From: Aurantimonas sp.
GTDB taxonomy: Bacteria; Pseudomonadota; Alphaproteobacteria; Rhizobiales; Rhizobiaceae
Direction of reading: 5' to 3'
Assembly (NCBI GenBank): GCA_965217685.1
Contig: CBDCIZ010000003.1
Span: 697,657-761,656 of the forward strand
Length of the DNA stretch: 64,000 nucleotides
Every line of letters begins with the position of its first letter. The stretch's first letter is position 1. Shown here piece by piece: positions 1-64,000 of the stretch. Made by a program: the position numbers and the translations under genes. The notes under the pieces were generated by a model. It ran no database searches and was not told the origin of the DNA. It saw only the letters and a list, made by a program, of their open reading frames with translations.

Positions 1-159
1 GCCGACCGGTGCAGTCTCGTCGGCCAGCCGGGCCGCCAGCATCGTCTCGTCGGCGGCGCTGACTGCCTGAACGGTGGCGATACCGAGTTCCTTGGCGGCG
101 CGGATGATCCTGACGGCGATCTCCCCGCGATTGGCGACGAAAATCTTCGCAATCGCCAT
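1..159 (-). CDS. biotin carboxylase (AccC-like ATP-grasp enzyme), 5' end only; gene runs off the window
   Basis: Reverse strand from ATG at 159 reads MAIAKIFVANRGEIAVRIIRAAKELGIATVQAVSAADE..., the canonical biotin carboxylase N-terminus. The start lies 3 nt after the stop of the carrier-protein ORF. Confidence 0.75.
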   Translation of the reverse strand, partial: MAIAKIFVANRGEIAVRIIRAAKELGIATVQAVSAADETMLAARLADETAPVG

Positions 160-162
160 GCG

Positions 163-405
163 TCAGGCTTCGAGATCATAAAGGGCCTGACCGGCCATGA
201 CCGCGTCCTCGTTCTCGACATGGAAGGCGACGAGTGTGCCGGCCGTCTCGGCGACGACAGGGGCAAAGGACTTCATAACCTCGATCAGACCGACGGTGTC
301 GCCGACGGCGACGGCATCCCCCTCCTGCTTGAAGACCGGCTCTTCCGGCGAAGGCGACCGATAGAATGTACCGGGGATCGGAGCTTCGATGGTCGTCTTC
401 GTCAT
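163..405 (-). CDS. biotin carboxyl carrier-like protein (biotinyl domain only)
   Basis: 80-aa ORF with a biotinyl/lipoyl-type domain and the attachment lysine in GLIEVMKSF. It sits immediately upstream of the biotin carboxylase start. Confidence 0.8.
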   Translation of the reverse strand: MTKTTIEAPIPGTFYRSPSPEEPVFKQEGDAVAVGDTVGLIEVMKSFAPVVAETAGTLVAFHVENEDAVMAGQALYDLEA

Positions 406-628
406 GATATCATTCGCCTATCGGTTGTCGGGGAACAAAGGTGAGCGTTGCAAAACTTAGGGGCGGCGTAAAATTGCAAAAGAAAAATCCTCGTATCAGA
501 AAATTAGATACCCTAGAATCATCGTCGCATGGTCGGCGGGTGAATTTCGGGCGCCCGGCAACTGGCCCGGTAAACATTGCCCTTCACGCGAGCACTCCCA
601 AGCCAGTGGGCAGACGAGGGCGCAAACC

Positions 629-1546
629 ATGTCGATATCGCTTAAGCAGATCCGGTATTTCGTGGCCGCAGCGGAAACGCGGCAGATCAGCCGTGCCGCG
701 GTGGAGTTGAACGTCTCGCAATCGGCAGTCACCACGGCAATCCAGCAGCTCGAGGCCCTGCTCGGCGCGTCGCTTCTGGACCGCACGCCGCAGGGCGTGA
801 AGGTGACCATCGAAGGTGGCCGCTTCCTGCCCCAGGCAAAACAGATCCTTTCCTCCGTGGCCGAAGCGATCCGCAGCCCGCACATGACGGGCAATCGTGT
901 CGTCGGGCGGGTGCGTGTGGGGGTGACCTACACGGTATCAGGCTACTTTCTTTCGCCGCATCTCATCCGCTTCTACGCAAATTTTCCAGGTGTCACGCTC
1001 GAGCTGTTCGAAGCGCCCCGCCCCGTTCTGGAACAGGCCATTGTCGACGGCGCCCTCGATGTCGCCGTAATGCTGGTCTCGAACCTCGAGAACCGGAATA
1101 AAATCTCCAGCGAGATCCTCAAGCGCTCGCCCCGGCGATTGTGGGTCGCGCCGTCCCACCCGTTGACGCGGCTCGATCGCGTATCCCTGCGAGATATCGA
1201 GCCTCATCCGTATCTTATGCTGACCGTCGACGAGGCGAAAATAACGGCGATGCGCTATTGGGCCGTTTCGGAACTCGAGCCCAAGGTGATCTTCCGGACC
1301 GCATCGGTCGAGGCAGTACGTTCGATGGTCGCTTCCGGGCTCGGCGTGACGATCCTGTCGGATATGGTCTACCGGCCGTGGTCGCTGGACGGTCAGCGCA
1401 TCGAGACGCGGGTGATCGACGATGGGGTGCCGAGCATGGATGTCGGGCTTGCCTGGAAACGGGACGTCACTCCCGACGCCGCCTACGAAGCCTTTCGCGA
1501 CTTCATGCGCTACGCCACGGCGAACGTTGGCGAAGCTCCATATTGA
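629..1546 (+). CDS. LysR-family transcriptional regulator
   Basis: 305 aa. N-terminal wHTH LKQIRYFVAAAETRQISRAAVELNVSQSAVTTAIQQLE. Divergent from the BCCP operon. Confidence 0.9.
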   Translation: MSISLKQIRYFVAAAETRQISRAAVELNVSQSAVTTAIQQLEALLGASLLDRTPQGVKVTIEGGRFLPQAKQILSSVAEAIRSPHMTGNRVVGRVRVGVTYTVSGYFLSPHLIRFYANFPGVTLELFEAPRPVLEQAIVDGALDVAVMLVSNLENRNKISSEILKRSPRRLWVAPSHPLTRLDRVSLRDIEPHPYLMLTVDEAKITAMRYWAVSELEPKVIFRTASVEAVRSMVASGLGVTILSDMVYRPWSLDGQRIETRVIDDGVPSMDVGLAWKRDVTPDAAYEAFRDFMRYATANVGEAPY

Positions 1547-1649
1547 TGCCTGCAAGGAACTGGCCGCAGATTCCACGAAACTTTCGGTCCTTGAAAAACC
1601 ACCGACAAAACTATTGATTTTCTAGATACGCTGTCGCGCTTTATTCGAT

Positions 1650-2447
1650 TTGACCTCGCGTCCCGATACCGGCCACGTTTGGAACCGCAGCAATCATAGG
1701 CGGTTCGAGCAAAGGACGAGGGTATTGGGCGTCACCATCAATTGCGATATGGGCGAAGGCTTCTCGCTATACCATTGCGGCGACGACGCCGGACTGATGC
1801 CCTTCGTCGACATCGCCAACGTCGCTTGCGGTTTTCATGCCTCTGACCCGTCCGTAATGCGAGCGACCGTCTCCCTTGCCGCCAAGCACGACGTCGCGGT
1901 CGGTGCCCATCCGTCCTTTCCGGACCTGCAAGGTTTCGGTCGGCGCGAAATGAAGATGGACCGGGACGAACTCGCCGCCTGCCTGATCTATCAGATCGGC
2001 GCACTCAAAGGCTTCCTGCATGCTGAAGGATTGCCGCTCAACCACATCAAGCCCCATGGCGCGCTTTACGGCGCCGCGATGCGGGATCGGCACGTCGCCG
2101 AGGCGATTGCCGATGCGGCAGAGATTTTCAGCGTTCCCCTTCTCGGCATGCGCGGCACGCTGCAGGAAGAGATCTACCGCGAACGAGGCGTCCCCTTCCT
2201 CGCCGAATATTATGCCGACCTCGAATATGACGGCTCGGGCGGCCTGATCATCACCCGCAAGCACGGCTCCAAGGATCCCGAAGAAGCCGCACGCCGGGTC
2301 AGACAGGTGCTCGTCGACAAGAAGGCGACGACGATCGACGGCACACTGATCGACATGCAAGCGGACACGATCTGCATCCATTCCGACACGCCCGGCGCGG
2401 TCGAACTGGCGAGCGCCGTCAGGCAAGCCCTGAATGAGGCGACTTGA
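1650..2447 (+). CDS. LamB/YcsF family protein (5-oxoprolinase subunit A, PxpA-type)
   Basis: Motifs INCDMGEGF, ANVACGFHASDP and GAHPSFPDLQGFGRR are typical of LamB/YcsF. The track start at 1650 is TTG; the TTG at 1725, preceded by AGGACGAGG, is a more plausible start (about 240 aa). Confidence 0.85.
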   Translation: MTSRPDTGHVWNRSNHRRFEQRTRVLGVTINCDMGEGFSLYHCGDDAGLMPFVDIANVACGFHASDPSVMRATVSLAAKHDVAVGAHPSFPDLQGFGRREMKMDRDELAACLIYQIGALKGFLHAEGLPLNHIKPHGALYGAAMRDRHVAEAIADAAEIFSVPLLGMRGTLQEEIYRERGVPFLAEYYADLEYDGSGGLIITRKHGSKDPEEAARRVRQVLVDKKATTIDGTLIDMQADTICIHSDTPGAVELASAVRQALNEAT

Positions 2448-2603
2448 AATACAATTCCCGGTTCATGGACTCCGGACAGGGCTTGAAGTCCACTCGGAAA
2501 GGCGCCGCCAAGGAGCTGCGAGATCAAAACGGGTCCTGAGAAAACGGGAGATATGGGGAAAACGCCAGGCCGCACACGGCACGTTCGACACCGATCGGAG
2601 TGA

Positions 2604-3566
2604 GTGGAAATGCAGGTTAGATATTCGACAAACGACGTCCCTCCCGCCCAGCGTAGGCTGGCTTGGCAAAAGGCGGTCTCGGACATCTATTTTCCGCTCG
2701 AACTTGCCTATGAGGGATCGGACATCTTTCATGGCACGCTCGAAGCCTGGACCCTCGGCCAGGTCTCTGTTTCCCGCAATTGCTCGAACGGACTGCTTTA
2801 TCGTCGCCACGAACATCACCTCGTCGAGGCATGCGACGAAAGCTACCTGATCACCGTTCCCGAACTCTCCGAGGTCCGCTTCGTCCAGGATGGCAGGGAC
2901 GTCTCCTGCGCACCGGGTGGTTTTCTGATCGAACGCAGCCACCTTCCCTATGAGTTCAGCCACCGCGACCCCGCTTCGTTGTGGGTGCTGAAAGTGCCGA
3001 GCGCCGTGCTCGAGGCCCATATCAGCCGGCCGGAACGCTTGGCTTCGCTGAGCTTTGATGCCAGGTCGAGTGTTGGCGCGCTCTTCATCGACATGCTGCG
3101 CATTGCCGTCACGCGGATCGCCGAGTTCAATGATGCGACCCGGCACCTGATTGGTAGGCAACTCGTCGAGCTTATCGCTGCAGCAGTCACGGCGGACAGC
3201 CGGGTACTGATCGGCTCGTCGACCTCCGTGCGCGATGCGCATCTGTGCCGGGCCGAGGACATTGTCCGCAACCGGCTCCGCGACCCAAACCTATCGCCCC
3301 AGAGCGTCGCCAACGCCTGCGGCATCTCGCTGCGTTATCTCCAACAGATTTTCGAGGCACAGAACACCACCGTCGGCGCCCATATTCGCAGCCAGCGCTT
3401 GGCCTTGTGCGATCAGCGGCTGCGCGATCCCCGCCTCCGGGGGGCCATTTCCCAGATCGCCTATGAATGCGGTTTTGGCGACCAGGCTCAGTTCAGCCGA
3501 AGCTACCGCGCCCGGTTCGGCCGCACCCCGAGCGAAACCCGTGCAGAAGCGAACGGCCGGCGCTAG
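2604..3566 (+). CDS. AraC-family transcriptional regulator
   Basis: 320 aa. C-terminal double HTH (ACGISLRYLQQIFE ... IAYECGFGDQAQFSRSYRARFGRTPSE). GTG at 2604 or ATG at 2610. Confidence 0.85.
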   Translation: MEMQVRYSTNDVPPAQRRLAWQKAVSDIYFPLELAYEGSDIFHGTLEAWTLGQVSVSRNCSNGLLYRRHEHHLVEACDESYLITVPELSEVRFVQDGRDVSCAPGGFLIERSHLPYEFSHRDPASLWVLKVPSAVLEAHISRPERLASLSFDARSSVGALFIDMLRIAVTRIAEFNDATRHLIGRQLVELIAAAVTADSRVLIGSSTSVRDAHLCRAEDIVRNRLRDPNLSPQSVANACGISLRYLQQIFEAQNTTVGAHIRSQRLALCDQRLRDPRLRGAISQIAYECGFGDQAQFSRSYRARFGRTPSETRAEANGRR

Positions 3567-3793
3567 CCCAAGGGCACCAAGACGTATGGGTGCAGAAATT
3601 TTCGGCACGTCTTCTTCCAAGCATTGCGCAGAAAGCGCTCAGATTCTTCGGCCGCATAGAAATCAGGCCAAGGCTTCGCCTGGACACAAGCTTTTATGCG
3701 CCAATCGTCAAGAATGACGTCCACAAAGCTGTTTAGCTTCCTGAACGCGCCGCAAGAGCCGCCCGTAAGAAAGGGAGCCAGCACGGCGAGAAT

Positions 3794-5833
3794 ATGGGAA
3801 ACGACGCCTTGCAAAACCTTCGTGTAGCCGTCGATGTCGGCGGAACCTTTACCGACATGTGCATCATGGACGAGACGACCGGTCGGATCCGGATCGAAAA
3901 GACGTCCTCGACCAGCGATCCGATCGATGGGATCATGACCGGCGTGCACAAGGCCGGCATTGATCTCGCTGATGTGGCGCTCTTCTCGCACGGAACGACA
4001 GTCGCCACCAATGCGCTGATCACGCGGCGCCTTCCGCGTACGGCCCTCGTTTCGACCAAGGGCTTCCGCGACGTCATCGAAATCCGCCGCGCTAACAAGG
4101 AAGACCTTTGGGACGCCTACAAGGACGTCGTGCGACCCTACATCCCGCGCCGCGACCGGCTGACGGTTCCCGAGCGCATCGACGCAGCCGGAGCGATCGT
4201 GGAACCGCTCGACAAGGACGCCGCCCGCGAGGTCGCGCGTATCCTGAAGCGCCGCGGGGTCGAGGCGATCGCCGTCTGCTTCATGAACGCCTATCTCAAT
4301 GGGGAGAATGAACGGGCGATGCGCGCCATCCTCGTCGAGGCGATGCCCGATACCCCGGTGTCCATATCCTCCGAGGTGCTGCCCGAGATTTTCGAGCACG
4401 AACGCTTTTCGACAACGGTCGTCAACGCGGCGCTGAGCCCGGTCGTCGTCAGCTACACCGAGCGCCTCGGCGACCGTCTGGCCGAAGACGGCTATACGCG
4501 CGATCTGCTGCTGCTGCATACCGGCGGAGGCGTGATGACGCCGGCCAGCGTCAAGGACTTCGCAGCCCGCCTCGCCGGATCAGGTATCGCGGCAGGCGCC
4601 ATCGCCAGCCGCCACATCGCCGGCCTGTGCGGATTTGCCAATTCGATCGGCCTCGACATGGGCGGGACGTCCACCGACGTGTCGCTGGCCTATGAGGGCC
4701 AATCGCGAGTCACCAAGGATTGGTACATCGAGTTCGGCTATCCGATCCGCTTCTCCTCGATCGAGGTGATGACCATCGGTGCCGGCGGCGGTTCGCTCGC
4801 CTGGACCGATGAAGCCGGTTCACTGCGCAACGGGCCGCAATCGGCCGGCGCCTATCCCGGCCCTGCCTGCTACGGAAACGGCAACGAGGCGCCGACCAAC
4901 ACCGACGCCAACGTGACGCTCGGGCGTCTGGGCACCAGCCTTGCCGGCGGTTCGGTCCAGCTCGATCCGGAACTCGCCCGCAACTCCGTCGCCAAGGCCG
5001 TTGCAGAGCCCTTCGGCCTCGGCATTGAGGAGGCTGCCGACGCGATCCTGCGGGTGGCAAACGCCAACATGTCCGATGCGGTGCGCCTCATCTCCATCAG
5101 CCGCGGTTACGATCCGCGCGACTTCGCCCTCGTGGCCTTTGGCGGGGCGGGCGCACTGCATGGTGCGGCCATCGCCCGCGAACTCTCGATCCCTGTGGTC
5201 ATCGTGCCCACCAATCCGGGCGTGACCTCGGCGCTCGGTTGCCTCCTCGTCGACATGCAGCATGATTTTTCCGAAAACTGCATGATCGAGGCTACCGAAG
5301 CCGACCCCGACGCGATCGAGGCGCAATTCGCCCGCATCGAGAAGGAAGCGCTGGACCGGTTGACGCACGAGGGCGTGCAACCGCAGGACATTGTCTTCCA
5401 GCGCTCCATCGACATGATGTATCGCGGCCAATGGCGCTCCCTGGCAGTGACTGCGCCAAGCCCGGTCCGGTCGATCACCGATCTCGTCGAGGATTTCCAC
5501 CGCGAGCACCTTCGCGAATACAATTTCCGGCGCGACGACACGCCGGTCAGCCTGTTCCGCGTCAATCTCAAAGCGATAGGGATAGTGCCGAAGGCCGACC
5601 TCCTCGTCCATGAACCGACGGGCGAGACACCGGAGCCGGCAAGCCGGCGCACCGTCTGGTTCGCCGACGAACCGCACGACACGCCGATATTCGAACGCGA
5701 TACCCTGCCGGCCGGTTTTCGGCTCGAGGGTCCGGCAATCGTCGAACAGGTCGACTCGACCACTGTCGTTCCGCCCTGGGCTGCGGCCGAAGTCGACAAG
5801 TATCTCAACATCATCATCCGCGCGAAGGGCTGA
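3794..5833 (+). CDS. hydantoinase A / N-methylhydantoinase A / oxoprolinase-family alpha subunit
   Basis: 679 aa. ASKHA-type phosphate motifs LRVAVDVGGTFTD and GLDMGGTSTD. Length and order are typical of HyuA-like proteins. Confidence 0.9.
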   Translation: MGNDALQNLRVAVDVGGTFTDMCIMDETTGRIRIEKTSSTSDPIDGIMTGVHKAGIDLADVALFSHGTTVATNALITRRLPRTALVSTKGFRDVIEIRRANKEDLWDAYKDVVRPYIPRRDRLTVPERIDAAGAIVEPLDKDAAREVARILKRRGVEAIAVCFMNAYLNGENERAMRAILVEAMPDTPVSISSEVLPEIFEHERFSTTVVNAALSPVVVSYTERLGDRLAEDGYTRDLLLLHTGGGVMTPASVKDFAARLAGSGIAAGAIASRHIAGLCGFANSIGLDMGGTSTDVSLAYEGQSRVTKDWYIEFGYPIRFSSIEVMTIGAGGGSLAWTDEAGSLRNGPQSAGAYPGPACYGNGNEAPTNTDANVTLGRLGTSLAGGSVQLDPELARNSVAKAVAEPFGLGIEEAADAILRVANANMSDAVRLISISRGYDPRDFALVAFGGAGALHGAAIARELSIPVVIVPTNPGVTSALGCLLVDMQHDFSENCMIEATEADPDAIEAQFARIEKEALDRLTHEGVQPQDIVFQRSIDMMYRGQWRSLAVTAPSPVRSITDLVEDFHREHLREYNFRRDDTPVSLFRVNLKAIGIVPKADLLVHEPTGETPEPASRRTVWFADEPHDTPIFERDTLPAGFRLEGPAIVEQVDSTTVVPPWAAAEVDKYLNIIIRAKG

Positions 5834-5838
5834 AAGCA

Positions 5839-7797
5839 ATGGCGACCGAGCAGATCGATCCGGTGACCTTCGAGGTCCTCAAGAACTCCTTCATTACCGC
5901 CGTCGACCAGATGGGCGAGCAGGTCCTGAGAACCTGCTACTCCTTCGTAATCTACAATCACGATTTCTCCAGCGGACTGCACGATGCCAAAGGCGAATGC
6001 GCGGCCCAAGGCAACCAGGACATCGCCGTCCATGTCGGCACACTGCATTTCACCTGCCAGGACGTCATGCGCCATTTCGAAGGCGACATGCGCGAGGGCG
6101 ACGTCTACGCCATCAATGATCCCTATGCCGGCGGCACGCATTTTTCCGACGTGAGGTTGGTGCGGCCGATCTTCGCGAATGGCAAGGTCATCGCTTATTC
6201 CCAGTCGAACGGCCACTGGTCCGACGTCGGCGGCAGCGTGCCGGGCTCCTTCGACGTGTCGGCCCGCGAGATGTTCCGCGAAGGCTTGCGGATCACGCCT
6301 GTTCGACTGTTCGAGAAGAACGAGATGCGCCGCGACGTGGCGGGCCTGATCGCCTCGAACACCCGCGATCCGGCCTCGATCATCGGCGACATGCAGGCCC
6401 AGGCCCAAGCCACGCGGGTCTGCGAACGCGAAATCCATCGCCTCGTCGATAAATACGGCTGCGAGACGATCGAGACCGGTCTGTCGGCCGTGCAGGACTA
6501 TGTCGAACGTGCGGTGCGCCAGCGGATCGCGGCGATGCCGGACGGCGAATGGGAGACGGTCGACTACATCGACCGCGACCCCGCCGGCGGCGAGGGCATG
6601 ATCCCGATCAGGATCAAGATGACGATCAAGGGCGACAAGGTGATCTACGACTTCACCGGCAGCCATCCGGTGATCGGCTCGATCTACAATTCCGCCTTCG
6701 GCACGACCTTCTCGGGTGTCGCTGCCGGGATGAAGACCTTCTTCCCCGACCTGCCGCTGAATTCGGGCTTCTATCGCTGCTTCGAAATCATCGCGCCGGA
6801 AGGTTCGATCGTCGACGCCAGGTGGCCCGTCGCGGTGACCGGCTTTTTGATGCCCTTCGAGAAAATCATGAACTCGATCTACGAGATGTGGTCGAAGCTG
6901 ATACCCGAGCGTGCCCTCGCCTGCGCGTTCAACCTCGAATATCTCCTCACCGGCGGCCGGGACAACCGCGCGTCCGAGAAGTCGATCTTCATGTTCTACG
7001 ATTGGCTTCCCGGTGGATGGGGCGGGCGCAACGGCAAGGACGGTAACAACTGCACCACCGCCTCCTTCGGCACCGGAATGATGGCCCAGCCGGTCGAGGG
7101 ACAGGAACGGGCGAGCCCGATCATCTGTACGGAGATGGAGATCATCAAGGATTCCCCCGGCCCGGGCCGGTGGCGCGGCGGATCAGGCGTGCGCAAGACC
7201 TCGCGCATGCTTGCCTGCGAAAACGTCGTGATCTCCTACATCTGCGACCGCGAACGCGCTGTCGTCTGGGGCATCGAAGGCGGCCTGCCCTCCATGCCGC
7301 ACGGCTTGACGCTGACCCAAGCGAAAGATGGCAAAAGCAAGCGTCTCGGCGCGATCTTCTCCGACGTGTCCATCGGCGAGGGCGACATCTTCACCAGGCC
7401 GACCGCCGGCGGTGGCGGCTTCGGTGATCCGCTGAAGCGTGATCCCAAGCAGGTCCTCGAAGACGTCATCGACGATTACGTCTCGGTCGAACGCGCGGCG
7501 AAGGACTATGGCGTGGTCATTCGCGAGATCGATGTCGAGCTGTGCGAATACGAGATCGACACGGCCGCAACCGATGTGCTGCGTGCAAAGATCCGGGAAA
7601 ATCGCGTCGCTTGGGCACGCGCCGATCCCGAAGAAGTCGCCGGACGCTACCGCGACGGTGAGATCGACGTCCTCGACGTCGTCCGACAGCACGCCGTTAT
7701 TCTCGACTGGGAAAGCGGCGATCTCCTGCCCAAATCCACACGCCAATTCCGCGAAGGCTTCGAACGCCGATCGGTCGCACAATGGGCTCCGGCCTGA
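5839..7797 (+). CDS. hydantoinase B / oxoprolinase-family beta subunit
   Basis: 652 aa. Starts 6 nt after the alpha-subunit stop. HyuB-like segments DPVTFEVLKN and INDPYAGGTHFSDV. Confidence 0.9.
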   Translation: MATEQIDPVTFEVLKNSFITAVDQMGEQVLRTCYSFVIYNHDFSSGLHDAKGECAAQGNQDIAVHVGTLHFTCQDVMRHFEGDMREGDVYAINDPYAGGTHFSDVRLVRPIFANGKVIAYSQSNGHWSDVGGSVPGSFDVSAREMFREGLRITPVRLFEKNEMRRDVAGLIASNTRDPASIIGDMQAQAQATRVCEREIHRLVDKYGCETIETGLSAVQDYVERAVRQRIAAMPDGEWETVDYIDRDPAGGEGMIPIRIKMTIKGDKVIYDFTGSHPVIGSIYNSAFGTTFSGVAAGMKTFFPDLPLNSGFYRCFEIIAPEGSIVDARWPVAVTGFLMPFEKIMNSIYEMWSKLIPERALACAFNLEYLLTGGRDNRASEKSIFMFYDWLPGGWGGRNGKDGNNCTTASFGTGMMAQPVEGQERASPIICTEMEIIKDSPGPGRWRGGSGVRKTSRMLACENVVISYICDRERAVVWGIEGGLPSMPHGLTLTQAKDGKSKRLGAIFSDVSIGEGDIFTRPTAGGGGFGDPLKRDPKQVLEDVIDDYVSVERAAKDYGVVIREIDVELCEYEIDTAATDVLRAKIRENRVAWARADPEEVAGRYRDGEIDVLDVVRQHAVILDWESGDLLPKSTRQFREGFERRSVAQWAPA

Positions 7798-7873
7798 AAG
7801 CTGCGTCCGCCTCGTTGCCCCTTCGCACCAAGCTACTGTCAATGCCCCGAAACCCGAAGAAGGATTGCAGATC

Positions 7874-8962
7874 ATGGCCGACACAATGAAGACCCGCATC
7901 GCTTTTGCTACAGCGAGCTCACTCGCCATCCTCGTCGTGGCGACCCAGCCCAGCACCGCCGCGGATTCCTCGGCATCCTGGTGGCCGTTTCCGGTCAACG
8001 ACGCGTCCTCCGGCACACCGACGCCGGCCGAATACACACCGCTCGATAAAGCCGAAAAGCCCCACAACATCTGCGTCCTCTTCCCGCACATGAAGGACAG
8101 TTTCTGGGTTGCGGTGGCCTACGGCATCGTCACCCAGGCCAAGGCCGAAAACGTCAACATGAACCTTTACGAAGCGGGCGGGTACGAGAACCTGCCCAAA
8201 CAGATCTCCCAGTTCGACGACTGCATGGCGAGCGGCGCCGACGCGATCGTCGTCGGCGCGATTTCCGGCGCCGGCCTGATGCAGAAATTCGCCGAGGCGA
8301 AAGAGAAGAACATCCCGGTCGTCGGCGTGACCAACCCGCTGCCCGAAAACGCCCTGCCTGCGGCGAACTACGTCGACTTCGTCGCCATGGGAGGGGTCAC
8401 CGCCAAGGGCCTTCTCGCCCGGCTCGGCGACGACGAAGAGGCGAATGTGGTTACATTCCCTGGCCCCGCCGGCTCCGGTTGGGCGGAGTCCTTCAACGAG
8501 GGCTTCAAAAAGACGGTCGAAGGCCACTCCAACGTCAAGATCCTCGACGAAAAATTCGGCGACAGCGGCGTCGCGGTCCAGCTTCGGCTGATCCAGGACG
8601 CCCTCCAGACCTATCCCAACATGAACGTTATCTGGGGTACGGCACCAACCGCCGAGGCCGCCATCGGCGCGGTTCAGCTCGCCGGTCGCCCGGACATGAA
8701 GATCATCTCGTCCTACGAGAACCAGGCCATGCTCGATGCCTTGAACCGCAATGAGATCCAGGCCTTCGCAACCCAGTACCCAGTAGCCGAGGGCGCAATG
8801 GCAATCGACCAAGCGGTGCGCCTGATCGAAGGCAAAGACGTCATGGCTCTGGTCCAGCCGAAGCCCGACGTCATCGACGCGGACACGGCCAAGGGCCTCA
8901 ACATGGATCTGGTTCTGGCGCCGGCAGACTGGAACCCGGAATATTCCGTCTCGGCCAAGTAA
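7874..8962 (+). CDS. periplasmic substrate-binding protein, CUT2/ribose-TorT-like ABC family
   Basis: Signal-peptide-like N-terminus MKTRIAFATASSLAILVVATQPSTAAD, then a type-I PBP core (ICVLFPHMKDSFWVAV...). The track ORF begins at 7439, but that extension overlaps the hyuB-like gene out of frame. ATG at 7874 or 7886 is the plausible start. Confidence 0.8.
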   Translation: MADTMKTRIAFATASSLAILVVATQPSTAADSSASWWPFPVNDASSGTPTPAEYTPLDKAEKPHNICVLFPHMKDSFWVAVAYGIVTQAKAENVNMNLYEAGGYENLPKQISQFDDCMASGADAIVVGAISGAGLMQKFAEAKEKNIPVVGVTNPLPENALPAANYVDFVAMGGVTAKGLLARLGDDEEANVVTFPGPAGSGWAESFNEGFKKTVEGHSNVKILDEKFGDSGVAVQLRLIQDALQTYPNMNVIWGTAPTAEAAIGAVQLAGRPDMKIISSYENQAMLDALNRNEIQAFATQYPVAEGAMAIDQAVRLIEGKDVMALVQPKPDVIDADTAKGLNMDLVLAPADWNPEYSVSAK

Positions 8963-8980
8963 CATCGCGTCCGACGACCC

Positions 8981-9006
8981 GGCGGACAGGCTCTGGCCTG
9001 TCCGCC
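8981..9006 (+). promoter_or_regulatory. intercistronic stem-loop after the SBP gene
   Basis: Perfect 10-bp stem GGCGGACAGG / CCTGTCCGCC with a 6-nt loop, between the SBP stop (8962) and the ATPase start (9029). There is no T-tract, so it is more likely an mRNA-stability or attenuation element than a full terminator. Confidence 0.4.
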
Positions 9007-9028
9007 CCACTGTATTCCAGGAGACGCC

Positions 9029-10579
9029 ATGGGACAGGCTGACACCAATTCCACGACTGCGAAGAGCGTCGAGTCCCTGCTGGTCCTGTCCGGCATCACC
9101 AAGCGTTTTCCAGGCGTCCTCGCTCTCGACGGGGTCGATCTGGAAGTCCGTGCCGGCGAACTGCACGTTCTGTTCGGCGAAAACGGCGCGGGCAAGTCGA
9201 CCCTCATCAACGTCATCTCCGGCACCTTCCCGCCGACGGAAGGCAGGTTCCGTTTTGGCGGGAAGGCTATCGACCATCTGACGCCGAACAATGCCAGGGC
9301 GATCGGCATCAGCCCGGTGTTCCAGGAGTTCTCCCTCGTGCCGAGCCTGACCGTCGAGGAAAACCTCTTCCTCGGCCGCGAGAGTTCGACCGCCGGCATG
9401 CTCGACACGGGTGCGATGCGCAGGCGTGCGCGCACGCTGATCGATGAACTCGGTTTCGATCTCGATCCGAAGACACGGGTGGACAAGCTGGACCGCGCCC
9501 ATCAGCAAATGGCAGAGATCGCCAAGGCGCTGCTGGGAAATGTCAGGCTGCTGATCCTCGACGAGCCGACCGCCTCGTTGACCGAGCGCGAGACCGGCCG
9601 ATTGTTCGAACTGATCGCCAAGCTCAAGAGCCAGGGCGTCGGGATCATCTACGTCTCGCATCGCCTGCGCGAGATCCGTGCCCTGGCCGACCGCGTCACG
9701 GTGCTGCGCGATGGCCGGCAAATCAAAACGCTGGATGCCTCGACCGTCAACGACAGCGAACTCGTCGAACTGATGACGGGCCGCAAGATCGACGTCCTGT
9801 TTCCAACCATCACCCACAAACCCACCGATATCGCCATCGAAGTCGAGGATCTCTCGACTGCCGACGGGCTGGTGGCGGGGGTCGAATTCTTCGCTCGTTC
9901 CGGCGAGATCACCGGCATTGCCGGTCTCGTGGGCTGTGGCAAGTCCGAACTCGTGCGTGCCATCTACGGCATCGAGCCGATCGCTACCGGCACGGTCAGC
10001 CTGCACGGCACGCCGATCAGCGATCTCGATCCGCGCACCAGCCTCAGACGCGGCGTCGCCTATTTCCCCGCCAACCGCGGCGTCGAGGGCCTCGCCCTGT
10101 CCCGGCCGATCCGCGAGAACGTCTCGATGGCCGCGCTCGATCTTTCGCGTTACCAGCGCGGCGGCATCATCAAACGCTTTGCCGAACGGTCGTTCATCGG
10201 TCCGATCATGGAAAAACTGAATCTGCGCCCACCCAACATCGAGCGAGCGGTCGCCAATCTTTCCGGCGGCAATCGCCAGAAGGTCATGCTTGGCAGGGCG
10301 ATGGCTCGCGACCTCGATATCTTTCTTTTCGACGAGCCGAGCGTCGGCATCGACGTCGGCGCCAAGGTCGAGGTCTACGAATTCATAAAGCGGCTGGTGG
10401 AGCAAGGCGCGGCAGTTGTGGTGGTCTCGTCGGAGCTGCCCGAGGTGCTGGCACTCTCCAACCGTCTCTACGTCATGCATCACGGCCGCATCGCCGCGCT
10501 GCTCGAAGGGGATCAGAAGACCGAACAGAACGTTCTGTCGAGCTTCTTCCAGGAAGAAAACCGGGGTAAGGCGGCATGA
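9029..10579 (+). CDS. sugar-type (CUT2) ABC transporter ATP-binding protein, duplicated cassette
   Basis: 516 aa. Walker A GENGAGKST and a second GLVGCGKSE. Walker B LLILDEPT and IFLFDEPS. Signature LSGGNRQK. Confidence 0.9.
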   Translation: MGQADTNSTTAKSVESLLVLSGITKRFPGVLALDGVDLEVRAGELHVLFGENGAGKSTLINVISGTFPPTEGRFRFGGKAIDHLTPNNARAIGISPVFQEFSLVPSLTVEENLFLGRESSTAGMLDTGAMRRRARTLIDELGFDLDPKTRVDKLDRAHQQMAEIAKALLGNVRLLILDEPTASLTERETGRLFELIAKLKSQGVGIIYVSHRLREIRALADRVTVLRDGRQIKTLDASTVNDSELVELMTGRKIDVLFPTITHKPTDIAIEVEDLSTADGLVAGVEFFARSGEITGIAGLVGCGKSELVRAIYGIEPIATGTVSLHGTPISDLDPRTSLRRGVAYFPANRGVEGLALSRPIRENVSMAALDLSRYQRGGIIKRFAERSFIGPIMEKLNLRPPNIERAVANLSGGNRQKVMLGRAMARDLDIFLFDEPSVGIDVGAKVEVYEFIKRLVEQGAAVVVVSSELPEVLALSNRLYVMHHGRIAALLEGDQKTEQNVLSSFFQEENRGKAA

Positions 10580-11601
10580 ACGCGACCGCAGCTCTTGCCC
10601 CCCGCAATGCCAATCCAACGTCGCGGGACGTTCTTCACCTCATTCTGAGGATCGGGCTGCTGCCGATCCTGATGGCGATCGTCGTCATCGGCACATCGCT
10701 GATGTCACCCTATTTTCTCGGCTGGATGAACATCGTCAACATCCTGCGCATGGCCTCGTTTCTGGCGATCATCGCCTGTGGCCAGGCAATGGTGATCATC
10801 GCCGGCGGCTTCGACCTATCGGTCGGCGCGGTCGTGGCGCTGGCGAGCGTCGTGACGGCGAAGGTCATGGCGGCTGCCGCCAGCACCATCGGCGGCCCGG
10901 ACGTCGTCGCCATCATGATCGGAATACTCGCCGGCCTAGGTTCGGGTTTCGCCGTCGGCCTGTTCAATGGCCTCTGCGTCGCCAAGCTGAAGGTCTCCGG
11001 CTTCGTCGTTACCCTCGGCACCATGTCCGCGACGGCGGGCATCGGTCTTCTGCTCACCAACGGAATTCCCGTCTACGGCATGCCGGACAGCTTCGTGCAA
11101 GCGATCGGCCGTTCGCAGATCCTCGGCTTTCCCCTGGCGATCTACCTTGCGCTCGCCATCGTTCTCCTCGTCGCCTTCGTCCAACGTCGAACGCTGTTCG
11201 GCCGCTATGTCTACGCGATCGGCGGCAATCAGGAGGCGGCCGTGGTCTCGGGCGTCCCGATCCAGCGCCATCTGGTCGGCACCTATGCACTGTCGGGAGT
11301 TCTCGCCGCGACCGTTGGCATTCTGCTGACCGCCCTCGTCGGTTCGGGCCAGGCAAGCCTTGGAGGCGACACGATGATGCTGCAGTCCATTGCGGCCGCG
11401 GTGATTGGCGGCGTCAGCCTGCGTGGCGGCATTGGCCGGGTCGAAATCGTCGCCATCGCTGCCCTGTTCCTGACCATCCTCGGCAATGCGTTGAACCTAC
11501 TTCACATCGATTCCCGGCTCCAGCCAATCTTCCTGGGACTGATCATGGTCCTTGCCGTTGCCCTCGACGAATTCAGTCGCCGGAGGATGTCCCGTGTCTG
11601 A
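10576..11601 (+). CDS. ABC transporter permease (RbsC/branched CUT2 type)
   Basis: 341 aa, multi-span hydrophobic. 4-nt overlap with the ATPase stop. Confidence 0.9.
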   Translation: MNATAALAPRNANPTSRDVLHLILRIGLLPILMAIVVIGTSLMSPYFLGWMNIVNILRMASFLAIIACGQAMVIIAGGFDLSVGAVVALASVVTAKVMAAAASTIGGPDVVAIMIGILAGLGSGFAVGLFNGLCVAKLKVSGFVVTLGTMSATAGIGLLLTNGIPVYGMPDSFVQAIGRSQILGFPLAIYLALAIVLLVAFVQRRTLFGRYVYAIGGNQEAAVVSGVPIQRHLVGTYALSGVLAATVGILLTALVGSGQASLGGDTMMLQSIAAAVIGGVSLRGGIGRVEIVAIAALFLTILGNALNLLHIDSRLQPIFLGLIMVLAVALDEFSRRRMSRV

Positions 11602-12619
11602 CGCCAATCTCACCGCAGCCTCGAAAACCGCATCGCCGGATAACGAGATCCACCGTCGGTCTCTCGACACCGATTGGCTGCGCAAACTTGCTCTGCCGAT
11701 CGCTGTGCTTCTTCTGCTCGGCGGCTTCGGTCTTGCCGACGATCGGATCCTGACGCGGTACAACCTTCTCAACATCGCACAGCAGGCCAGCTATCTGACG
11801 CTGTTCGCCATGGCCCAGATGATCGTCATCCTCACCCGTGGTTTCGACCTCTCCGTCGGACCCACCGTATCGATGGTCAGCGTCGGGGCGGCCCTCGCCA
11901 TGGCCTCGATGGGCGGCAGCGACGTCAACGGGGTGCTGGTCGTGCTCATTGCGATCGCGGCCGGCTTTGCGCTCGCGGGCGTCTGCGGACTCTTCAATGG
12001 CGTTGTCGTCGCCCTGCTCGGCGTCAGCCCGCTGGTCGCGACGCTCGGCAGCATGAACATCGCCATCGGCGTCGCCACCACGATGTCCGACGGCCGTCCC
12101 GTCCAGGGCGTGCCGCAAGCCTTTTCCAACTTTTTCTACTCCGGTTCGATTTTCGGCCTTCCCTCTGCCGTCGTCATCGCGATCGTCGTCGGTTGCGTGC
12201 TCACCTTCGTCCTGTCGCGAACGGTCTTCGGGCGCTCTCTCTATCTCATCGGCACCAATCCGCGCGCCGCGGCCGTTGCAGGCATCCCGGTCAAACGCCT
12301 TCTGGTCTACGCCTATATCCTTTGCTCCGCCCTCGCCGCCCTCGGTGCCCTGATGATGACCGCCCGCACCGGCTCTGGCGAACCCAATCTCGGCGGCACC
12401 TTGTCGTTGCAGTCGATCGCAGCGGCCGTTGTCGGCGGCACCAGCCTTGCCGGTGGCCGCGGCGGTGTCGGATCGGCCGTACTCGGGGCACTGTTCATCA
12501 CCATCTTGTCGAACGGCATGAACCTCACCCGTATCGACGGATACGTCCAGATGATCGTCCTCGGTGCCATCGTGATCCTCGGCGTCGTTCTCGACAGGCT
12601 ACGCCTCAACGCTCGTTGA
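11594..12619 (+). CDS. ABC transporter permease (second CUT2 permease)
   Basis: Hydrophobic paralogue of the preceding permease. The track start is 11552; GTG at 11594, overlapping the upstream stop by 8 nt, is the likelier start. Confidence 0.85.
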   Translation: MSDANLTAASKTASPDNEIHRRSLDTDWLRKLALPIAVLLLLGGFGLADDRILTRYNLLNIAQQASYLTLFAMAQMIVILTRGFDLSVGPTVSMVSVGAALAMASMGGSDVNGVLVVLIAIAAGFALAGVCGLFNGVVVALLGVSPLVATLGSMNIAIGVATTMSDGRPVQGVPQAFSNFFYSGSIFGLPSAVVIAIVVGCVLTFVLSRTVFGRSLYLIGTNPRAAAVAGIPVKRLLVYAYILCSALAALGALMMTARTGSGEPNLGGTLSLQSIAAAVVGGTSLAGGRGGVGSAVLGALFITILSNGMNLTRIDGYVQMIVLGAIVILGVVLDRLRLNAR

Positions 12620-12685
12620 TCAATCGAAGCACCGGAGCCGAACGCGCTCCTCGGTGCCGCAAGACCCAAAGCGAGCTTTTCAATC

Positions 12686-13573
12686 ATGCTCCAGGCCCGT
12701 TCAACAGCCGTCACGATCCCCACCACGCTTTCGCAGGCTCTGGCCATGCTGGCCGATTATGGGACGCAGGGCGCACCGTTCGCTGGAGGCACGTGGATCA
12801 TGCGCGCACCGCTCCGTCGAGAAGCCTTCGCGCCCGGATATGTCGCCCTTGGCCAAATTCCGGAGCTGAGACGCGTGCAGTCAAACGGCGCAATCGTCGA
12901 AATCGGCGCAAGCGTGACCCATGCAGAGCTGGCGGGCGCCCTTGCCGCATATCCGGAGTTCGAAGCCTTGAGGTTCGCCGCCGGACATTCGGCGAACCCG
13001 GCGATCCGCAACGCGGCCACCATCGGCGGCAATCTATGTGCCGCTCACTTTCCCGCCGCCGATCTGGTACCCGCACTCCTCTGCCTCGAGGCCACGGTGG
13101 AGATGACCGAGGCCTCGGGAAGCGAGCGGCTGGCAATCGGCGACTTTCTCACACGCCAAGTCGATCTCGGGCCCGGCCGGATCGTGACGAAGCTGATCCT
13201 CAAGCGATCCAATCGGCGCTCGGCTCATATCCGCCTACCGTTGCGCAAAGCCGGCGATTATCCAGTGGCGATCGTCTCGATGGCGGCAGACATCGACGGC
13301 TCCGGCCAGATCACCGACGCCCGGGTCGCAGTCGGTTCCGTCGAGGCGGCGCCGCGCCGCTGGACCGCGCTCGAGCATGCCCTGTCGGGACAAAGCTTCG
13401 ACGGCCAGAACGCAGCGGCAATCGCACGATCGCACACCGGCGTTTTCACCGGCCGCGAGGGCGTTGAAGCACCAAGCTGGTACCGCGTTCGCGTCTTGCC
13501 TGCCCTCCTGGGCCGTTCCGTCGAGGCTCTTGCCTCGGCGGCGCGATCGAAATTGGGGAGTCGACCGAATTGA
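12686..13573 (+). CDS. molybdenum hydroxylase FAD-binding (medium, CoxM/XdhB-like) subunit
   Basis: 295 aa. FAD-binding PCMH-type segments (FAGGTWIM, NAATIGGNLC). Followed by the Fe-S and Moco subunits. Confidence 0.85.
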   Translation: MLQARSTAVTIPTTLSQALAMLADYGTQGAPFAGGTWIMRAPLRREAFAPGYVALGQIPELRRVQSNGAIVEIGASVTHAELAGALAAYPEFEALRFAAGHSANPAIRNAATIGGNLCAAHFPAADLVPALLCLEATVEMTEASGSERLAIGDFLTRQVDLGPGRIVTKLILKRSNRRSAHIRLPLRKAGDYPVAIVSMAADIDGSGQITDARVAVGSVEAAPRRWTALEHALSGQSFDGQNAAAIARSHTGVFTGREGVEAPSWYRVRVLPALLGRSVEALASAARSKLGSRPN

Positions 13574-14031
13574 TCATCCGTCTGACCGTCAATGGCGAGG
13601 AACGCGAGTTCGCCGCCGAACCGATGGCCCCGCTCCTCGACGTCCTGCGCGACACGCTGCATCTGACCGGCGCAAAGCCCGTCTGCCGGGAAGGCTTTTG
13701 CGGCGCCTGCATGGTGCTCGTGGACGGCATTCCGACCGTCTCTTGCCTGACACCGGTGGCCCTGGTCGGGGAGCGCGCGATCGAAACGGTCGAGGGGCTC
13801 ACATCGGCCGCCGAACCGACGCCGGTCCAGGCGGCCCTCGAAGATCATGACGCCGTCCAGTGCGGCATGTGCTTTCCCGGCATGGTGGTCACCCTCAACC
13901 ACCTGACCAAGCCGGGAAATTGCGCGCCGAACCGCGAGGCAGTCAAAGCAGGACTGGCCGGTAATATCTGCCGCTGCACCGGCTACGAGCGCATTGTCGA
14001 CGCTGCCCTCGCGGTGATGGAACGGTCGTGA
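13570..14031 (+). CDS. (2Fe-2S)-binding small subunit of molybdenum hydroxylase
   Basis: 153 aa. Cys clusters CREGFCGACMV...C and CGMCFPG...CRCTGY. TTG start overlaps the upstream stop. Confidence 0.9.
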   Translation: MIIRLTVNGEEREFAAEPMAPLLDVLRDTLHLTGAKPVCREGFCGACMVLVDGIPTVSCLTPVALVGERAIETVEGLTSAAEPTPVQAALEDHDAVQCGMCFPGMVVTLNHLTKPGNCAPNREAVKAGLAGNICRCTGYERIVDAALAVMERS

Positions 14032-16403
14032 TGGACAAGGAAGCAATGGACAAGGCAGCCCAGACCGTGGTCCAGGACTTTCGTCGGCGCGACGCCAGCG
14101 ACAAGCTGATGGGTCGCACCCGCTACACCATCGATCGTGGCACGACGGGCATGCTCCACGCCATGCTTCTGCGATCCGAAGTGCCGAGCGGACGAATCGT
14201 CCGCCTCAATGTCGACGCGGCCGCGCGTATGCAGGGCGTGCGCGCCATCGTCACCAGCGCCGATGCGCCGGGCCGCGCCGGGCTGGGCATTGCCGACCAT
14301 CCGCTTTTCGCCGTCGATAGGGTGCGCTATTGCGGCGAGCCGATCGCCGCGATAGCGGCCGAGACGGAGCGCCAGGCCCAGGCCGCCCTTGCGTCAATCG
14401 AGATCGAGATCGAACCGCTTCCCGCGATCCTCGACATGGGATCGGCCCTCGCCGAAGATGCGATACTCGTTCATCAGGACTGGCAAAGCTACCAGGTGCT
14501 GCACGAAGGTGGTGCCCGCGGCGGCAATGTGGCGTGGGAGGCCATCGTCGACCGTGGCGACGTCGATGCTGCCTTTGGCCACGAAGACGTCACGGTGGTC
14601 GAGAGCACCTTCCGCGTCGGCCGCCAAAATCACCTGTCCTTCGAGCCTCGCGCGGTGGTGGCCCATTACGAAGACGGTCGCTTCCACATCGAAACCTCGA
14701 CGCAGGTGCCCTGGACCGTGCGTAACACGACGGCGGTCCTCCTGGGCGTTCCAGCTTCGACGATCCGCGTCACGGTTCCACCCGTCGGCGGCGGCTTCGG
14801 CCTCAAATTCGACTGCGCGCTCGAACCCTTCGCCGCTCTCCTGGCGAGGAAGGCCGGCCGCGCCGTTCGCCTCGTCAACAGCCGCGAGGAGGAGATGCGG
14901 ACCTGTCTGTTCCGGGAAAACGCCGAGATACGCATTCGCTCGGCGATCGCGCCGGACGGGACGATCGCCGGCCGCGAAGCGGTGGTGCTGATGGATTGCG
15001 GCGCCTATGGCGGCGAACAAGTGTTCCTCACCACGATGACCGCCCACACGCTCGGCGGCAATTATCGGCTTGGCTCCACCCGCATCGTCACGCGCGCCGT
15101 CTATACCAACACCGCACCCAACGGGGCCTTCCGGGCTTGCAACGGAGTATACAACACCTTCGCGCTGGAACGGCACACCGACGAAATCTGCGCCGCGATT
15201 GCCATGACACCGGACGCGTTCCGCCGCAAGAACGTTATCGGCAACGGCGATCTGGGCTCGACCGGCCAGGTCTTCGAGGGCGACGTGTTGGTCCCGATGC
15301 TCAACAAGATGGCGGCCCTGCGCGCAAAAAGCCCGGCGAATCCGCCGGCCGACCGGCGCCTTCACGGCCGAGCGACGACGGTCGGAACCTGGTTCGTCTT
15401 CACCGGCCCATCGGCAGCGACCGTCAATATGAACGCCGACGGCAGCGCCACGCTCGTTACCAGCGGTGTCGAGATCGGCTCTGGATCGATGATGCAGTCG
15501 CTGCCGCAGATCGTCGCCGCGACCCTCGGCCTTTCGCCCGATCAGGTGGTGGTACGCGCCGCCGACACCGATGCCGCCGGCTACGATGTCGGTGTTGGCG
15601 GCGGCCGCACCACGGTCTCGCTCGGCGCGGCCAGCCGCTCGGCCGCCATCGAGGTGCGCACAAAGCTGTTGAAGGTCGCGAGCGACATGCTCGAAGCGTC
15701 GGAAGACGACCTTGTCCTGAAAGACGGCCGCATCGAGATTGCTGGTGCAAGGAGGTCCGGCGTGACGATCGCCGAAGTCGCCACACGCGCCCAGGTCCTC
15801 TTTGGCCCGGTCGCAGGCACAGGCTCCTTCGCGGCTGCCGGGACACCCGCGGCGGCGGGCTGCTGCGCCGGCCATTTCATCGAAGCCTTGGATATCCCCG
15901 TTTTCGCAGTCCACGATTGCGATGTCGCCGTCGATCCCGACACCGGTCATGTCGAGGTGCTGCGCTATCGCGTCGTGCAGGACGTCGGCAAAGCGTTGAA
16001 CCCCAGCGCCATCCACGGCCAGATCCAGGGCGGTGTCGTGCAGGGACTCGGCTACGCGCTGCACGAAGAGGCCGATGTCGGCCCGGACGGCGAGATCCGC
16101 CAATTGGGCTTCGAGACCTATCGCGTACCGCTCGCGGGCGACGTGGTCCCCGTCGAGATCGAGTTGCACGAGGGCGCCCCGTCCCTCGGCCCCCACGGCG
16201 CCAAGGGTGCCGGCGAAGTACCGATCCTCAACGTCGGCGCGACCATCGCCTGCGCCGTCGCCAACGCCATCGGCAAGCGCGTCTCGCAACTGCCACTAAC
16301 GCCACCACGGGTGCTGGCGCTTTTGCTGGACGAGACGCCGGCGCTCGAACTGCCTCACATCAAGCCCCGCCACGAAGACAATGTGCTGCCCAACACGCAA
16401 TGA
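14028..16403 (+). CDS. molybdopterin-binding large subunit, xanthine dehydrogenase/aldehyde oxidase family
   Basis: 791 aa. Overlaps the small-subunit stop. GAFRA/GGGFG-type segments of the XDH family. I did not see the CO-dehydrogenase active-site loop (AYRCSFR). Confidence 0.9.
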   Translation: MMDKEAMDKAAQTVVQDFRRRDASDKLMGRTRYTIDRGTTGMLHAMLLRSEVPSGRIVRLNVDAAARMQGVRAIVTSADAPGRAGLGIADHPLFAVDRVRYCGEPIAAIAAETERQAQAALASIEIEIEPLPAILDMGSALAEDAILVHQDWQSYQVLHEGGARGGNVAWEAIVDRGDVDAAFGHEDVTVVESTFRVGRQNHLSFEPRAVVAHYEDGRFHIETSTQVPWTVRNTTAVLLGVPASTIRVTVPPVGGGFGLKFDCALEPFAALLARKAGRAVRLVNSREEEMRTCLFRENAEIRIRSAIAPDGTIAGREAVVLMDCGAYGGEQVFLTTMTAHTLGGNYRLGSTRIVTRAVYTNTAPNGAFRACNGVYNTFALERHTDEICAAIAMTPDAFRRKNVIGNGDLGSTGQVFEGDVLVPMLNKMAALRAKSPANPPADRRLHGRATTVGTWFVFTGPSAATVNMNADGSATLVTSGVEIGSGSMMQSLPQIVAATLGLSPDQVVVRAADTDAAGYDVGVGGGRTTVSLGAASRSAAIEVRTKLLKVASDMLEASEDDLVLKDGRIEIAGARRSGVTIAEVATRAQVLFGPVAGTGSFAAAGTPAAAGCCAGHFIEALDIPVFAVHDCDVAVDPDTGHVEVLRYRVVQDVGKALNPSAIHGQIQGGVVQGLGYALHEEADVGPDGEIRQLGFETYRVPLAGDVVPVEIELHEGAPSLGPHGAKGAGEVPILNVGATIACAVANAIGKRVSQLPLTPPRVLALLLDETPALELPHIKPRHEDNVLPNTQ

Positions 16404-16454
16404 GTTGCGGCGCAAGCGACGTGCGCGCTGACAGACAACCAAGAGGAGAGTTCA

Positions 16455-17789
16455 ATGGATCAGCTACCCAATTCGATCGAGGCCCGCGACAAGGCCTATC
16501 AACTCCATCCGCTGGTCGATCTGCGCCATCACGAGACCGCCGGGTCCCTGGTGATCGACCGCGGCGAAGGCATCTATGTCTACGACACGACAGGCAAGCG
16601 ATATATCGAGGGCCTTGCGGGCCTTTGGTCAGTCGCCGTCGGCTTCGGCGAAAAGCGTCTCGCCGAGGTCGCGAAGGCACAGATGGAGAAGCTGCCCTAC
16701 TACCACCTCTTTTCCTACAAGACTCACGGTCCCTCGGTGGATCTCGCCGAAAAGCTGATCCAGATGGCGCCGGTGCCCATGTCGAAGGTGCATTTCACCT
16801 CGTCGGGTTCTGAAGCGAACGATCTCGTGGTCAAGCTCTGCTGGTATCGCGCGAACGCCCTCGGCAAGCCGGACAAGAAAAAGATTATCGGCCGCATCAA
16901 GGGCTATCATGGCGTCACCATCGCAGCCGGCTCGATCACCGGCCTTGCGCGAAATCATGCAAGTTTCGACCTGCCGCTCGACCGGATGCGTCATACCCAT
17001 TGCCCGGACTACGATTCCATGGCGAAGGAGGGCGAGAGCGAGTCGCAGTTCTCTCGGCGCATGGCCGATGAACTCGAAAATCTGATTCTCGAGGAAGGCC
17101 CGGAGACCATTGCCGCCTTCTTCGGCGAACCGGTGATGGGCTCTGGCGGTGTCTACGTGCCGCCGGAAAACTACTGGCATGAAATTCAGCGTGTCCTGAA
17201 GAAACACGACATCCTGCTCGTTGCCGACGAGGTGATCACCGGTTTCGGGCGCACCGGAAACATGTTCGGCTCACAGACCTATGACATGAAGCCCGACGTA
17301 ATGGTGATTTCCAAGCAGATGGCGTCGTCCTACATGCCGATCGCCGCGATCCTGATGAGCGAGGAATTCTACGGTCCGGTCGCCGACGAGTCCGAACGGA
17401 TCGGCGTCTTCGGCCATGGCTTTACTGCTTCCGGCCACCCGGTGGCGACAGCCGTGGCGCTCGAGAACATCAAGATCATCGAAGAGCGCGATCTCCTGGG
17501 CAATTGCCGAACCCTGGCTCCGCGCTTCCTCGAACATCTCGACGACCTGACCCGCCACAAGCGGGTGAAGCTGAAACGCGGCGTCGGCCTCATCGGTGCG
17601 CTGGAACTCCATGCCGATGGCGAACCCGGCCGGGTCGGCGCGGCCATGGCGGCGGCGGCACTGGAAGAAGGCGTGATCGGTCGCTCGGTCGGGGATTCGT
17701 TCTGCCTCTGTCCGCCGCTGATCATCAGCGACGCCGATATCGACGCCATGTTCGCAGCGGTCGGCAGCGCGCTTGACCGACTCGGATGA
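16455..17789 (+). CDS. class-III (omega) aminotransferase, PLP-dependent
   Basis: 444 aa. SGSEANDL, DEVITGFGRTG and the Schiff-base lysine context ISKQMASSY. Confidence 0.9.
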   Translation: MDQLPNSIEARDKAYQLHPLVDLRHHETAGSLVIDRGEGIYVYDTTGKRYIEGLAGLWSVAVGFGEKRLAEVAKAQMEKLPYYHLFSYKTHGPSVDLAEKLIQMAPVPMSKVHFTSSGSEANDLVVKLCWYRANALGKPDKKKIIGRIKGYHGVTIAAGSITGLARNHASFDLPLDRMRHTHCPDYDSMAKEGESESQFSRRMADELENLILEEGPETIAAFFGEPVMGSGGVYVPPENYWHEIQRVLKKHDILLVADEVITGFGRTGNMFGSQTYDMKPDVMVISKQMASSYMPIAAILMSEEFYGPVADESERIGVFGHGFTASGHPVATAVALENIKIIEERDLLGNCRTLAPRFLEHLDDLTRHKRVKLKRGVGLIGALELHADGEPGRVGAAMAAAALEEGVIGRSVGDSFCLCPPLIISDADIDAMFAAVGSALDRLG

Positions 17790-17957
17790 CCACCATGCCG
17801 GTCCAAACCTTGCAGGTTCCGCTGCCGTCTCGATCCGACTACGCCCCGTCTTTGCGGCGTCGGACGAGGCAACATCGCCAAGACCTCGACCGCTTGCGGC
17901 GGCGCAGATCAAGTCGGACCCGAGCCGGTCGGTCAGGTTCGTGGCCGACGGAGTATC

Positions 17958-18790
17958 TTGGCTTCGATGCCGTCCCGGGACCGAGAAAAACGACATACTC
18001 GGGAGTATTCCAAACCGATTGGCATTGACGTCGGGGGCACAAATACGGATGCGGCCCTAATGGACGGTATGCGTGTCGTCGCATCGTGCAAGTCGCCGAC
18101 GACCGGCAGACGTATCGTCCGGAGTTGTTTCGGTGCTGAAGACAGCTCTGGGCGACAGTGCGACGCCGTGATGATCGGGACGACACATTTCACCAATGCC
18201 GTCGTTGAGAAGCGGCGGCTTTTGACGGTCGTGGCGATCTGCCTTCGGCCTGCCGGCGACCCGTACACTGCCGCCCATGACGGACTGGCCAGCAGATCTT
18301 GCTCAAACGCTTGGCCGCCATTGCTACATGGTTCACGGCGGCCACGAATTCGACGGGCGCAAAATTACCTCTCTCGACGAGGTCGAGGTCGAGGTCGAGG
18401 TCGTTCGAATTGCCGGCGATATGAGGAGCAAGGGCCTTAAGAGCACTGCCATCACCTCGGTTTCCCCCCGTTATGCCGATCATGGAGGAACGCGCAGCGG
18501 ACAACCTGCGCAGCGCAATTTCCGACGTAACGCTGTCCTTGAGTCACAAAATCGGCCGAGTCGGCTTTCTGGAGCGCAAAAACGCGTCGATCATGAACGC
18601 CTGCCTGACCGATCTGTCGAGGCACGTCATTCACTCTTCCGCCAGCCAAGGACACTGTGAAAATCATGGATATCCGAGAAATCCCCCTCGCCTACCTGCC
18701 CGGCTCAGCTACCCGTATCCGGGTCAAGGCCGTAGGCGATCTGATCATTGGATAACGCAATTTAGGCATCCGCGGAAAGTTTGGAGATAA
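17958..18790 (+). pseudogene. decayed hydantoinase/oxoprolinase-family gene
   Basis: Homology is spread over three frames. Frame 0: KPIGIDVGGTNTDAALMDG...AVMIGTTHFTNAVVEKRRL. Frame 1 from ~18250: MTDWPADLAQTLGRHCYMVHGGHEFDG. Frame 2 from ~18470: PIMEERAADNLRSAISDVTLSLSHKIGRVGFLERKNASIMNACL. No piece exceeds 160 aa, and the total is far shorter than intact family members. Confidence 0.6.
18379..18402 (+). repeat. hexanucleotide tandem repeat (GAGGTC)x4
   Basis: Four perfect copies, read as EVEVEVEV, inside the decayed hydantoinase-like gene. Confidence 0.9.
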
Positions 18791-18814
18791 ACTGGCCAGA
18801 CGAAGAAATTGAAT

Positions 18815-20146
18815 TCAGACGCCGGTCATTGGAACGATCTTCGAACCATCCGAGAAGCGCGAGAACCGGAACGCATCGGGATTGACGATCGGCGGATCTC
18901 CAGCGGAGAGATCAGCGGCAAGCCGCCCGGCACCTGGCCCAAGTCCGAAACCGTGACCTGAGAAACCCGTAGCCACAACGAGTCCCGAGCAGCTTTTTAC
19001 TTTCGAAATAACCGGTACGGCATCGGGCGTCACATCGATGAGGCCGGCCCAGCGTTGAGCAATTTCTGCGTTCCGGAACGCCGGGAAGGCCTCGGCCAAT
19101 CGTTTCATTGCGGTATTGCCCATCTCGATGTTTGGCTCCGGATCAAGAATGCGCGTCCGCTCATAGCGGCTTTCCTGGCCCGGTATTCCCCGACGCATGT
19201 CGCGCCATTCCTCGAAGAAGCGGCGACCGATGCGCGGCGACATGGCTTTCCACTCCATCTTGAGCGCGGGCATGAACTGGCGGGCAAAGCGGAAGCTGTC
19301 CGGTGTCAGATCGAAAATGTTCGATGCAAGTGTCGAAACCGTATATCCGCCATCGGCCCGCTTTCTGACGGAAAACCCCGGACCTCGCACAGTCACGTCC
19401 GGCCCGCCTTCGATCGGCCTGGTGCGAAGAACCGAGTTGAGCACCTTGAGCTGCGGCAGAGTGATCCCGATATCGCGCAACAGAAGTCGGGACCATGCGC
19501 CGCCGGCAACGACGACCCGGTTCGTTCTGATCCGCCCGCGCTCGGTGACGACGCCGCTGATGGCACCGTCCAAACATTCGATTTCGCGGACCGCACAACC
19601 CGTCAGGATGGTTCCGCCCTTCGCCTTGACTGCGCGAGCGATCGCGGGCGCCGTCGTCTGGGGCTCGGCGCGACCATCCGTCGGAGAATAGAGCGCGCCG
19701 TCATAGTCGAGGTTCATGTCCGGCGTCAGCGTTCTCACGTCGTCGCTGCCGATCGCCGACACGCGATATTGCGTGTCCTTGATATAATCGAGCCATTTGA
19801 CGTTCTCGTCTCTGAACACTTCGGAATAGAATGGAACGACAATTCCGCACTGGCGGTAACCGACATCGTGCCCGATCCGTTCTGCGAGCGTTTCCCAGAT
19901 GCGGATCGAAGCGGCCATCAGGTCGATTTCCCGGGGATCGCGTCGGGACATGCGCACCCAGCCCCAGTTCCGACTGGACTGCTCTCCGGCGATCACACCC
20001 TTCTCACACAGAACGACCGAATGGCCTCGCTCGACGAGTTCGAGCGCAGTCGAAACGCCGACGATTCCGCCGCCGATGACGACGACGTCGGCTTCATTTG
20101 CAAAGTGGGTCGAGGCTTCGACCGGATCGACCATGGGGCCGGGCAT
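18815..20146 (-). CDS. FAD-dependent oxidoreductase (DAO / D-amino-acid-dehydrogenase-like)
   Basis: 443 aa. N-terminal dinucleotide fold DVVVIGGGIVGVSTALELVERGHSVVLCEKG. Confidence 0.9.
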   Translation of the reverse strand: MPGPMVDPVEASTHFANEADVVVIGGGIVGVSTALELVERGHSVVLCEKGVIAGEQSSRNWGWVRMSRRDPREIDLMAASIRIWETLAERIGHDVGYRQCGIVVPFYSEVFRDENVKWLDYIKDTQYRVSAIGSDDVRTLTPDMNLDYDGALYSPTDGRAEPQTTAPAIARAVKAKGGTILTGCAVREIECLDGAISGVVTERGRIRTNRVVVAGGAWSRLLLRDIGITLPQLKVLNSVLRTRPIEGGPDVTVRGPGFSVRKRADGGYTVSTLASNIFDLTPDSFRFARQFMPALKMEWKAMSPRIGRRFFEEWRDMRRGIPGQESRYERTRILDPEPNIEMGNTAMKRLAEAFPAFRNAEIAQRWAGLIDVTPDAVPVISKVKSCSGLVVATGFSGHGFGLGPGAGRLAADLSAGDPPIVNPDAFRFSRFSDGSKIVPMTGV

Positions 20147-20230
20147 TGCATTGAACTTTCTGGGAGGAAGGAATGCTTCGCGCCATGGCCGTCAGTACAC
20201 TGCGGCCTTTATGGAAATGTCAGCGATTGG

Positions 20231-21265
20231 TCACGCCGAAGCAGAAGCGAGCTTGCGCACCTGCTCGAGGATCTGCGGATCGATTTCGACGCCGTTCCGG
20301 TCTGCTTTGGCTCTCGCTGCGTAACGCCTGCTGCCCGGAAGCCGCGTGCCATCCTGTTCGGCTACTACTGCGGCAATCCGGGTGATGCGTTCTGCAAACG
20401 CGTTTCCAGCCGTCACATCGGGCGCAATCGCGATGAAGAACTGACCGGTCCTCGGAGGTCCGCCGCTCGTGCCGCTGAAGGGCGCGGCGTCGATGCCGAG
20501 CATGGCTCCGGTCAATGCCGCTGCCATGACTTCGGTAAGTAGCGCCAGCCCCACGCCCTTATAGCCTCCGAGCGGCGCCATCGTACCGCCAAGCGCTGCA
20601 TCGGGGTCGGTCGTCGGATGGCCATCGACGTCAAGAGCCCAGCCCTCCGGGATCGCCTCACCCCGACGGGCCCGCTTCATGACCTCGGATTTCGCAACCA
20701 CGCTGGCGCTTTGATCGATGGTCAAAGCGGGGCCATCGGGGCCCGGCACAGCAAGCGCGAATGGATTTGTTCCGAAGACGGCGCGAGTTCCGCCGGCAGG
20801 CGCGATCGATGCAGGCGAATTGGTGAAACCAATACCGACGAGGCCTTTTTCGGCAAGCCATTCTACATGATAGCCGAGCGCGCCGCAATTGTAGGACTCA
20901 TGGATGGCAAGGCACGCGATGCCGTTGCTTTCGGCGGCCGGGATCAGAGCGGAAAATCCAAGATCGATCGATGGATGGGCGAACCCGGTCCTCGCATCAA
21001 CGATGACAGCTGCGGGGCGCGGCTGGCTCAGAACCGGCTCGGCCTTTCCATCGACCTTGCCGCATTCGACATGCGAACAGTAGGTCGGAACATACATGAG
21101 CCCGTGACTCGCTATCCCATCGCGCTCGGCGGCAGCGACGGCACGTGCAAGCGAACGGGCACTGGTATCTCTCGTCCCGGCGACTTTGAGGGCGGAGAAC
21201 GCCAACTCCTGGATTTGCGAAGGCGTCAAGGTGGAAGTGGCGCTCATGGTCGCGTCCTCAGTCAT
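20231..21265 (-). CDS. Ldh_2 family (malate/L-lactate dehydrogenase type 2) oxidoreductase
   Basis: 344 aa with family-typical segments (AAERDGIASHGLMYVPTY, GYKGVGLALL). ATG at 21247, preceded by GAGGA, may be the true start. The 21265 start would overlap the upstream stop by 8 nt. Confidence 0.85.
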   Translation of the reverse strand: MTEDATMSATSTLTPSQIQELAFSALKVAGTRDTSARSLARAVAAAERDGIASHGLMYVPTYCSHVECGKVDGKAEPVLSQPRPAAVIVDARTGFAHPSIDLGFSALIPAAESNGIACLAIHESYNCGALGYHVEWLAEKGLVGIGFTNSPASIAPAGGTRAVFGTNPFALAVPGPDGPALTIDQSASVVAKSEVMKRARRGEAIPEGWALDVDGHPTTDPDAALGGTMAPLGGYKGVGLALLTEVMAAALTGAMLGIDAAPFSGTSGGPPRTGQFFIAIAPDVTAGNAFAERITRIAAVVAEQDGTRLPGSRRYAARAKADRNGVEIDPQILEQVRKLASASA

Positions 21266-21902
21266 TGTCGGATGTTGCAGCTCCTGCGCCGCTCACGCGG
21301 GAACTCTCGGTCGACGGCGCATGGGTTTTGCCGGCGAGCCGTACGAGCACCTGATAGGCCTTTGCGCTGACGAAGCGGGAGCCGGTTTCGGGAAGCTGTG
21401 CAGCCTTGTCGATCGCCGCATTGTCGTCGCAGCAGACAACGTCGCGTCCGACCGGATAGTCGGTGCCGCCGCGCTGTTCGATCGCCAATGCGTCTGGGAA
21501 ACAGGTGGCGGAGAAGTCCTGCCAGCGAAGTGTCAGCGTGACCCCGAGCGCATTGGCCGACCGGCTCGCCTGACCCAGCAGCAGGAGTGGCTCCGCAACG
21601 TCGCCCAGATCGGCCGCTTTTCCGTCCGCAATATCCCCGGCCTCGTCGGACAGTTGGGCTCCGCTGGCGATCGCGCAATTCGGTGCTCCCGTCTCGCCGG
21701 TGCAACCGCAGCTTCTTCGAGCTGTCAGGAGCGAAGCCAATGCTTCGGGGCCCGGAAGGCCATAACCGGCGATCCAGCGAGCCGCCTTGCCGGCCTCTTC
21801 CGCAAGCCCCCAGGGGCACCCCGCACCCCTTGCAGCCTTCCGGGCGAGCGCATCGATCTCGGAGAGCGACAGGCGAATCGGACGGCTTTCTTCGCCGGTC
21901 AT
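21258..21902 (-). CDS. conserved hypothetical protein, 214 aa (resembles what I recall as DUF3726)
   Basis: Uninterrupted ORF with ATGA overlap to the upstream 571-aa ORF. N-terminus LSEIDALARKAARGAGCPWGLAEEAGKAARW and a Cys-rich patch SCGCTGETGAPNC. No catalytic family recognised. Confidence 0.6.
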   Translation of the reverse strand: MTGEESRPIRLSLSEIDALARKAARGAGCPWGLAEEAGKAARWIAGYGLPGPEALASLLTARRSCGCTGETGAPNCAIASGAQLSDEAGDIADGKAADLGDVAEPLLLLGQASRSANALGVTLTLRWQDFSATCFPDALAIEQRGGTDYPVGRDVVCCDDNAAIDKAAQLPETGSRFVSAKAYQVLVRLAGKTHAPSTESSRVSGAGAATSDND

Positions 21903-23614
21903 GCCGCGACCTCGTTCAAGGGCGGATAGGCCCAGTCGTCGGACGGCGACGTCCCGAGTTCATGGGGAAAGGGCGCGTTCTGAAACATGCAGATGCGCAC
22001 CCAACGATCCGACCGGGGATCGAACCGCGTCGCGCCGAAGAAGGATAATTTGCAGCGCAGGATGTCGATTGGCATCATCTCCGCGCCGATCAGATTATCT
22101 CTGATCTCCGCATAGGGCCGGCCAGCCGAAAGCTGAACGCGTCGAACCGTATGACGATGTTGCGGATGAGCTCCAAGAAAGCCAGCAACCGTGGGTGGCT
22201 CTGTGGAAACGCCTTTCAGATCAGCCGAAAGAATGGATATCGCTCGACCGACGTCTAGCGGTTGTTCGTATTCGGCGCCGACGTCCTGATGGCGCTCGCC
22301 GAGACGAGGCTCCAGCTTTTCCTCCGAAACGTACCAAAACCGGGACCTGTTTTTCGGTTCGGCGTAATCGACGTCAAGCGCCCAGGTATAGTTCTCGGCA
22401 ATCAGGTCTTTGAGCTTTGCAACAGGCATCGCTCCCTCGATGCGGAAGCACGCGTTTTCGTCGACATGCATCGTTGCCGTCAGATCATCGACGCATTCGC
22501 CATAGGGTTCGAGGATCAATGCGGCAACCTGTTCCTGCGCTTCGATGCCGAGATTGTCTTCCGACCATGAGATGAGTTCGTCCCACGGATGACCGGTTTC
22601 GAGCGCGTCCGTTTCGATGTGCGCTGCGAGCGTTTCGAGATCGCGGCGAAGGATCTCACATCTCTCGTTCTGGCTGGGGTGATCGGTATGCCAACTCTCG
22701 GCATTCAGTCGAGCCCGCTTCAGATATGACCGGAAATGACTGCGCTCCACCGAAGTGGCCTTCGGCATCGCGCGGACGCGGACAATCGCGGTTTCGCGTG
22801 CCTTCATCCAGGCATCGAGAAGCGCAGGATGGTTGACCAGAAACGGCGCCATGCCAAGGCCCGTCGAATTGCCTACGCCGAAACGCCGGCGCAACTCCGG
22901 ATCGATCGCCGTCGCCGCGCTCCCGCCGTTGACGTGCGCTGCATGCTCGGCAAGATCGAGCGTGAAGGCGCGGATCAGCCAGACAGACAGCATCTCGATG
23001 TGGAAAGGCGCACTCATCACCTGACGCCCAAGCAGTGCGGCCCGGTCGGCGGCGCCGAACTTGCCCGAGCCGTAAACCGCCGTCGTCCGCATCAGGTAGC
23101 CGACCTTGTCGATCTCGTGGATCGAAGGCTGCAAGCCCTTCGCCAGACATTCGACGACATGGTTCCAGAGCCGAACGGAGCGATTGGCTCGGGACAGAGA
23201 AAGCTCCCGATCGCTGATGCGTCCCGCCTCCTGCAGCGGCACGTTTTCAGAAAGACGCGCGATGTCGTCCGCATCGGGCACGCCGTCGAACAGGGTAAAG
23301 GTTGCATCCCACGACGTCGCGATGACCCGATCGGAACGCATCTCGTCGGGAAGATCGTGGGCGAACGCGACCAGACTGTAGATTCGCCTCGGTCCCTTCG
23401 CCGTGTAAACCGCATGGCCGACGCCATTTCCGTCGATCGACCAGTCGGCGCATTCGAACGTCCAGTTCTCGCGCTTCAAGTGACGCAGTAGCGAGCGCAT
23501 GAACGAAAGCCGGGTCTGGTGAGCGCTTCCCATTCGCGAGAGGCGCATGACCATGTCGGGAGAACGAAGTTCGGGAGCCGGACCGGCATCGAGGACTGCT
23601 TGATCGAGGTTCAT
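21899..23614 (-). CDS. hypothetical protein, 571 aa, no recognisable family
   Basis: Long uninterrupted ORF with composition like its neighbours. It starts 35 nt downstream of the BCCT gene and overlaps the next ORF by ATGA. No TM segments, P-loop or metal-cluster motifs seen. Confidence 0.7.
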   Translation of the reverse strand: MNLDQAVLDAGPAPELRSPDMVMRLSRMGSAHQTRLSFMRSLLRHLKRENWTFECADWSIDGNGVGHAVYTAKGPRRIYSLVAFAHDLPDEMRSDRVIATSWDATFTLFDGVPDADDIARLSENVPLQEAGRISDRELSLSRANRSVRLWNHVVECLAKGLQPSIHEIDKVGYLMRTTAVYGSGKFGAADRAALLGRQVMSAPFHIEMLSVWLIRAFTLDLAEHAAHVNGGSAATAIDPELRRRFGVGNSTGLGMAPFLVNHPALLDAWMKARETAIVRVRAMPKATSVERSHFRSYLKRARLNAESWHTDHPSQNERCEILRRDLETLAAHIETDALETGHPWDELISWSEDNLGIEAQEQVAALILEPYGECVDDLTATMHVDENACFRIEGAMPVAKLKDLIAENYTWALDVDYAEPKNRSRFWYVSEEKLEPRLGERHQDVGAEYEQPLDVGRAISILSADLKGVSTEPPTVAGFLGAHPQHRHTVRRVQLSAGRPYAEIRDNLIGAEMMPIDILRCKLSFFGATRFDPRSDRWVRICMFQNAPFPHELGTSPSDDWAYPPLNEVAA

Positions 23615-23649
23615 GTGTCCGACTCCCGTTGTCTTGGTGTATCAGCGGA

Positions 23650-25200
23650 TCACGCGCTGCGGCCCTTCAGAAGGGTGATGCGCGCTGCGTCCCAAAGTGA
23701 AGGCAACAGCACCAGAGAGACAGGCACCGCCGTTACGACAATGAAGCTCTGCAACTTTCCGACTCCGCCCGAGCCGGTATAGATCAGGATCATCGCCATG
23801 ACGCCGATTGCAACGCCCCAGAACACGCGCACGGGCGTGGACGACCGGTCTTCGTCCGACATTGCGACCGAGATCACGTATGTCATCGAGTCACCGGTGG
23901 TGGCGACGAAGATGATCGTCAGAAGCATGAAGAGCAATGAGACGATCAGTCCGAAGGGCAACCCTTGCGTGATCGCCAGAAGCGCAGCCGGCAAGTTGAA
24001 GCCCTCGAATGCCGCCGCGACCGTGTTCGGATTGGCGAGTTCCATGCCGATTCCGGTTCCGCCGACGATCGTGAACCAGAAGGTGGTGACGATAGGCGCA
24101 ACGATCGAAAGCATGACAATGATCGAGCGTATCGAGCGGCCACGGCTGATGCGGGCGATAAACATTGCCATCAAAGGACCGTAACCAAGGAACCAGCCCC
24201 AGAAAAACACAGTCCACCAGCCGAGCCAGCCCGGGTCGCCAAAGACCCCGGCGTCGCCGCGATAGAGCGCAATCTGGAAGAATTTGGCGATGTAAAGGCT
24301 GAACCCTTCAAACCAGCTTTCCAGGATGAAGGCCGTCGGACCTGCGGCCAACACGAAGACGACGAGTACAAAAGCCAAGACGATGTTGATCCGGCTGAGA
24401 AGTTGGATGCCACGATTGAGGCCGGTAACGGCCGAGGCCGTATAAAGGACGACCAGTCCGGTGATGATCACGGCTTGCGTCGCGAAGACATCCGGGATTC
24501 CGAACAATTCGTTGGCGCCATAAGAGACCTGAAGGCCGAGGAAGCCGATAGGGCCAACGGTTCCGGCGACGACAGCGATAATGCAGCACGCATCCGCAAT
24601 CAGACCGATCGGTCCGTTGATGGCGCGCTCCTTGAACACCGGGTAGAGCAATGTGCGCGGGGCCATCGGCAGGCCCTTCTCGTAGTGGTAGTGCATGAGC
24701 ATGACGGTGGTCAGCGAGCCGAGGATTGCCCAGGCGAGAAACCCCCAGTCCATGAAGCTCTGCGCCAGAGCCGGAGCGACCGCTTCGGGCGTGCTGCCCG
24801 TTACGCCGGAAAACAACGGCGGTGGCGAGACGAAATGGGCCATAGGTTCGCCTGCCGCCCAGAAAACGCCGCCGCCTGCGAGCAGCGTGCACATGATCAT
24901 CGAGCCCCATTGGAAGTACGAGAATTCCGGTGTTTCAAGACCACCCAGCTTGGCTTTGCTGCCGGGTAAAACACACAATCCCAGACTGATCAGAAAGGTC
25001 GCAAGCAGGAGGATTTGCCAATAAAGACCGAAGAACCGTGCAGAAAAGTCGAAACCGACGTCGACCGCCGCCGAAAGACCGTCAAGGTCGACGAGCGCCC
25101 AGACGCAAAACAACGCGATGAAGCCGCCGGTAATTGCAAACAGCGGTACGTTTATGTGTCCGTCGGGCGAAAGTGCCGAGGGAATGGTGTTTTCACTCAT
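23650..25200 (-). CDS. BCCT-family (betaine/carnitine/choline) transporter
   Basis: About 516 aa from MSENTIPSAL, with 12-TM-like hydrophobic profile and a Trp-rich segment WTVFFWGWFLGYGPLMAMFIARISRGRSIR typical of BCCT TM8. The track ORF extends to 25395, but ATG at 25200 overlaps the dipeptidase stop (ATGA). Confidence 0.9.
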   Translation of the reverse strand: MSENTIPSALSPDGHINVPLFAITGGFIALFCVWALVDLDGLSAAVDVGFDFSARFFGLYWQILLLATFLISLGLCVLPGSKAKLGGLETPEFSYFQWGSMIMCTLLAGGGVFWAAGEPMAHFVSPPPLFSGVTGSTPEAVAPALAQSFMDWGFLAWAILGSLTTVMLMHYHYEKGLPMAPRTLLYPVFKERAINGPIGLIADACCIIAVVAGTVGPIGFLGLQVSYGANELFGIPDVFATQAVIITGLVVLYTASAVTGLNRGIQLLSRINIVLAFVLVVFVLAAGPTAFILESWFEGFSLYIAKFFQIALYRGDAGVFGDPGWLGWWTVFFWGWFLGYGPLMAMFIARISRGRSIRSIIVMLSIVAPIVTTFWFTIVGGTGIGMELANPNTVAAAFEGFNLPAALLAITQGLPFGLIVSLLFMLLTIIFVATTGDSMTYVISVAMSDEDRSSTPVRVFWGVAIGVMAMILIYTGSGGVGKLQSFIVVTAVPVSLVLLPSLWDAARITLLKGRSA

Positions 25201-26240
25201 GACATTGCTCCGGTTTGCGCTCTCGCGGCGCCATGCCACTGCAGCGACGTCAATTCGGACCCGGCCGGTCCAAAGCTTGCATCGAAAAAGCGGAGCCAAT
25301 TGCCACCCATGATGCCGGCGGTCTCGTACGCATCGAATCCTATGGCGCGCAGCCCGTCTTCGATCCTGTGGAAGTGACGATTGTCTTCGAACCAATTCGG
25401 CATCGGCGGAAAACCCGGCGCCGTAGCGCTGCCCTCACCGAAATCCTCGCCTTTGGTCCAGCGTCCCATACGCATCCACTTCACGACGCTGTCCGGCTGA
25501 TCCTGGCAAAGGTCCGAGCCGACCCCAAAATGCTCAGCGCCGATCATTTCTGCGGTGCGGGCAATCATTTCGCAGAAGCTCTCAAGCGTGCAGGCGCTCT
25601 TGTTCTTGAGATGATGCGGGTAAAGGGAAAAGCCGAGCATGCCGCCACTTTCGGCCAGAGCCCTGATCACCCGATCCGACTTGTTGCGCAGCGCCGGTGC
25701 CCAAGAGGCCGGATTGGCGTGCGTGATCGCAATTGGCCGCGTGCTGCAGGCGATGGCTTCAAGCGTCGATCGTTCGGCGGAATGGCTCATGTCGACGACG
25801 AGGCCAACCCGATTCATCTCGGCAATGACTTCGCGGCCCATGCGCGTCAGGCCTGGATCCTCGTCCTCGTAGCATCCCGTCGCGAGAAGCGACTGGTTGT
25901 TGTAGCTGAGCTGCATGAAGCGGGCGCCAAGCTGATGAACGATTTCGACGAGCCCGATATCGTCCTCTATCGGCGAGGGGTTCTGAAATCCGAAAAAGAT
26001 CGCGGTTCTGTTCATGCGCCGCGCTTGGCGCACGTCGTCGCCGCGCATCCCGCGCATGATAAGATCGGGATGATCCTCGAACCAGCGGTTCCAGCGAGAG
26101 AAGTTCATGACCGTCTCGCGAAAGTTCTCGTGATAGGCGATGGTCACGTGGACGGCGTCGACACCGCCCTCGCGCATCTGCCGGAAGATGCGTTCGGACC
26201 AATTGGCGTATTGAAGTCCGTCAATCCGAAAACCGATCAT
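25197..26240 (-). CDS. membrane (renal) dipeptidase family M19-like metallohydrolase
   Basis: From MIGFRIDGLQYANW. M19-like segments (VVDMSHS, ITHANP). ATG at 26240 overlaps the ALDH stop (ATGA). Confidence 0.85.
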   Translation of the reverse strand: MIGFRIDGLQYANWSERIFRQMREGGVDAVHVTIAYHENFRETVMNFSRWNRWFEDHPDLIMRGMRGDDVRQARRMNRTAIFFGFQNPSPIEDDIGLVEIVHQLGARFMQLSYNNQSLLATGCYEDEDPGLTRMGREVIAEMNRVGLVVDMSHSAERSTLEAIACSTRPIAITHANPASWAPALRNKSDRVIRALAESGGMLGFSLYPHHLKNKSACTLESFCEMIARTAEMIGAEHFGVGSDLCQDQPDSVVKWMRMGRWTKGEDFGEGSATAPGFPPMPNWFEDNRHFHRIEDGLRAIGFDAYETAGIMGGNWLRFFDASFGPAGSELTSLQWHGAARAQTGAMS

Positions 26241-27697
26241 GCCGGCTCTCCAGACCGGATGTAGGCGGTCTTGACTGTCGTATAGAATTCCCTGGCATAT
26301 TGACCCTGTTCGCGGGGACCATAGGAGCTGTGACCCCGGCCACCGAACGGCACGTGATAATCGGTTCCAGCCGTCGGCAGGTTCACCATGACGCATCCGG
26401 TTCTCGCATGGCGCCGAAAATGGCTGGCCCGCGAAAGGCTTTGCGTGACGATGCCGGAGGTAAGGCCGTATGCGGTGTCGTTGGCGGTCGCGAGCGCCTC
26501 GTCATAGCTATCGGCGCGAATGATACAGGCGATAGGGGCGAACATTTCCTCACGGTTGACGCGCCAGGCGTTTTTCGTCCCGGCAATGACTACAGGGGCC
26601 ATGAAATAACCCTCGGTCTCGCGGTCCAGCCGGTCTCCGCCGCACAGGATCTCACCGCCTTCTTCTCTTGCAAGAGACATGTATTCGAAGTTCTGTTCGA
26701 GCTGGTCTTCGCTGACGACTGGGCCCATCTGGGTCTGCAGGTCGAGGGCATGGCCGACGCGCATCGCCTTCGCTTCGGCAACCAAACGTTCGACGAAAGC
26801 GTCATGGATCGCCGGATGTACGACCAGACGCGACGATGCTGTGCATTTCTGGCCGGTGCCGCCAAACGCGCCGTTCACGGCGCATGTGACGGCGATGTCC
26901 AAGTCCGCGCCGTCCATGATCGCGAGGGCATTTTTCGAACCCATTTCGCACTGGACGCGAGCGAGACTACCGGCACCCGCGGCTGCGATCTGGCGTCCGA
27001 CGGCCGTCGACCCGGTGAAGGTGATGGCATCGATCCCGGGGTGTTCGATCAGTTTCTGTCCGACACTACCGCCCGGTCCCATGACAAGGCTGAAAAGGCC
27101 CTCGGGAAGACCCTGACGAACGATAATATCGGTGAGGGCGACTGCCGATGCCGGCACCAGATTGGCCGGCTTCCAGATCACCGCGTTTCCGAATGCAAGC
27201 GCCGGTGCGATCTTCCAGGCGGCGGTCGCCATCGGAAAATTCCAGGGCGAGATGACGGCGACCACGCCGACGGGCTCACGGCGGATATCGACTTCGACCC
27301 CGGTCCGCACACTGTCGGCGGTTTCCCCCATCTGCCGCAAGACCTCGGCGCCATAATAGGTAAAGAACTGACCAGCGCGGTGGACCTCGCCACGCCCTTC
27401 GGCCAACGACTTGCCCTCTTCACGACTCAGCAACATGCCGAGTTCTTCGGAACGCGCCATAAGCTCGTGGCCGATCGCAATCAGCTTATTGCTGCGCGTC
27501 TCGAGCCCGGTTGTGGCCCAACGTCGCTGAGCAAAGGCCGCGGCTTCGACGGCCCGGTCCACATCTTGAAACGAGGCCTGGGCGAAGGATCCGATGACGT
27601 CCGAGAGATCCGACGGGTTTCGGTTCTCGACCACGGTCGAGCCGGATTTCCATTCGCCTGCGATCAGGTTCAGACCATCGGACATCATCGCCTCCAT
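26237..27697 (-). CDS. NAD(P)-dependent aldehyde dehydrogenase
   Basis: 486 aa. ALDH motifs VISPWNFP, FTGST, CEMGSKNA (Glu) and GQKCTASSR (Cys). Confidence 0.9.
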   Translation of the reverse strand: MEAMMSDGLNLIAGEWKSGSTVVENRNPSDLSDVIGSFAQASFQDVDRAVEAAAFAQRRWATTGLETRSNKLIAIGHELMARSEELGMLLSREEGKSLAEGRGEVHRAGQFFTYYGAEVLRQMGETADSVRTGVEVDIRREPVGVVAVISPWNFPMATAAWKIAPALAFGNAVIWKPANLVPASAVALTDIIVRQGLPEGLFSLVMGPGGSVGQKLIEHPGIDAITFTGSTAVGRQIAAAGAGSLARVQCEMGSKNALAIMDGADLDIAVTCAVNGAFGGTGQKCTASSRLVVHPAIHDAFVERLVAEAKAMRVGHALDLQTQMGPVVSEDQLEQNFEYMSLAREEGGEILCGGDRLDRETEGYFMAPVVIAGTKNAWRVNREEMFAPIACIIRADSYDEALATANDTAYGLTSGIVTQSLSRASHFRRHARTGCVMVNLPTAGTDYHVPFGGRGHSSYGPREQGQYAREFYTTVKTAYIRSGEPA

Positions 27698-27760
27698 TCC
27701 GCCAAGCGAAAAGGATTGATGGAGAGCGCCTATTCAGTCAAACTAGAACTTCTGACCTTA

Positions 27761-27779
27761 ATTTCAGAAAAGCTGAAAT
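27761..27779. promoter_or_regulatory. candidate LysR-type operator (T-N11-A palindrome)
   Basis: ATTTCAG-AAAAG-CTGAAAT, a perfect 7-bp inverted repeat in the ALDH/LysR divergent region. A related TTCAG-N14-CTGAC lies at 27733-27756. Confidence 0.4.
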
Positions 27780-27781
27780 AT

Positions 27782-28651
27782 ATGCTGAAGCTCGAAGCAA
27801 TGCGCGTTTTTGTGGCGGTCGCGGAAACGGGGAGTCTCGCCGCGGCTGCCAATCGAATCGGGAGAACGCCAGGGGCTGTGTCCATGACCTTGAAGCAGGC
27901 GGAGGAGGAAATCGGCGGAGCCCTGTTCGACGCTGACCGGAAGGCCCGGTTGACGCCACTAGGCACGACGGTCTTGCGGAATTGCCGCCATGCCCTCGAA
28001 GCCTATGCCGCGGCGATGGGAGAAATCGAGCGATACACGCGCGGTGACGAGGGCACTTTGCGGCTGGCATCCACCCCGTCGATTGCAAGACGGGTCTTGC
28101 CATTGATCGTCTCGTCGATGCTGAAAACCCGGCCGAATCTGCAATTCGAAATCCGTGATGTCGATTCCCAATCCGTCGCCGAACTCACAACAGCCGGCCT
28201 GGTCGATTTCGGAATCGCGAGTCTGTCGGCGGCATCCCGCGGACTGAAGGCGGAAATGCTGTTGGAAGACAAGTTCCACGTCGTTTGCCTGAAGGGCCAC
28301 CCGCTCACCGTCGCTTGCGAGCCTGTCACGTGGGAGGCACTTTCCGCCTACGACTTCATCCACAACGGCCTTTGCGACGCGATCGGTTCGCAGGCCGTCG
28401 CAAAACTATCCGTCACGGCTCGTTTGCGCGCCCGCAATGTAGGCGCCTTGTTCGGCCTGATCGAATCCGGGCTTGGTGTGACGATCCTTCCTTCGCTCGC
28501 TGTGCCGGCAGAAGGGAGTTTGACCAGCGTGCCGTTGGCTGATCAGGCTGCAACGAGCCGTGTTCATCTTCTTAGCCGAGACGGAGACGCAGCATCTCCC
28601 ATCGCGCTCCTGTTCAGAGACGCAATACTTCGCTCAATACGCAGCATATGA
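27782..28651 (+). CDS. LysR-family transcriptional regulator
   Basis: MLKLEAMRVFVAVAETGSLAAAANRIGRTPGAVSMTLKQAEEE wHTH. The 783-aa track ORF (26300..28651) is an antisense read-through artefact; only the last ~290 aa are LysR-like. Confidence 0.85.
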   Translation: MLKLEAMRVFVAVAETGSLAAAANRIGRTPGAVSMTLKQAEEEIGGALFDADRKARLTPLGTTVLRNCRHALEAYAAAMGEIERYTRGDEGTLRLASTPSIARRVLPLIVSSMLKTRPNLQFEIRDVDSQSVAELTTAGLVDFGIASLSAASRGLKAEMLLEDKFHVVCLKGHPLTVACEPVTWEALSAYDFIHNGLCDAIGSQAVAKLSVTARLRARNVGALFGLIESGLGVTILPSLAVPAEGSLTSVPLADQAATSRVHLLSRDGDAASPIALLFRDAILRSIRSI

Positions 28652-29099
28652 AGCGAGATTTCACGATCATCGAATTTTGATACCGTAGTCTCTGGAACGA
28701 ATGCCTCGTCTTGATTGCGGCTATGCCTGACGCCGAAGGGCGCCTTTTTCCGCAAGGATCTCCGATGCCGGATAGTCCCCGTACGGCTCATCGCCGAACT
28801 GATGCCATGCTCGATTATGAATTGTGTGTCCAAAAATCAGATCGACAGCAACCTATCCAGACATGATAGGCTGTTTACTGTAGCGGACATTCAGGCCGAA
28901 GGAGCCTGTCCGCTTCAGTTGGCAAATTTTAACAAGCGGCCGTTCCGTTCACTTACAGGATTTTGTACGCTTCGCGGCGCTCGAAACCTTTTATGAAATC
29001 CAACCCGCAGTTTTTGAATTCGGTAGCGCGAATACGCCGCTTTTTTCGAAGTTTATCTTCGATCCTCTTCAGCCGCGCGACTGGCCTTGAAGTGCCGCA

Positions 29100-30470
29100 T
29101 CATCCCTGCGTCGCGTCACTGCGCGCATCCTCTTCCATCTTCCGGCGTACGGCGACCGCCTGGCTTTCTGGGACATCGACATCGTTCCAGGTCAGCATCT
29201 GCCCTTCTGAAACGGCACGGGTCACCTTGATATCGTGAGCCAGCCCGATCGGCAGCGCCGTTGCGGCGAGCGATTCCTCGGCGCGTGCGATGCGGCCCCA
29301 GACCGTGTAGCCGCCCTCGCCGTCAAGCGTGTCGCCGGGCAGCAGCGCCGTTTTGGCGACCGCGACGACGTCGGACACGAACGCATCGGTGCGGCCCGTC
29401 GGCTCGCCGCGCAGGGCAGCGCTCGCGACCGAGATCGGAAGCTCCAGACCAATGAAATGCGACGGGCGAAACAACGTCGCGTAACGCCCGGACGTGTCGG
29501 TAATGACCTGATATTCGCGGAAGCAGCGGCGGACGTATTCCGCGCCGCGCTCTTGGTCGTCCATCGCCTCGAAGGTCACGTAGACGCCCCATCTCAGGTC
29601 ACCGACGACATGCCGGCCGTCGCGCTCCACGCTGGAGACGCACTCCACCATGCCGGCTTCGTCCAGCATGCCGCCAGCGTTTCTTGGCTTTAGCACCTCG
29701 GCGAGATCGTGTGTTCCGGCGGCCGGAAACTTCAGTCCGCCCCGCGGCGCCAGCAGGCCGGAGGCGTTCGAGATCGCCGCCATCTCGAGCGCCGACTTCG
29801 TGCCGTCGAGAAAGGAGTTGAACATCTGCGGGTTCATGCCGCCGGCCTTCGCCTCCTCGGCGGTCAGCCCATAGTGCCCCCAGACGGTGTCGGGCGTCGA
29901 GGCGGCGTATTGCGGTAGATATTTCGTGCCCTTCCCGGCGGCGACCACGCGGAACCCGCAGGTGCGCGCCCAATCGACCATTTCGCAGACGAGAGCAGGC
30001 TGGTCGCCATAGGCCATCGAGTAGACGAGGCCCGCACTGTCGAACGCCTTGACGAGATACGGGCCCGCCAAGACGTCGGCCTCGATATTGACCATGACCA
30101 TGTGGCGACCGTTTTCCGCAGCAAGCAGCGCATGGCGGATGCCTGCGGCTGGGCTCCCGGTCGCGTCAATGACGACATCGAGGCCTGAAGCGCGGATCAG
30201 CGCGTCCGAGTCCTCGGTGATACATGTGCGACCGGAGGACAATGCGTCTTCGAAGGTGCCCGTTACCGCGGCATCGGCATTCCACCCAGTGTTCGTCAGC
30301 GCCTCTCGTGCCCGGGCAGCAGAAAGGTCGGCGATGCCGTAAAGATGCATGCCGGGGATATGCCGGACTTGGGCGAGGAACATCGAGCCGAACTTGCCCG
30401 AGCCGATCAATCCGACACGGATCGGATTTCCCTCGTCCTGGCGCCGCTTTAATTTTGCATAGAGATTCAT
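29100..30470 (-). CDS. NAD(P)-dependent oxidoreductase with C-terminal SAF domain (homoserine-dehydrogenase-like, COG4091 type)
   Basis: 456 aa. Rossmann start IRVGLIGSGKFGSMF. Architecture recalled from the family of predicted homoserine dehydrogenases with a SAF domain. Confidence 0.7.
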   Translation of the reverse strand: MNLYAKLKRRQDEGNPIRVGLIGSGKFGSMFLAQVRHIPGMHLYGIADLSAARAREALTNTGWNADAAVTGTFEDALSSGRTCITEDSDALIRASGLDVVIDATGSPAAGIRHALLAAENGRHMVMVNIEADVLAGPYLVKAFDSAGLVYSMAYGDQPALVCEMVDWARTCGFRVVAAGKGTKYLPQYAASTPDTVWGHYGLTAEEAKAGGMNPQMFNSFLDGTKSALEMAAISNASGLLAPRGGLKFPAAGTHDLAEVLKPRNAGGMLDEAGMVECVSSVERDGRHVVGDLRWGVYVTFEAMDDQERGAEYVRRCFREYQVITDTSGRYATLFRPSHFIGLELPISVASAALRGEPTGRTDAFVSDVVAVAKTALLPGDTLDGEGGYTVWGRIARAEESLAATALPIGLAHDIKVTRAVSEGQMLTWNDVDVPESQAVAVRRKMEEDARSDATQG

Positions 30471-30805
30471 GTTCGACGTTCTTCCAGATGCCAGTACTAT
30501 TTTTACGAAGCCGGTTCGCCGAATTGATCCTGGCCCACCCTCGCGACGAATAATATCCGGGTGGTGCAGCCGAACAGGACCGTCGATCGCTCGTCTTGCC
30601 GCTTTTGGCTTGATCGCGCTCTGTTCTCACGAATGTCTGCAGGCACTGGCCCGTCCTTCTCTTTGGGTCGACAAATAATGGTAGGCAGGATCGCCGCTCG
30701 ACCTTCTTTAGGAAGCAGAGACGCGTTAGACCAGCTCGTCGCTCATGCTATAGGCAAACGCGGAACGCCGGCGACAAGGCGGCCGGGATATATCGGGAGG
30801 ACAAT

Positions 30806-31774
30806 ATGAAGTTTTCAGTCAAATCGGCTCTACCAATCGCATTCGGCTTTGCAGCAATCCTGACTGCCGCAACGCCTTCGAGCGCCGAGGAAAGGATCGC
30901 CTACAAATCGGCCAAAAGTGGAACGTCCTACTATCAGATGGGCGTCGAGCTTGCGAATGCCGTCAAGGCTGGCACCGATGGAGAAGCGATCCTGACGGTC
31001 GAGGAGAGCCAGGGCTCCGTCCAGAACGTCATGGAGGCCGCGGCGCGGCCCGGAAATTACGTGTTCACGGCGCCGCCTTCACTTGTTTCTGCGGCGGTGG
31101 CCGGCAAGGGGCCGTTCACAGAGCGGGCCAATCCGAAATTTGCCGAGATCCGCTCGCTGTTTCCAATTCCGTCGCTCACCATGCACTTCGTCATGAAGGC
31201 CTCAGACGGAGCCCATCATCTCGCCGACCTCGCCGGTAAGACCTTGCTTCTCGGGAAAGGCAGTTTCGGCGCGACCGAGGGCAAGAAGTATCTCGAACTG
31301 TTCGACATGACCGACAAGGTGACCATCGCCGACGCCGAACTCGGCAATGCTTCCGACGCATTAAAGAACAGGCAGATCGACGGCTTCGTCACCGCAGGCT
31401 CCTTTCCGGCGCCTAACGTCGTAGAGGCGTCGGCCGGCTCCCCTGTCACGTTGCTCACGATGAGCGACGCGGAGATCGAAAAGACCGGGAGGTCGCGTCA
31501 GGTCATCCCCGCCGGGACTTATTCCGGCGTCGACGAAGATGTCGTGACGACGTCGCTGCCGGTCGTTGCATTCTCGTCGACCGCGATGAGCGACGACACA
31601 GCCTATCTTCTGACCAAGACCTTCTGGGAGGAAAAGGTGAAACTCGCAGACGAGTCGCGCTGGTGGGCAGCGGTCACTCCGGACCTTCTTGCCGAAGGAT
31701 CGGTCAAGCTGCACCCTGGTGCGCTTCGCTATTACGAAGAAGCCGGCGTTTCCGTGCCAGACGATCTGCGCTGA
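30806..31774 (+). CDS. TAXI-family TRAP transporter solute-binding protein
   Basis: 322 aa. Signal peptide, then TAXI-like SGTSYYQMGVELA and a C-terminal LHPGALRYYEE motif. Confidence 0.85.
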   Translation: MKFSVKSALPIAFGFAAILTAATPSSAEERIAYKSAKSGTSYYQMGVELANAVKAGTDGEAILTVEESQGSVQNVMEAAARPGNYVFTAPPSLVSAAVAGKGPFTERANPKFAEIRSLFPIPSLTMHFVMKASDGAHHLADLAGKTLLLGKGSFGATEGKKYLELFDMTDKVTIADAELGNASDALKNRQIDGFVTAGSFPAPNVVEASAGSPVTLLTMSDAEIEKTGRSRQVIPAGTYSGVDEDVVTTSLPVVAFSSTAMSDDTAYLLTKTFWEEKVKLADESRWWAAVTPDLLAEGSVKLHPGALRYYEEAGVSVPDDLR

Positions 31775-31840
31775 GCGTTCTTCGAAGGTGACCTCACCGG
31801 AAGAAACCGCGCCGGCGGCCGGACGGCGGCTGACCCGGTT

Positions 31841-33655
31841 ATGCGGAACACGACCATGTCATCCATGAGCGCTTGGCTTGTCCGCCCCGGTCCGAAGACA
31901 CCGGGCGCCTGGATCTGGAGCCTTCTCGGCCTTGTCTCGATCGGCTTTCATCTAGGGCTGGTCTTCAGCGGCCTCGTTCCGGCGCTCGTTGCACGCCCGA
32001 TCCACATGGCGTTGGCGCTTCCGTGGATCTTCGTCTTCGGCGCGAAGGGGGGAGTTGCCAAGATTACTGGTTGGATCTTCCTGGTCGCTGGCGAGGCCGC
32101 CTGTTTCTATATCGCGCTCAACGCCGATGCGCTTTCCGACCAATACGGCTTCATCGACAATCCCGGGCAGATGGTGATCGCCGCCGCACTTCTCGTCGTG
32201 ACCCTGGAAATGGCCCGCCGTGCGATCGGATGGCCACTGCCGATCGTTGCCTTCACCTGCCTCGCCTATGGGCTTTTCGGGCAGTATGTGCCCGGCGAAT
32301 ACGGCCACCCAGGCTTTCCGCTCGCCAGTTTCCTTGGCACGCTGATGATCACCGAAGGCGGAATCTGGGGTTCGCTTACCGGGGTCTCCGTCGGGATCGT
32401 CGCGATTTTCGTCATTCTCGGCGCGGTTTTGAATGCGGGGGAGGCAGGACAAGGTTTCATGAATCTCGCAGGGCTCGCCGCGGGCAGATTGCGCGGCGGT
32501 GCCGGCAAGGTCGCGATCCTGTCCTCGGCCCTGTTCGGATCGATCTCCGGTTCTGCTTCGGCCAACGTCGCCTCGACCGGCGCCATCACCATTCCGGCAA
32601 TGAAGCGTCTCGGTTATCCGCCGGCGCTCGCCGGTGCGATCGAGGCCGTCGCCTCGTCCGGCGGCCAGATCATGCCGCCCTTGATGGGGGCCGGCGCATT
32701 CGTCATGGTCGAACTGACCGGCATTTCCTACCCGCTGATCATGGGTGCGGCGCTTCTGCCGGCATTGCTCTACTTTCTCACGGCCTGGATCGGCGTCGAT
32801 CTCTTCGCCCGGCGCTACGACCTTAAGGCCATCGACGTCACAGACCGCCCGAAACCGTCGACCGTCGCCATCACCGCCCTGTTTTTCGCGGTCCCGTTCA
32901 GCGTTCTGTTAGAGCAGATGTTCGTCGGCGGCGTCACGCCGCAATATGCGGCCTGTCTTGCGATCCTCACCGCAGCGTGTCTGCTGTTTTTCGACGTCCG
33001 GTTCCGCTTCTCGGTCTACCGTTTCGCCGAAAGGGTTGCCCATGCGGCGATCGAGGCCGGCCGACAGATCGCGATGATCGCGGCGATCATCATCTGCGCC
33101 TCGATCGTCATCGGCGTGCTCGGCATGACCGGTCTCGGCGTCAAGGTGACGTCGACGATCCTGGCGGTCGCAGGCGAGTCGCTCTGGCCGGCGCTCCTGT
33201 TGACGGCGCTCGCCTGCATTCTCCTGGGAATGGAAGTCCCGACTACCGCGGCCTACGTCATCTGCGTCACCGTCGCCGGCCCCGCGCTTCAGCGGCTCGG
33301 CATCGAGCCGCTACTGGCCCATCTCTTCGTGTTCTGGTTTGCTCTCCTGTCGACGATCACGCCGCCGGTCTGCGGCGCGGTCTTCATCGCCGCGGGAATG
33401 GCCGAGGCGAACTGGTTGAGGGTCGCCGCCTCCGCAATGCGGATTGGCCTAGGCCTCTACGTCATTCCTCTGGCGATGATCGCGAACCCTCAGATCATAG
33501 ACCTCGTGGATCGGCCAGGTGCCGCGCTCTTCGCTTTCGCGAAGATCGGCGTCTCTCTATGGGCACTCTCTCTCGGCGTCATCCGGAGGGGCCCCATCGT
33601 TCTCCGCCTGGTCTTGCTCGCGTTGGGGTTCGTTATCTGTTTCTGGCGAGTTTGA
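31841..33655 (+). CDS. TAXI-type TRAP transporter fused permease (4TM/12TM)
   Basis: 604 aa, highly hydrophobic. Paralogous to the ORF at 47270..49192. Confidence 0.85.
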   Translation: MRNTTMSSMSAWLVRPGPKTPGAWIWSLLGLVSIGFHLGLVFSGLVPALVARPIHMALALPWIFVFGAKGGVAKITGWIFLVAGEAACFYIALNADALSDQYGFIDNPGQMVIAAALLVVTLEMARRAIGWPLPIVAFTCLAYGLFGQYVPGEYGHPGFPLASFLGTLMITEGGIWGSLTGVSVGIVAIFVILGAVLNAGEAGQGFMNLAGLAAGRLRGGAGKVAILSSALFGSISGSASANVASTGAITIPAMKRLGYPPALAGAIEAVASSGGQIMPPLMGAGAFVMVELTGISYPLIMGAALLPALLYFLTAWIGVDLFARRYDLKAIDVTDRPKPSTVAITALFFAVPFSVLLEQMFVGGVTPQYAACLAILTAACLLFFDVRFRFSVYRFAERVAHAAIEAGRQIAMIAAIIICASIVIGVLGMTGLGVKVTSTILAVAGESLWPALLLTALACILLGMEVPTTAAYVICVTVAGPALQRLGIEPLLAHLFVFWFALLSTITPPVCGAVFIAAGMAEANWLRVAASAMRIGLGLYVIPLAMIANPQIIDLVDRPGAALFAFAKIGVSLWALSLGVIRRGPIVLRLVLLALGFVICFWRV

Positions 33656-33785
33656 TATCGCGTCCTGCCGGCCGACGGTGAGAACATTGGAATATTGTCC
33701 TCTTTAGGCTAGCTGTGGTGGCGAATATCGGGAAGGTCCGCATATCGGCTGTGGGCGTCATGCGACCTGCATGGCAGGTCCTCAC

Positions 33786-34103
33786 CTACTTGGTAGCCGA
33801 GTGAAAGTCGGCCGGCTTTTTGCCACCCCATTTCACAAAGCGTGCGACCGTTTCGTTGTCCGTAAGCGGCGTCCCGCTTTCCACGTGGCGGACCAGTTCG
33901 CTTGCCGTAAAATTGGCGTCGATGGTCTCCCGGCAAATGGGATGGACTGGAACAGTGTCACGGCCACCCCGGCTTTTGGGGATCGGGTGGAAGCGGTCCA
34001 CGGTATCACCCAGCAATCGACCGCATAGCCAGCACGGCGCTGAAGCCTCGATTTCGATTGCCTCGTTCGCAAGCCAACTTGCGTCCCGAATCTTTCGCGC
34101 CAT
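33786..34103 (-). CDS. small HNH-endonuclease-like protein, probably degenerate
   Basis: 105 aa. CWLCG...DRFHPIPKSRGGRDTVPVHPICRETI resembles the small alphaproteobacterial HNH proteins (C.LCG...HH.VPKS.GG....VHPICH..IH), but several conserved His positions are F/R/D here. Confidence 0.55.
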   Translation of the reverse strand: MARKIRDASWLANEAIEIEASAPCWLCGRLLGDTVDRFHPIPKSRGGRDTVPVHPICRETIDANFTASELVRHVESGTPLTDNETVARFVKWGGKKPADFHSATK

Positions 34104-34455
34104 CTCGCATCTCCTGGCGCGCAGAACACAGTGCGGCGCTGGGCCGTGACCCTATCTGCCGCCGGCGCGACTGATTGACCAACTTCAAGCGACCAGTCAA
34201 GTCACGGTGCCATTTCGCCTGGGAGGAACATCTGCTTTGTGAGCGCGTCGCCGAAAGTGGATCGGTAGCTTTCCACACATCCTGGCTGTTTGCCGTGGCG
34301 TTTCATTAAGTCGAAAGCTGACCGTTCGCTCTGGATAACGAACTCGAAAAGCAGTGGTTCTGCTCTCGTCGGGAAGCGGATGTCGGGAGATGCTCCGCTT
34401 TTATTCGGTAGATTACCGGAAGCCGGCGTTTCCGGCAGCAGATCACCTTGAAACG

Positions 34456-35580
34456 CTACTGGGCGGCGAGTTGCTCGATCCGCTGGCCGTTACTCGAGAG
34501 AAACAGGTGAAGATGCTCGGCTGGCAGCGCGAAAGGCAGGACATCGTCAGGGCGTGCGTTGAGGCGACCGACGTGGAAAGCCTTCAACACGGCGTCACCA
34601 TAGCGCAGATGCACGATCATCCCCATTCCCGTAGGCTCGATCAACTCGACCATGGCATGATGCGGCAAACCGTTCGCATCCACCGGTTTCGACGCCGCAT
34701 CGCCATCCCTTGCTCCAACGACAACATGCTCCGGTCGCACGCCGATGGTGACCTCCATGCCGGCGGCCACGTCGATCGGCGCGGCGATCGCGATGGTCCG
34801 GCCCTCGCCGATGTCGATCGACGGGCCATCGCTGCCATGCTGAAAGCGGCCCGCGATGAAGTTCATCGCAGGCGAACCGATGAAGCCGGCAACGAAAAGA
34901 TTGGACGGCCGATCATAGAGTTCGGCTGGGCTGCCGATCTGCTGGATCGAGCCGCCGTCCATAGCGACGATCCGGTCGGCCAGCGTCATCGCCTCGATCT
35001 GGTCGTGGGTCACGTAGATCGACGTCGCGCCGAGCCGATAATGCAGCTTCTTGATCTCGCCGCGCATCTGTTCACGCAGGCGCGCATCGAGATTGGACAG
35101 CGGCTCGTCGAAGAGAAACGCCTGCGGCTCGCGCACGATCGCCCGGCCCATGGCGACGCGCTGGCGCTGGCCGCCCGACAGGGTGCGCGGCTTGCGAGCG
35201 ACCAACGGGGCCAGCCCCAACGTTTCCGCTGCCTTATCCACCGCCCGGGAGATAGCCTCACGCGCGACCTTTCGGATGCGCAGGCTGTAACTCATGTTGT
35301 CGGCGACGGTCATGTGCGGATAGAGCGCATAGGACTGGAAGACCATCGCCAGGTTGCGGTCCTTCGGGGCGAGATCATTGACCCGCCGGCCGGCGATCAT
35401 GATGTCGCCGCTCGACACGTCCTCCAGGCCAGCGATCATCCGCAAAAGGGTCGACTTGCCGCAGCCGGATGGTCCGACCAGAACGACGAACTCCCCCGCG
35501 CCGATCGACAGATCGACGTCCGCGAGGACATGCGTCTCGCCGAAGGATTTCGCCACGGACTTGATCTCGATCGTCGACAT
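34456..35580 (-). CDS. CUT1 ABC transporter ATP-binding protein (UgpC/MalK-like)
   Basis: 374 aa. Walker [10 protein letters not shown], signature LSGGQRQR, Walker [10 protein letters not shown]-terminal regulatory (TOBE-like) domain. Confidence 0.9.
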
Positions 35581-35596
35581 GGAGCGATCCCTTTCG

Positions 35597-36436
35597 TCAG
35601 CCTTTGACCGCGCCGGCCGTCAGGCCCTGCACGAGGAAGCGCTGGATCATCAGGAAGAACAGGAGCGCCGGGATCAACGCGAGGACGCCGGCGGCCATCA
35701 TCTGCCCGAAATTGACCCCGAACTTTGACACGAAGGACAGGAGCCCGACCGGAAAGGTGCTGGCGTCGGTCTTGGAGATCAGCATCAGGGCAAAAAGCAA
35801 TTCGCTCCACGCTGCGGTGAAGACGAAGCCGAGCGTTGCCGCCATGCCCGGCAGGGTCAGCGGCACGATGATCTGCCGGAACGCCATGAAGCGGCTTGCC
35901 CCGTCAATCATTGCCGCCTCTTCCAGGTCGCGCGGGATCGCATCGAAAAAGGACTGCATCAGGAATACCGCAAAGGGCACGTTGAAGGCCGTGTAGACGA
36001 GGATCAGACCGGCCAGGCTGTTGGTCAGGCCGGTCGCCGTCAGCATCTTGAAGATCGGCGCGATCAGCATGACCAGCGGAAACATCTGGGTGATCAACAT
36101 GAGGCCGATCAGCCAAAGCTTTCCCCGAAAGGCGAAGCGCGACATGGCATAGCCGGCACCGGCCGCCACCAGCGTGACGATCGCTGCCGTCGACAGCGAG
36201 ACGACCAGGCTGTTGCGGAAGAACTTCGGAAAATCCGAATTCTCCAGAACGAAGGTATAGTGGGCGAGTGTCGTTGCCGAGGGCCACATCCGGACGCCCT
36301 CCGAATAGAGCAGCGCGTCCGGTGTCACCGAGACCTTGAGGAGCCAGTAGAGCGGGAACAGCGCCACCACGATATAGGCGAGAATAGCCATTCGGTGGGT
36401 CAATGTGCCGATGATGCGGATCGAGCGGGTTGCCAT
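35597..36436 (-). CDS. carbohydrate ABC transporter permease (MalG/UgpE-like)
   Basis: 279 aa, 6 TM. EAA-loop-like [20 protein letters not shown]. Confidence 0.9.
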
Positions 36437-37368
36437 CAGGACCTCGCCAGAAGCGTCTGCCGCAGGATCACCAGCAGCAGCGAATAGATCATGAGAAGCA
36501 CCAGCAGCACCATGGCGATCGCCGAGGCATAGCCGAAGTCGAGGCGCCGGAAGGCTGTGGTGAAGATGTAGCTCGCCACGATCTGCGTGCGATCGGCCGG
36601 TCCGCCATTGGTCATCACCACGATGAGGTCGGCGAAATTGGCGATCCAGACGGTCCGCAGGAGCACGGTTATGGCGATGGTCGGTGCAAGAAACGGTAGG
36701 GTAATGGCCCGAAATCGCTCGAACGCCCCCGCTCCGTCGATCGACGCAGCCTCATAGATGTCCTTGGGGATCGACTGCAGGGCGGCCAGCAACGTGATCG
36801 CAAAGAACGGAATGCCCCACCAGACATTGGCGATGATGGGTCCCCACATGGCAAGGTTCGGATCACCGAGGATGTTGACCGGCTGCTCCATCAGGCCGAG
36901 CGCCGTCAGCCAGTGGGGGATCGGCCCGACCACCGGGTTGAACAGCCAGGCCCAATCGAGGCCTGACAGGAAACTTGGTACTGCCCAGGGCAGGAAGACA
37001 AGCGCCTGCGCGACGCCGCGTCCGGTAAACGGCCGGTTGAGGAGAAGCGCCAGGATCAGCCCGAAGACGAACTGAAAGAACACTGACGTCGCCGTCCAGA
37101 ACACGGTGTTCTTCAGTGCCAGGGCGAAATCGCCATCCTTGGCGAGCGCCCGAAAATGCTCCAGTCCCACGAACCCGCCACTGAACGGATTGAGCAGCCG
37201 CACGTCCCGGAACGCATAGGTGAAGCCGATGACCAGCGGCACCAGCATGACGGTGAGGATCAGGATCACCGCCGGCGCGGTGTAGAGATAAGGCTCCACC
37301 GCGCGCGTAAAGCGAGGCATCGGCGGGCGACGGCGATGATTGGCGCTGTCGTCGACTGTCATCGCCAT
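36436..37368 (-). CDS. carbohydrate ABC transporter permease (MalF/UgpA-like)
   Basis: Hydrophobic. EAASIDGAGAFERFRAITLP. The ATG at 37368 (MAMTVDD) fits the gap to the SBP gene; the track start at 37488 would overlap the SBP gene. Confidence 0.85.
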   Translation of the reverse strand: MAMTVDDSANHRRRPPMPRFTRAVEPYLYTAPAVILILTVMLVPLVIGFTYAFRDVRLLNPFSGGFVGLEHFRALAKDGDFALALKNTVFWTATSVFFQFVFGLILALLLNRPFTGRGVAQALVFLPWAVPSFLSGLDWAWLFNPVVGPIPHWLTALGLMEQPVNILGDPNLAMWGPIIANVWWGIPFFAITLLAALQSIPKDIYEAASIDGAGAFERFRAITLPFLAPTIAITVLLRTVWIANFADLIVVMTNGGPADRTQIVASYIFTTAFRRLDFGYASAIAMVLLVLLMIYSLLLVILRQTLLARS

Positions 37369-37426
37369 CGCATCGCCCGCCCTTCGACGATTTTGGAGTT
37401 CAGATTGTGTACGCGAACCAAAGGCC

Positions 37427-37452
37427 GGCCGGACGCGATTGAACGTCCGGCC
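37427..37452 (-). promoter_or_regulatory. intercistronic stem-loop after the SBP gene
   Basis: 9-bp perfect stem GGCCGGACG / CGTCCGGCC with an 8-nt loop, between the SBP stop (37460) and the first permease start (37368). Confidence 0.4.
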
Positions 37453-37459
37453 AGGCAGA

Positions 37460-38719
37460 TCACTGGCCCATCGCCTTTTTCTTGGCATCGCTCAGGTAGT
37501 CGGCCCATTGCTGGCCAAGCTCCTCCGGGGTGATGTCGCCGAGCAGAGCCTGCTGGCTAGTCTTGATGACGAGGGAATCCTTGAAGAAGGCGAACTCCTC
37601 CAGATCCGTCGGCATCCTCGTTGGAACGAAGTTCTTGTCGGACAGCTCCTCGAACCAGCCCTTGAACTTGGCCTGGGAATAGAACGGGTCTTTCTCTGCC
37701 GATTTCAGCACCGGCAGGGCACCGGTGCGTTTGTTCCAGGCAATGTTGCCTTCCGGACCTTCGAGGGTCGTCAGCAGCTTCCAGGCGAGATCCTTGTTCT
37801 TGCTGGTCGAAAACATCGACCAGCCGGCGTAGCCGATCGTCGGAAACGCCTTGCCGGCAGGTCCTTTCGGCATCGGCGCGACGCCGTAGTCGTCGGGGCC
37901 CATGTGCTGATCGATGGCAATCAGCGCATCCGGATCCTGGTCGAGCATCGCGCAGGTCCCGGAGTAGAAGCCGGCGACGATCTCGTTGAAGCCCCAGTTG
38001 ATCGAGTCCTTCGGGGCATAGCCCTTCTTGTAGAGGTCGGTCAGGTAGGCGAGGCCCTTGACCCATCCCGGATCGGCGAAGGTTGAGGTGCCGTCTTCCT
38101 TGAAGAAGGCGTTGTCGCCGTTCATCGTCGCGCCGAACATTGCCCAGCCATTGAGGCCGCCCGGACCGCCGCGCAGGCAGTAGGCCGACTTGCCCGGCAC
38201 CTTGGCGATCTTCTCGGCGGCAGCGGTGAATTCGTCGAGCGTCGTCGGCGGCGCCTCGACGCCAGCTTCCTTGAACACCGCCTTGTTGTAGAACATCGCC
38301 CTCAGATAAAAGCCGTAGGGCAGCATGTAGGCGGTCTTGTCGACGGCCCGGCCGAACTCCAGCGCCCGATCGTTGAGGTCGGGCGTTACCGACCAGTCCT
38401 TCAGATACGGCTCGAGGTTTTCCAGCGCGCCGTTCTTGGCGTAGAGCGCCAGCCAGGTGTCGGGCATCTCCATGACGTCGGGCACCTCGCCCGCCGAATA
38501 CATCGTCGCGAACTTTTCGAAGGCCTCGCCCCAGGGCAGCGAGGTGATCTCGACCGTCGTGCCGGGGTTGGCCTCCTCGAAGGTCTTGACCAGCCCTTTC
38601 AACGTTTCGGTCCTCTCCGGCGAGGTGATAACCTCGGTGAGCTTCAGCACCGTATCGGCGCTGGCCGGCAGGGCGAAGAGGCAGGATAGGGCCGTGGCGG
38701 CCAATAGATGTCTCGTCAT
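37460..38719 (-). CDS. extracellular solute-binding protein family 1 (CUT1 ABC SBP)
   Basis: 419 aa. Signal peptide MTRHLLAATALSCLFALPASA. Typical sugar/glycerol-phosphate-type SBP composition. Confidence 0.9.
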   Translation of the reverse strand: MTRHLLAATALSCLFALPASADTVLKLTEVITSPERTETLKGLVKTFEEANPGTTVEITSLPWGEAFEKFATMYSAGEVPDVMEMPDTWLALYAKNGALENLEPYLKDWSVTPDLNDRALEFGRAVDKTAYMLPYGFYLRAMFYNKAVFKEAGVEAPPTTLDEFTAAAEKIAKVPGKSAYCLRGGPGGLNGWAMFGATMNGDNAFFKEDGTSTFADPGWVKGLAYLTDLYKKGYAPKDSINWGFNEIVAGFYSGTCAMLDQDPDALIAIDQHMGPDDYGVAPMPKGPAGKAFPTIGYAGWSMFSTSKNKDLAWKLLTTLEGPEGNIAWNKRTGALPVLKSAEKDPFYSQAKFKGWFEELSDKNFVPTRMPTDLEEFAFFKDSLVIKTSQQALLGDITPEELGQQWADYLSDAKKKAMGQ

Positions 38720-38809
38720 GTCAGTCCTCCGTCTGGGCAGGTTGTGGATCTGGTTGTCGTTCGGTCTCGTTTGCTCTTCGGTCTCGTCGGGTGACGCCGC
38801 GACCGCGGT

Positions 38810-40018
38810 TCAGTTGTCGGTGGCCGCCTCGATTGCCGCTGCAAGATCGGCCCAGAGCGGCTCCACTCCCTCGAGCCCGACGTGCAGGCGCACCGATTGC
38901 GGATCGATGCCGAAGGCTTTCGCCGCGTTCGGCCCGGCCTGCTGCGCCAGAACGACCTTGCCTGGAATCACCAGGCTTTCGTGGCCGCCCCACGAGACGC
39001 CGAGACTGAACGTCTTCAGATGATCGACAAATGCGACGACGTCGACTGTCTGGTGAAACGTGAAAGAGAAAAGGCCTGACGTACCGCCAAGTCCCGCAGG
39101 CAAAGCGTTTGAAAGCCCCGGATGCTGCACGGACTGGACCGCAGGATGGCTGGACAGTTGTCGGGCGATCTCCATCGCATCGGCCTCGTGGGCGCGCATG
39201 CGGATTGGCAGGGTACGAAGGCCGCGAATCAGCAGCCAGGCGTCGAAGGGCGAAAGTTTGCCACCGAGATAAGGCAACGTGCACGAGCGGATCTGGCCGA
39301 CCAGCGTCCTGGAGCCGGCCACCACGCCGGCAACCACGTCGGAATGGCCGCCGAGATATTTCGAGGCCGAGTGCAGGACAAGGTCGACGCCGAGCATCAC
39401 GGGCTTCTGGAAGACCGGCGACGCCCAGGAATTGTCGATGACGCTCAGGATACCGTGCTGCCGCGCCAGCGTTGCCAGCGCGCCGACGTCGTGCGCCTCC
39501 ATCACCCAGCTCGTCGGGCTTTCCATGTAAAAGAGCTTGGCACCCGGCAAGGCCGCCGCGACCGCGTCCTCGTCACGGCCGTCGACATAGGTCACTTCGA
39601 CCTTCAGCCGCTTTAACATCGTTTCGAACAGCCGATAGGCATCGGGATAGACATGGCGGACCGCAACGATCCGGTCACCGGGTTCGACGAAGGTGAGGAC
39701 CGTCGAGGAAATCGCCGCCATGCCGCTAGCGAAACCGAGTGCATCTTCGGCGCCTTCGAGCGCGGCCAGCTTCTCCTCGAAAATCCGCACCGTCGGATTG
39801 AGCCCGCGCGAATAGGTCGACCGCACGCGTTCGCCGCGATAGGTCGCCTCCATCTCGGCATAGCTTTGGAAGGTGAAAAGCGAGGTCTGGACGATCGGCG
39901 GCACGACCGCCTCATATGGGTTTGACGCATCATGGGCGACGATGAAGGCGTCGTCCGGCCGGCCCGAGACATCATTTTCTCTGATCGCCGCGAAAGGTGC
40001 GGCTGAAGGTGACGTCAT
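38810..40018 (-). CDS. Cys/Met-metabolism PLP-dependent enzyme (cystathionine gamma-synthase/lyase, methionine gamma-lyase family)
   Basis: 402 aa. Schiff-base lysine context HSASKYLGGHSDV. Overlaps the upstream GntR stop by 4 nt. Confidence 0.85.
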   Translation of the reverse strand: MTSPSAAPFAAIRENDVSGRPDDAFIVAHDASNPYEAVVPPIVQTSLFTFQSYAEMEATYRGERVRSTYSRGLNPTVRIFEEKLAALEGAEDALGFASGMAAISSTVLTFVEPGDRIVAVRHVYPDAYRLFETMLKRLKVEVTYVDGRDEDAVAAALPGAKLFYMESPTSWVMEAHDVGALATLARQHGILSVIDNSWASPVFQKPVMLGVDLVLHSASKYLGGHSDVVAGVVAGSRTLVGQIRSCTLPYLGGKLSPFDAWLLIRGLRTLPIRMRAHEADAMEIARQLSSHPAVQSVQHPGLSNALPAGLGGTSGLFSFTFHQTVDVVAFVDHLKTFSLGVSWGGHESLVIPGKVVLAQQAGPNAAKAFGIDPQSVRLHVGLEGVEPLWADLAAAIEAATDN

Positions 40019-40734
40019 TGCGACATATCCTTGATGTCCTCTTCGACAATCGCTAGGATCGCAACGGTCTTGTCGCGAGCCTTCTCGGCATCGCCGGCAG
40101 CGATCGCGTCGTAAAGCTCGCGGTGGAAGGGAAAGGACCGCCTGGCGAAATCTGGCCGTTCGAACGGTTTGTCGAAGAAGTGCTCGAAGGCCTCGCGCAT
40201 CTGCTCCAACAATTGCCCGAACAGCGGGTTGTGCGTAGCTCCATAAATCGACAGGTGGAAGGCGAGGTCCTCGCGACCGGCGGTACCCTTCTGAAGATGG
40301 ACGCGTTCCATCTCGTCGAGCTTCATGGCCATCGCGGCGAGATCGGCCGGCGTTGCCCGGCAGGCGGCGAGCATGCTCGCTTCGACTTCGAGACCACGGC
40401 GCACGTCAAGCGTCTGCAACAGCGCATCGCGCTGGCGTGTCGTCGTATCGAACGATAGGGGCATATGGATCGTCGATGCAGAAACCGGTCGTTTCAGGAA
40501 GGATCCGGTGCCGCGTCGGGTCTCTATGACACCCAAGGCCTGAAGATGGCGCATCGCCTCGCGCACCGAGGAACGGCCAATGCCAAGCGCGGCCATGATT
40601 TCGTGTTCTGTCGGGATCCGATCACCCACCGCGAGCCCGACAGCTTCCACATGGCGCGCGACCGCCACCACCACATCCTTGGTCCGATCAATCGAGGGAA
40701 GGCGCGCTTGGTAGATGAGACCGGGGCCCTTCAA
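40015..40734 (-). CDS. GntR/FadR-family transcriptional regulator
   Basis: 239 aa. wHTH IPTEHEIMAALGIGRSSVREAMRHLQALGVIETRRG plus an FCD-like C-terminal domain. Confidence 0.85.
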   Translation of the reverse strand: MKGPGLIYQARLPSIDRTKDVVVAVARHVEAVGLAVGDRIPTEHEIMAALGIGRSSVREAMRHLQALGVIETRRGTGSFLKRPVSASTIHMPLSFDTTTRQRDALLQTLDVRRGLEVEASMLAACRATPADLAAMAMKLDEMERVHLQKGTAGREDLAFHLSIYGATHNPLFGQLLEQMREAFEHFFDKPFERPDFARRSFPFHRELYDAIAAGDAEKARDKTVAILAIVEEDIKDMSQ

Positions 40735-40893
40735 AGGATAGGTTGTCAGACATCAGACAATACGGCAGCGCATCTGTCAAGATCGCCATGTGGCGCCGCC
40801 ACTTTCGGTCGTTGAGCCATAACTCGCACCTTAAGTGTTCAGTCCCGGTATTTGGTGGATTGGATTGAATTTGAAACGCTCCGGCTCTGATGT

Positions 40894-41768
40894 CTACTGT
40901 TTGCCGATGAACTCGTATGGGGTGAGGCCCTTGAGCGTCTTCAATAGTCGGCCGAAGTTGTAGGCGTCGATAAAGTCGGCGAGGTGGCGTCGCAGTTGTG
41001 CGTGATCGTTGTAATGGAAGCATTTGACGGTCGCGTCCGGTTCATTCTTTCGACCTGGCCGTTGGTCCACGGGTGACGCGGCTTGGTCAGGCGATGTTCG
41101 ATGTCGAGATCAGCGCAGGCGCCCTCGAAGGCGTGGCAGCGAAACAGCACCTTTTCAGCCCGCATCGCCTTGATATCCTCGGGCGTCCAGCCGTCGCCGG
41201 AAGGGTCGGTGAAGTGCGTTCCGTTGTCAGTGAGAACCGTGTGGATCTTATAGGGAACCGACGCGGCGAGTGCCCTGAGGAAGTCTCCGGCAACGCGGCG
41301 GGTCGCCTTCTCATGCAGTTCCACGAAGGCGAACTTGGAGGTTCGGTCGATCGCCACGAGGAGATAGAGCTTGCCTTCCTCGGTTTGCACCTCGGCGATA
41401 TCGATGTGGAAATACCCGAGGGGATATCGCTTGAACTTGGAGCGCTGCGGCTTGTCGCCTTCGGTCTCGGGTAGTCGCGAGATGCCATGGCGCTGGAGGC
41501 AGCGGTGGAGTGACGATCGGGTCAAATGCGCGATCGTCGGTTGCAGCGCGTAGAGGCAGTCCCCCGGTCAAGCCCGAGGGCAGGCTCTGAGCGGTAAAAG
41601 CGTGTGCTGCCGGAAAGCGACAATGACAGCTTCATCGGCGATCGACAGGACAGTCGACCTCGGCTCTCGAGGACCGGTTCGCCGATCGGCCGTCGAGCCT
41701 CGCTTCTTCCACTTCGCGACGGTCTTCGGATTAATCCCATGCCGTCTGGCGAGCTGCCTCAGGCTCTC
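40894..41768 (-). pseudogene. IS481-family transposase, 5'-truncated, with one frameshift/deletion and one 27-bp stop-containing insertion
   Basis: rve-core piece YFHIDIAEV...AIDRTSKFAF...VLTDNGTHF...PWTNGQVERMNRT (ORF 40941..41525). The C-terminus DATVKCFHYNDHAQLRRHLADFIDAYNFGRLLKTLKGLTPYEFIGKQ* is in another frame (shift near 41033-41046). The HTH part SLRQLARRHGINPKTVAKWKKRG lies upstream and is interrupted at 41562-41588. The first ~20 codons are absent. Confidence 0.75.
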
Positions 41769-41911
41769 TTAACTATGTTGTATCGCTCGACGGACCGCCG
41801 CAGTCTCCCGGGTCAAGCCCTACAACATTCACACTTTTGATTTTTGGGGTTTTGGACGGCGGAATTTTCTGACTCGATAGCGTTGCGTTTTGTGACAAGG
41901 GAGAGCCTGCG

Positions 41912-43252
41912 ATGGAAGCGTTCAGCCTTGGCGAATTCGGCGATTTGCGCCGGCAAAAAGGGGGGCCTTTCTGCTCCGACGTCTGGTCGAGATGGGATGT
42001 TCGCGGGTGCGGCGTCTGGGAGGCGACCGGGCCGGAGAGATCGGGATAACCCGGTTCCTGCGCAACCGGGCCGTCACCGTGGACGAAATGGTCGAGAATG
42101 CCGCCGCCCGCACAGCCGGACGCGTTGCTGGGCTGCATGTCCTGGCCATCGAGGACACGACCAACTTGCGCATCGACGCTCAAAGCTGTGGATCGGTGCT
42201 GCATCCGGTGATCGCGGTCGATGTAGCTTCGCATGCCCTGCTCGGTCTCGTCCATGCGCAGATCATTTATCGCCATGGAGGCCAGCGGGCGACGCGCAAG
42301 CAACGTGGGTTCGACGCCAAGGAGAGCGCGCGTTGGCTGGACGGTGCGACAAAGGCAGCGGATTTGATCGAGCAAGGCGCGGCCCGCGTCACCGTCGTCG
42401 CCGACCGCGAGGGGGATATCTTCGAGATGTTCGCCTTGCGGCCCGCCGGCATCGATCTGGTGGTGCGCGCGGGGCAAGACCGGCAGCTGGCCGGTGAGGC
42501 CGGCAAGGAATGTCTGTTCGCGAAGGCTGCGGCCCTGCCATGTGCGGGAACGACGACGGTCGATCTGCCGGCCGCGGCAGGTCGAAAGGCGCGGCAGGCT
42601 CGGCTCGAGGTGCGCTTCGATCGGATCAGGATCGTGCGGCCGGTCCGCCGTGGGCGCCAGCACGGACAACGCATCCTGCCCGACCATGTCGATCTCACCG
42701 TCGTTGAGGCCCGCGAGATCGGTGAAGCAGCAAGCACAGCCCCGGCCCACACCCCGGCCCACACCCCGGCCCACTGGCGGTTGTTGACCACACACAGCGT
42801 AAACGACCTCGCCGACGCCGAGCGCATCCTTGGCTTTTATCGCCAGCGCTGGACCATCGAGCAACTGTTTCGAACTATGAAGTCCAAGGGGTTCGACGTC
42901 GAGGCCATGCGCATCGCCGCCGACGAACCCTACGAGAAACTGGCCATAGCCGTGCTCATCGCCGCCATCAGCGTCCTGCAACTCGTTCACGAACGCGACG
43001 CCGCCGGCCCATCGCCGATGCTTTCGATGCCGAAGACGCTCAAATCCTTCAACACGTCTCGATCAGTCTCGAAGGCAAAAGCGCTCGCCAAAAAACCCGC
43101 ACCAGCCCACTTCGCTCGCCTTCGCGACATGGGTGATCGCCCGCCTCGGAGGATGGACTGGTTTCTACGGTAAACCCAGACCCGTCACCGTCTTCAACGG
43201 CATCCAACGATATCAAGCCATCAAACACGGCTGGAAACTCCGCAATGTGTGA
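41912..43252 (+). pseudogene. IS4-family DDE transposase with two compensating frameshifts
   Basis: The N-terminus MEAFSLGEFGDLRRQK (frame of ATG 41912) shifts at the A5G6 homopolymer run 41955-41965 into the main ORF (41992..43173: ...HVLAIEDTTNL...VVADREGDIFE...YRQRWTIEQLFRTMKSKGF). The C-terminus PIADAFDAEDAQILQHVSISLEGKSARQKNPH...ARLGGWTGFYGKPRPVTVFNGIQRYQAIKHGWKLRNV* returns to the first frame after an indel near 43001-43012. Confidence 0.7.
42740..42774 (+). repeat. 12-bp tandem repeat (CCCCGGCCCACA) x ~2.9
   Basis: In-frame, giving PAHTPAHTPAH inside the IS4-family transposase. Confidence 0.9.
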
Positions 43253-43589
43253 ATCCGGTAGGGCTTGACCGGGGGGAGACTCTGGTGGCGCTGCCGTGGT
43301 GAATCTGCCCCATAGTGCCTCCTTCCATTCCTGCGAGAAGATTGCACCATCAAATCCTGGGATCAAACATCTAAACCCAACCGCCGACTGTCCGCCGAAA
43401 CGGGGTCCACTCTACGGGCGTAGCCGATGAGAGTGTTCGACATAACCAGAATCATACTTTAGAAGGCCGGTCACTGCAAAACAATTCGAACCATCTAATT
43501 GATAGGCGGTGCGGGCATGTTTTAGGTCGCTTAGCAACTGTCCGTTGGACGATGTTCTTTCGTTCAGTGTTTGATGCGGACTTTCGTCG

Positions 43590-44339
43590 TCAACTGCCTG
43601 ATTCTGCATTAACAGCAGCGCCAGCGGGAATTTTTCGGTGAGCGTCCTCTGCTTCGCCCCAAGCGATCCGAAGCTTCTCGATGTTGAATTCTGGAGCGCA
43701 GGCCGCTGCGAGAATAGGCGCTTCTTTCCTTGCGACAGTATCGATAGCGGCCGAGATACCCACAAAATGGCGAGCCGGTATGACAACCGCCCCGTGCCGG
43801 TCTGCATGAATCAGGTCGTCCGAGCGTACCGACATGCCGAAGACGGTTACCGGACAGTCGATCTCGAGAATGTGGACGAACGCATGACTGGGGCCGACGG
43901 CGCCCGCTAGAACCTGATAGCCGTGGTCGAGAGCGCCGAGATCCCTCATAGCCCCGTTCGTCAGCGTTCCGGCTACCCCAAGACCCTTGTGGATCGCGAC
44001 ATTAACCTCTCCCCAGAAGGCTCCGACTGGCTGAGGCCAGTCGCGATCCTCGATGACGACGACCTTCGGACGAGTCCCGAACGCCACGTAATCTTAGTAT
44101 GCGAGCCGACGCTTCCGCACCTCTTCCGGTGTCATTTCGGCCGGCGACGCCGCCCGGATACACGCGGTTCTGGCGAAGCCTACCATCGACGGTAAGGCTG
44201 GCTCCGCCGCCAGCACCGTTACCTTTGTGAACCCTGTCGCCGAGCGGCGGCCATTGAGGACTTCCAGCGCGTTGCAGACAGTCGGCGTATCGCCAGAGCG
44301 GAGCTTGGCAAGGGTAGCGTTGTCGAAGGCGTCAGGCAT
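43590..44339 (-). pseudogene. RraA-family protein (class II aldolase/decarboxylase-like) with an in-frame TAA
   Basis: The N-part MPDAFDNATLAKLRSGDTPTVCNALEVL...MVGFARTACIRAA...RRLAY and the C-part DYVAFGTRPKVVVIEDRD...GAFWGEVNVAIHKGLGVAGTLTNGAMRD...HADRHGAVVIP are in the same frame. They are separated only by TAA at 44094-44096. Confidence 0.7.
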
Positions 44340-44389
44340 TTCCAGTCTCCTCGGGGACGGCCGCCGATCACTGCCGTTGCGGCTTGGTC

Positions 44390-45157
44390 CTATTCGGCGG
44401 TCCAGCCGCCGTCGATCATCATCGCGGTTCCGGTGACCATGGCCGACGCGTCGGACGCCAAGTAGACCGCGGCACCCATGACGTCCTCGATCTCTCCAAC
44501 CCGCCCGAGCTTGATCTTCTCGCGCATCCAGGCGACCCGCTCCGGATCGGAAAACATCGATGTCGTCAGCGGCGTCCTGACGAAAGTCGGGCAGATCGTA
44601 TTCACCCTTATTTTTCTTGGACCCCACTCGATGGCCATTGCCTTCGTGAAGCCTTCGACGGCGTGTTTCGTCGCACAATACACCGCGCGGTCCTTTCCGC
44701 CGACGTGACCCATCTGACTGGAAATGTTGATCAAGGAACCCGGTCTGTTTGCCGCAATCAGTCCGAGCGCGACCGCACGGGTCAAGAAATACGCGCCGCG
44801 CAAATTGACCGATACGACGGCATCGAAATCGTCGACGCCGGTGTCGATCGCCGCGCCGTGCCGCGCCATTCCCGCGGAGTTGACCAGGATGTCGAAAACC
44901 CCGGCGTCCCGTACGACCTGCGTCGTCTTCACGACATCCGCGACGTCCATGCCGAGCCGTTCGACGTGGCGCCCCTTGGTCTGAAGCATGTCGACGGCTT
45001 CATCCAGTCGCCTACCCGCTCGCGACGCCATGACGACGTGCGCTCCGGCTTCCAACAAGGCGGCCGCGCAGCCGAAGCCTATGCCCGACGAGGCACCGGC
45101 GACTATCGCTCGTTTCCCTTCCAGCCGAAATGACGGGGTTTGCGGCAGCGAGTTCAT
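44390..45157 (-). CDS. SDR-family oxidoreductase
   Basis: 255 aa. Cofactor motif [13 protein letters not shown], and catalytic YCATK. Confidence 0.9.
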
Positions 45158-46482
45158 TCGGCGGCTTTCAATGTTTCCGCCGCCGATCCGTATTCTACGT
45201 TCCGACCGCCATAACGCCTGACCCGAATGTTCGCCTGTTCCGCATGGCCCACGAACCCCTCAAGCATGCAAAGCCGCGAGCAGTATTCGCCTATCCTGGC
45301 GGCCGCCTCGTCGGTCGTCACTCTCTGATAACTATGCGTCTTCAGGAACTTTCCGACCCAAAGGCCGCCCGTGTAGCGCCCGGCCTTCTTCGTCGGCAGG
45401 GTATGATTCGTGCCGATTACCTTGTCGCCGTTGGCGACGTTGGTGCGTGGTCCGAGGAAGAGCGCTCCGTAGGATGTCATATTGTCGAGGAACCAGTCGT
45501 CGCGTTCGGTCATGACCTGCACATGCTCGGACGCGATCTCGTCGGCGATCTTTAGCATCTCGTCGTAGGTGTCGCAGATAACGACCTCGCCATAGTCCTC
45601 CCAACTTTTCGACGCCGTTTCGGCGGTCGGCAGAATTTTGAGAAGCCTCTCGATTTCCCCCATGGTTCCTTCGGCCAATTTAAGAGAATTCGTGACGAGG
45701 ACTGCGGGGGAATTGTAGCCGTGCTCGGCCTGGCCGAGGAGGTCAGTCGCACAGAGTTCGGCGTCGACGGTGTCGTCGGCAATCACCATCGTCTCGGTAG
45801 GACCGGCGAAGAGATCGATACCGACCCGTCCGAACAACTGGCGTTTAGCCTCGGCAACGAACGCGTTGCCTGGGCCGACCAGCATATGGACCGGTTCGAT
45901 CGTTTCGGTTCCCAGCGCCAGCGCGCCGACGGCCTGGATACCGCCGAGGACATAGATCTCGTGGGCGCCGCCCATGTGAATGGCCGCGATCACTCCCGGG
46001 TTCGGTTCGCCCTTGAACGGCGGTGTCGCGGCTGCGATGCGTGGCACGCCGGCGACGCTGGCAGTGGCGACCGACATGTGCGCCGAGGCGACCATCGGAA
46101 ACTTGCCGCCCGGCACATAGCACCCGACGGACTGGACCGGAATTGTCTTGTGACCGAGAACGACACCCGGCATCGTCTCGATCTCGATGTCACTCATCGA
46201 GTCCCGTTGAGCCTTCGCGAAGTTACGAACCTGATCCTGGGCAAAGCGGATATCGGCCATCTCTTGGTCGGAAACCTTCGAGACGATCGCCTCGATCTCG
46301 GACGGCGAAAGCCGGAAAGACTTAGGGGCGTAGCGGTCGAATTTTTGCGAAAGATCCCGGACTGCTGCATCGCCGCGGCTCTCGATGTCGGACAAGATGT
46401 CTTCGACGGTCTTCCTGACGCTATCGTCATCCGCCGAACGCTCGGTGTCAGGCTTGCCGCGTTTCAAATACTCGATCGTCAT
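45154..46482 (-). CDS. histidinol-dehydrogenase-family NAD-dependent dehydrogenase (HisD paralogue)
   Basis: 442 aa. HisD-like segments [18 protein letters not shown] and [13 protein letters not shown]. Sits in a catabolic, non-his context. Confidence 0.85.
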
Positions 46483-46520
46483 GATGCTTTTCCGCTTGTT
46501 TCCGCTTGTCCATCGGCGTT

Positions 46521-47273
46521 CTAGGCCCTGAAGTTTGCAACGATATCCGCGGCACCACGCGCCATGAGGGCATGTTCGGAGCCGACGACGAAGAAGGTTG
46601 CTCCCGCCTTTCGTGCCGACTGCAGGTCCTCAGCGGGCGCGCAGTAAAGGCCTGTCGCGCAGCCGGTGGCCCCAAGTACGGCCTCGCATTTTGCGGCGAC
46701 TTCGGGAGCAAAGAAACCGTCGAACCCGTAGGAGACAGCAAGGTCTGCCCGCCCCACGAAGAGAGCGTCGACACCGTCGACGTTTGAGATTCGTTCGAAC
46801 GCATCGACGCCTTCGGGATCTTCGATCTGGCAGATCAGCGAAGTTTCGTGCTCGGTCTGTGTCAGGTGATCCTTGAAGTTCCGCTTCGCATATTGCGCTG
46901 CTCTCGTGGTTCCCGCGAAGCCCCGTCCACCCGCAACGTAGCGGGTCATTTTGACGAGTTCCTCAGCTTGCGCCGGCGATGTCACATGAGGAACCATGAT
47001 GCCGGCGGCGCCAGCATCCAGCACGTTCAGAATCCAATCCGGCGAGGTTATCGGCACCCTGACGATCAGCGGGCAGCCAACGGAACGACCGGCGATCATC
47101 GCCATGTCGATTGAGGAACGATCGAACGGGGCATGTTCCGCGTCGAGCACCAGAAAATCCAAACCGGAAGCGCCCATGATCTCGATCACAATCGGATGCG
47201 GTGTCTTGATGAACGCACCGATCAAAGGCTCTTTCGCTCGGATGCGTGACTTCAGCATTCGGTTCTCGGTCAT
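46521..47273 (-). CDS. HpcH/HpaI-family aldolase
   Basis: From [27 protein letters not shown]...[14 protein letters not shown]...IVRVP. ATG at 47273 overlaps the permease stop (ATGA). The track ORF is over-extended to 47636. Confidence 0.85.
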
Positions 47274-49192
47274 GCCGATACCTCCAGGGTTTGGTTCGTT
47301 TCCGGGTGCAAGGCGTCTCGCTTCCTGATCGCCGCCCGCGACATCGTCGCAAGCACCGCGAACAGGACCGCGGCACAGGCCGTCGCGAGCATGTTCGGCA
47401 AAATCGCCAGGACCGCGGGAATTGCCCAAAGGACAATGAGGAAGCGATTGCCCGGAAGGATCGCTCCGCCGAGAAGATGCGCGGTGGAGAGGACGAAGAT
47501 AGCCCCAGATACGATGGCCCTGATGATCGCCTCCGGACCGCCGCCACCGAGCATTCCCGGATAAATCAGGAACAGCATCGGCAGAACATAAGCCGTCGCG
47601 CCAAGCCGCAGTGTCTGCACGGCAACCTTGAGCCAAGGTGCCTGCGCGATGGTCGCCGCCACGAAGACGCCGAGACAGACCGGAGGCGTGATGACAGATA
47701 GCGCCGCATAGTAGAGGACGAACATGTGGACGACGAGCGGATCAAGGCCCTGCTGGATCAGCGCAGGCGCGAAAACCGCCGCTACCATCACGTAGGCCGC
47801 AGACGTCGGCAACCCCATTCCTGCGATCAGACAGATGCCCGCCATCAGGATCGCGATCAGCCACGTCTGACCTTGGCCGAAGTCGAGAACGGCAGCGGTC
47901 ACGGCCACGCCGAATCCGGTCAGATTGATCATCGCAACGAAGACCTGCGCGCCGACAAGCAGAACGCCAACGATCACGACCCCGCGGCCGCCCTCCTCGA
48001 GGGACCGCACGACGATCCGCACCACTTCGCCGACGCTCTGGCCGGCGGCAAGGCGGGCGACGAAGACGGCGACGACCATCGCGATCATGCCGTAGCAGGC
48101 GGTGAGTTCGATCGAATTGCCGTTGAAGATGCCGAACGCCAGTCCCGACAATCCCGCAACAATCGGTGCGAGCCGGGTGAAATTCATCGCGGTTTGCCAG
48201 TCGGGCAGTTCGGACGGGTCGACTGGGCGAAAGCTCTGTCGACGGGCGACAACGTGAACTGTCGCGTAGACGCCAAGGTAGAAAAGGAAAGCCGGAACGA
48301 TTGCAGCCAACGCAATCGACCAATAATTTATGCCGACCAGTTCAGCCATCACGAAAGCCGCTGTTCCCATGATCGGAGGAGCGAGTTGTCCGCCTGTCGA
48401 GGCGATGGCTTCGACGGCTCCGGCATAGGCCGGCGGGTAATTGAGACGCTTCATCAATGGGATGGTGAAGTTGCCAGTCGTCGCGACATTCGCCACCGTC
48501 GATCCGTTGATCGCTCCGAAAAAACCCGAAGCGAACGTGGCAATCTTGGCGGCGCCGCCCGGTCGCGAGCCTCCCAGACGGGCAGAAAGGTCGAAGAAGG
48601 TCTCTCCTGCACCGGTATGGAGAAGGATTGCTCCGAACAGCACGAAGGAGGCCAGCGTGGTCGAGGCGACGTTGACCAGCATGCCCCAGAGACCGCGGTC
48701 GGATAGGAAGATAATCTCGGTGAGGTAACCGACATCGAAGCCGCGATGTCCGAATTGTCCCGGTATCAGAAAGCCCAGAAGCGCGTAGACGACAGACAGG
48801 ATGACAATAACGGGAAAGACCCAGTTCGACGTTCGCCTGGCGAGTTCGAGGACCGCGGCAAGAGTTCCGAACGCCATGATCATGTCCGTCGGCTGGGCCC
48901 ACGGAAGGTCGGTCATGATGTTCTGGTAATTTTGAACAATGTAGACAGTGGACACCGTGCAGATCGCGACGATGGCGATATCGATCGCGATACCAAGCGG
49001 CCGTAACTTCGAGCCGAGGAACAGCGGATACATCAGCACCGCGAGCGTCACGATCATCAAGACAAAGACAGATCGCTGGACAAGGGACTCGAACGGACCC
49101 TCGAATGACGTATAGAAGATGAACGCACCGAGGAGGATGGCCAAAGCGGCGATCGCCTTCTCGCGGAACGTGTCGAAACCGAAATTTTGCAT
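47270..49192 (-). CDS. TAXI-type TRAP transporter fused permease
   Basis: 640 aa, hydrophobic. Paralogue of 31841..33655. Confidence 0.85.
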   Translation of the reverse strand: MQNFGFDTFREKAIAALAILLGAFIFYTSFEGPFESLVQRSVFVLMIVTLAVLMYPLFLGSKLRPLGIAIDIAIVAICTVSTVYIVQNYQNIMTDLPWAQPTDMIMAFGTLAAVLELARRTSNWVFPVIVILSVVYALLGFLIPGQFGHRGFDVGYLTEIIFLSDRGLWGMLVNVASTTLASFVLFGAILLHTGAGETFFDLSARLGGSRPGGAAKIATFASGFFGAINGSTVANVATTGNFTIPLMKRLNYPPAYAGAVEAIASTGGQLAPPIMGTAAFVMAELVGINYWSIALAAIVPAFLFYLGVYATVHVVARRQSFRPVDPSELPDWQTAMNFTRLAPIVAGLSGLAFGIFNGNSIELTACYGMIAMVVAVFVARLAAGQSVGEVVRIVVRSLEEGGRGVVIVGVLLVGAQVFVAMINLTGFGVAVTAAVLDFGQGQTWLIAILMAGICLIAGMGLPTSAAYVMVAAVFAPALIQQGLDPLVVHMFVLYYAALSVITPPVCLGVFVAATIAQAPWLKVAVQTLRLGATAYVLPMLFLIYPGMLGGGGPEAIIRAIVSGAIFVLSTAHLLGGAILPGNRFLIVLWAIPAVLAILPNMLATACAAVLFAVLATMSRAAIRKRDALHPETNQTLEVSA

Positions 49193-49206
49193 AGGTCTTC
49201 TCCCGG

Positions 49207-49236
49207 TTCAGGCGGAGCGCGGGGGCTCCGCCTGAA
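49207..49236 (-). promoter_or_regulatory. intercistronic stem-loop after the TAXI SBP gene
   Basis: Perfect 12-bp stem TTCAGGCGGAGC / GCTCCGCCTGAA with a 6-nt loop, between the SBP stop (49246) and the permease start (49192). Confidence 0.45.
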
Positions 49237-49245
49237 TGCTGCCGA

Positions 49246-50208
49246 TTACTTCAGGGAATCGGGAACGGTGAGACCGATCTCTTCATAGTAACGGATTGCC
49301 CCGGGATGCAGCGGGCTGGTGGCGTATTTCAGGGTCAGTTCGGGAAGGTTCGTTCCCTTCACCGCCGGGAATGCGGCCTCCTGCTTGGCCATGTTTTCCA
49401 TTGCAGCGTTGGTAAGATCGTATGCGGTCTGCTCATCGAGATCGGGACGGGCCGATACCGAGATCATGAAGCCCCAGGTTTTGAAGGGGCCTGTTCCCTC
49501 CATATCGCCGCCCGGCATATCCACGAGCGAAAGTTCGGGAAGTTCCTTCTTGATCTTGGCGGCCTGCTCCTCGTCCAGTCCGAGGACCTTCAATGCCGTG
49601 AAGGCTGCGATGTCGGTAGTCAAAGCGTCGAAGTGAGTTCCGACGGCACTCTTCACGAAGCCGACCGCACGATCGTCCTTAATGGCGTTGGCCAGTTCGG
49701 CATTGGTCCCGCGGGCCCAATCCGGCTTGATTTCCAGAAGTTTGAAAACCTCTTCCGAGGTTGCCTCGGTGGACGATCCACGCATGCCAGGACCCATCTT
49801 CTGGCCGTCGAGGTCGGTCAGCTTCTCGTAGCCCGCGTCCTTGCGTGTGATAACGTCCTGTGGAGCCAGCGAGTAGGCCCAGAGAAGTTTGGATTCAATC
49901 GGATGACCGTCGAATTCCTTGGTGCCGTTGTAGGCCTGATAGAGGGTCGACGTCGTTACCAGCCCGATGTCCAGCTGATTCCGCGACATCCGCTTGAGGT
50001 TGTCGACCGTCGCGCCGGTCTCGACGACCGAAGCCTGATACTTCTTCGGATAGGTCGAATTTACGATCTGCGCCAAAGCGGCGAAGTAGGCGTAATGAGC
50101 GCTCTGTGCGTTCGTTGCGCCGAAAGCAAGACGCTCCTGCGCGGCGGCCGAGCCTCCAAGGCTGAGAGTTGCGATGATGCCCGCAATGGCTATGGTCCGA
50201 AATTTCAT
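49246..50208 (-). CDS. TAXI-family TRAP solute-binding protein
   Basis: From MKFRTIAIAGIIATLSLGGSAAAQ. C-terminal LHPGAIRYYEE, as in the other TAXI SBP. Confidence 0.85.
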   Translation of the reverse strand: MKFRTIAIAGIIATLSLGGSAAAQERLAFGATNAQSAHYAYFAALAQIVNSTYPKKYQASVVETGATVDNLKRMSRNQLDIGLVTTSTLYQAYNGTKEFDGHPIESKLLWAYSLAPQDVITRKDAGYEKLTDLDGQKMGPGMRGSSTEATSEEVFKLLEIKPDWARGTNAELANAIKDDRAVGFVKSAVGTHFDALTTDIAAFTALKVLGLDEEQAAKIKKELPELSLVDMPGGDMEGTGPFKTWGFMISVSARPDLDEQTAYDLTNAAMENMAKQEAAFPAVKGTNLPELTLKYATSPLHPGAIRYYEEIGLTVPDSLK

Positions 50209-50364
50209 GTGTTCCTCCGCTGTCGTTGTTTGAAACAGGCGAATTGCCGACTGTTTCCTCACTCCCTCCGACATCAGTAGACAAGGATCAGCAAACTTGC
50301 AAGAAAACCAGGAATAATTGAAATAATTTCAGATCAGTGCGGATCCATTCGGGTTTTCCTCGTG

Positions 50365-51410
50365 TCAGCCGCTCGCGCGCTCGATCAGCTTGCACGGCGT
50401 GATCCGGACCGAACCTGCTACTGCAGGATCTCTCGTGATCCGTTCGATCATGTCGAGCGTTTCTTGGACCATCAGGCGGATTCTCTGCCGAACCGTCGTC
50501 AACCGGTAAGACTGCCAGCCCGCCATCGGGATATCATCGAAACCGATGATAGCGACGTCGTCCGGAATCCGAGCCCCAACCTTTTTGGGCACAGAAGACT
50601 GCGAGCCCCAACCTTTTTGGCAGCATCGATCGCCGCAAGCGCCATGATGTCGTTGGCACAGAAGACTGCGTCGGGGGCCGTAGAACGTTCGAGAAGACGT
50701 GTGGACGCTTCGAAAGCCGCCGCATACTCGAACCGCCCGTCTACGCGCGCCTCGATGGTCACGTTCGCCTCTTCAAGTGCCGCGGAGAAGCCGCGCCAGC
50801 GTTCGACGTTGGTGGACGTGTCGGAAATACCAGAAACGAATGTGATGCGGCGGCGGCCCGCCGCAACCAGACGCTGGCCGATCTGACGTCCGCCGTTGTA
50901 GTTGTCGCAACAGACCGCGCTGACCCCGATGTCGGGTTGCGTCCGGTTGAAGAGGACGACGGGAAGGCGCTTCTGCCGGCAGGTCTTTGCAAGGGTCGAC
51001 GACAGTGTGGCCGAGGTGATGATCGCCGCGTCGGCCTTGTAGTCGAGAACCTGCTGCATGACGCTGTCGACATCCTTTCCGCCTGGCACGACGTGCAGGA
51101 TCAGCCGCCTCCCCGATCCGACGAGTGCCTGCGAAAGCTCCTCGAGGACGGTCGGGTAGAACGGGTTCGTCAAGTCGCCCGCGACGAGCGAGATTGTGCC
51201 GGTGGAAAGCTGCGAGACCGCTGATCCCGAGGGCGTCTGGTAGCCAATCTCGTCAGCTACCTGCAGAATACGAGAGCGAAGGTGTTCCGCAATCGACGAA
51301 CCCGGACGGAACGCTCTCGAAACGGCAGACGTCGACGTTCCGGCCTTGGTCGCGACATCTCTGGCTGTAATCTTCAACGCAGCGCCCCTAATTTCATGAA
51401 ATATTTTCAT
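50365..51410 (-). pseudogene. LacI-family regulator disrupted by a 32-bp composite duplication
   Basis: The HTH ITARDVATKAGTSTSAVSRAF and the sugar-binding core are in ORF 50499..51428. The C-terminus KKVGARIPDDVAIIGFDDIPMAGW... is in another frame (50365..50592). The two frames are reconciled by removing the 32 bp at 50589-50620. Confidence 0.75.
50571..50620. repeat. 18-bp direct repeat separated by 14 bp (32-bp period)
   Basis: GAGCCCCAACCTTTTTGG occurs at 50571-50588 and 50603-50620. The 14-bp spacer GCACAGAAGACTGC is itself a copy of 50656-50669. Confidence 0.9.
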
Positions 51411-51658
51411 AACAATTGCAATCATCAAGCGCTACCGTGGTTGATAGCTTTCGTGTCTCGAAGGCAGGTTGAACGAAATTGACTTTGCAAGTCGACGGGA
51501 ACTTACGGCGTTGCGGAGGCCTTCGCCCGCAAATAGATCGCCGGCGCCTATCCGTGGGCGAGGAGTGCCACGACGTCGAAATAGCTGCGCCGTCACTACC
51601 ACCATTTCACCAATGAAAGGAACCGCTGCGTGTTCGCCGATGGCACCGCGCAACAAAC

Positions 51659-52549
51659 GGCGCTGTTGCAAACCGTTCTGAAGGGCGCGTTTAAGCGGCT
51701 GGGCGATGACAGATCCTTTTCAGGCCGCTTCGCGCTCGAGCCGCACGGTGACGAAGGCCATGGCCTCGGCGAGCGCGCAGGGACCAATGCCGAAAGCTCG
51801 CTCGACGATGCGTGCCTCGCCGTAGATGTTGCCTAACCCGGCCTGACCCTTGCGCAACGCCCGCATCGTCTCGAAACCCTTGATCGTCGCGTAGGCGGTC
51901 TTCATCGTCTTGAAACCGCGCACGGGACGGATCAACTGCTTCAGCTTGCCGTGATCGGCTTCGACGACGTTGTTCAAATACTTCACCTGTCGATGCAGCG
52001 TATGCTTCGGGCACTTGCCCTCAGCCTTCAGCTCCGTAAGGGCCGCGCCGCAGGTCGGCGCCTTGTCGGTGTTGATGACGTGCGGTTTCTCGAAGGTCTT
52101 CAGGCCTTTCATCGCCTTGCCCAGAAAGCGCTTCGCCGCCCTGGTGTTCCGGGTCGGTGAAAGATAGAAGTCGATCGTGTTCCCACTCCTGTCGACAGCT
52201 CTGTAGAGATAAGCCCATTTCCCGCGGACTTTCACGTAGGTCTCGTCCACGCGCCAGCTCGTCGAACGCGGTCGACGCCACTGCCAGCGCAGGCGCTTCT
52301 CGATCTCCGGGGCATTTTTTGAACCCACCGGTAGATCGTCGAATGATCGACGGCGACGCCGCGCTCGCCCATCATCTGCTCGCGATCACGAGAGCCGATC
52401 CCATAACGACTGGACCATCTCACCGCCCAAAGCATGATCTCGCCTTCGAAGTGGCGTCCCTTGAAGTCGCAATTCATTGCCGCGTCGCTCGCCTCCTCGG
52501 TCCAACAGCCGTCATCGTCATCGGCAAAGCAATTGTTCGCAAAAGAGCC
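51659..52549 (-). mobile_element. IS6-family (IS26-like) insertion sequence, about 0.9 kb
   Basis: Terminal repeat GGCGCTGTTGCAAA at 51659-51672 (13/14 to the IS26-type GGCACTGTTGCAAA). A degenerate inverted copy TTCGCAAAAGAGCC at 52536-52549 (11/14). The flanking 8-mers differ, so there is no target duplication. Confidence 0.65.
51720..52477 (-). pseudogene. IS6-family transposase with a 1-nt frameshift
   Basis: The N-part MNCDFKGRHFEGEIMLWAVRW...VAVDHSTIYRWVQK and the C-part NAPEIEKRLRWQWRRP...WRVDETYVKVRGKWAYLYRAVD...INTDKAP...EADHGKLK are in different frames. The shift is at the A6 run (T6 on the plus strand, 52315-52320). Confidence 0.75.
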
Positions 52550-52745
52550 GCCAAGACGCGCCCCGCGCGATCTGGCGGCCTGCATGCCGGCGGTGACGCG
52601 CTCCGAGATAAGCGCGCCATGGCGCCTATGATGGTGAACATGGCCCGGCCCATGGGACTGCAGGTATCGATCTGATCCTGGACGCTGACGAAGCGGATGG
52701 CGAGATTCTCGAACTCTTCGAGCTCGGTCAGAAGGCCCGCTCGCG
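52550..52745 (-). pseudogene. serine recombinase/resolvase remnant truncated by the IS6 element
   Basis: RAGLLTELEEFENLAIRFVSVQDQIDTCSPMGRAMFTIIGAMA then (after an indel) LISERVTAGMQAARSRGARLG, running directly into the IS6 terminal repeat. The N-terminal catalytic Ser region and the C-terminal HTH are absent. Confidence 0.5.
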
Positions 52746-52845
52746 GACCTCCGGCGAATATCTCTTCGATGTCGTTCTCTTCATCATGACCCCATTCTCG
52801 CAGGAAATGAGGTCTCCGGGAAAATCCGGCGCGGTTAAAAGCGCC

Positions 52846-54135
52846 CTAACCGAGAAGGCCGGGCAGCCAGAGTGCGAGCGAAGGGAGAGCTGCGACAAGC
52901 AGGACAACGAGCAGGATTGCTCCCAGCCATGGCAAAGACGCCATTGTTACCTTCTCGTAGCTGACCCCGGCCACCTTCGTCATCACAAACAGAACCATTC
53001 CGAACGGTGGGGTCGCCTCTCCTATGACCAGAATCATGATCATCACGATGCCGAAGTGAACGGGATCGAAACCGAAGGTAATGGCGATCGGCACGAGGAT
53101 CGGCGTCAAGACGTTGATCGCAACCGACACGGCCATGAAGCAGCCGATGAACAGAAGAAAAACGATCATCATGATTATCATCAACGCAGGGCTTTCGGTC
53201 ATGCTGGACAACCAGGAGGCCATCGTGTCGGGGACTCGAGCCCGCGTTAGTATCCACGCGAAGAGCGACGAACAGGCCAGGATAAAGAAGATGACGGCCG
53301 CGTCGTATGCCGTCCGCCTGAAAACCTCGATAATCGCGCTAAGGCCGAGATTTCTGTAGAAGATCGTCGCGACAAGAAAGGCCCAAAGCCCAGCGACCGC
53401 AGCCGCTTCAGTCGCGGTGAAGACGCCGGCAAATATTCCTGACAGTAAGATGACCGGCGTCATCAGCGGCGCGAAGGCCGAAAGAAAAGACTCGCCCAGA
53501 GCCCGAACGCCTGGGAATTTTCCAGATGGTAGGCCCCGGACTTTCGCGAAGACCGCCGCCATTGCCATCAGCGAAACCGCCATCAAGATCCCTGGGACGA
53601 TGCCGGCGAGAAGCATGTCGCTCGCGCTGACGCCTGCCAGGACTGCATAGAGAATGGCGGGGATGCTCGGCGGAATGATGGGCCCGATCAGCGAGCTTCC
53701 GACGGTAACGCCGATCGTCGTTTCGTCGTCGTATCCGGCCTCGCGCATCGCGCGGACCTCCATCGCGCCGAGGCCTGCAGCATCGGCAACGCCGGAGCCG
53801 GACATGCCGGCGAAGAGCATGCTTGCGACGATGTTGACCTGGGCGAGACCGCCGCGCACATGGCCGACGAGCGCGTTGGCGAAGTTGAACAACCGCGTCG
53901 TCGAGCCGGAATCGTTCATGAGGTGGCCGACGAAGATGAAGAGCGGAATGGCAAGAAGCGGAAAGGAGTCGACGCCGGAGACCAGCCGCTGGGTGATGAT
54001 GGACCAGGGAATCTCCAGGATGCCTCTGGTGACGGCGAAATAGCCGAGACCAGCCAGACCCAGGGCGAAGCCCGCGCCGATCCCGACGACGAGGAAGACG
54101 ATTAGTGCGATCATGGAGATGATGCCAGGCAGCAT
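52846..54135 (-). CDS. TRAP transporter large permease (DctM family)
   Basis: 429 aa, about 12 TM, downstream of the DctQ/DctP genes. Confidence 0.9.
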   Translation of the reverse strand: MLPGIISMIALIVFLVVGIGAGFALGLAGLGYFAVTRGILEIPWSIITQRLVSGVDSFPLLAIPLFIFVGHLMNDSGSTTRLFNFANALVGHVRGGLAQVNIVASMLFAGMSGSGVADAAGLGAMEVRAMREAGYDDETTIGVTVGSSLIGPIIPPSIPAILYAVLAGVSASDMLLAGIVPGILMAVSLMAMAAVFAKVRGLPSGKFPGVRALGESFLSAFAPLMTPVILLSGIFAGVFTATEAAAVAGLWAFLVATIFYRNLGLSAIIEVFRRTAYDAAVIFFILACSSLFAWILTRARVPDTMASWLSSMTESPALMIIMMIVFLLFIGCFMAVSVAINVLTPILVPIAITFGFDPVHFGIVMIMILVIGEATPPFGMVLFVMTKVAGVSYEKVTMASLPWLGAILLVVLLVAALPSLALWLPGLLG

Positions 54136-54138
54136 GGA

Positions 54139-54636
54139 TCAGTCCTCCATCGCTTCGAGTTCATGGATCGGGTCGCTGCGTCCTGGCGTCACGAACTTGA
54201 TCGCCGTGATGACGGCAGCCACCGCTCCGCCGATAAAGGGCGCGAGATAAACCATGCCCTGACTGACCCAGGACATGGTGGCCAGCGGGTAGGGCCAGTT
54301 CGCAACCATGAGCCTGTAAGCGCCGAAGGTCAGGGCGCACAGGAAAACGAAGGCCGCAAATAGCTGGAAACGGTATAGAATATCGGTCAGCAGGTTGCGA
54401 CCGAGCATGCGGTCGATCAGGTCGATCCGGATGTGACCGTGCCGGGCGGTCACGAGAACGAGGCCGAGAAAGACCACGAAGAGGTTGAGCAACCTCGCCA
54501 GTTCCTCGCTGAAGACAAGGCTGACGCCGAGATAGCGATAGGCGATCTGAGCGAGGATCGCGACGAAAAAACCTGCAAAGCAGATAGTGACGAGGGCGTC
54601 TGTCGCCCTCGTCACTACGGTCGTGACCGTTTTCAT
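54139..54636 (-). CDS. TRAP transporter small permease (DctQ family)
   Basis: 165 aa, 4 TM. 4-nt overlap with the DctP stop. Confidence 0.8.
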   Translation of the reverse strand: MKTVTTVVTRATDALVTICFAGFFVAILAQIAYRYLGVSLVFSEELARLLNLFVVFLGLVLVTARHGHIRIDLIDRMLGRNLLTDILYRFQLFAAFVFLCALTFGAYRLMVANWPYPLATMSWVSQGMVYLAPFIGGAVAAVITAIKFVTPGRSDPIHELEAMED

Positions 54637-55655
54637 TTGATGGCGCCCGCGGACTCCCCTGTGACGCCATCAGAACCGGCCGCCGACGATGCCGCGACCG
54701 CGGTGATCGCCGCTTCATAAACGCCCTGATCGAGAAGCTTGTCGGCTGCGGCCTTGATGATCGGCAGCGCCTTCTCGCGAAATTCCGGCTTTGGCTCGAC
54801 CATTTTCACGCCGGCCTTTTCGATCAGCCCGATAATCCTCTTGTTTTCCTCGGCCGCGGCCTCGCTGCCGGCTTGCGTGGCGTCATCGACGGCCGTCTGC
54901 AGGGCCTGCTGCTGCTTCTCGTCAAGGCCCTTCCAGAAGTCGAGATTGGCCATCACCGTCACGTAGCTCTGCTGGTGCTTCGTCGCGATCAGGTACTTCT
55001 GGACCTCGTAGAGTTTGCGCCCGTAGATATTGCTGAGCATGTTCTCCTGTGCGTCGATGACACCCGTCTGGAGAGCCGAGAAAACCTCAGGCGACGGCAT
55101 CGGCGTGGTGATGGCGCCCATGCCGGACCAGATGTCGATCCAGAGCGGGATTTCCGGCATGCGGATTTTGATGCCCTGCAATTCCGGCAGTGTCTCGAAC
55201 GCCTTGTTCGACGTCGCCCAGCGTGCACCCTGATAATAAGTGCCGAGGAACTTGGCGTTCCCCTTCTCTTCAAGCGTCGCCTTCATCTTGTCGCCGATGG
55301 GGCCAGCAAGAAAACGCCGAACGCTGTCATAGTCAGGGAAGAGGTAGGGTACGAGCGTCGCGTCGAGATTCGGGAAGTATTCGGACGCATGGATTACGCC
55401 CATGTGGATCTGCGTCTCGCCAATGCGCACGAGGTCGATGAGTTCGTTTTCACCGCCGAGTGTGCCGTCGAGAAAGATGTCGAGCTTCATGTCCGGTTCG
55501 GACTTCGTCAAATCCTCCTTCAGCGTTTCAACGACGACTTTATTGACGCCGTTGTCCGGCACCGTCGATGCCAGTGTCACGGTCTGTGCCGAGACACTTC
55601 CCGCGAACATCATTGTCAGTCCGGCCAAAAGGGCCGCGATCCTGGTCACCTGCAT
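54633..55655 (-). CDS. TRAP transporter substrate-binding protein (DctP family)
   Basis: 340 aa. Signal peptide MQVTRIAALLAGLTMMFAGSVSA. DctP-like core (IKIRMPE..., TGVIDAQEN). Confidence 0.9.
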   Translation of the reverse strand: MQVTRIAALLAGLTMMFAGSVSAQTVTLASTVPDNGVNKVVVETLKEDLTKSEPDMKLDIFLDGTLGGENELIDLVRIGETQIHMGVIHASEYFPNLDATLVPYLFPDYDSVRRFLAGPIGDKMKATLEEKGNAKFLGTYYQGARWATSNKAFETLPELQGIKIRMPEIPLWIDIWSGMGAITTPMPSPEVFSALQTGVIDAQENMLSNIYGRKLYEVQKYLIATKHQQSYVTVMANLDFWKGLDEKQQQALQTAVDDATQAGSEAAAEENKRIIGLIEKAGVKMVEPKPEFREKALPIIKAAADKLLDQGVYEAAITAVAASSAAGSDGVTGESAGAIK

Positions 55656-55699
55656 TGTCTTTCCTCCCGTTAAAATTTAGATTTGTCCGCTTTGGGTCC

Positions 55700-56569
55700 T
55701 CAGGCGTGGGCGTTCCGTTTCTCGAATTCCCAAACCCGATCGAATCCCATCAGCCGGCTGAAGCTGTCGAAGTTGTAGAGATTGGCCTGACCGGCCGACG
55801 CCCCCGACGACACCAGATCGCCGTAGGCGCGCTCGAGCGCCGTTGCCGTCGACAAGAATCCGATGGCTGGGAAGATCGCGAGACTGAAACCGAGCTCGCC
55901 AAGACGTTTGGCGTCGAGCACCGGCGTGCGCCCGCCTTCAACCATGTTCGCAATGAGAAGCTTGTGACCAAACCGCTCGCCAATCTGGCGCAATTCGTCC
56001 TCGCTCTCGGGCGATTCGACGAAAAGGATGTCGGCGCCGGCTTCGTCGTAAGCGGCCATCCGGTCCATCGCCTCAGCAAGACCATGCTCGGTGCGAGCAT
56101 CCGTGCGGGCGATGATCAGGAATTCGTCGCTCTGGCGAGCCTCGACAGCAACGCGAATCTTGTCCGCCATTTCCTGCTTGGGGATGACCGGACGATTGAG
56201 CGTATGTCCGCATTTCTTCGGGAATACCTGATCTTCGATCTGGATCGCGGAAGCGCCCGCGCGCTCGTATTCCTTTACGGTCATGTCGACGTTGAGAAGG
56301 CCGCCATAACCGGTGTCGCCGTCGGCGACGAGTGGAATGCCCGCCTCTTTCGCGACCCGGCCCATGACGCTCACGCGATCGATCATATCGCGGAAGGATG
56401 CTAGGCCTGCGTCTGGAATGCCGAGATGCGACGCAACTGTCCCGTATCCGGTCATGTAAAGAACCTTCGCCCTGGCCGCGATGGCCATGCGGATCGAAAT
56501 CATATCGTAGATACCGGGCGCGACTGTGCAGCCGGGCTCAGTTAGAATTGTTTTTAGGCTCGACGTCAT
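55700..56569 (-). CDS. isocitrate lyase / PEP mutase superfamily enzyme (methylisocitrate lyase / oxaloacetate decarboxylase-like)
   Basis: From MTSSLKTILTEPG...APGIYD...VADGDTGYGG...IQIEDQVFPKKCGH...IIARTDA. The track ORF is over-extended to 56656. Confidence 0.85.
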   Translation of the reverse strand: MTSSLKTILTEPGCTVAPGIYDMISIRMAIAARAKVLYMTGYGTVASHLGIPDAGLASFRDMIDRVSVMGRVAKEAGIPLVADGDTGYGGLLNVDMTVKEYERAGASAIQIEDQVFPKKCGHTLNRPVIPKQEMADKIRVAVEARQSDEFLIIARTDARTEHGLAEAMDRMAAYDEAGADILFVESPESEDELRQIGERFGHKLLIANMVEGGRTPVLDAKRLGELGFSLAIFPAIGFLSTATALERAYGDLVSSGASAGQANLYNFDSFSRLMGFDRVWEFEKRNAHA

Positions 56570-56584
56570 AGATACCTCCCTATT

Positions 56585-56645
56585 TTGGATACAAGCCTGA
56601 TGCGAAGGGTGATAAAATGCAAGCGAATATGAATTCTGGTATACA
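56585..56645. promoter_or_regulatory. candidate GntR operator half-palindromes
   Basis: TGGATACAA (56585-56593) and TGGTATACA (56637-56645, core GTATAC) lie in the AT-rich divergent region between the ICL/PEPM gene and the GntR gene. Confidence 0.3.
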
Positions 56646-56659
56646 GAAGACGGCATTTA

Positions 56660-57358
56660 GTGAGTGATATCATGCAACCGGGCGCTGCCGACGAAGCCTA
56701 TCGGTTCATCAGGGATGGTATTGTCTCTGACCGGTTTCCAGAGGGATCACGTCTCGCGGAAGAAGAGTTGGCGCGGTTGTCCGGGTTGAGCCGCACGCCT
56801 GTCCGGGAAGCTATCAAACGTCTGGCTGCGGAGGGTTTTGCGATTACCAAGCCGCGGTCCAGTGCAACGGTGGCCTCCTGGAGCAGCGACAAAGTCGCGG
56901 GTTTGTTTGGCACAAGAGCGGTGCTCGAAAGCTATGGCTGCTCTCTCGTTGCCAGGAATGCGACGGAAGCCGATATTCGCTGCCTTGAGGCTATGTGCGA
57001 TCACATGGAAGGATTGTTGAATGGCCCGGATGACGATTTTCTAAGGGAATTTTCACAGTCCAATACCGAATTCCACATTCAGCTTCTCAAAATGTCAGGA
57101 AACAGGCACCTTCTCAGTGTCGCCGCACCGATGATCGATCTGGCCTTGATCATGCGAACCTACCGGAAGTTCTCGTCGGAAAGAATTCGCCGAAGCTGCA
57201 GTGACCACCGCGACATTGTCGCGGCCATTTCACGTGGAGATACGGCATGGGCTGAAGCCGCAATGAAGTCCCATATACTTGCGTCAATCGATATTGCTGC
57301 AAATGCAGCTTCCGCGTCAGGCAATGAAGTCTACAGCAAAGCCGGCGCAGTTCGATGA
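56660..57358 (+). CDS. GntR-family regulator with FCD domain
   Basis: 232 aa. wHTH LAEEELARLSGLSRTPVREAIKRLAAEGFA. GTG at 56660 or ATG at 56672. Confidence 0.85.
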   Translation: MSDIMQPGAADEAYRFIRDGIVSDRFPEGSRLAEEELARLSGLSRTPVREAIKRLAAEGFAITKPRSSATVASWSSDKVAGLFGTRAVLESYGCSLVARNATEADIRCLEAMCDHMEGLLNGPDDDFLREFSQSNTEFHIQLLKMSGNRHLLSVAAPMIDLALIMRTYRKFSSERIRRSCSDHRDIVAAISRGDTAWAEAAMKSHILASIDIAANAASASGNEVYSKAGAVR

Positions 57359-57362
57359 ACCC

Positions 57363-57629
57363 TTACCCCGTTTGCTCGTCACCAGGTACGGATTTTGCCA
57401 GCAGCCTGTAAACGGATGTGCGACCGATCTTCATTCGGCGTGCAATCGCAGCGGGTCCGAACTTTTCTTCGAGACGAAGTCTGTTGACCTTCGCGACATC
57501 GATCGCAGATTTGCGGCCGGTGTAAAAGCCGCTCGGCTTGGCGGCCTGGATACCTTCGAGTTGGCGCTCGCGCCTAAGATTGGTCTCGAACTCGGCAAAA
57601 ACGCCCAGCATGTCGAGGAACGCCTTATA
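57363..57629 (-). pseudogene. serine recombinase/resolvase C-terminal remnant
   Basis: KAFLDMLGVFAEFETNLRRERQLEGIQAAK..YTGRKSAIDV...IARRMKIGRTSVYRLL (resolvase E-helix plus HTH). A stop lies immediately upstream and no catalytic N-terminal domain is present. Confidence 0.65.
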
Positions 57630-57965
57630 CTAACGGCCCTAATTTTGACCGTTGCCCATGATCTAGTTGTGATTTGTGCGGCGCCGCGCCGACCTGTCCG
57701 ATCGTCGACACCATCGCCACCACCTTCAACCTTTGACCGTCGCCGCGGAACGTTTCCCACGCTTGGAACCGCGTCGTCGACACGAAACTCGCTTTTCACT
57801 GTGCGGTCACCGGCATCAAGCTGCCGATGCCTCCATCAAAGCTGATGTTCGGATTTCGGAATCATCCGCCCTGAGGCCGCCAACGCGGGACGCATTGTGC
57901 CCTTTTGATAAGCGAAATGAACGGAATGATCCCCTGGCCACTCACCACTCGGCCGCTGTAAACGC

Positions 57966-58688
57966 TCAGACGACACTCTTCACGCGGTCCCAGGTGTTCA
58001 TGAGGTGCCGGGCGAGCACCGCGCCAAGGCGCTTGCCGTCGCGGCGCCTTAGCGCTTCGGCCATCTCTTCGTGCTCACCCACAGCATCTGCCCAGGCACG
58101 TTGACCCTGATTGCCGAGAAAACGAATGCGTTTCAAACGTGACTGAATGGTCGCCTGGACGTCGATGAGCATGTTGTTGCGCGAGAGCTGGGCAATGCCT
58201 GAATGGATCGCCTGGTTCAGCTTGTAATACTGAAGGCGCTCCCGTTTTTCATAAAGTGCAATCATCGCGTCATGAAGTGCCAGGAGTTCGGCCAGTTCCT
58301 CATCGCTGGCGCGTTCGCAGGCCAGCCGTCCCGCGAGTTTCTCGAGTTCCGCAAGAACTTCGAGCATCGAAATCACGTCTTGTGGTGAAAGCCGTTTGAC
58401 CACGCTGCCCCTTGCCGGGCGAATATCGATCAGGCCCTCGCCGGCGAGCGTTCGCAGCGCCTCGCGAAGCGGCGTTCTCGATACGCCGAGGGTCTGGACC
58501 AGAACCGCCTCGTTGATCCTCTGATCCGGCTCCAGATGGCCTTCGATGATCATGTCGCGGATCCGGCTGGCCACCTGCTCGTGCAGCGTCTGGCGCTGAA
58601 TGAACCCGCTTTCATGGCCATCGGGCGGCTCGGTATTCGTCTCGCTCACGGCACCATGCTCTCCGGTTGGTCGTGACGCTTCTAACAA
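57966..58688 (-). CDS. GntR-family regulator with FCD domain
   Basis: 240 aa. INEAVLVQTLGVSRTPLREALRTLAGEGLI. Confidence 0.85.
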   Translation of the reverse strand: MLEASRPTGEHGAVSETNTEPPDGHESGFIQRQTLHEQVASRIRDMIIEGHLEPDQRINEAVLVQTLGVSRTPLREALRTLAGEGLIDIRPARGSVVKRLSPQDVISMLEVLAELEKLAGRLACERASDEELAELLALHDAMIALYEKRERLQYYKLNQAIHSGIAQLSRNNMLIDVQATIQSRLKRIRFLGNQGQRAWADAVGEHEEMAEALRRRDGKRLGAVLARHLMNTWDRVKSVV

Positions 58689-58713
58689 AAAAGCATTGTG
58701 CTCACCTAAAAAA

Positions 58714-58736
58714 ATATCGTATGCAAAATGCGATAT
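58714..58736. promoter_or_regulatory. candidate operator palindrome
   Basis: ATATCGTA-TGCAAAA-TGCGATAT (7/8-bp arms) in the divergent GntR/PdxA-family promoter region. Confidence 0.35.
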
Positions 58737-58760
58737 CCAGTAGAAGGGATGTGTCAGACC

Positions 58761-59837
58761 ATGCAGGAACCTCTTGTCGTCGCCTTTGCGCTCGGCGATC
58801 CCGCGGGCATCAGTCCCGAACTCGCCGCTCGCTTGATCAGCGAAAGCGCGGACATTCCGGCCAAGCTACTGATTCTCGGCGACCGACGGATCCTCGACAT
58901 GGGGGCCGGCCACGCCGGCATCACTCTGGACTTGCCGACGGTCAAGCTCGAGGAGCTCGGACCGCGACGGGTGGAGGAATCCTGCTTCGTCGATCTGCGG
59001 AACTGCGACCCAGCCGATCTTGAGATCGGCGTGGCCAGCGCCGCCGGCGGCAGCGCTGCGCTCGCAAATTTTCGTGGCGCTCTCCTGGCAGCCAAGGGCG
59101 GCCATGCCGATACGGTATTCTTCACCCCGTTCAACAAGCGCGCGATGCGACTTGCTGAATCAGACTATGTGGACGAGATCGGCTTTGTGAACCGGACTAT
59201 CGCAGCAGCCCGCAGCGGCAGCGAGTTCAATGTCCTCGACGAGGTCTGGAACGCTCGCTGTACGTCGCACATCCCGCTGTCGCAGGTCGCCGGCGCGCTC
59301 AGCGAGGAGCGCGTGTTCAAGAGCCTGATGTTGACCATTGAGACAATGCGAAGTGCGGGTTTCGAGCGGCCGCGTATTGGCGTTGCCGCGCTCAATCCCC
59401 ATGCCGGGGACGGCGGCAATTTTGGATACGAGGACGACGAGATTATCCTGCCGGCGGTGGAACGGGCGAAGGCCCGTCAGATGGCCGTAGCTGGTCCTAT
59501 TCCTTCCGACACCGTATTCATGCGAGCCCTCAAGGGCGAGTTCGACGCGGTACTCACGATGTATCACGACCAGGGACAGATCGCGATGAAGCTCATCGGC
59601 TTCGATCGCGGCGTGACCCTCATCGCCGGCTACCCGTTCCCGATCGTTACTCCGGCGCACGGCACCGCCTACGACATCGCCGGTCAGGGCCTCGCCAATC
59701 CGGGCGCCGGACGCAAGGCCCTTGAACTCGGGCTGAAGCTTGCAGGGCGCCAGCGCGACGCCGCGGTCGACGCGCCACTTCCGGACCGGACCCTGGCCGC
59801 GCTTTTCAGCCAAGGGGTTCAGCCCTCCCCCGCCTGA
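58761..59837 (+). CDS. PdxA-family NAD(P)-dependent metal-dependent dehydrogenase
   Basis: MQEPLVVAFALGDPAGISPEL ... NPHAGDGG ... TMYHDQGQIA ... TPAHGTAYDIAGQG are classical PdxA motifs. The track start at 58728 is probably too early. Confidence 0.85.
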   Translation: MQEPLVVAFALGDPAGISPELAARLISESADIPAKLLILGDRRILDMGAGHAGITLDLPTVKLEELGPRRVEESCFVDLRNCDPADLEIGVASAAGGSAALANFRGALLAAKGGHADTVFFTPFNKRAMRLAESDYVDEIGFVNRTIAAARSGSEFNVLDEVWNARCTSHIPLSQVAGALSEERVFKSLMLTIETMRSAGFERPRIGVAALNPHAGDGGNFGYEDDEIILPAVERAKARQMAVAGPIPSDTVFMRALKGEFDAVLTMYHDQGQIAMKLIGFDRGVTLIAGYPFPIVTPAHGTAYDIAGQGLANPGAGRKALELGLKLAGRQRDAAVDAPLPDRTLAALFSQGVQPSPA

Positions 59838-59918
59838 GGCGTGGGACGTGGGAACCGCTGCAAAACCTGTGAACGGGACGACCAGTAGCCAGTTTTTAAC
59901 GCAGATGGGAGGAATGAC

Positions 59919-60899
59919 ATGACGCAGACCACTTTGAAGGCACTTCTTGCCGGTGCCGTCCTGCTTGCCACTGGCGTCGCGGCCAGTGCGCAGGAAGAGA
60001 TCATTTTTGGCCTCAGCGCCGCGTCGGGCTCGCTTCAGGAGCGCACCGCCAGCGAATTTGCCAAACGCGCCAACGAAAAGCTCGGCGACAAGGCCGTGGT
60101 GAAGGTGTTCGACTCCTCGCAGCTCGGCAAGGACAAGGACATGATGCAGAAGATCAAGCTCGGGACGATGCAGATCACACTGCCGTCTTCGACCATGCCG
60201 GAGGTCGCACCCGAATACGCGATCTTCGACCTGCCGTTCCTGATCAAGGATCGCGACCAGCTGGCGCAGATCGACAAGACGCTGTTCAAGGACGTGCTGG
60301 TGCCCGCCGCCGAGGCGCAGGGCTATCGTCCACTCGCAATCTGGGAGAACGGGTTTCGCCAGATCACCAACAACGCCCGGCCAATCAACACGCCAGCCGA
60401 TCTCGACGGGCTGAAGATCCGGACCCCGAATTCGTCCTGGCGTGTGGCGATGTTCAAGGCCTACGGCGCTAATCCTACGCCGATGTCCTTCTCCGAAGTT
60501 TTCGTTGCGCTACAGACTGGTGTCATCGACGGGCAGGAGAACCCGCTCACCAACATCGAGGCAGGCAAGCTCGACGAGGTGCAGAAATATCTGTCACTGA
60601 CCGGGCACGTCTACTCGCCCGCTTATCCGACGGTCGGCATTGCCGCTTTCGAAAAGCTCGATCCGGAGATTCAGGATGTTCTGGCAACGACTGCGCAGGA
60701 AGTCGCCGTTTGGGCTCGTGAGCAAGGCGCGTCGGAGGACGGCAAGCTGCTCCAGGAGCTGAAGGACTCCGGCATGGAGGTCAACGAGGCCGATCATCAG
60801 GCCTTCGTCGACGCGTCCAAGCCGCTTTACGAGAAGTTCGCCAACGAAGTCGAAGGCGGCCAGGCGATGATCGACAGGGTGCAGTCGCTCACCGACTGA
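59919..60899 (+). CDS. TRAP transporter substrate-binding protein (DctP family)
   Basis: 326 aa. Signal peptide, then LKIRTPNS and TGVIDGQENP. Confidence 0.9.
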   Translation: MTQTTLKALLAGAVLLATGVAASAQEEIIFGLSAASGSLQERTASEFAKRANEKLGDKAVVKVFDSSQLGKDKDMMQKIKLGTMQITLPSSTMPEVAPEYAIFDLPFLIKDRDQLAQIDKTLFKDVLVPAAEAQGYRPLAIWENGFRQITNNARPINTPADLDGLKIRTPNSSWRVAMFKAYGANPTPMSFSEVFVALQTGVIDGQENPLTNIEAGKLDEVQKYLSLTGHVYSPAYPTVGIAAFEKLDPEIQDVLATTAQEVAVWAREQGASEDGKLLQELKDSGMEVNEADHQAFVDASKPLYEKFANEVEGGQAMIDRVQSLTD

Positions 60900-60986
60900 T
60901 CCCGAAACGTCAATTGCGGGGGCCGGGACGGACCGGGCCCCTCGCATTCGCCGCGCGCGCCACGCCGCACCGGTCCCGTCCCATCC

Positions 60987-61559
60987 TTGGAAAATCTGCC
61001 CATGTCACGGCTCGCCCGCTGGCTCGACATCGCCCTTCAGGCCGCGACGCTGTTCCTGCTGATCGCCCTCACCGGGGTCGTGCTTCTGGGCGTCGGCTTT
61101 CGCTATTCCGGCCATTCGCTGATCTGGTACGACGAGATCGCCTCGGTGATGCTCGCCTGGATCACGTTTACGGGGGCGGCGCTGGCGACGATGCGCAACG
61201 CCCATCTCGGCTTCAGCGGCCTTCTGTTCGCGCTGCCGGAGAATAGCCGGACGATTCTGTTTATCGTCGTCGAGGTGATCTTCATCGCCGTCTTCGTCGT
61301 GATCGGCTGGGCCGGCTGGGCGATCCTCGACATTTTCGGCAACGAGACGCTGATCTCCGTTCGCTTTGTTTCCCGCAGCTTCGTGCAGGCGATCCTGCCG
61401 GTCAGTGCCGCATTGATTGTTCTGGCGCGGCTCCTGACCCTGTCGGAGCGCTATCGCGACGTCCGTGAGGGATACGACCCTGAGCGGCGCGAGATCGAGG
61501 CCGAGATCGCGAGAGCCGAGACCGAAATGGGCGTCGCGCGCGCCGGAGAGCCGAAATGA
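60987..61559 (+). CDS. TRAP transporter small permease (DctQ family)
   Basis: 190 aa, 4 TM, with an unusually long charged C-terminal tail. Confidence 0.8.
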   Translation: MENLPMSRLARWLDIALQAATLFLLIALTGVVLLGVGFRYSGHSLIWYDEIASVMLAWITFTGAALATMRNAHLGFSGLLFALPENSRTILFIVVEVIFIAVFVVIGWAGWAILDIFGNETLISVRFVSRSFVQAILPVSAALIVLARLLTLSERYRDVREGYDPERREIEAEIARAETEMGVARAGEPK

Positions 61560-62839
61560 CCGAGGCTTTCATCCTGCTGCTGATGTTCGTGCTGATCGCC
61601 GTTGGCCTGCCGATCGCGGTCGCCATCCTCGCCAGCGCTCTGGTCGGCGTCTACGTGCTGAACGGCCATCTCGGCTTTCTCAACGCCGCGCTGTCGGTCT
61701 TCGACGGTGCGACCAGCTTTCCCCTCATCGCCATACCGCTGTTCATCCTGGCTGGAGCGCTGATGAACACCGGCGGCATCTCGAAGCGGCTGATCGCCTT
61801 CGTCTCGGCAATGATCGGCTTCCTTCGCGGCGGCCTTGCGATGGTCAATGTCGGCGTGTCGCTGTTCTTCGCCGAGATTTCAGGTTCCGCCGTCGCCGAT
61901 GTCGCGGCGATCGGCTCGGTGCTGATACCGGCGATGAAGAAGAAGGGCTACTCGCCCTATCTCGCCGCCGCCGTCACCTCCTCCTCCGCCTCGCTGGCGA
62001 TCATCATCCCGCCATCGATTCCGATGATCCTCTACGGGGCCCTGTCCGACACCTCGATTGTTCGGCTCTTCGTCGCTGGCATCGTGCCCGGATTGCTCGG
62101 TGGTCTCGGGATGATGGCGCTGTCATACTATTTCGCCGTTCGCTACGACCTGCCACGCGAAGAGGCCTTCAGCCTTTGCCGGCTCTGGCATGCGACGAAA
62201 GACGCTGCCTGGGCGCTGATCCTGCCGGTGATCATCCTCGGCGGCATCTTTGGCGGCTTCGTCACCGCCACCGAGGGGGCCGGGCTGGCGGTCGTTGCAG
62301 CGTTGCTAATTGGCGGCTTCGTCTATCGCGAGATCGACCTTCGCAAACTCTATTTTGCGCTGATCGACGGGGTGATCCAGACCGCCGTCGTCATGCTGCT
62401 GGTCGCGACCTCGGCGGTCCTCGGCCTCTATCTGACCGAGACCGAGATGCCGCAGCGCCTGGCCGCCAGCATCACCACGCTGACCACGGACAAATTCCTC
62501 GTCCTGATGATCATCAACGTCTTCCTCTTGTTCGTCGGCATGGTCCTGCACGGGGCTGCGGCGATCATCCTGACGGTGCCGATCTTCATGCCGCTGGTCC
62601 ACCAGATCGGCATCGATCCAATCCAGTTCGGCATCCTGTTGACGCTGAACATCGCCCTCGGACAGCAGACGCCGCCGGTCGCCAGCGTGCTGGTCACAGC
62701 CTGCTCGATCGCTCGCACCGACATCTGGAGGACGACGAAGACGAACTTGCCCTTCATCGGCGTTCTCTTCCTCATTCTGATGCTGGTCACCTACGTCCCG
62801 GCAGTTTCGCTTTCACTTGTAGACGTTTTTTACAAATAG
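61556..62839 (+). CDS. TRAP transporter large permease (DctM family)
   Basis: 427 aa, hydrophobic. 4-nt overlap with the DctQ stop. Confidence 0.9.
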   Translation: MTEAFILLLMFVLIAVGLPIAVAILASALVGVYVLNGHLGFLNAALSVFDGATSFPLIAIPLFILAGALMNTGGISKRLIAFVSAMIGFLRGGLAMVNVGVSLFFAEISGSAVADVAAIGSVLIPAMKKKGYSPYLAAAVTSSSASLAIIIPPSIPMILYGALSDTSIVRLFVAGIVPGLLGGLGMMALSYYFAVRYDLPREEAFSLCRLWHATKDAAWALILPVIILGGIFGGFVTATEGAGLAVVAALLIGGFVYREIDLRKLYFALIDGVIQTAVVMLLVATSAVLGLYLTETEMPQRLAASITTLTTDKFLVLMIINVFLLFVGMVLHGAAAIILTVPIFMPLVHQIGIDPIQFGILLTLNIALGQQTPPVASVLVTACSIARTDIWRTTKTNLPFIGVLFLILMLVTYVPAVSLSLVDVFYK

Positions 62840-63057
62840 GATATCGACAGACATCACGGCATCTTCATTACAAATGGCGATCGATTCTTCGGTTTGGTCA
62901 GCTACGACAGGCATGGTGGCCTCCAGAGTCGATCGGTTGAACAACCTCAGTCTGCCAGGGAGCGGTTGCTATCCACCCCATGAGGTCTTTGTTGGAAATA
63001 ACCCCAGATGCGCAGGTCGGTCCCGAGCGAGTTCAGAAACACGACAGCAGGGCCCTA

Positions 63058-63170
63058 CTCTTCGGCTCGCCGTGCTTGCTCGTATGGCCCATCACCACCA
63101 CGACCCGGCCCACGCCCGCCACGAGGTCCATCGCCCCGCCCATCCCCTTGGCCAACTCGACAACGACAAC
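63058..63170 (-). pseudogene. 3-oxoacid CoA-transferase subunit B remnant
   Basis: The reverse strand reads ..[33 protein letters not shown], matching the conserved [19 protein letters not shown] block. The flanks are out of frame or degenerate. Confidence 0.4.
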
Positions 63171-63298
63171 CTATTGAGGCCTCATAGCAAAATAATCAGC
63201 GACCGCTTCCGGAATCGTCTAAAGGACGGCTGAAACGGGCATCAGGCGGCATGTCAGCCGCGATTTGAAAGCATGGGGCTAGGAATCTGCGTTTGGCT

Positions 63299-64000
63299 TT
63301 AAATTCCGCCCAGGCGGGAAAGCGCTTTCCCCATCACAACAAACTTTCGATCGCGTTCTTCAGTCAATTCACGGATGCTTCTCCCTTTCGTTTCTGCCAT
63401 CGTCCCGGAGATCAGCGCCTCCCGTAAAGGCGCGTCGAGTTTCGGCTTCCCAAGGTCATCCCAACGCCGCTGCTGGCTGTCGCCGAGATGATCGAGATAA
63501 TGGCGGATGCCGCCCTCCCCGCCGCCGAGATGGTAGATCATGTGCGGCCCGTTGGTCGCCCAGCGCAGGCCCGGGCCGTTGCGCACCGCCGCGTCGATGT
63601 CCTCGACCGTCGCGACGCCCTCCGCGACCAGATGCACCGCCTCACGGTACAGCGCCGCGCCGAGCCGCCCGGCGATATGGCCCTGGATTTGCTTCTTCAA
63701 AAGCACCGGCGACTTGCCGAGGACGGTGTAGAAGGTCATCACGCGTTCGAGTACCGCTGGGTCTGTCGCTGGCCCTCCTGAAACCTCGACGAGCGGCAGG
63801 AGATGCGGCGGATTGAACGGATGGCCGGCGACGCAGCGTTCCGGATGGGCCAGGGCCGACTGGATGTCGCCGATCAGAAGCGCCGAGGTCGACGAAGCGA
63901 GGATCGCGTCGGGCGCGACGAAGCACTCGATGTCGACGAACAGCGCCCGCTTGAGATCGATTTTTTCCGGTGCGTTCTCCTGGACCATATGGACGTCGGC
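63299..64000 (-). CDS. 3-hydroxyacyl-CoA-dehydrogenase-family protein, L-carnitine-dehydrogenase-like; 5' end beyond the window
   Basis: VQENAPEKIDLKRALF...SSTSAL...GHPFNPPHLLPLVEV..G..T...GKSPV...GHIAGRL...GPGLRWA..GP...HLGGGEGGIRHYLDHLG. The reading frame is still open at 64000. Confidence 0.75.
   Translation of the reverse strand, partial: ADVHMVQENAPEKIDLKRALFVDIECFVAPDAILASSTSALLIGDIQSALAHPERCVAGHPFNPPHLLPLVEVSGGPATDPAVLERVMTFYTVLGKSPVLLKKQIQGHIAGRLGAALYREAVHLVAEGVATVEDIDAAVRNGPGLRWATNGPHMIYHLGGGEGGIRHYLDHLGDSQQRRWDDLGKPKLDAPLREALISGTMAETKGRSIRELTEERDRKFVVMGKALSRLGGI

Follow-up and report, generated by a model that had tools for sequence, protein, structure and literature searches.

In an Aurantimonas sp., seven co-directional minus-strand genes, most of them overlapping, are separated by a perfect palindrome from a LysR gene that is transcribed divergently (Table 1). 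Gene content, gene order, flanking genes and taxa match the published homarine catabolic operon, and we assign a probability of about 0.8 to the reading that this is such an operon, extended by an Ldh_2-family gene and a DAO-type gene. The core of the operon is already known, and the two appended genes would make a modest new variant, suggested by gene context. If this reading of the extension is true, the operon would be self-contained, leading from homarine to glutamate. Throughout, "the window" denotes the whole stretch of DNA analyzed (64 kb).

Locus layout and match to the homarine operon

All seven minus-strand open reading frames, with the domains that an initial annotation had assigned to them, were recovered from the list of reading frames and the Pfam domains, as were the divergent LysR gene and the palindrome in the shared promoter. 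The tight coupling it described was reproduced on re-reading the sequence, with ATGA start/stop overlaps at 26237-26240 (homD/homC), 25197-25200 (homC/homT) and 21899-21902 (homB/homA) and a 35-nt gap (23615-23649) between homT and homB. Missing from its junctions was an 8-nt overlap (ATGACTGA) between the stop of homA and the start of the Ldh_2 gene; the Ldh_2-DAO junction is an 84-nt gap.

Table 1. Features of the Aurantimonas sp. operon, with positions in the window
Feature	Position	Strand	Basis
homR, LysR-type regulator, 289 aa	27782..28651	+	HTH_1 + LysR_substrate
Perfect palindrome ATTTCAG-N5-CTGAAAT, predicted HomR operator	27761..27779		sequence
homD, aldehyde dehydrogenase (ALDH), 486 aa	26237..27697	-	Aldedh 4.6e-151
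homC, M19-like amidohydrolase, 347 aa	25197..26240	-	Peptidase_M19 2.6e-72
homT, BCCT transporter, 516 aa	23650..25200	-	BCCT 2e-146
homB, 571 aa	21899..23614	-	no Pfam/NCBIfam family
homA, DUF3726 protein, 214 aa	21258..21902	-	DUF3726 7.8e-18
Ldh_2-family oxidoreductase, DpkA-like, 344 aa, predicted imine reductase	20231..21265	-	Ldh_2 4.6e-94
DAO-type FAD oxidoreductase, 443 aa, last gene, predicted single-subunit N-methylglutamate dehydrogenase/oxidase	18815..20146	-	DAO 6.2e-74

In Cobetia sp. OBi1 and Ruegeria pomeroyi DSS-3, the homABCDER(+homT) operon opens homarine (N-methylpicolinate) to N-methylglutamate, which a separate MgdABCD then converts to glutamate (Ferrer-Gonzalez et al., Nat Microbiol 2026, PMC13236597). 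Genetically validated hom genes are SPO3188-3192 (homA, B, C, D and R of R. pomeroyi) and ACFLL8_11495-11520, and the order in Cobetia is homE-homA-homB-homT (betaine transporter)-homC (peptidase)-homD (ALDH)-homR; homA and homB are adjacent in 97.7% of operons, homC and homD lie within 10 kb, and the regulator homR is adjacent (PMC13236597). The gene kinds and order in the window (homR | homD-homC-homT-homB-homA) are those of Cobetia save for the optional homE: the DUF3726 gene overlaps the stop of the 571-aa gene, the M19-like and Aldedh genes lie within the same operon, and the regulator is a divergent LysR gene (the main text of PMC13236597 does not name the regulator family). From its variable position we infer that homE is a RidA/L-PSP gene; none of this type was found in the window. 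Published HMM E-values reach down to 3.9e-240 for homB and only to 9.5e-57 for homA (PMC13236597), ranges that fit a large conserved homB beside a small, poorly conserved homA and so support the hom identity.

Flanking genes link the window indirectly to the validated genes. In R. pomeroyi, SPO3187, next to homA, is an Ldh_2 gene named "comC", and SPO3186 is a BCCT gene; this type of flank recurs in Leisingera, Shimia and Tropicibacter loci, and Ruegeria loci share it without the BCCT gene. The 571-aa proteins of loci with an SPO3187-type flank (Ruegeria and Leisingera among them) are 57-58% identical to the window HomB, and the taxa of window-related loci (Rhodobacterales, SAR116 and others) agree with those of the paper.

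The initial annotation had left the substrate open, and the match of the core to the homarine operon now gives a probable answer. Its picture of a catabolic operon under LysR control, linked to a BCCT carrier and serving an N-methylated heterocyclic carboxylate betaine, holds, whereas its D-proline/pipecolate/hydroxyproline logic is superfluous because the published end-product is N-methylglutamate; homarine was absent from its candidate betaines, which did include the isomer trigonelline.

Recurrence, predicted operator and core proteins

The core cassette was found in the genomes of at least 589 species. Locus counts cover only those related GTDB loci with enough flanking sequence (65-71, depending on the gene). 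Among these, the M19 gene precedes the 571-aa gene in 66/69 and the DUF3726 gene follows it in 63/71, so the neighborhood, for which a comparative synteny check had been proposed, is conserved and not fortuitous. An ALDH gene is present in 51/69 loci and is flanked by a LysR gene in 41/65; a BCCT gene is present in 15/69. The adjacency of the cassette genes is far beyond chance. An Ldh_2 gene follows homA in 22/71 loci from several orders (18 of them at ≥55% identity), and the DAO gene was found in none of the 71 GTDB loci. Three metagenome contigs (L086, L087 and L092), two of them nearly identical, carry a DAO gene directly after Ldh_2, with orthologs at 74-84% identity.

The window palindrome lies about 65-80 nt upstream of the homD start codon, and its core, TTCARN5YTGAA, occurs only once in the window. 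In 37/72 related hom loci, the 250 nt preceding the first gene contain a TTCA(G/A)-N5-(C/T)TGAA box, which usually lies 80-115 nt ahead of the ALDH ATG; the background expectation is 0.0097 per 253 nt. Judged from sequence, the palindrome is a member of this conserved box and a predicted HomR operator.

HomD scored below every NCBIfam equivalog cut-off (nearest, 2,5-dioxovalerate dehydrogenase) and is 61-72% identical to orthologs in related loci. Peptidase M19 enzymes (membrane/renal dipeptidase) have a binuclear zinc site that includes an N-terminal His-x-Asp pair, and canonical members read DGHND at this motif. In HomC the Peptidase_M19 match begins only at profile position 35 and the N-terminus reads IDGLQY; its closest solved relative is the "amidohydrolase" 2I5G (9e-57; canonical dipeptidases reach only about 1e-21), which reads VIDGLII. 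HomT occupies the position of homT in Cobetia, and orthologs of 72-78% identity lie between the M19 and 571-aa genes in most of the BCCT-bearing loci. HomB matched no Pfam or NCBIfam family, yet its own family comprises at least 8000 database clusters, with 71% mean column identity among 20 homologs; a fold search of the PDB with its AlphaFold model (pLDDT 77, pTM 0.82) gave nothing at E<0.5. With the HomA model (pLDDT 90), each of the 27 best fold matches in the PDB was an Ldh_2-family enzyme, at probabilities of up to 0.99 and E-values of about 1e-2, and the protein has an invariant C-terminal S-R-x2-G-A-G.

A hom-type core acting on another N-methylated pyridinium or related betaine (e.g., trigonelline or another picolinate derivative) is very unlikely. 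In its favor, the window HomB is only 55-63% identical to the copies in named genomes, and distant HomB/M19 paralogs sit with other transporters, for example on S. meliloti pSymB (29%/40% identity), which indicates that specificity or context varies within the family. Set against this, the window HomB, HomC, HomD and HomT group with the main hom family at 57-83% identity, compared with 29-40% for the distant paralogs, and the operator box is common to both the window and the main family.

The appended Ldh_2 and DAO genes

DpkA acts on the imines that 2-oxo acids form with methylamine, reducing them to N-methyl-amino acids. It is the closest solved relative of the Ldh_2 protein (1WTJ/2CWF/2CWH; 209 bits versus ≤150 for other solved members), aligning end to end (9e-61), which agrees with the imino-acid reductase role given in the initial annotation. 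The protein falls below all NCBIfam equivalog cut-offs, and a Tyr at the position of DpkA Arg58 counts against a DpkA-like reductase. Besides R. pomeroyi, an Ldh_2 gene is also present on Phaeobacter plasmids. The gene context suggests a reductase that would form N-methylglutamate.

The closest solved relative of the DAO protein is the Proteus L-amino-acid deaminase 5FJM (5.6e-68, 233 bits, residues 15-432), while solved enzymes of the sarcosine-oxidase type score ≤124 bits. The DAO protein begins at the GxGxxG motif itself and lacks both a hydrophobic leader and the roughly 20-residue N-terminal extension of the Proteus enzymes. In the tree, a clade with 100/100 support joins it to orthologs beside mgsABC-gmaS in four genomes (Jiella mangrovi, J. 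pelagia, Methylobacterium phyllostachyos and Acuticoccus sediminis); two further members have unrelated gene contexts. The J. pelagia gene also adjoins a DmmA-family gene, and that of A. sediminis lies on the same strand as mgsABC-gmaS across a 58-nt gap. On Phaeobacter plasmids, sarcosine-oxidase-like subunit genes adjoin homR, a precedent for an N-methyl-amino-acid oxidase being encoded physically beside hom genes. Since the published hom product, N-methylglutamate, needs a dehydrogenase, the DAO protein may be a single-subunit enzyme that removes its methyl group.

It is unlikely that the two genes are merely parked beside the hom genes, as an independent imino-acid or D-/cyclic-amino-acid module (pipecolate/proline) or with Ldh_2 as a sulfolactate dehydrogenase. 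DpkA, pipecolate oxidase and an ALDH form a known D-lysine/pipecolate route, SPO3187 is named comC, DAO follows only after its gap and is missing from most loci, and DAO homologs of about 55% identity occur in opine-like ABC clusters. The window DAO, however, falls in the mgs-linked clade, outside the opine-context clade, and scores 75 against a cut-off of 600 for pipecolate oxidase (NCBIfam); Ldh_2 both overlaps homA and recurs after it in several orders. For sulfolactate dehydrogenase, Ldh_2 reaches 189 bits where the cut-off is 500, and it matches DpkA (209 bits) better than ComC (142 bits).

Somewhat less improbable, but still doubtful, is that DAO works by deamination, as the related Proteus enzymes do, converting N-methylglutamate (or glutamate) to 2-oxoglutarate and methylamine (or ammonia) and not to glutamate and a C1 unit. 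The bit scores lean this way, and the nearest solved relatives oxidize the C-alpha-N bond, which in N-methylglutamate would give 2-oxoglutarate and methylamine and oppose the Ldh_2 reductase. Such an enzyme would cycle with a reductase of its own operon, and methylamine release would be futile beside mgsABC-gmaS, which builds N-methylglutamate from methylamine. Against the extension as a whole stand the absence of DAO from the GTDB loci and its separation from Ldh_2. Nor is either gene essential, as both are missing from many hom operons, those of SAR11 included.

Proposed pathway and comparison with known systems

Under the extended homarine operon reading, HomR would bind the TTCAG-N5-CTGAA box, conserved among hom loci, and switch the operon on; HomT would import homarine, as published for Cobetia homT, and HomA and HomB may open the N-methylpyridinium ring, as hypothesized in PMC13236597. 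HomD would then oxidize the resulting aldehyde and M19-like HomC remove a one-carbon N-acyl group, steps that, judging from the formulas, could account for the published intermediates C7H9NO5 and C6H9NO4. The DpkA-like Ldh_2 would convert N-methyl-2-iminoglutarate/enamine (C6H9NO4) to N-methyl-L-glutamate, and gene context suggests that the DAO-type flavoenzyme demethylates this oxidatively to glutamate, replacing the four-subunit MgdABCD.

A parallel with Pseudomonas dgcAB drawn in the initial annotation stands in part: PA5396 (putative dipeptidase) and PA5397 precede dgcAB and the M19 gene is homologous, but the small dgc-linked gene, as seen in a Ralstonia dgc operon, encodes DUF5943+V4R and not DUF3726. 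Judging by length alone, 2I5G (325 residues), the best PDB match for HomC, may be PA5396 (978 nt). The dgc operon begins with an M19-like amidohydrolase homologous to HomC (34% identity for the Ralstonia copy), whereas it lacks HomB and its chemistry is dimethylglycine demethylation. The window genes were rejected as a dgc accessory pair of the PA5396/PA5397 type, given that small gene and the lack of dgcAB in the window operon.

For HomAB, the paper proposes a functional analogy to TgnAB of Acinetobacter baylyi, which opens the trigonelline ring; in both, an N-methylpyridinium carboxylate ring is opened and the N-methyl group kept (PMC13236597). No sequence or fold relation between TgnAB and HomAB was found, and modeled HomA appears to resemble the NAD(P)-dependent Ldh_2 fold, not a flavin reductase. 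DpkA, a Pseudomonas delta1-piperideine-2-carboxylate reductase/N-methyl-L-amino-acid dehydrogenase, differs from the window Ldh_2 in the Arg58 to Tyr exchange and in the proposed substrate, putatively N-methyl-2-iminoglutarate. Proteus-type membrane L-amino-acid deaminases are DAO-fold flavoenzymes with an N-terminal membrane anchor. MgdABCD of the N-methylglutamate pathway catalyzes the reaction proposed for DAO, and mgsABC-gmaS lies beside the DAO clade, but it has four sox-like subunits (beta, delta, alpha and gamma types) in place of one; membership of DAO in MgdABCD was rejected, as DAO is a single protein, the operon encodes no partner subunits for it, and it scores 110 bits for soxB against a 529-bit cut-off. 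With the published hom operons, the window shares the gene kinds in their Cobetia order (regulator, ALDH, peptidase-like protein, betaine-type transporter, large and small proteins) and the taxonomic spread; those operons depend for their final step on MgdABCD, which is not linked to them, whereas the window carries Ldh_2 and DAO appended to the core.

Operon layout and probable identity with the homarine genes

The initial annotation correctly placed seven ORFs on the minus strand and a LysR gene on the plus strand, as listed in the table, and Pfam agrees with every domain it claimed. ATGA overlaps joining the ALDH and M19 genes, the M19 and BCCT genes, and the 571-aa and DUF3726 genes were seen in the sequence as described, as was a 35-nt gap ahead of the 571-aa gene; this gap contains a GGGAG ribosome-binding site. 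The 8-nt overlap of DUF3726 and Ldh_2 (ATGACTGA) had been left off the earlier list, and the Ldh_2 and DAO genes are separated by 84 nt. A consensus scan for promoters or terminators inside the operon gave nothing beyond shuffled expectation. The operon as proposed is real. None of its enzymes reached an NCBIfam equivalog cut-off, and their function is thus not named by any curated model.

Genes of the operon and its divergent regulator, with the domain evidence for each
Gene	Product or family	Position	Strand	Evidence
homD	Aldedh	26237-27697	minus	Pfam
homC	Peptidase_M19	25197-26240	minus	Pfam
homT	BCCT	23650-25200	minus	Pfam
homB	571-aa protein without family	21899-23614	minus	no Pfam match
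homA	DUF3726	21258-21902	minus	Pfam
	Ldh_2	20231-21265	minus	Pfam
	DAO	18815-20146	minus	Pfam
homR	LysR	27782-28651	plus	HTH_1 + LysR_substrate

Among the small nitrogen metabolites of marine phytoplankton, homarine (N-methylpicolinate) is one of the most abundant, and to our knowledge no enzyme of its breakdown has been characterized so far. The genes for homarine breakdown were first defined in 2026 (Ferrer-Gonzalez et al. 2026; PMC13236597). The operon that homarine induces in Cobetia sp. OBi1 reads homE-homA-homB-homT (predicted glycine-betaine transporter)-homC (peptidase)-homD (ALDH-like)-homR, homA, B, C, D and R of Ruegeria pomeroyi are SPO3188-3192, and growth on homarine is lost in homB, homC, homD and homR mutants (PMC13236597). 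Compared by description, the kinds and order of genes in the window are those of the hom operon. The published HMM E-values, down to 3.9e-240 for homB and only to 9.5e-57 for homA (PMC13236597), fit the gene pair in the window, in which one protein is large and conserved and its neighbour small and poorly conserved. In R. pomeroyi, homA is adjoined by SPO3187, an Ldh_2-family gene annotated comC (PMC4334477), and SPO3186 is described in the literature as the BCCT gene dmdT; flanks of this type (Ldh_2 plus BCCT) are common to Leisingera, Shimia and Tropicibacter loci, and Ruegeria loci have the Ldh_2 flank without the BCCT gene. R. pomeroyi HomB was not among the 120 matches listed for a Ruegeria HomB query. 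Position and description together make a strong case that the window genes are orthologous to the hom genes of R. pomeroyi and Cobetia. The initial annotation had guessed the substrate class correctly but called the substrate unidentified, although the core system was already published in March 2026; routes for ectoine, hydroxyproline-betaine, carnitine and DMSP, considered as candidates, were dropped on the hom match. The window locus adds nothing to the hom core, and the interest left lies in its Ldh_2-DAO extension and the hints that this gives, from gene context, on the last steps of the pathway.

HomB falls among at least 8,000 database clusters, all named hypothetical and none with a Pfam domain, and has a mean column identity of 71% across 20 homologues. 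When a single genome of each species was scanned, at least 589 species had a relative. Locus counts were drawn from the best 80 loci of these (at least 589) species, with loci having enough flank as denominators; the 80 loci come from Rhodobacterales, SAR116, Hyphomicrobiales, Gamma- and Betaproteobacteria, Acidimicrobiales, Gordonia and one Haliangium MAG. Within this set of 80, M19 lies directly upstream of the 571-aa gene in 66 of 69 loci and DUF3726 downstream of it in 63 of 71; ALDH is found in 51 of 69, LysR in 41 of 65, Ldh_2 after DUF3726 in 22 of 71 (31%; 18 of these at ≥55% identity), BCCT between M19 and the 571-aa gene in 15 of 69, and DAO in 0 of 71. These counts show the cluster to be a genuine cassette that has been transferred widely, its core fixed and its other parts optional. 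The HomB orthologue of Ruegeria halocynthiae carries the UniRef name “EH_Signature domain-containing”, a name that no Pfam match backs for HomB of the window.

Core proteins, homE and the predicted operator

In the published pathway, the N-methyl group of homarine survives ring opening, giving N-methylglutamate, which is converted to glutamate by the four-subunit N-methylglutamate dehydrogenase MgdABCD, encoded away from the hom genes; labelled intermediates of formula C7H9NO5, C6H9NO4 and C6H9NO3 were detected (PMC13236597). HomA and HomB were proposed to work like TgnAB of trigonelline catabolism, FAD-binding motifs were ascribed to HomA, and the text makes no mention of a reductase, an imine or RidA (PMC13236597). 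A HomA structure model (pLDDT 90) has only NAD(P)-dependent oxidoreductases of the Ldh_2 family among its best 27 PDB fold matches (probability ≤0.99, E ∼1e-2, TM ∼0.4). The modelled protein thus looks like a shortened Ldh_2-like fold, and should the fold match hold, HomA may use NAD(P)H instead of flavin as its cofactor. A sequence profile comparison of HomA with the Ldh_2 of the window was not significant, kinship being visible at fold level only. The C-terminus of HomA carries an invariant S-R-x2-G-A-G, and a literature search on DUF3726 was without result. The HomB model (pLDDT 77, pTM 0.82) had no fold match in the PDB better than E 0.5 and so yields no mechanistic lead. For HomC the closest solved structure is PDB 2I5G, an “amidohydrolase” (9e-57), with canonical dipeptidases at ∼1e-21. 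Canonical M19 enzymes carry DGHND at the N-terminus, where HomC reads IDGLQY and 2I5G reads IDGLII; HomC is probably not an ordinary dipeptidase, and the subgroup that it forms with 2I5G may not be one of binuclear zinc dipeptidases.

The homE gene was reported in 93% of gammaproteobacterial and ∼6% of alphaproteobacterial hom operons, in equal shares beyond homA or beyond homD, and R. pomeroyi has no orthologue of it (PMC13236597). A RidA/L-PSP gene occurs in 7 of the 80 loci (∼9%; best 80 of at least 589 species), beside homA in 3 and beside homR in 4, and on a Vibrio chromid one of 132 aa separates homR from homD. As both this frequency and the position on either side match the published homE statistics, we infer that homE is a RidA-type gene. 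Ldh_2 was ruled out as homE, being present in 31% of loci and in R. pomeroyi (SPO3187), which has no homE. No RidA-type gene was found in the window.

The perfect palindrome ATTTCAG-N5-CTGAAAT that the initial annotation saw in the shared promoter was confirmed at 27761-27779. Its core, TTCA(G/A)-N5-(C/T)TGAA, has a single match in the window, located in the spacer that separates homR from homD. Of 72 related loci, 37 carry the core in the 250 nt preceding the first structural gene, most often 80 to 115 nt ahead of the ALDH start. These 37 sites make up the majority of the 53 matches to the core across 1.38 Mb of locus sequence, and the background rate is 0.0097 per 253 nt. Conservation so far above background supports the box as the predicted HomR operator, which could be used for finding regulon members. 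Immediately upstream of the palindrome is another, less exact inverted repeat, TTCAG-N14-CTGAC (27733-27756).

Possible roles of the Ldh_2 and DAO genes

The best solved relative of the window Ldh_2 is DpkA, an imine reductase/N-methyl-L-amino-acid dehydrogenase (209 bits), with ureidoglycolate, malate and sulfolactate dehydrogenases at ≤150 bits; the position of DpkA Arg58 is Tyr in the window protein. DpkA acts as a reductase on cyclic imines of 2-oxo acids and can also combine 2-oxo acids with methylamine into N-methyl-L-amino acids. By formula, the labelled intermediate C6H9NO4 is N-methylglutamate minus 2 H, that is, the enamine or imine of 2-oxoglutarate and methylamine, and a DpkA-like Ldh_2 would reduce the ring-opened N-methyl-2-iminoglutarate to N-methylglutamate. 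By analogy with DpkA, and given this formula and the 8-nt overlap with homA, Ldh_2 is a natural candidate for the reduction giving N-methylglutamate, with a counterpart gene adjoining homA in the model organism R. pomeroyi. Ldh_2 is missing from many hom operons. Its recurrence after homA (22 of 71 among the best 80 loci of at least 589 species) suggests that the name comC, (2R)-3-sulfolactate dehydrogenase, may be wrong or incomplete for SPO3187.

The best solved relatives of the window DAO are Proteus L-amino-acid deaminases (5.6e-68), and no N-terminal anchor was found in it. Its closest homologues are from Jiella, Agaricicola and Methylobacterium, by which the source of the window probably belongs to the Hyphomicrobiales. 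Three metagenome contigs (two nearly identical) have a DAO, 74 to 84% identical to that of the window, directly after Ldh_2. In 4 of 6 other clade members whose surroundings were read, DAO is adjoined by the N-methylglutamate pathway genes mgsABC and gmaS (signature: GATase_6/7, GXGXG and Glu_synthase, plus a type III glutamine-synthetase model above its cut-off), and in 2 of 6 the surroundings are unrelated. DAO stands beside mgsABC and gmaS in Jiella mangrovi, Jiella pelagia (where it also adjoins a DmmA-family gene) and Methylobacterium phyllostachyos, and in Acuticoccus sediminis it lies 58 nt behind gmaS in the same orientation; no mgdABCD was found within 10 kb in these four genomes. In a maximum-likelihood tree, the window DAO, the hom-linked copies and these six other members, including the two with unrelated surroundings, form one clade (100/100 support), separate from ∼55%-identical proteins of opine-like ABC clusters. 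Hom-linked copies sit at two places within this clade, which suggests recruitment to the hom genes more than once.

This L-amino-acid-deaminase-like, single-subunit protein would act as a so far unrecognized N-methylglutamate dehydrogenase, and gene context gives about an even chance that the window DAO is such a single-subunit dehydrogenase or oxidase. On the Phaeobacter inhibens plasmid pP51_a (L081, 1-788), genes for sarcosine-oxidase-like alpha and gamma subunits lie directly beside the hom regulator, an arrangement found on 58 Phaeobacter plasmids, all with the full ALDH-M19-BCCT-HomB-HomA-Ldh_2 set; the subunit genes are possibly mgd, and their place next to homR makes the coupling of hom genes to an N-methyl-amino-acid oxidase a recurring theme. 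The joint reading, that Ldh_2 forms N-methylglutamate, DAO oxidizes it and the DAO clade replaces MgdABCD in Jiella, Methylobacterium and Acuticoccus, is tentative, and we put it at roughly 40%. If true, the pair would cover two steps for which the published homarine pathway has no linked gene, and the clade would supply the dehydrogenase that the methylamine (N-methylglutamate) pathway lacks in these three genera. A one-gene substitute for an often misannotated four-subunit enzyme would change how methylamine and homarine use is scored in genomes and metatranscriptomes.

Comparison with dimethylglycine and other related clusters

A paralogous cluster on Sinorhizobium meliloti pSymB (L094, CP140955.1, 5799-17744; also L082), of a type present in >60 Sinorhizobium pSymB records, encodes a HomB-like 578-aa protein (29% identity), an IclR regulator, a 242-aa protein without family, an M19-like protein (40%), an ABC importer, a class-III aminotransferase, a succinate-semialdehyde-type ALDH and two RidA proteins; its substrate may be another heterocyclic compound. 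On three metagenome contigs whose hom genes lack ALDH, a gene for a plant-type SABATH carboxyl/N-methyltransferase (Methyltransf_7, 4e-28) adjoins the hom genes (L086, 5962-7080; L087, 2431-3549; L084, 8141-9229).

The initial annotation had also pointed to an M19-like gene and a small gene beside dgcAB in Pseudomonas. PA5396 (putative dipeptidase) and PA5397 indeed stand ahead of dgcAB, and a plasmid search with HomA for DUF3726 beside dgcAB reached hom-type clusters only. The dimethylglycine operon of a Ralstonia solanacearum megaplasmid (L095, 5666-14631) comprises glyA2, an M19-like gene, DUF5943+V4R, dgcA, dgcB and etfAB. Its M19 protein is 34% identical to HomC, whereas its small gene is DUF5943+V4R against DUF3726 in the window; the amidohydrolase alone is common to both systems.
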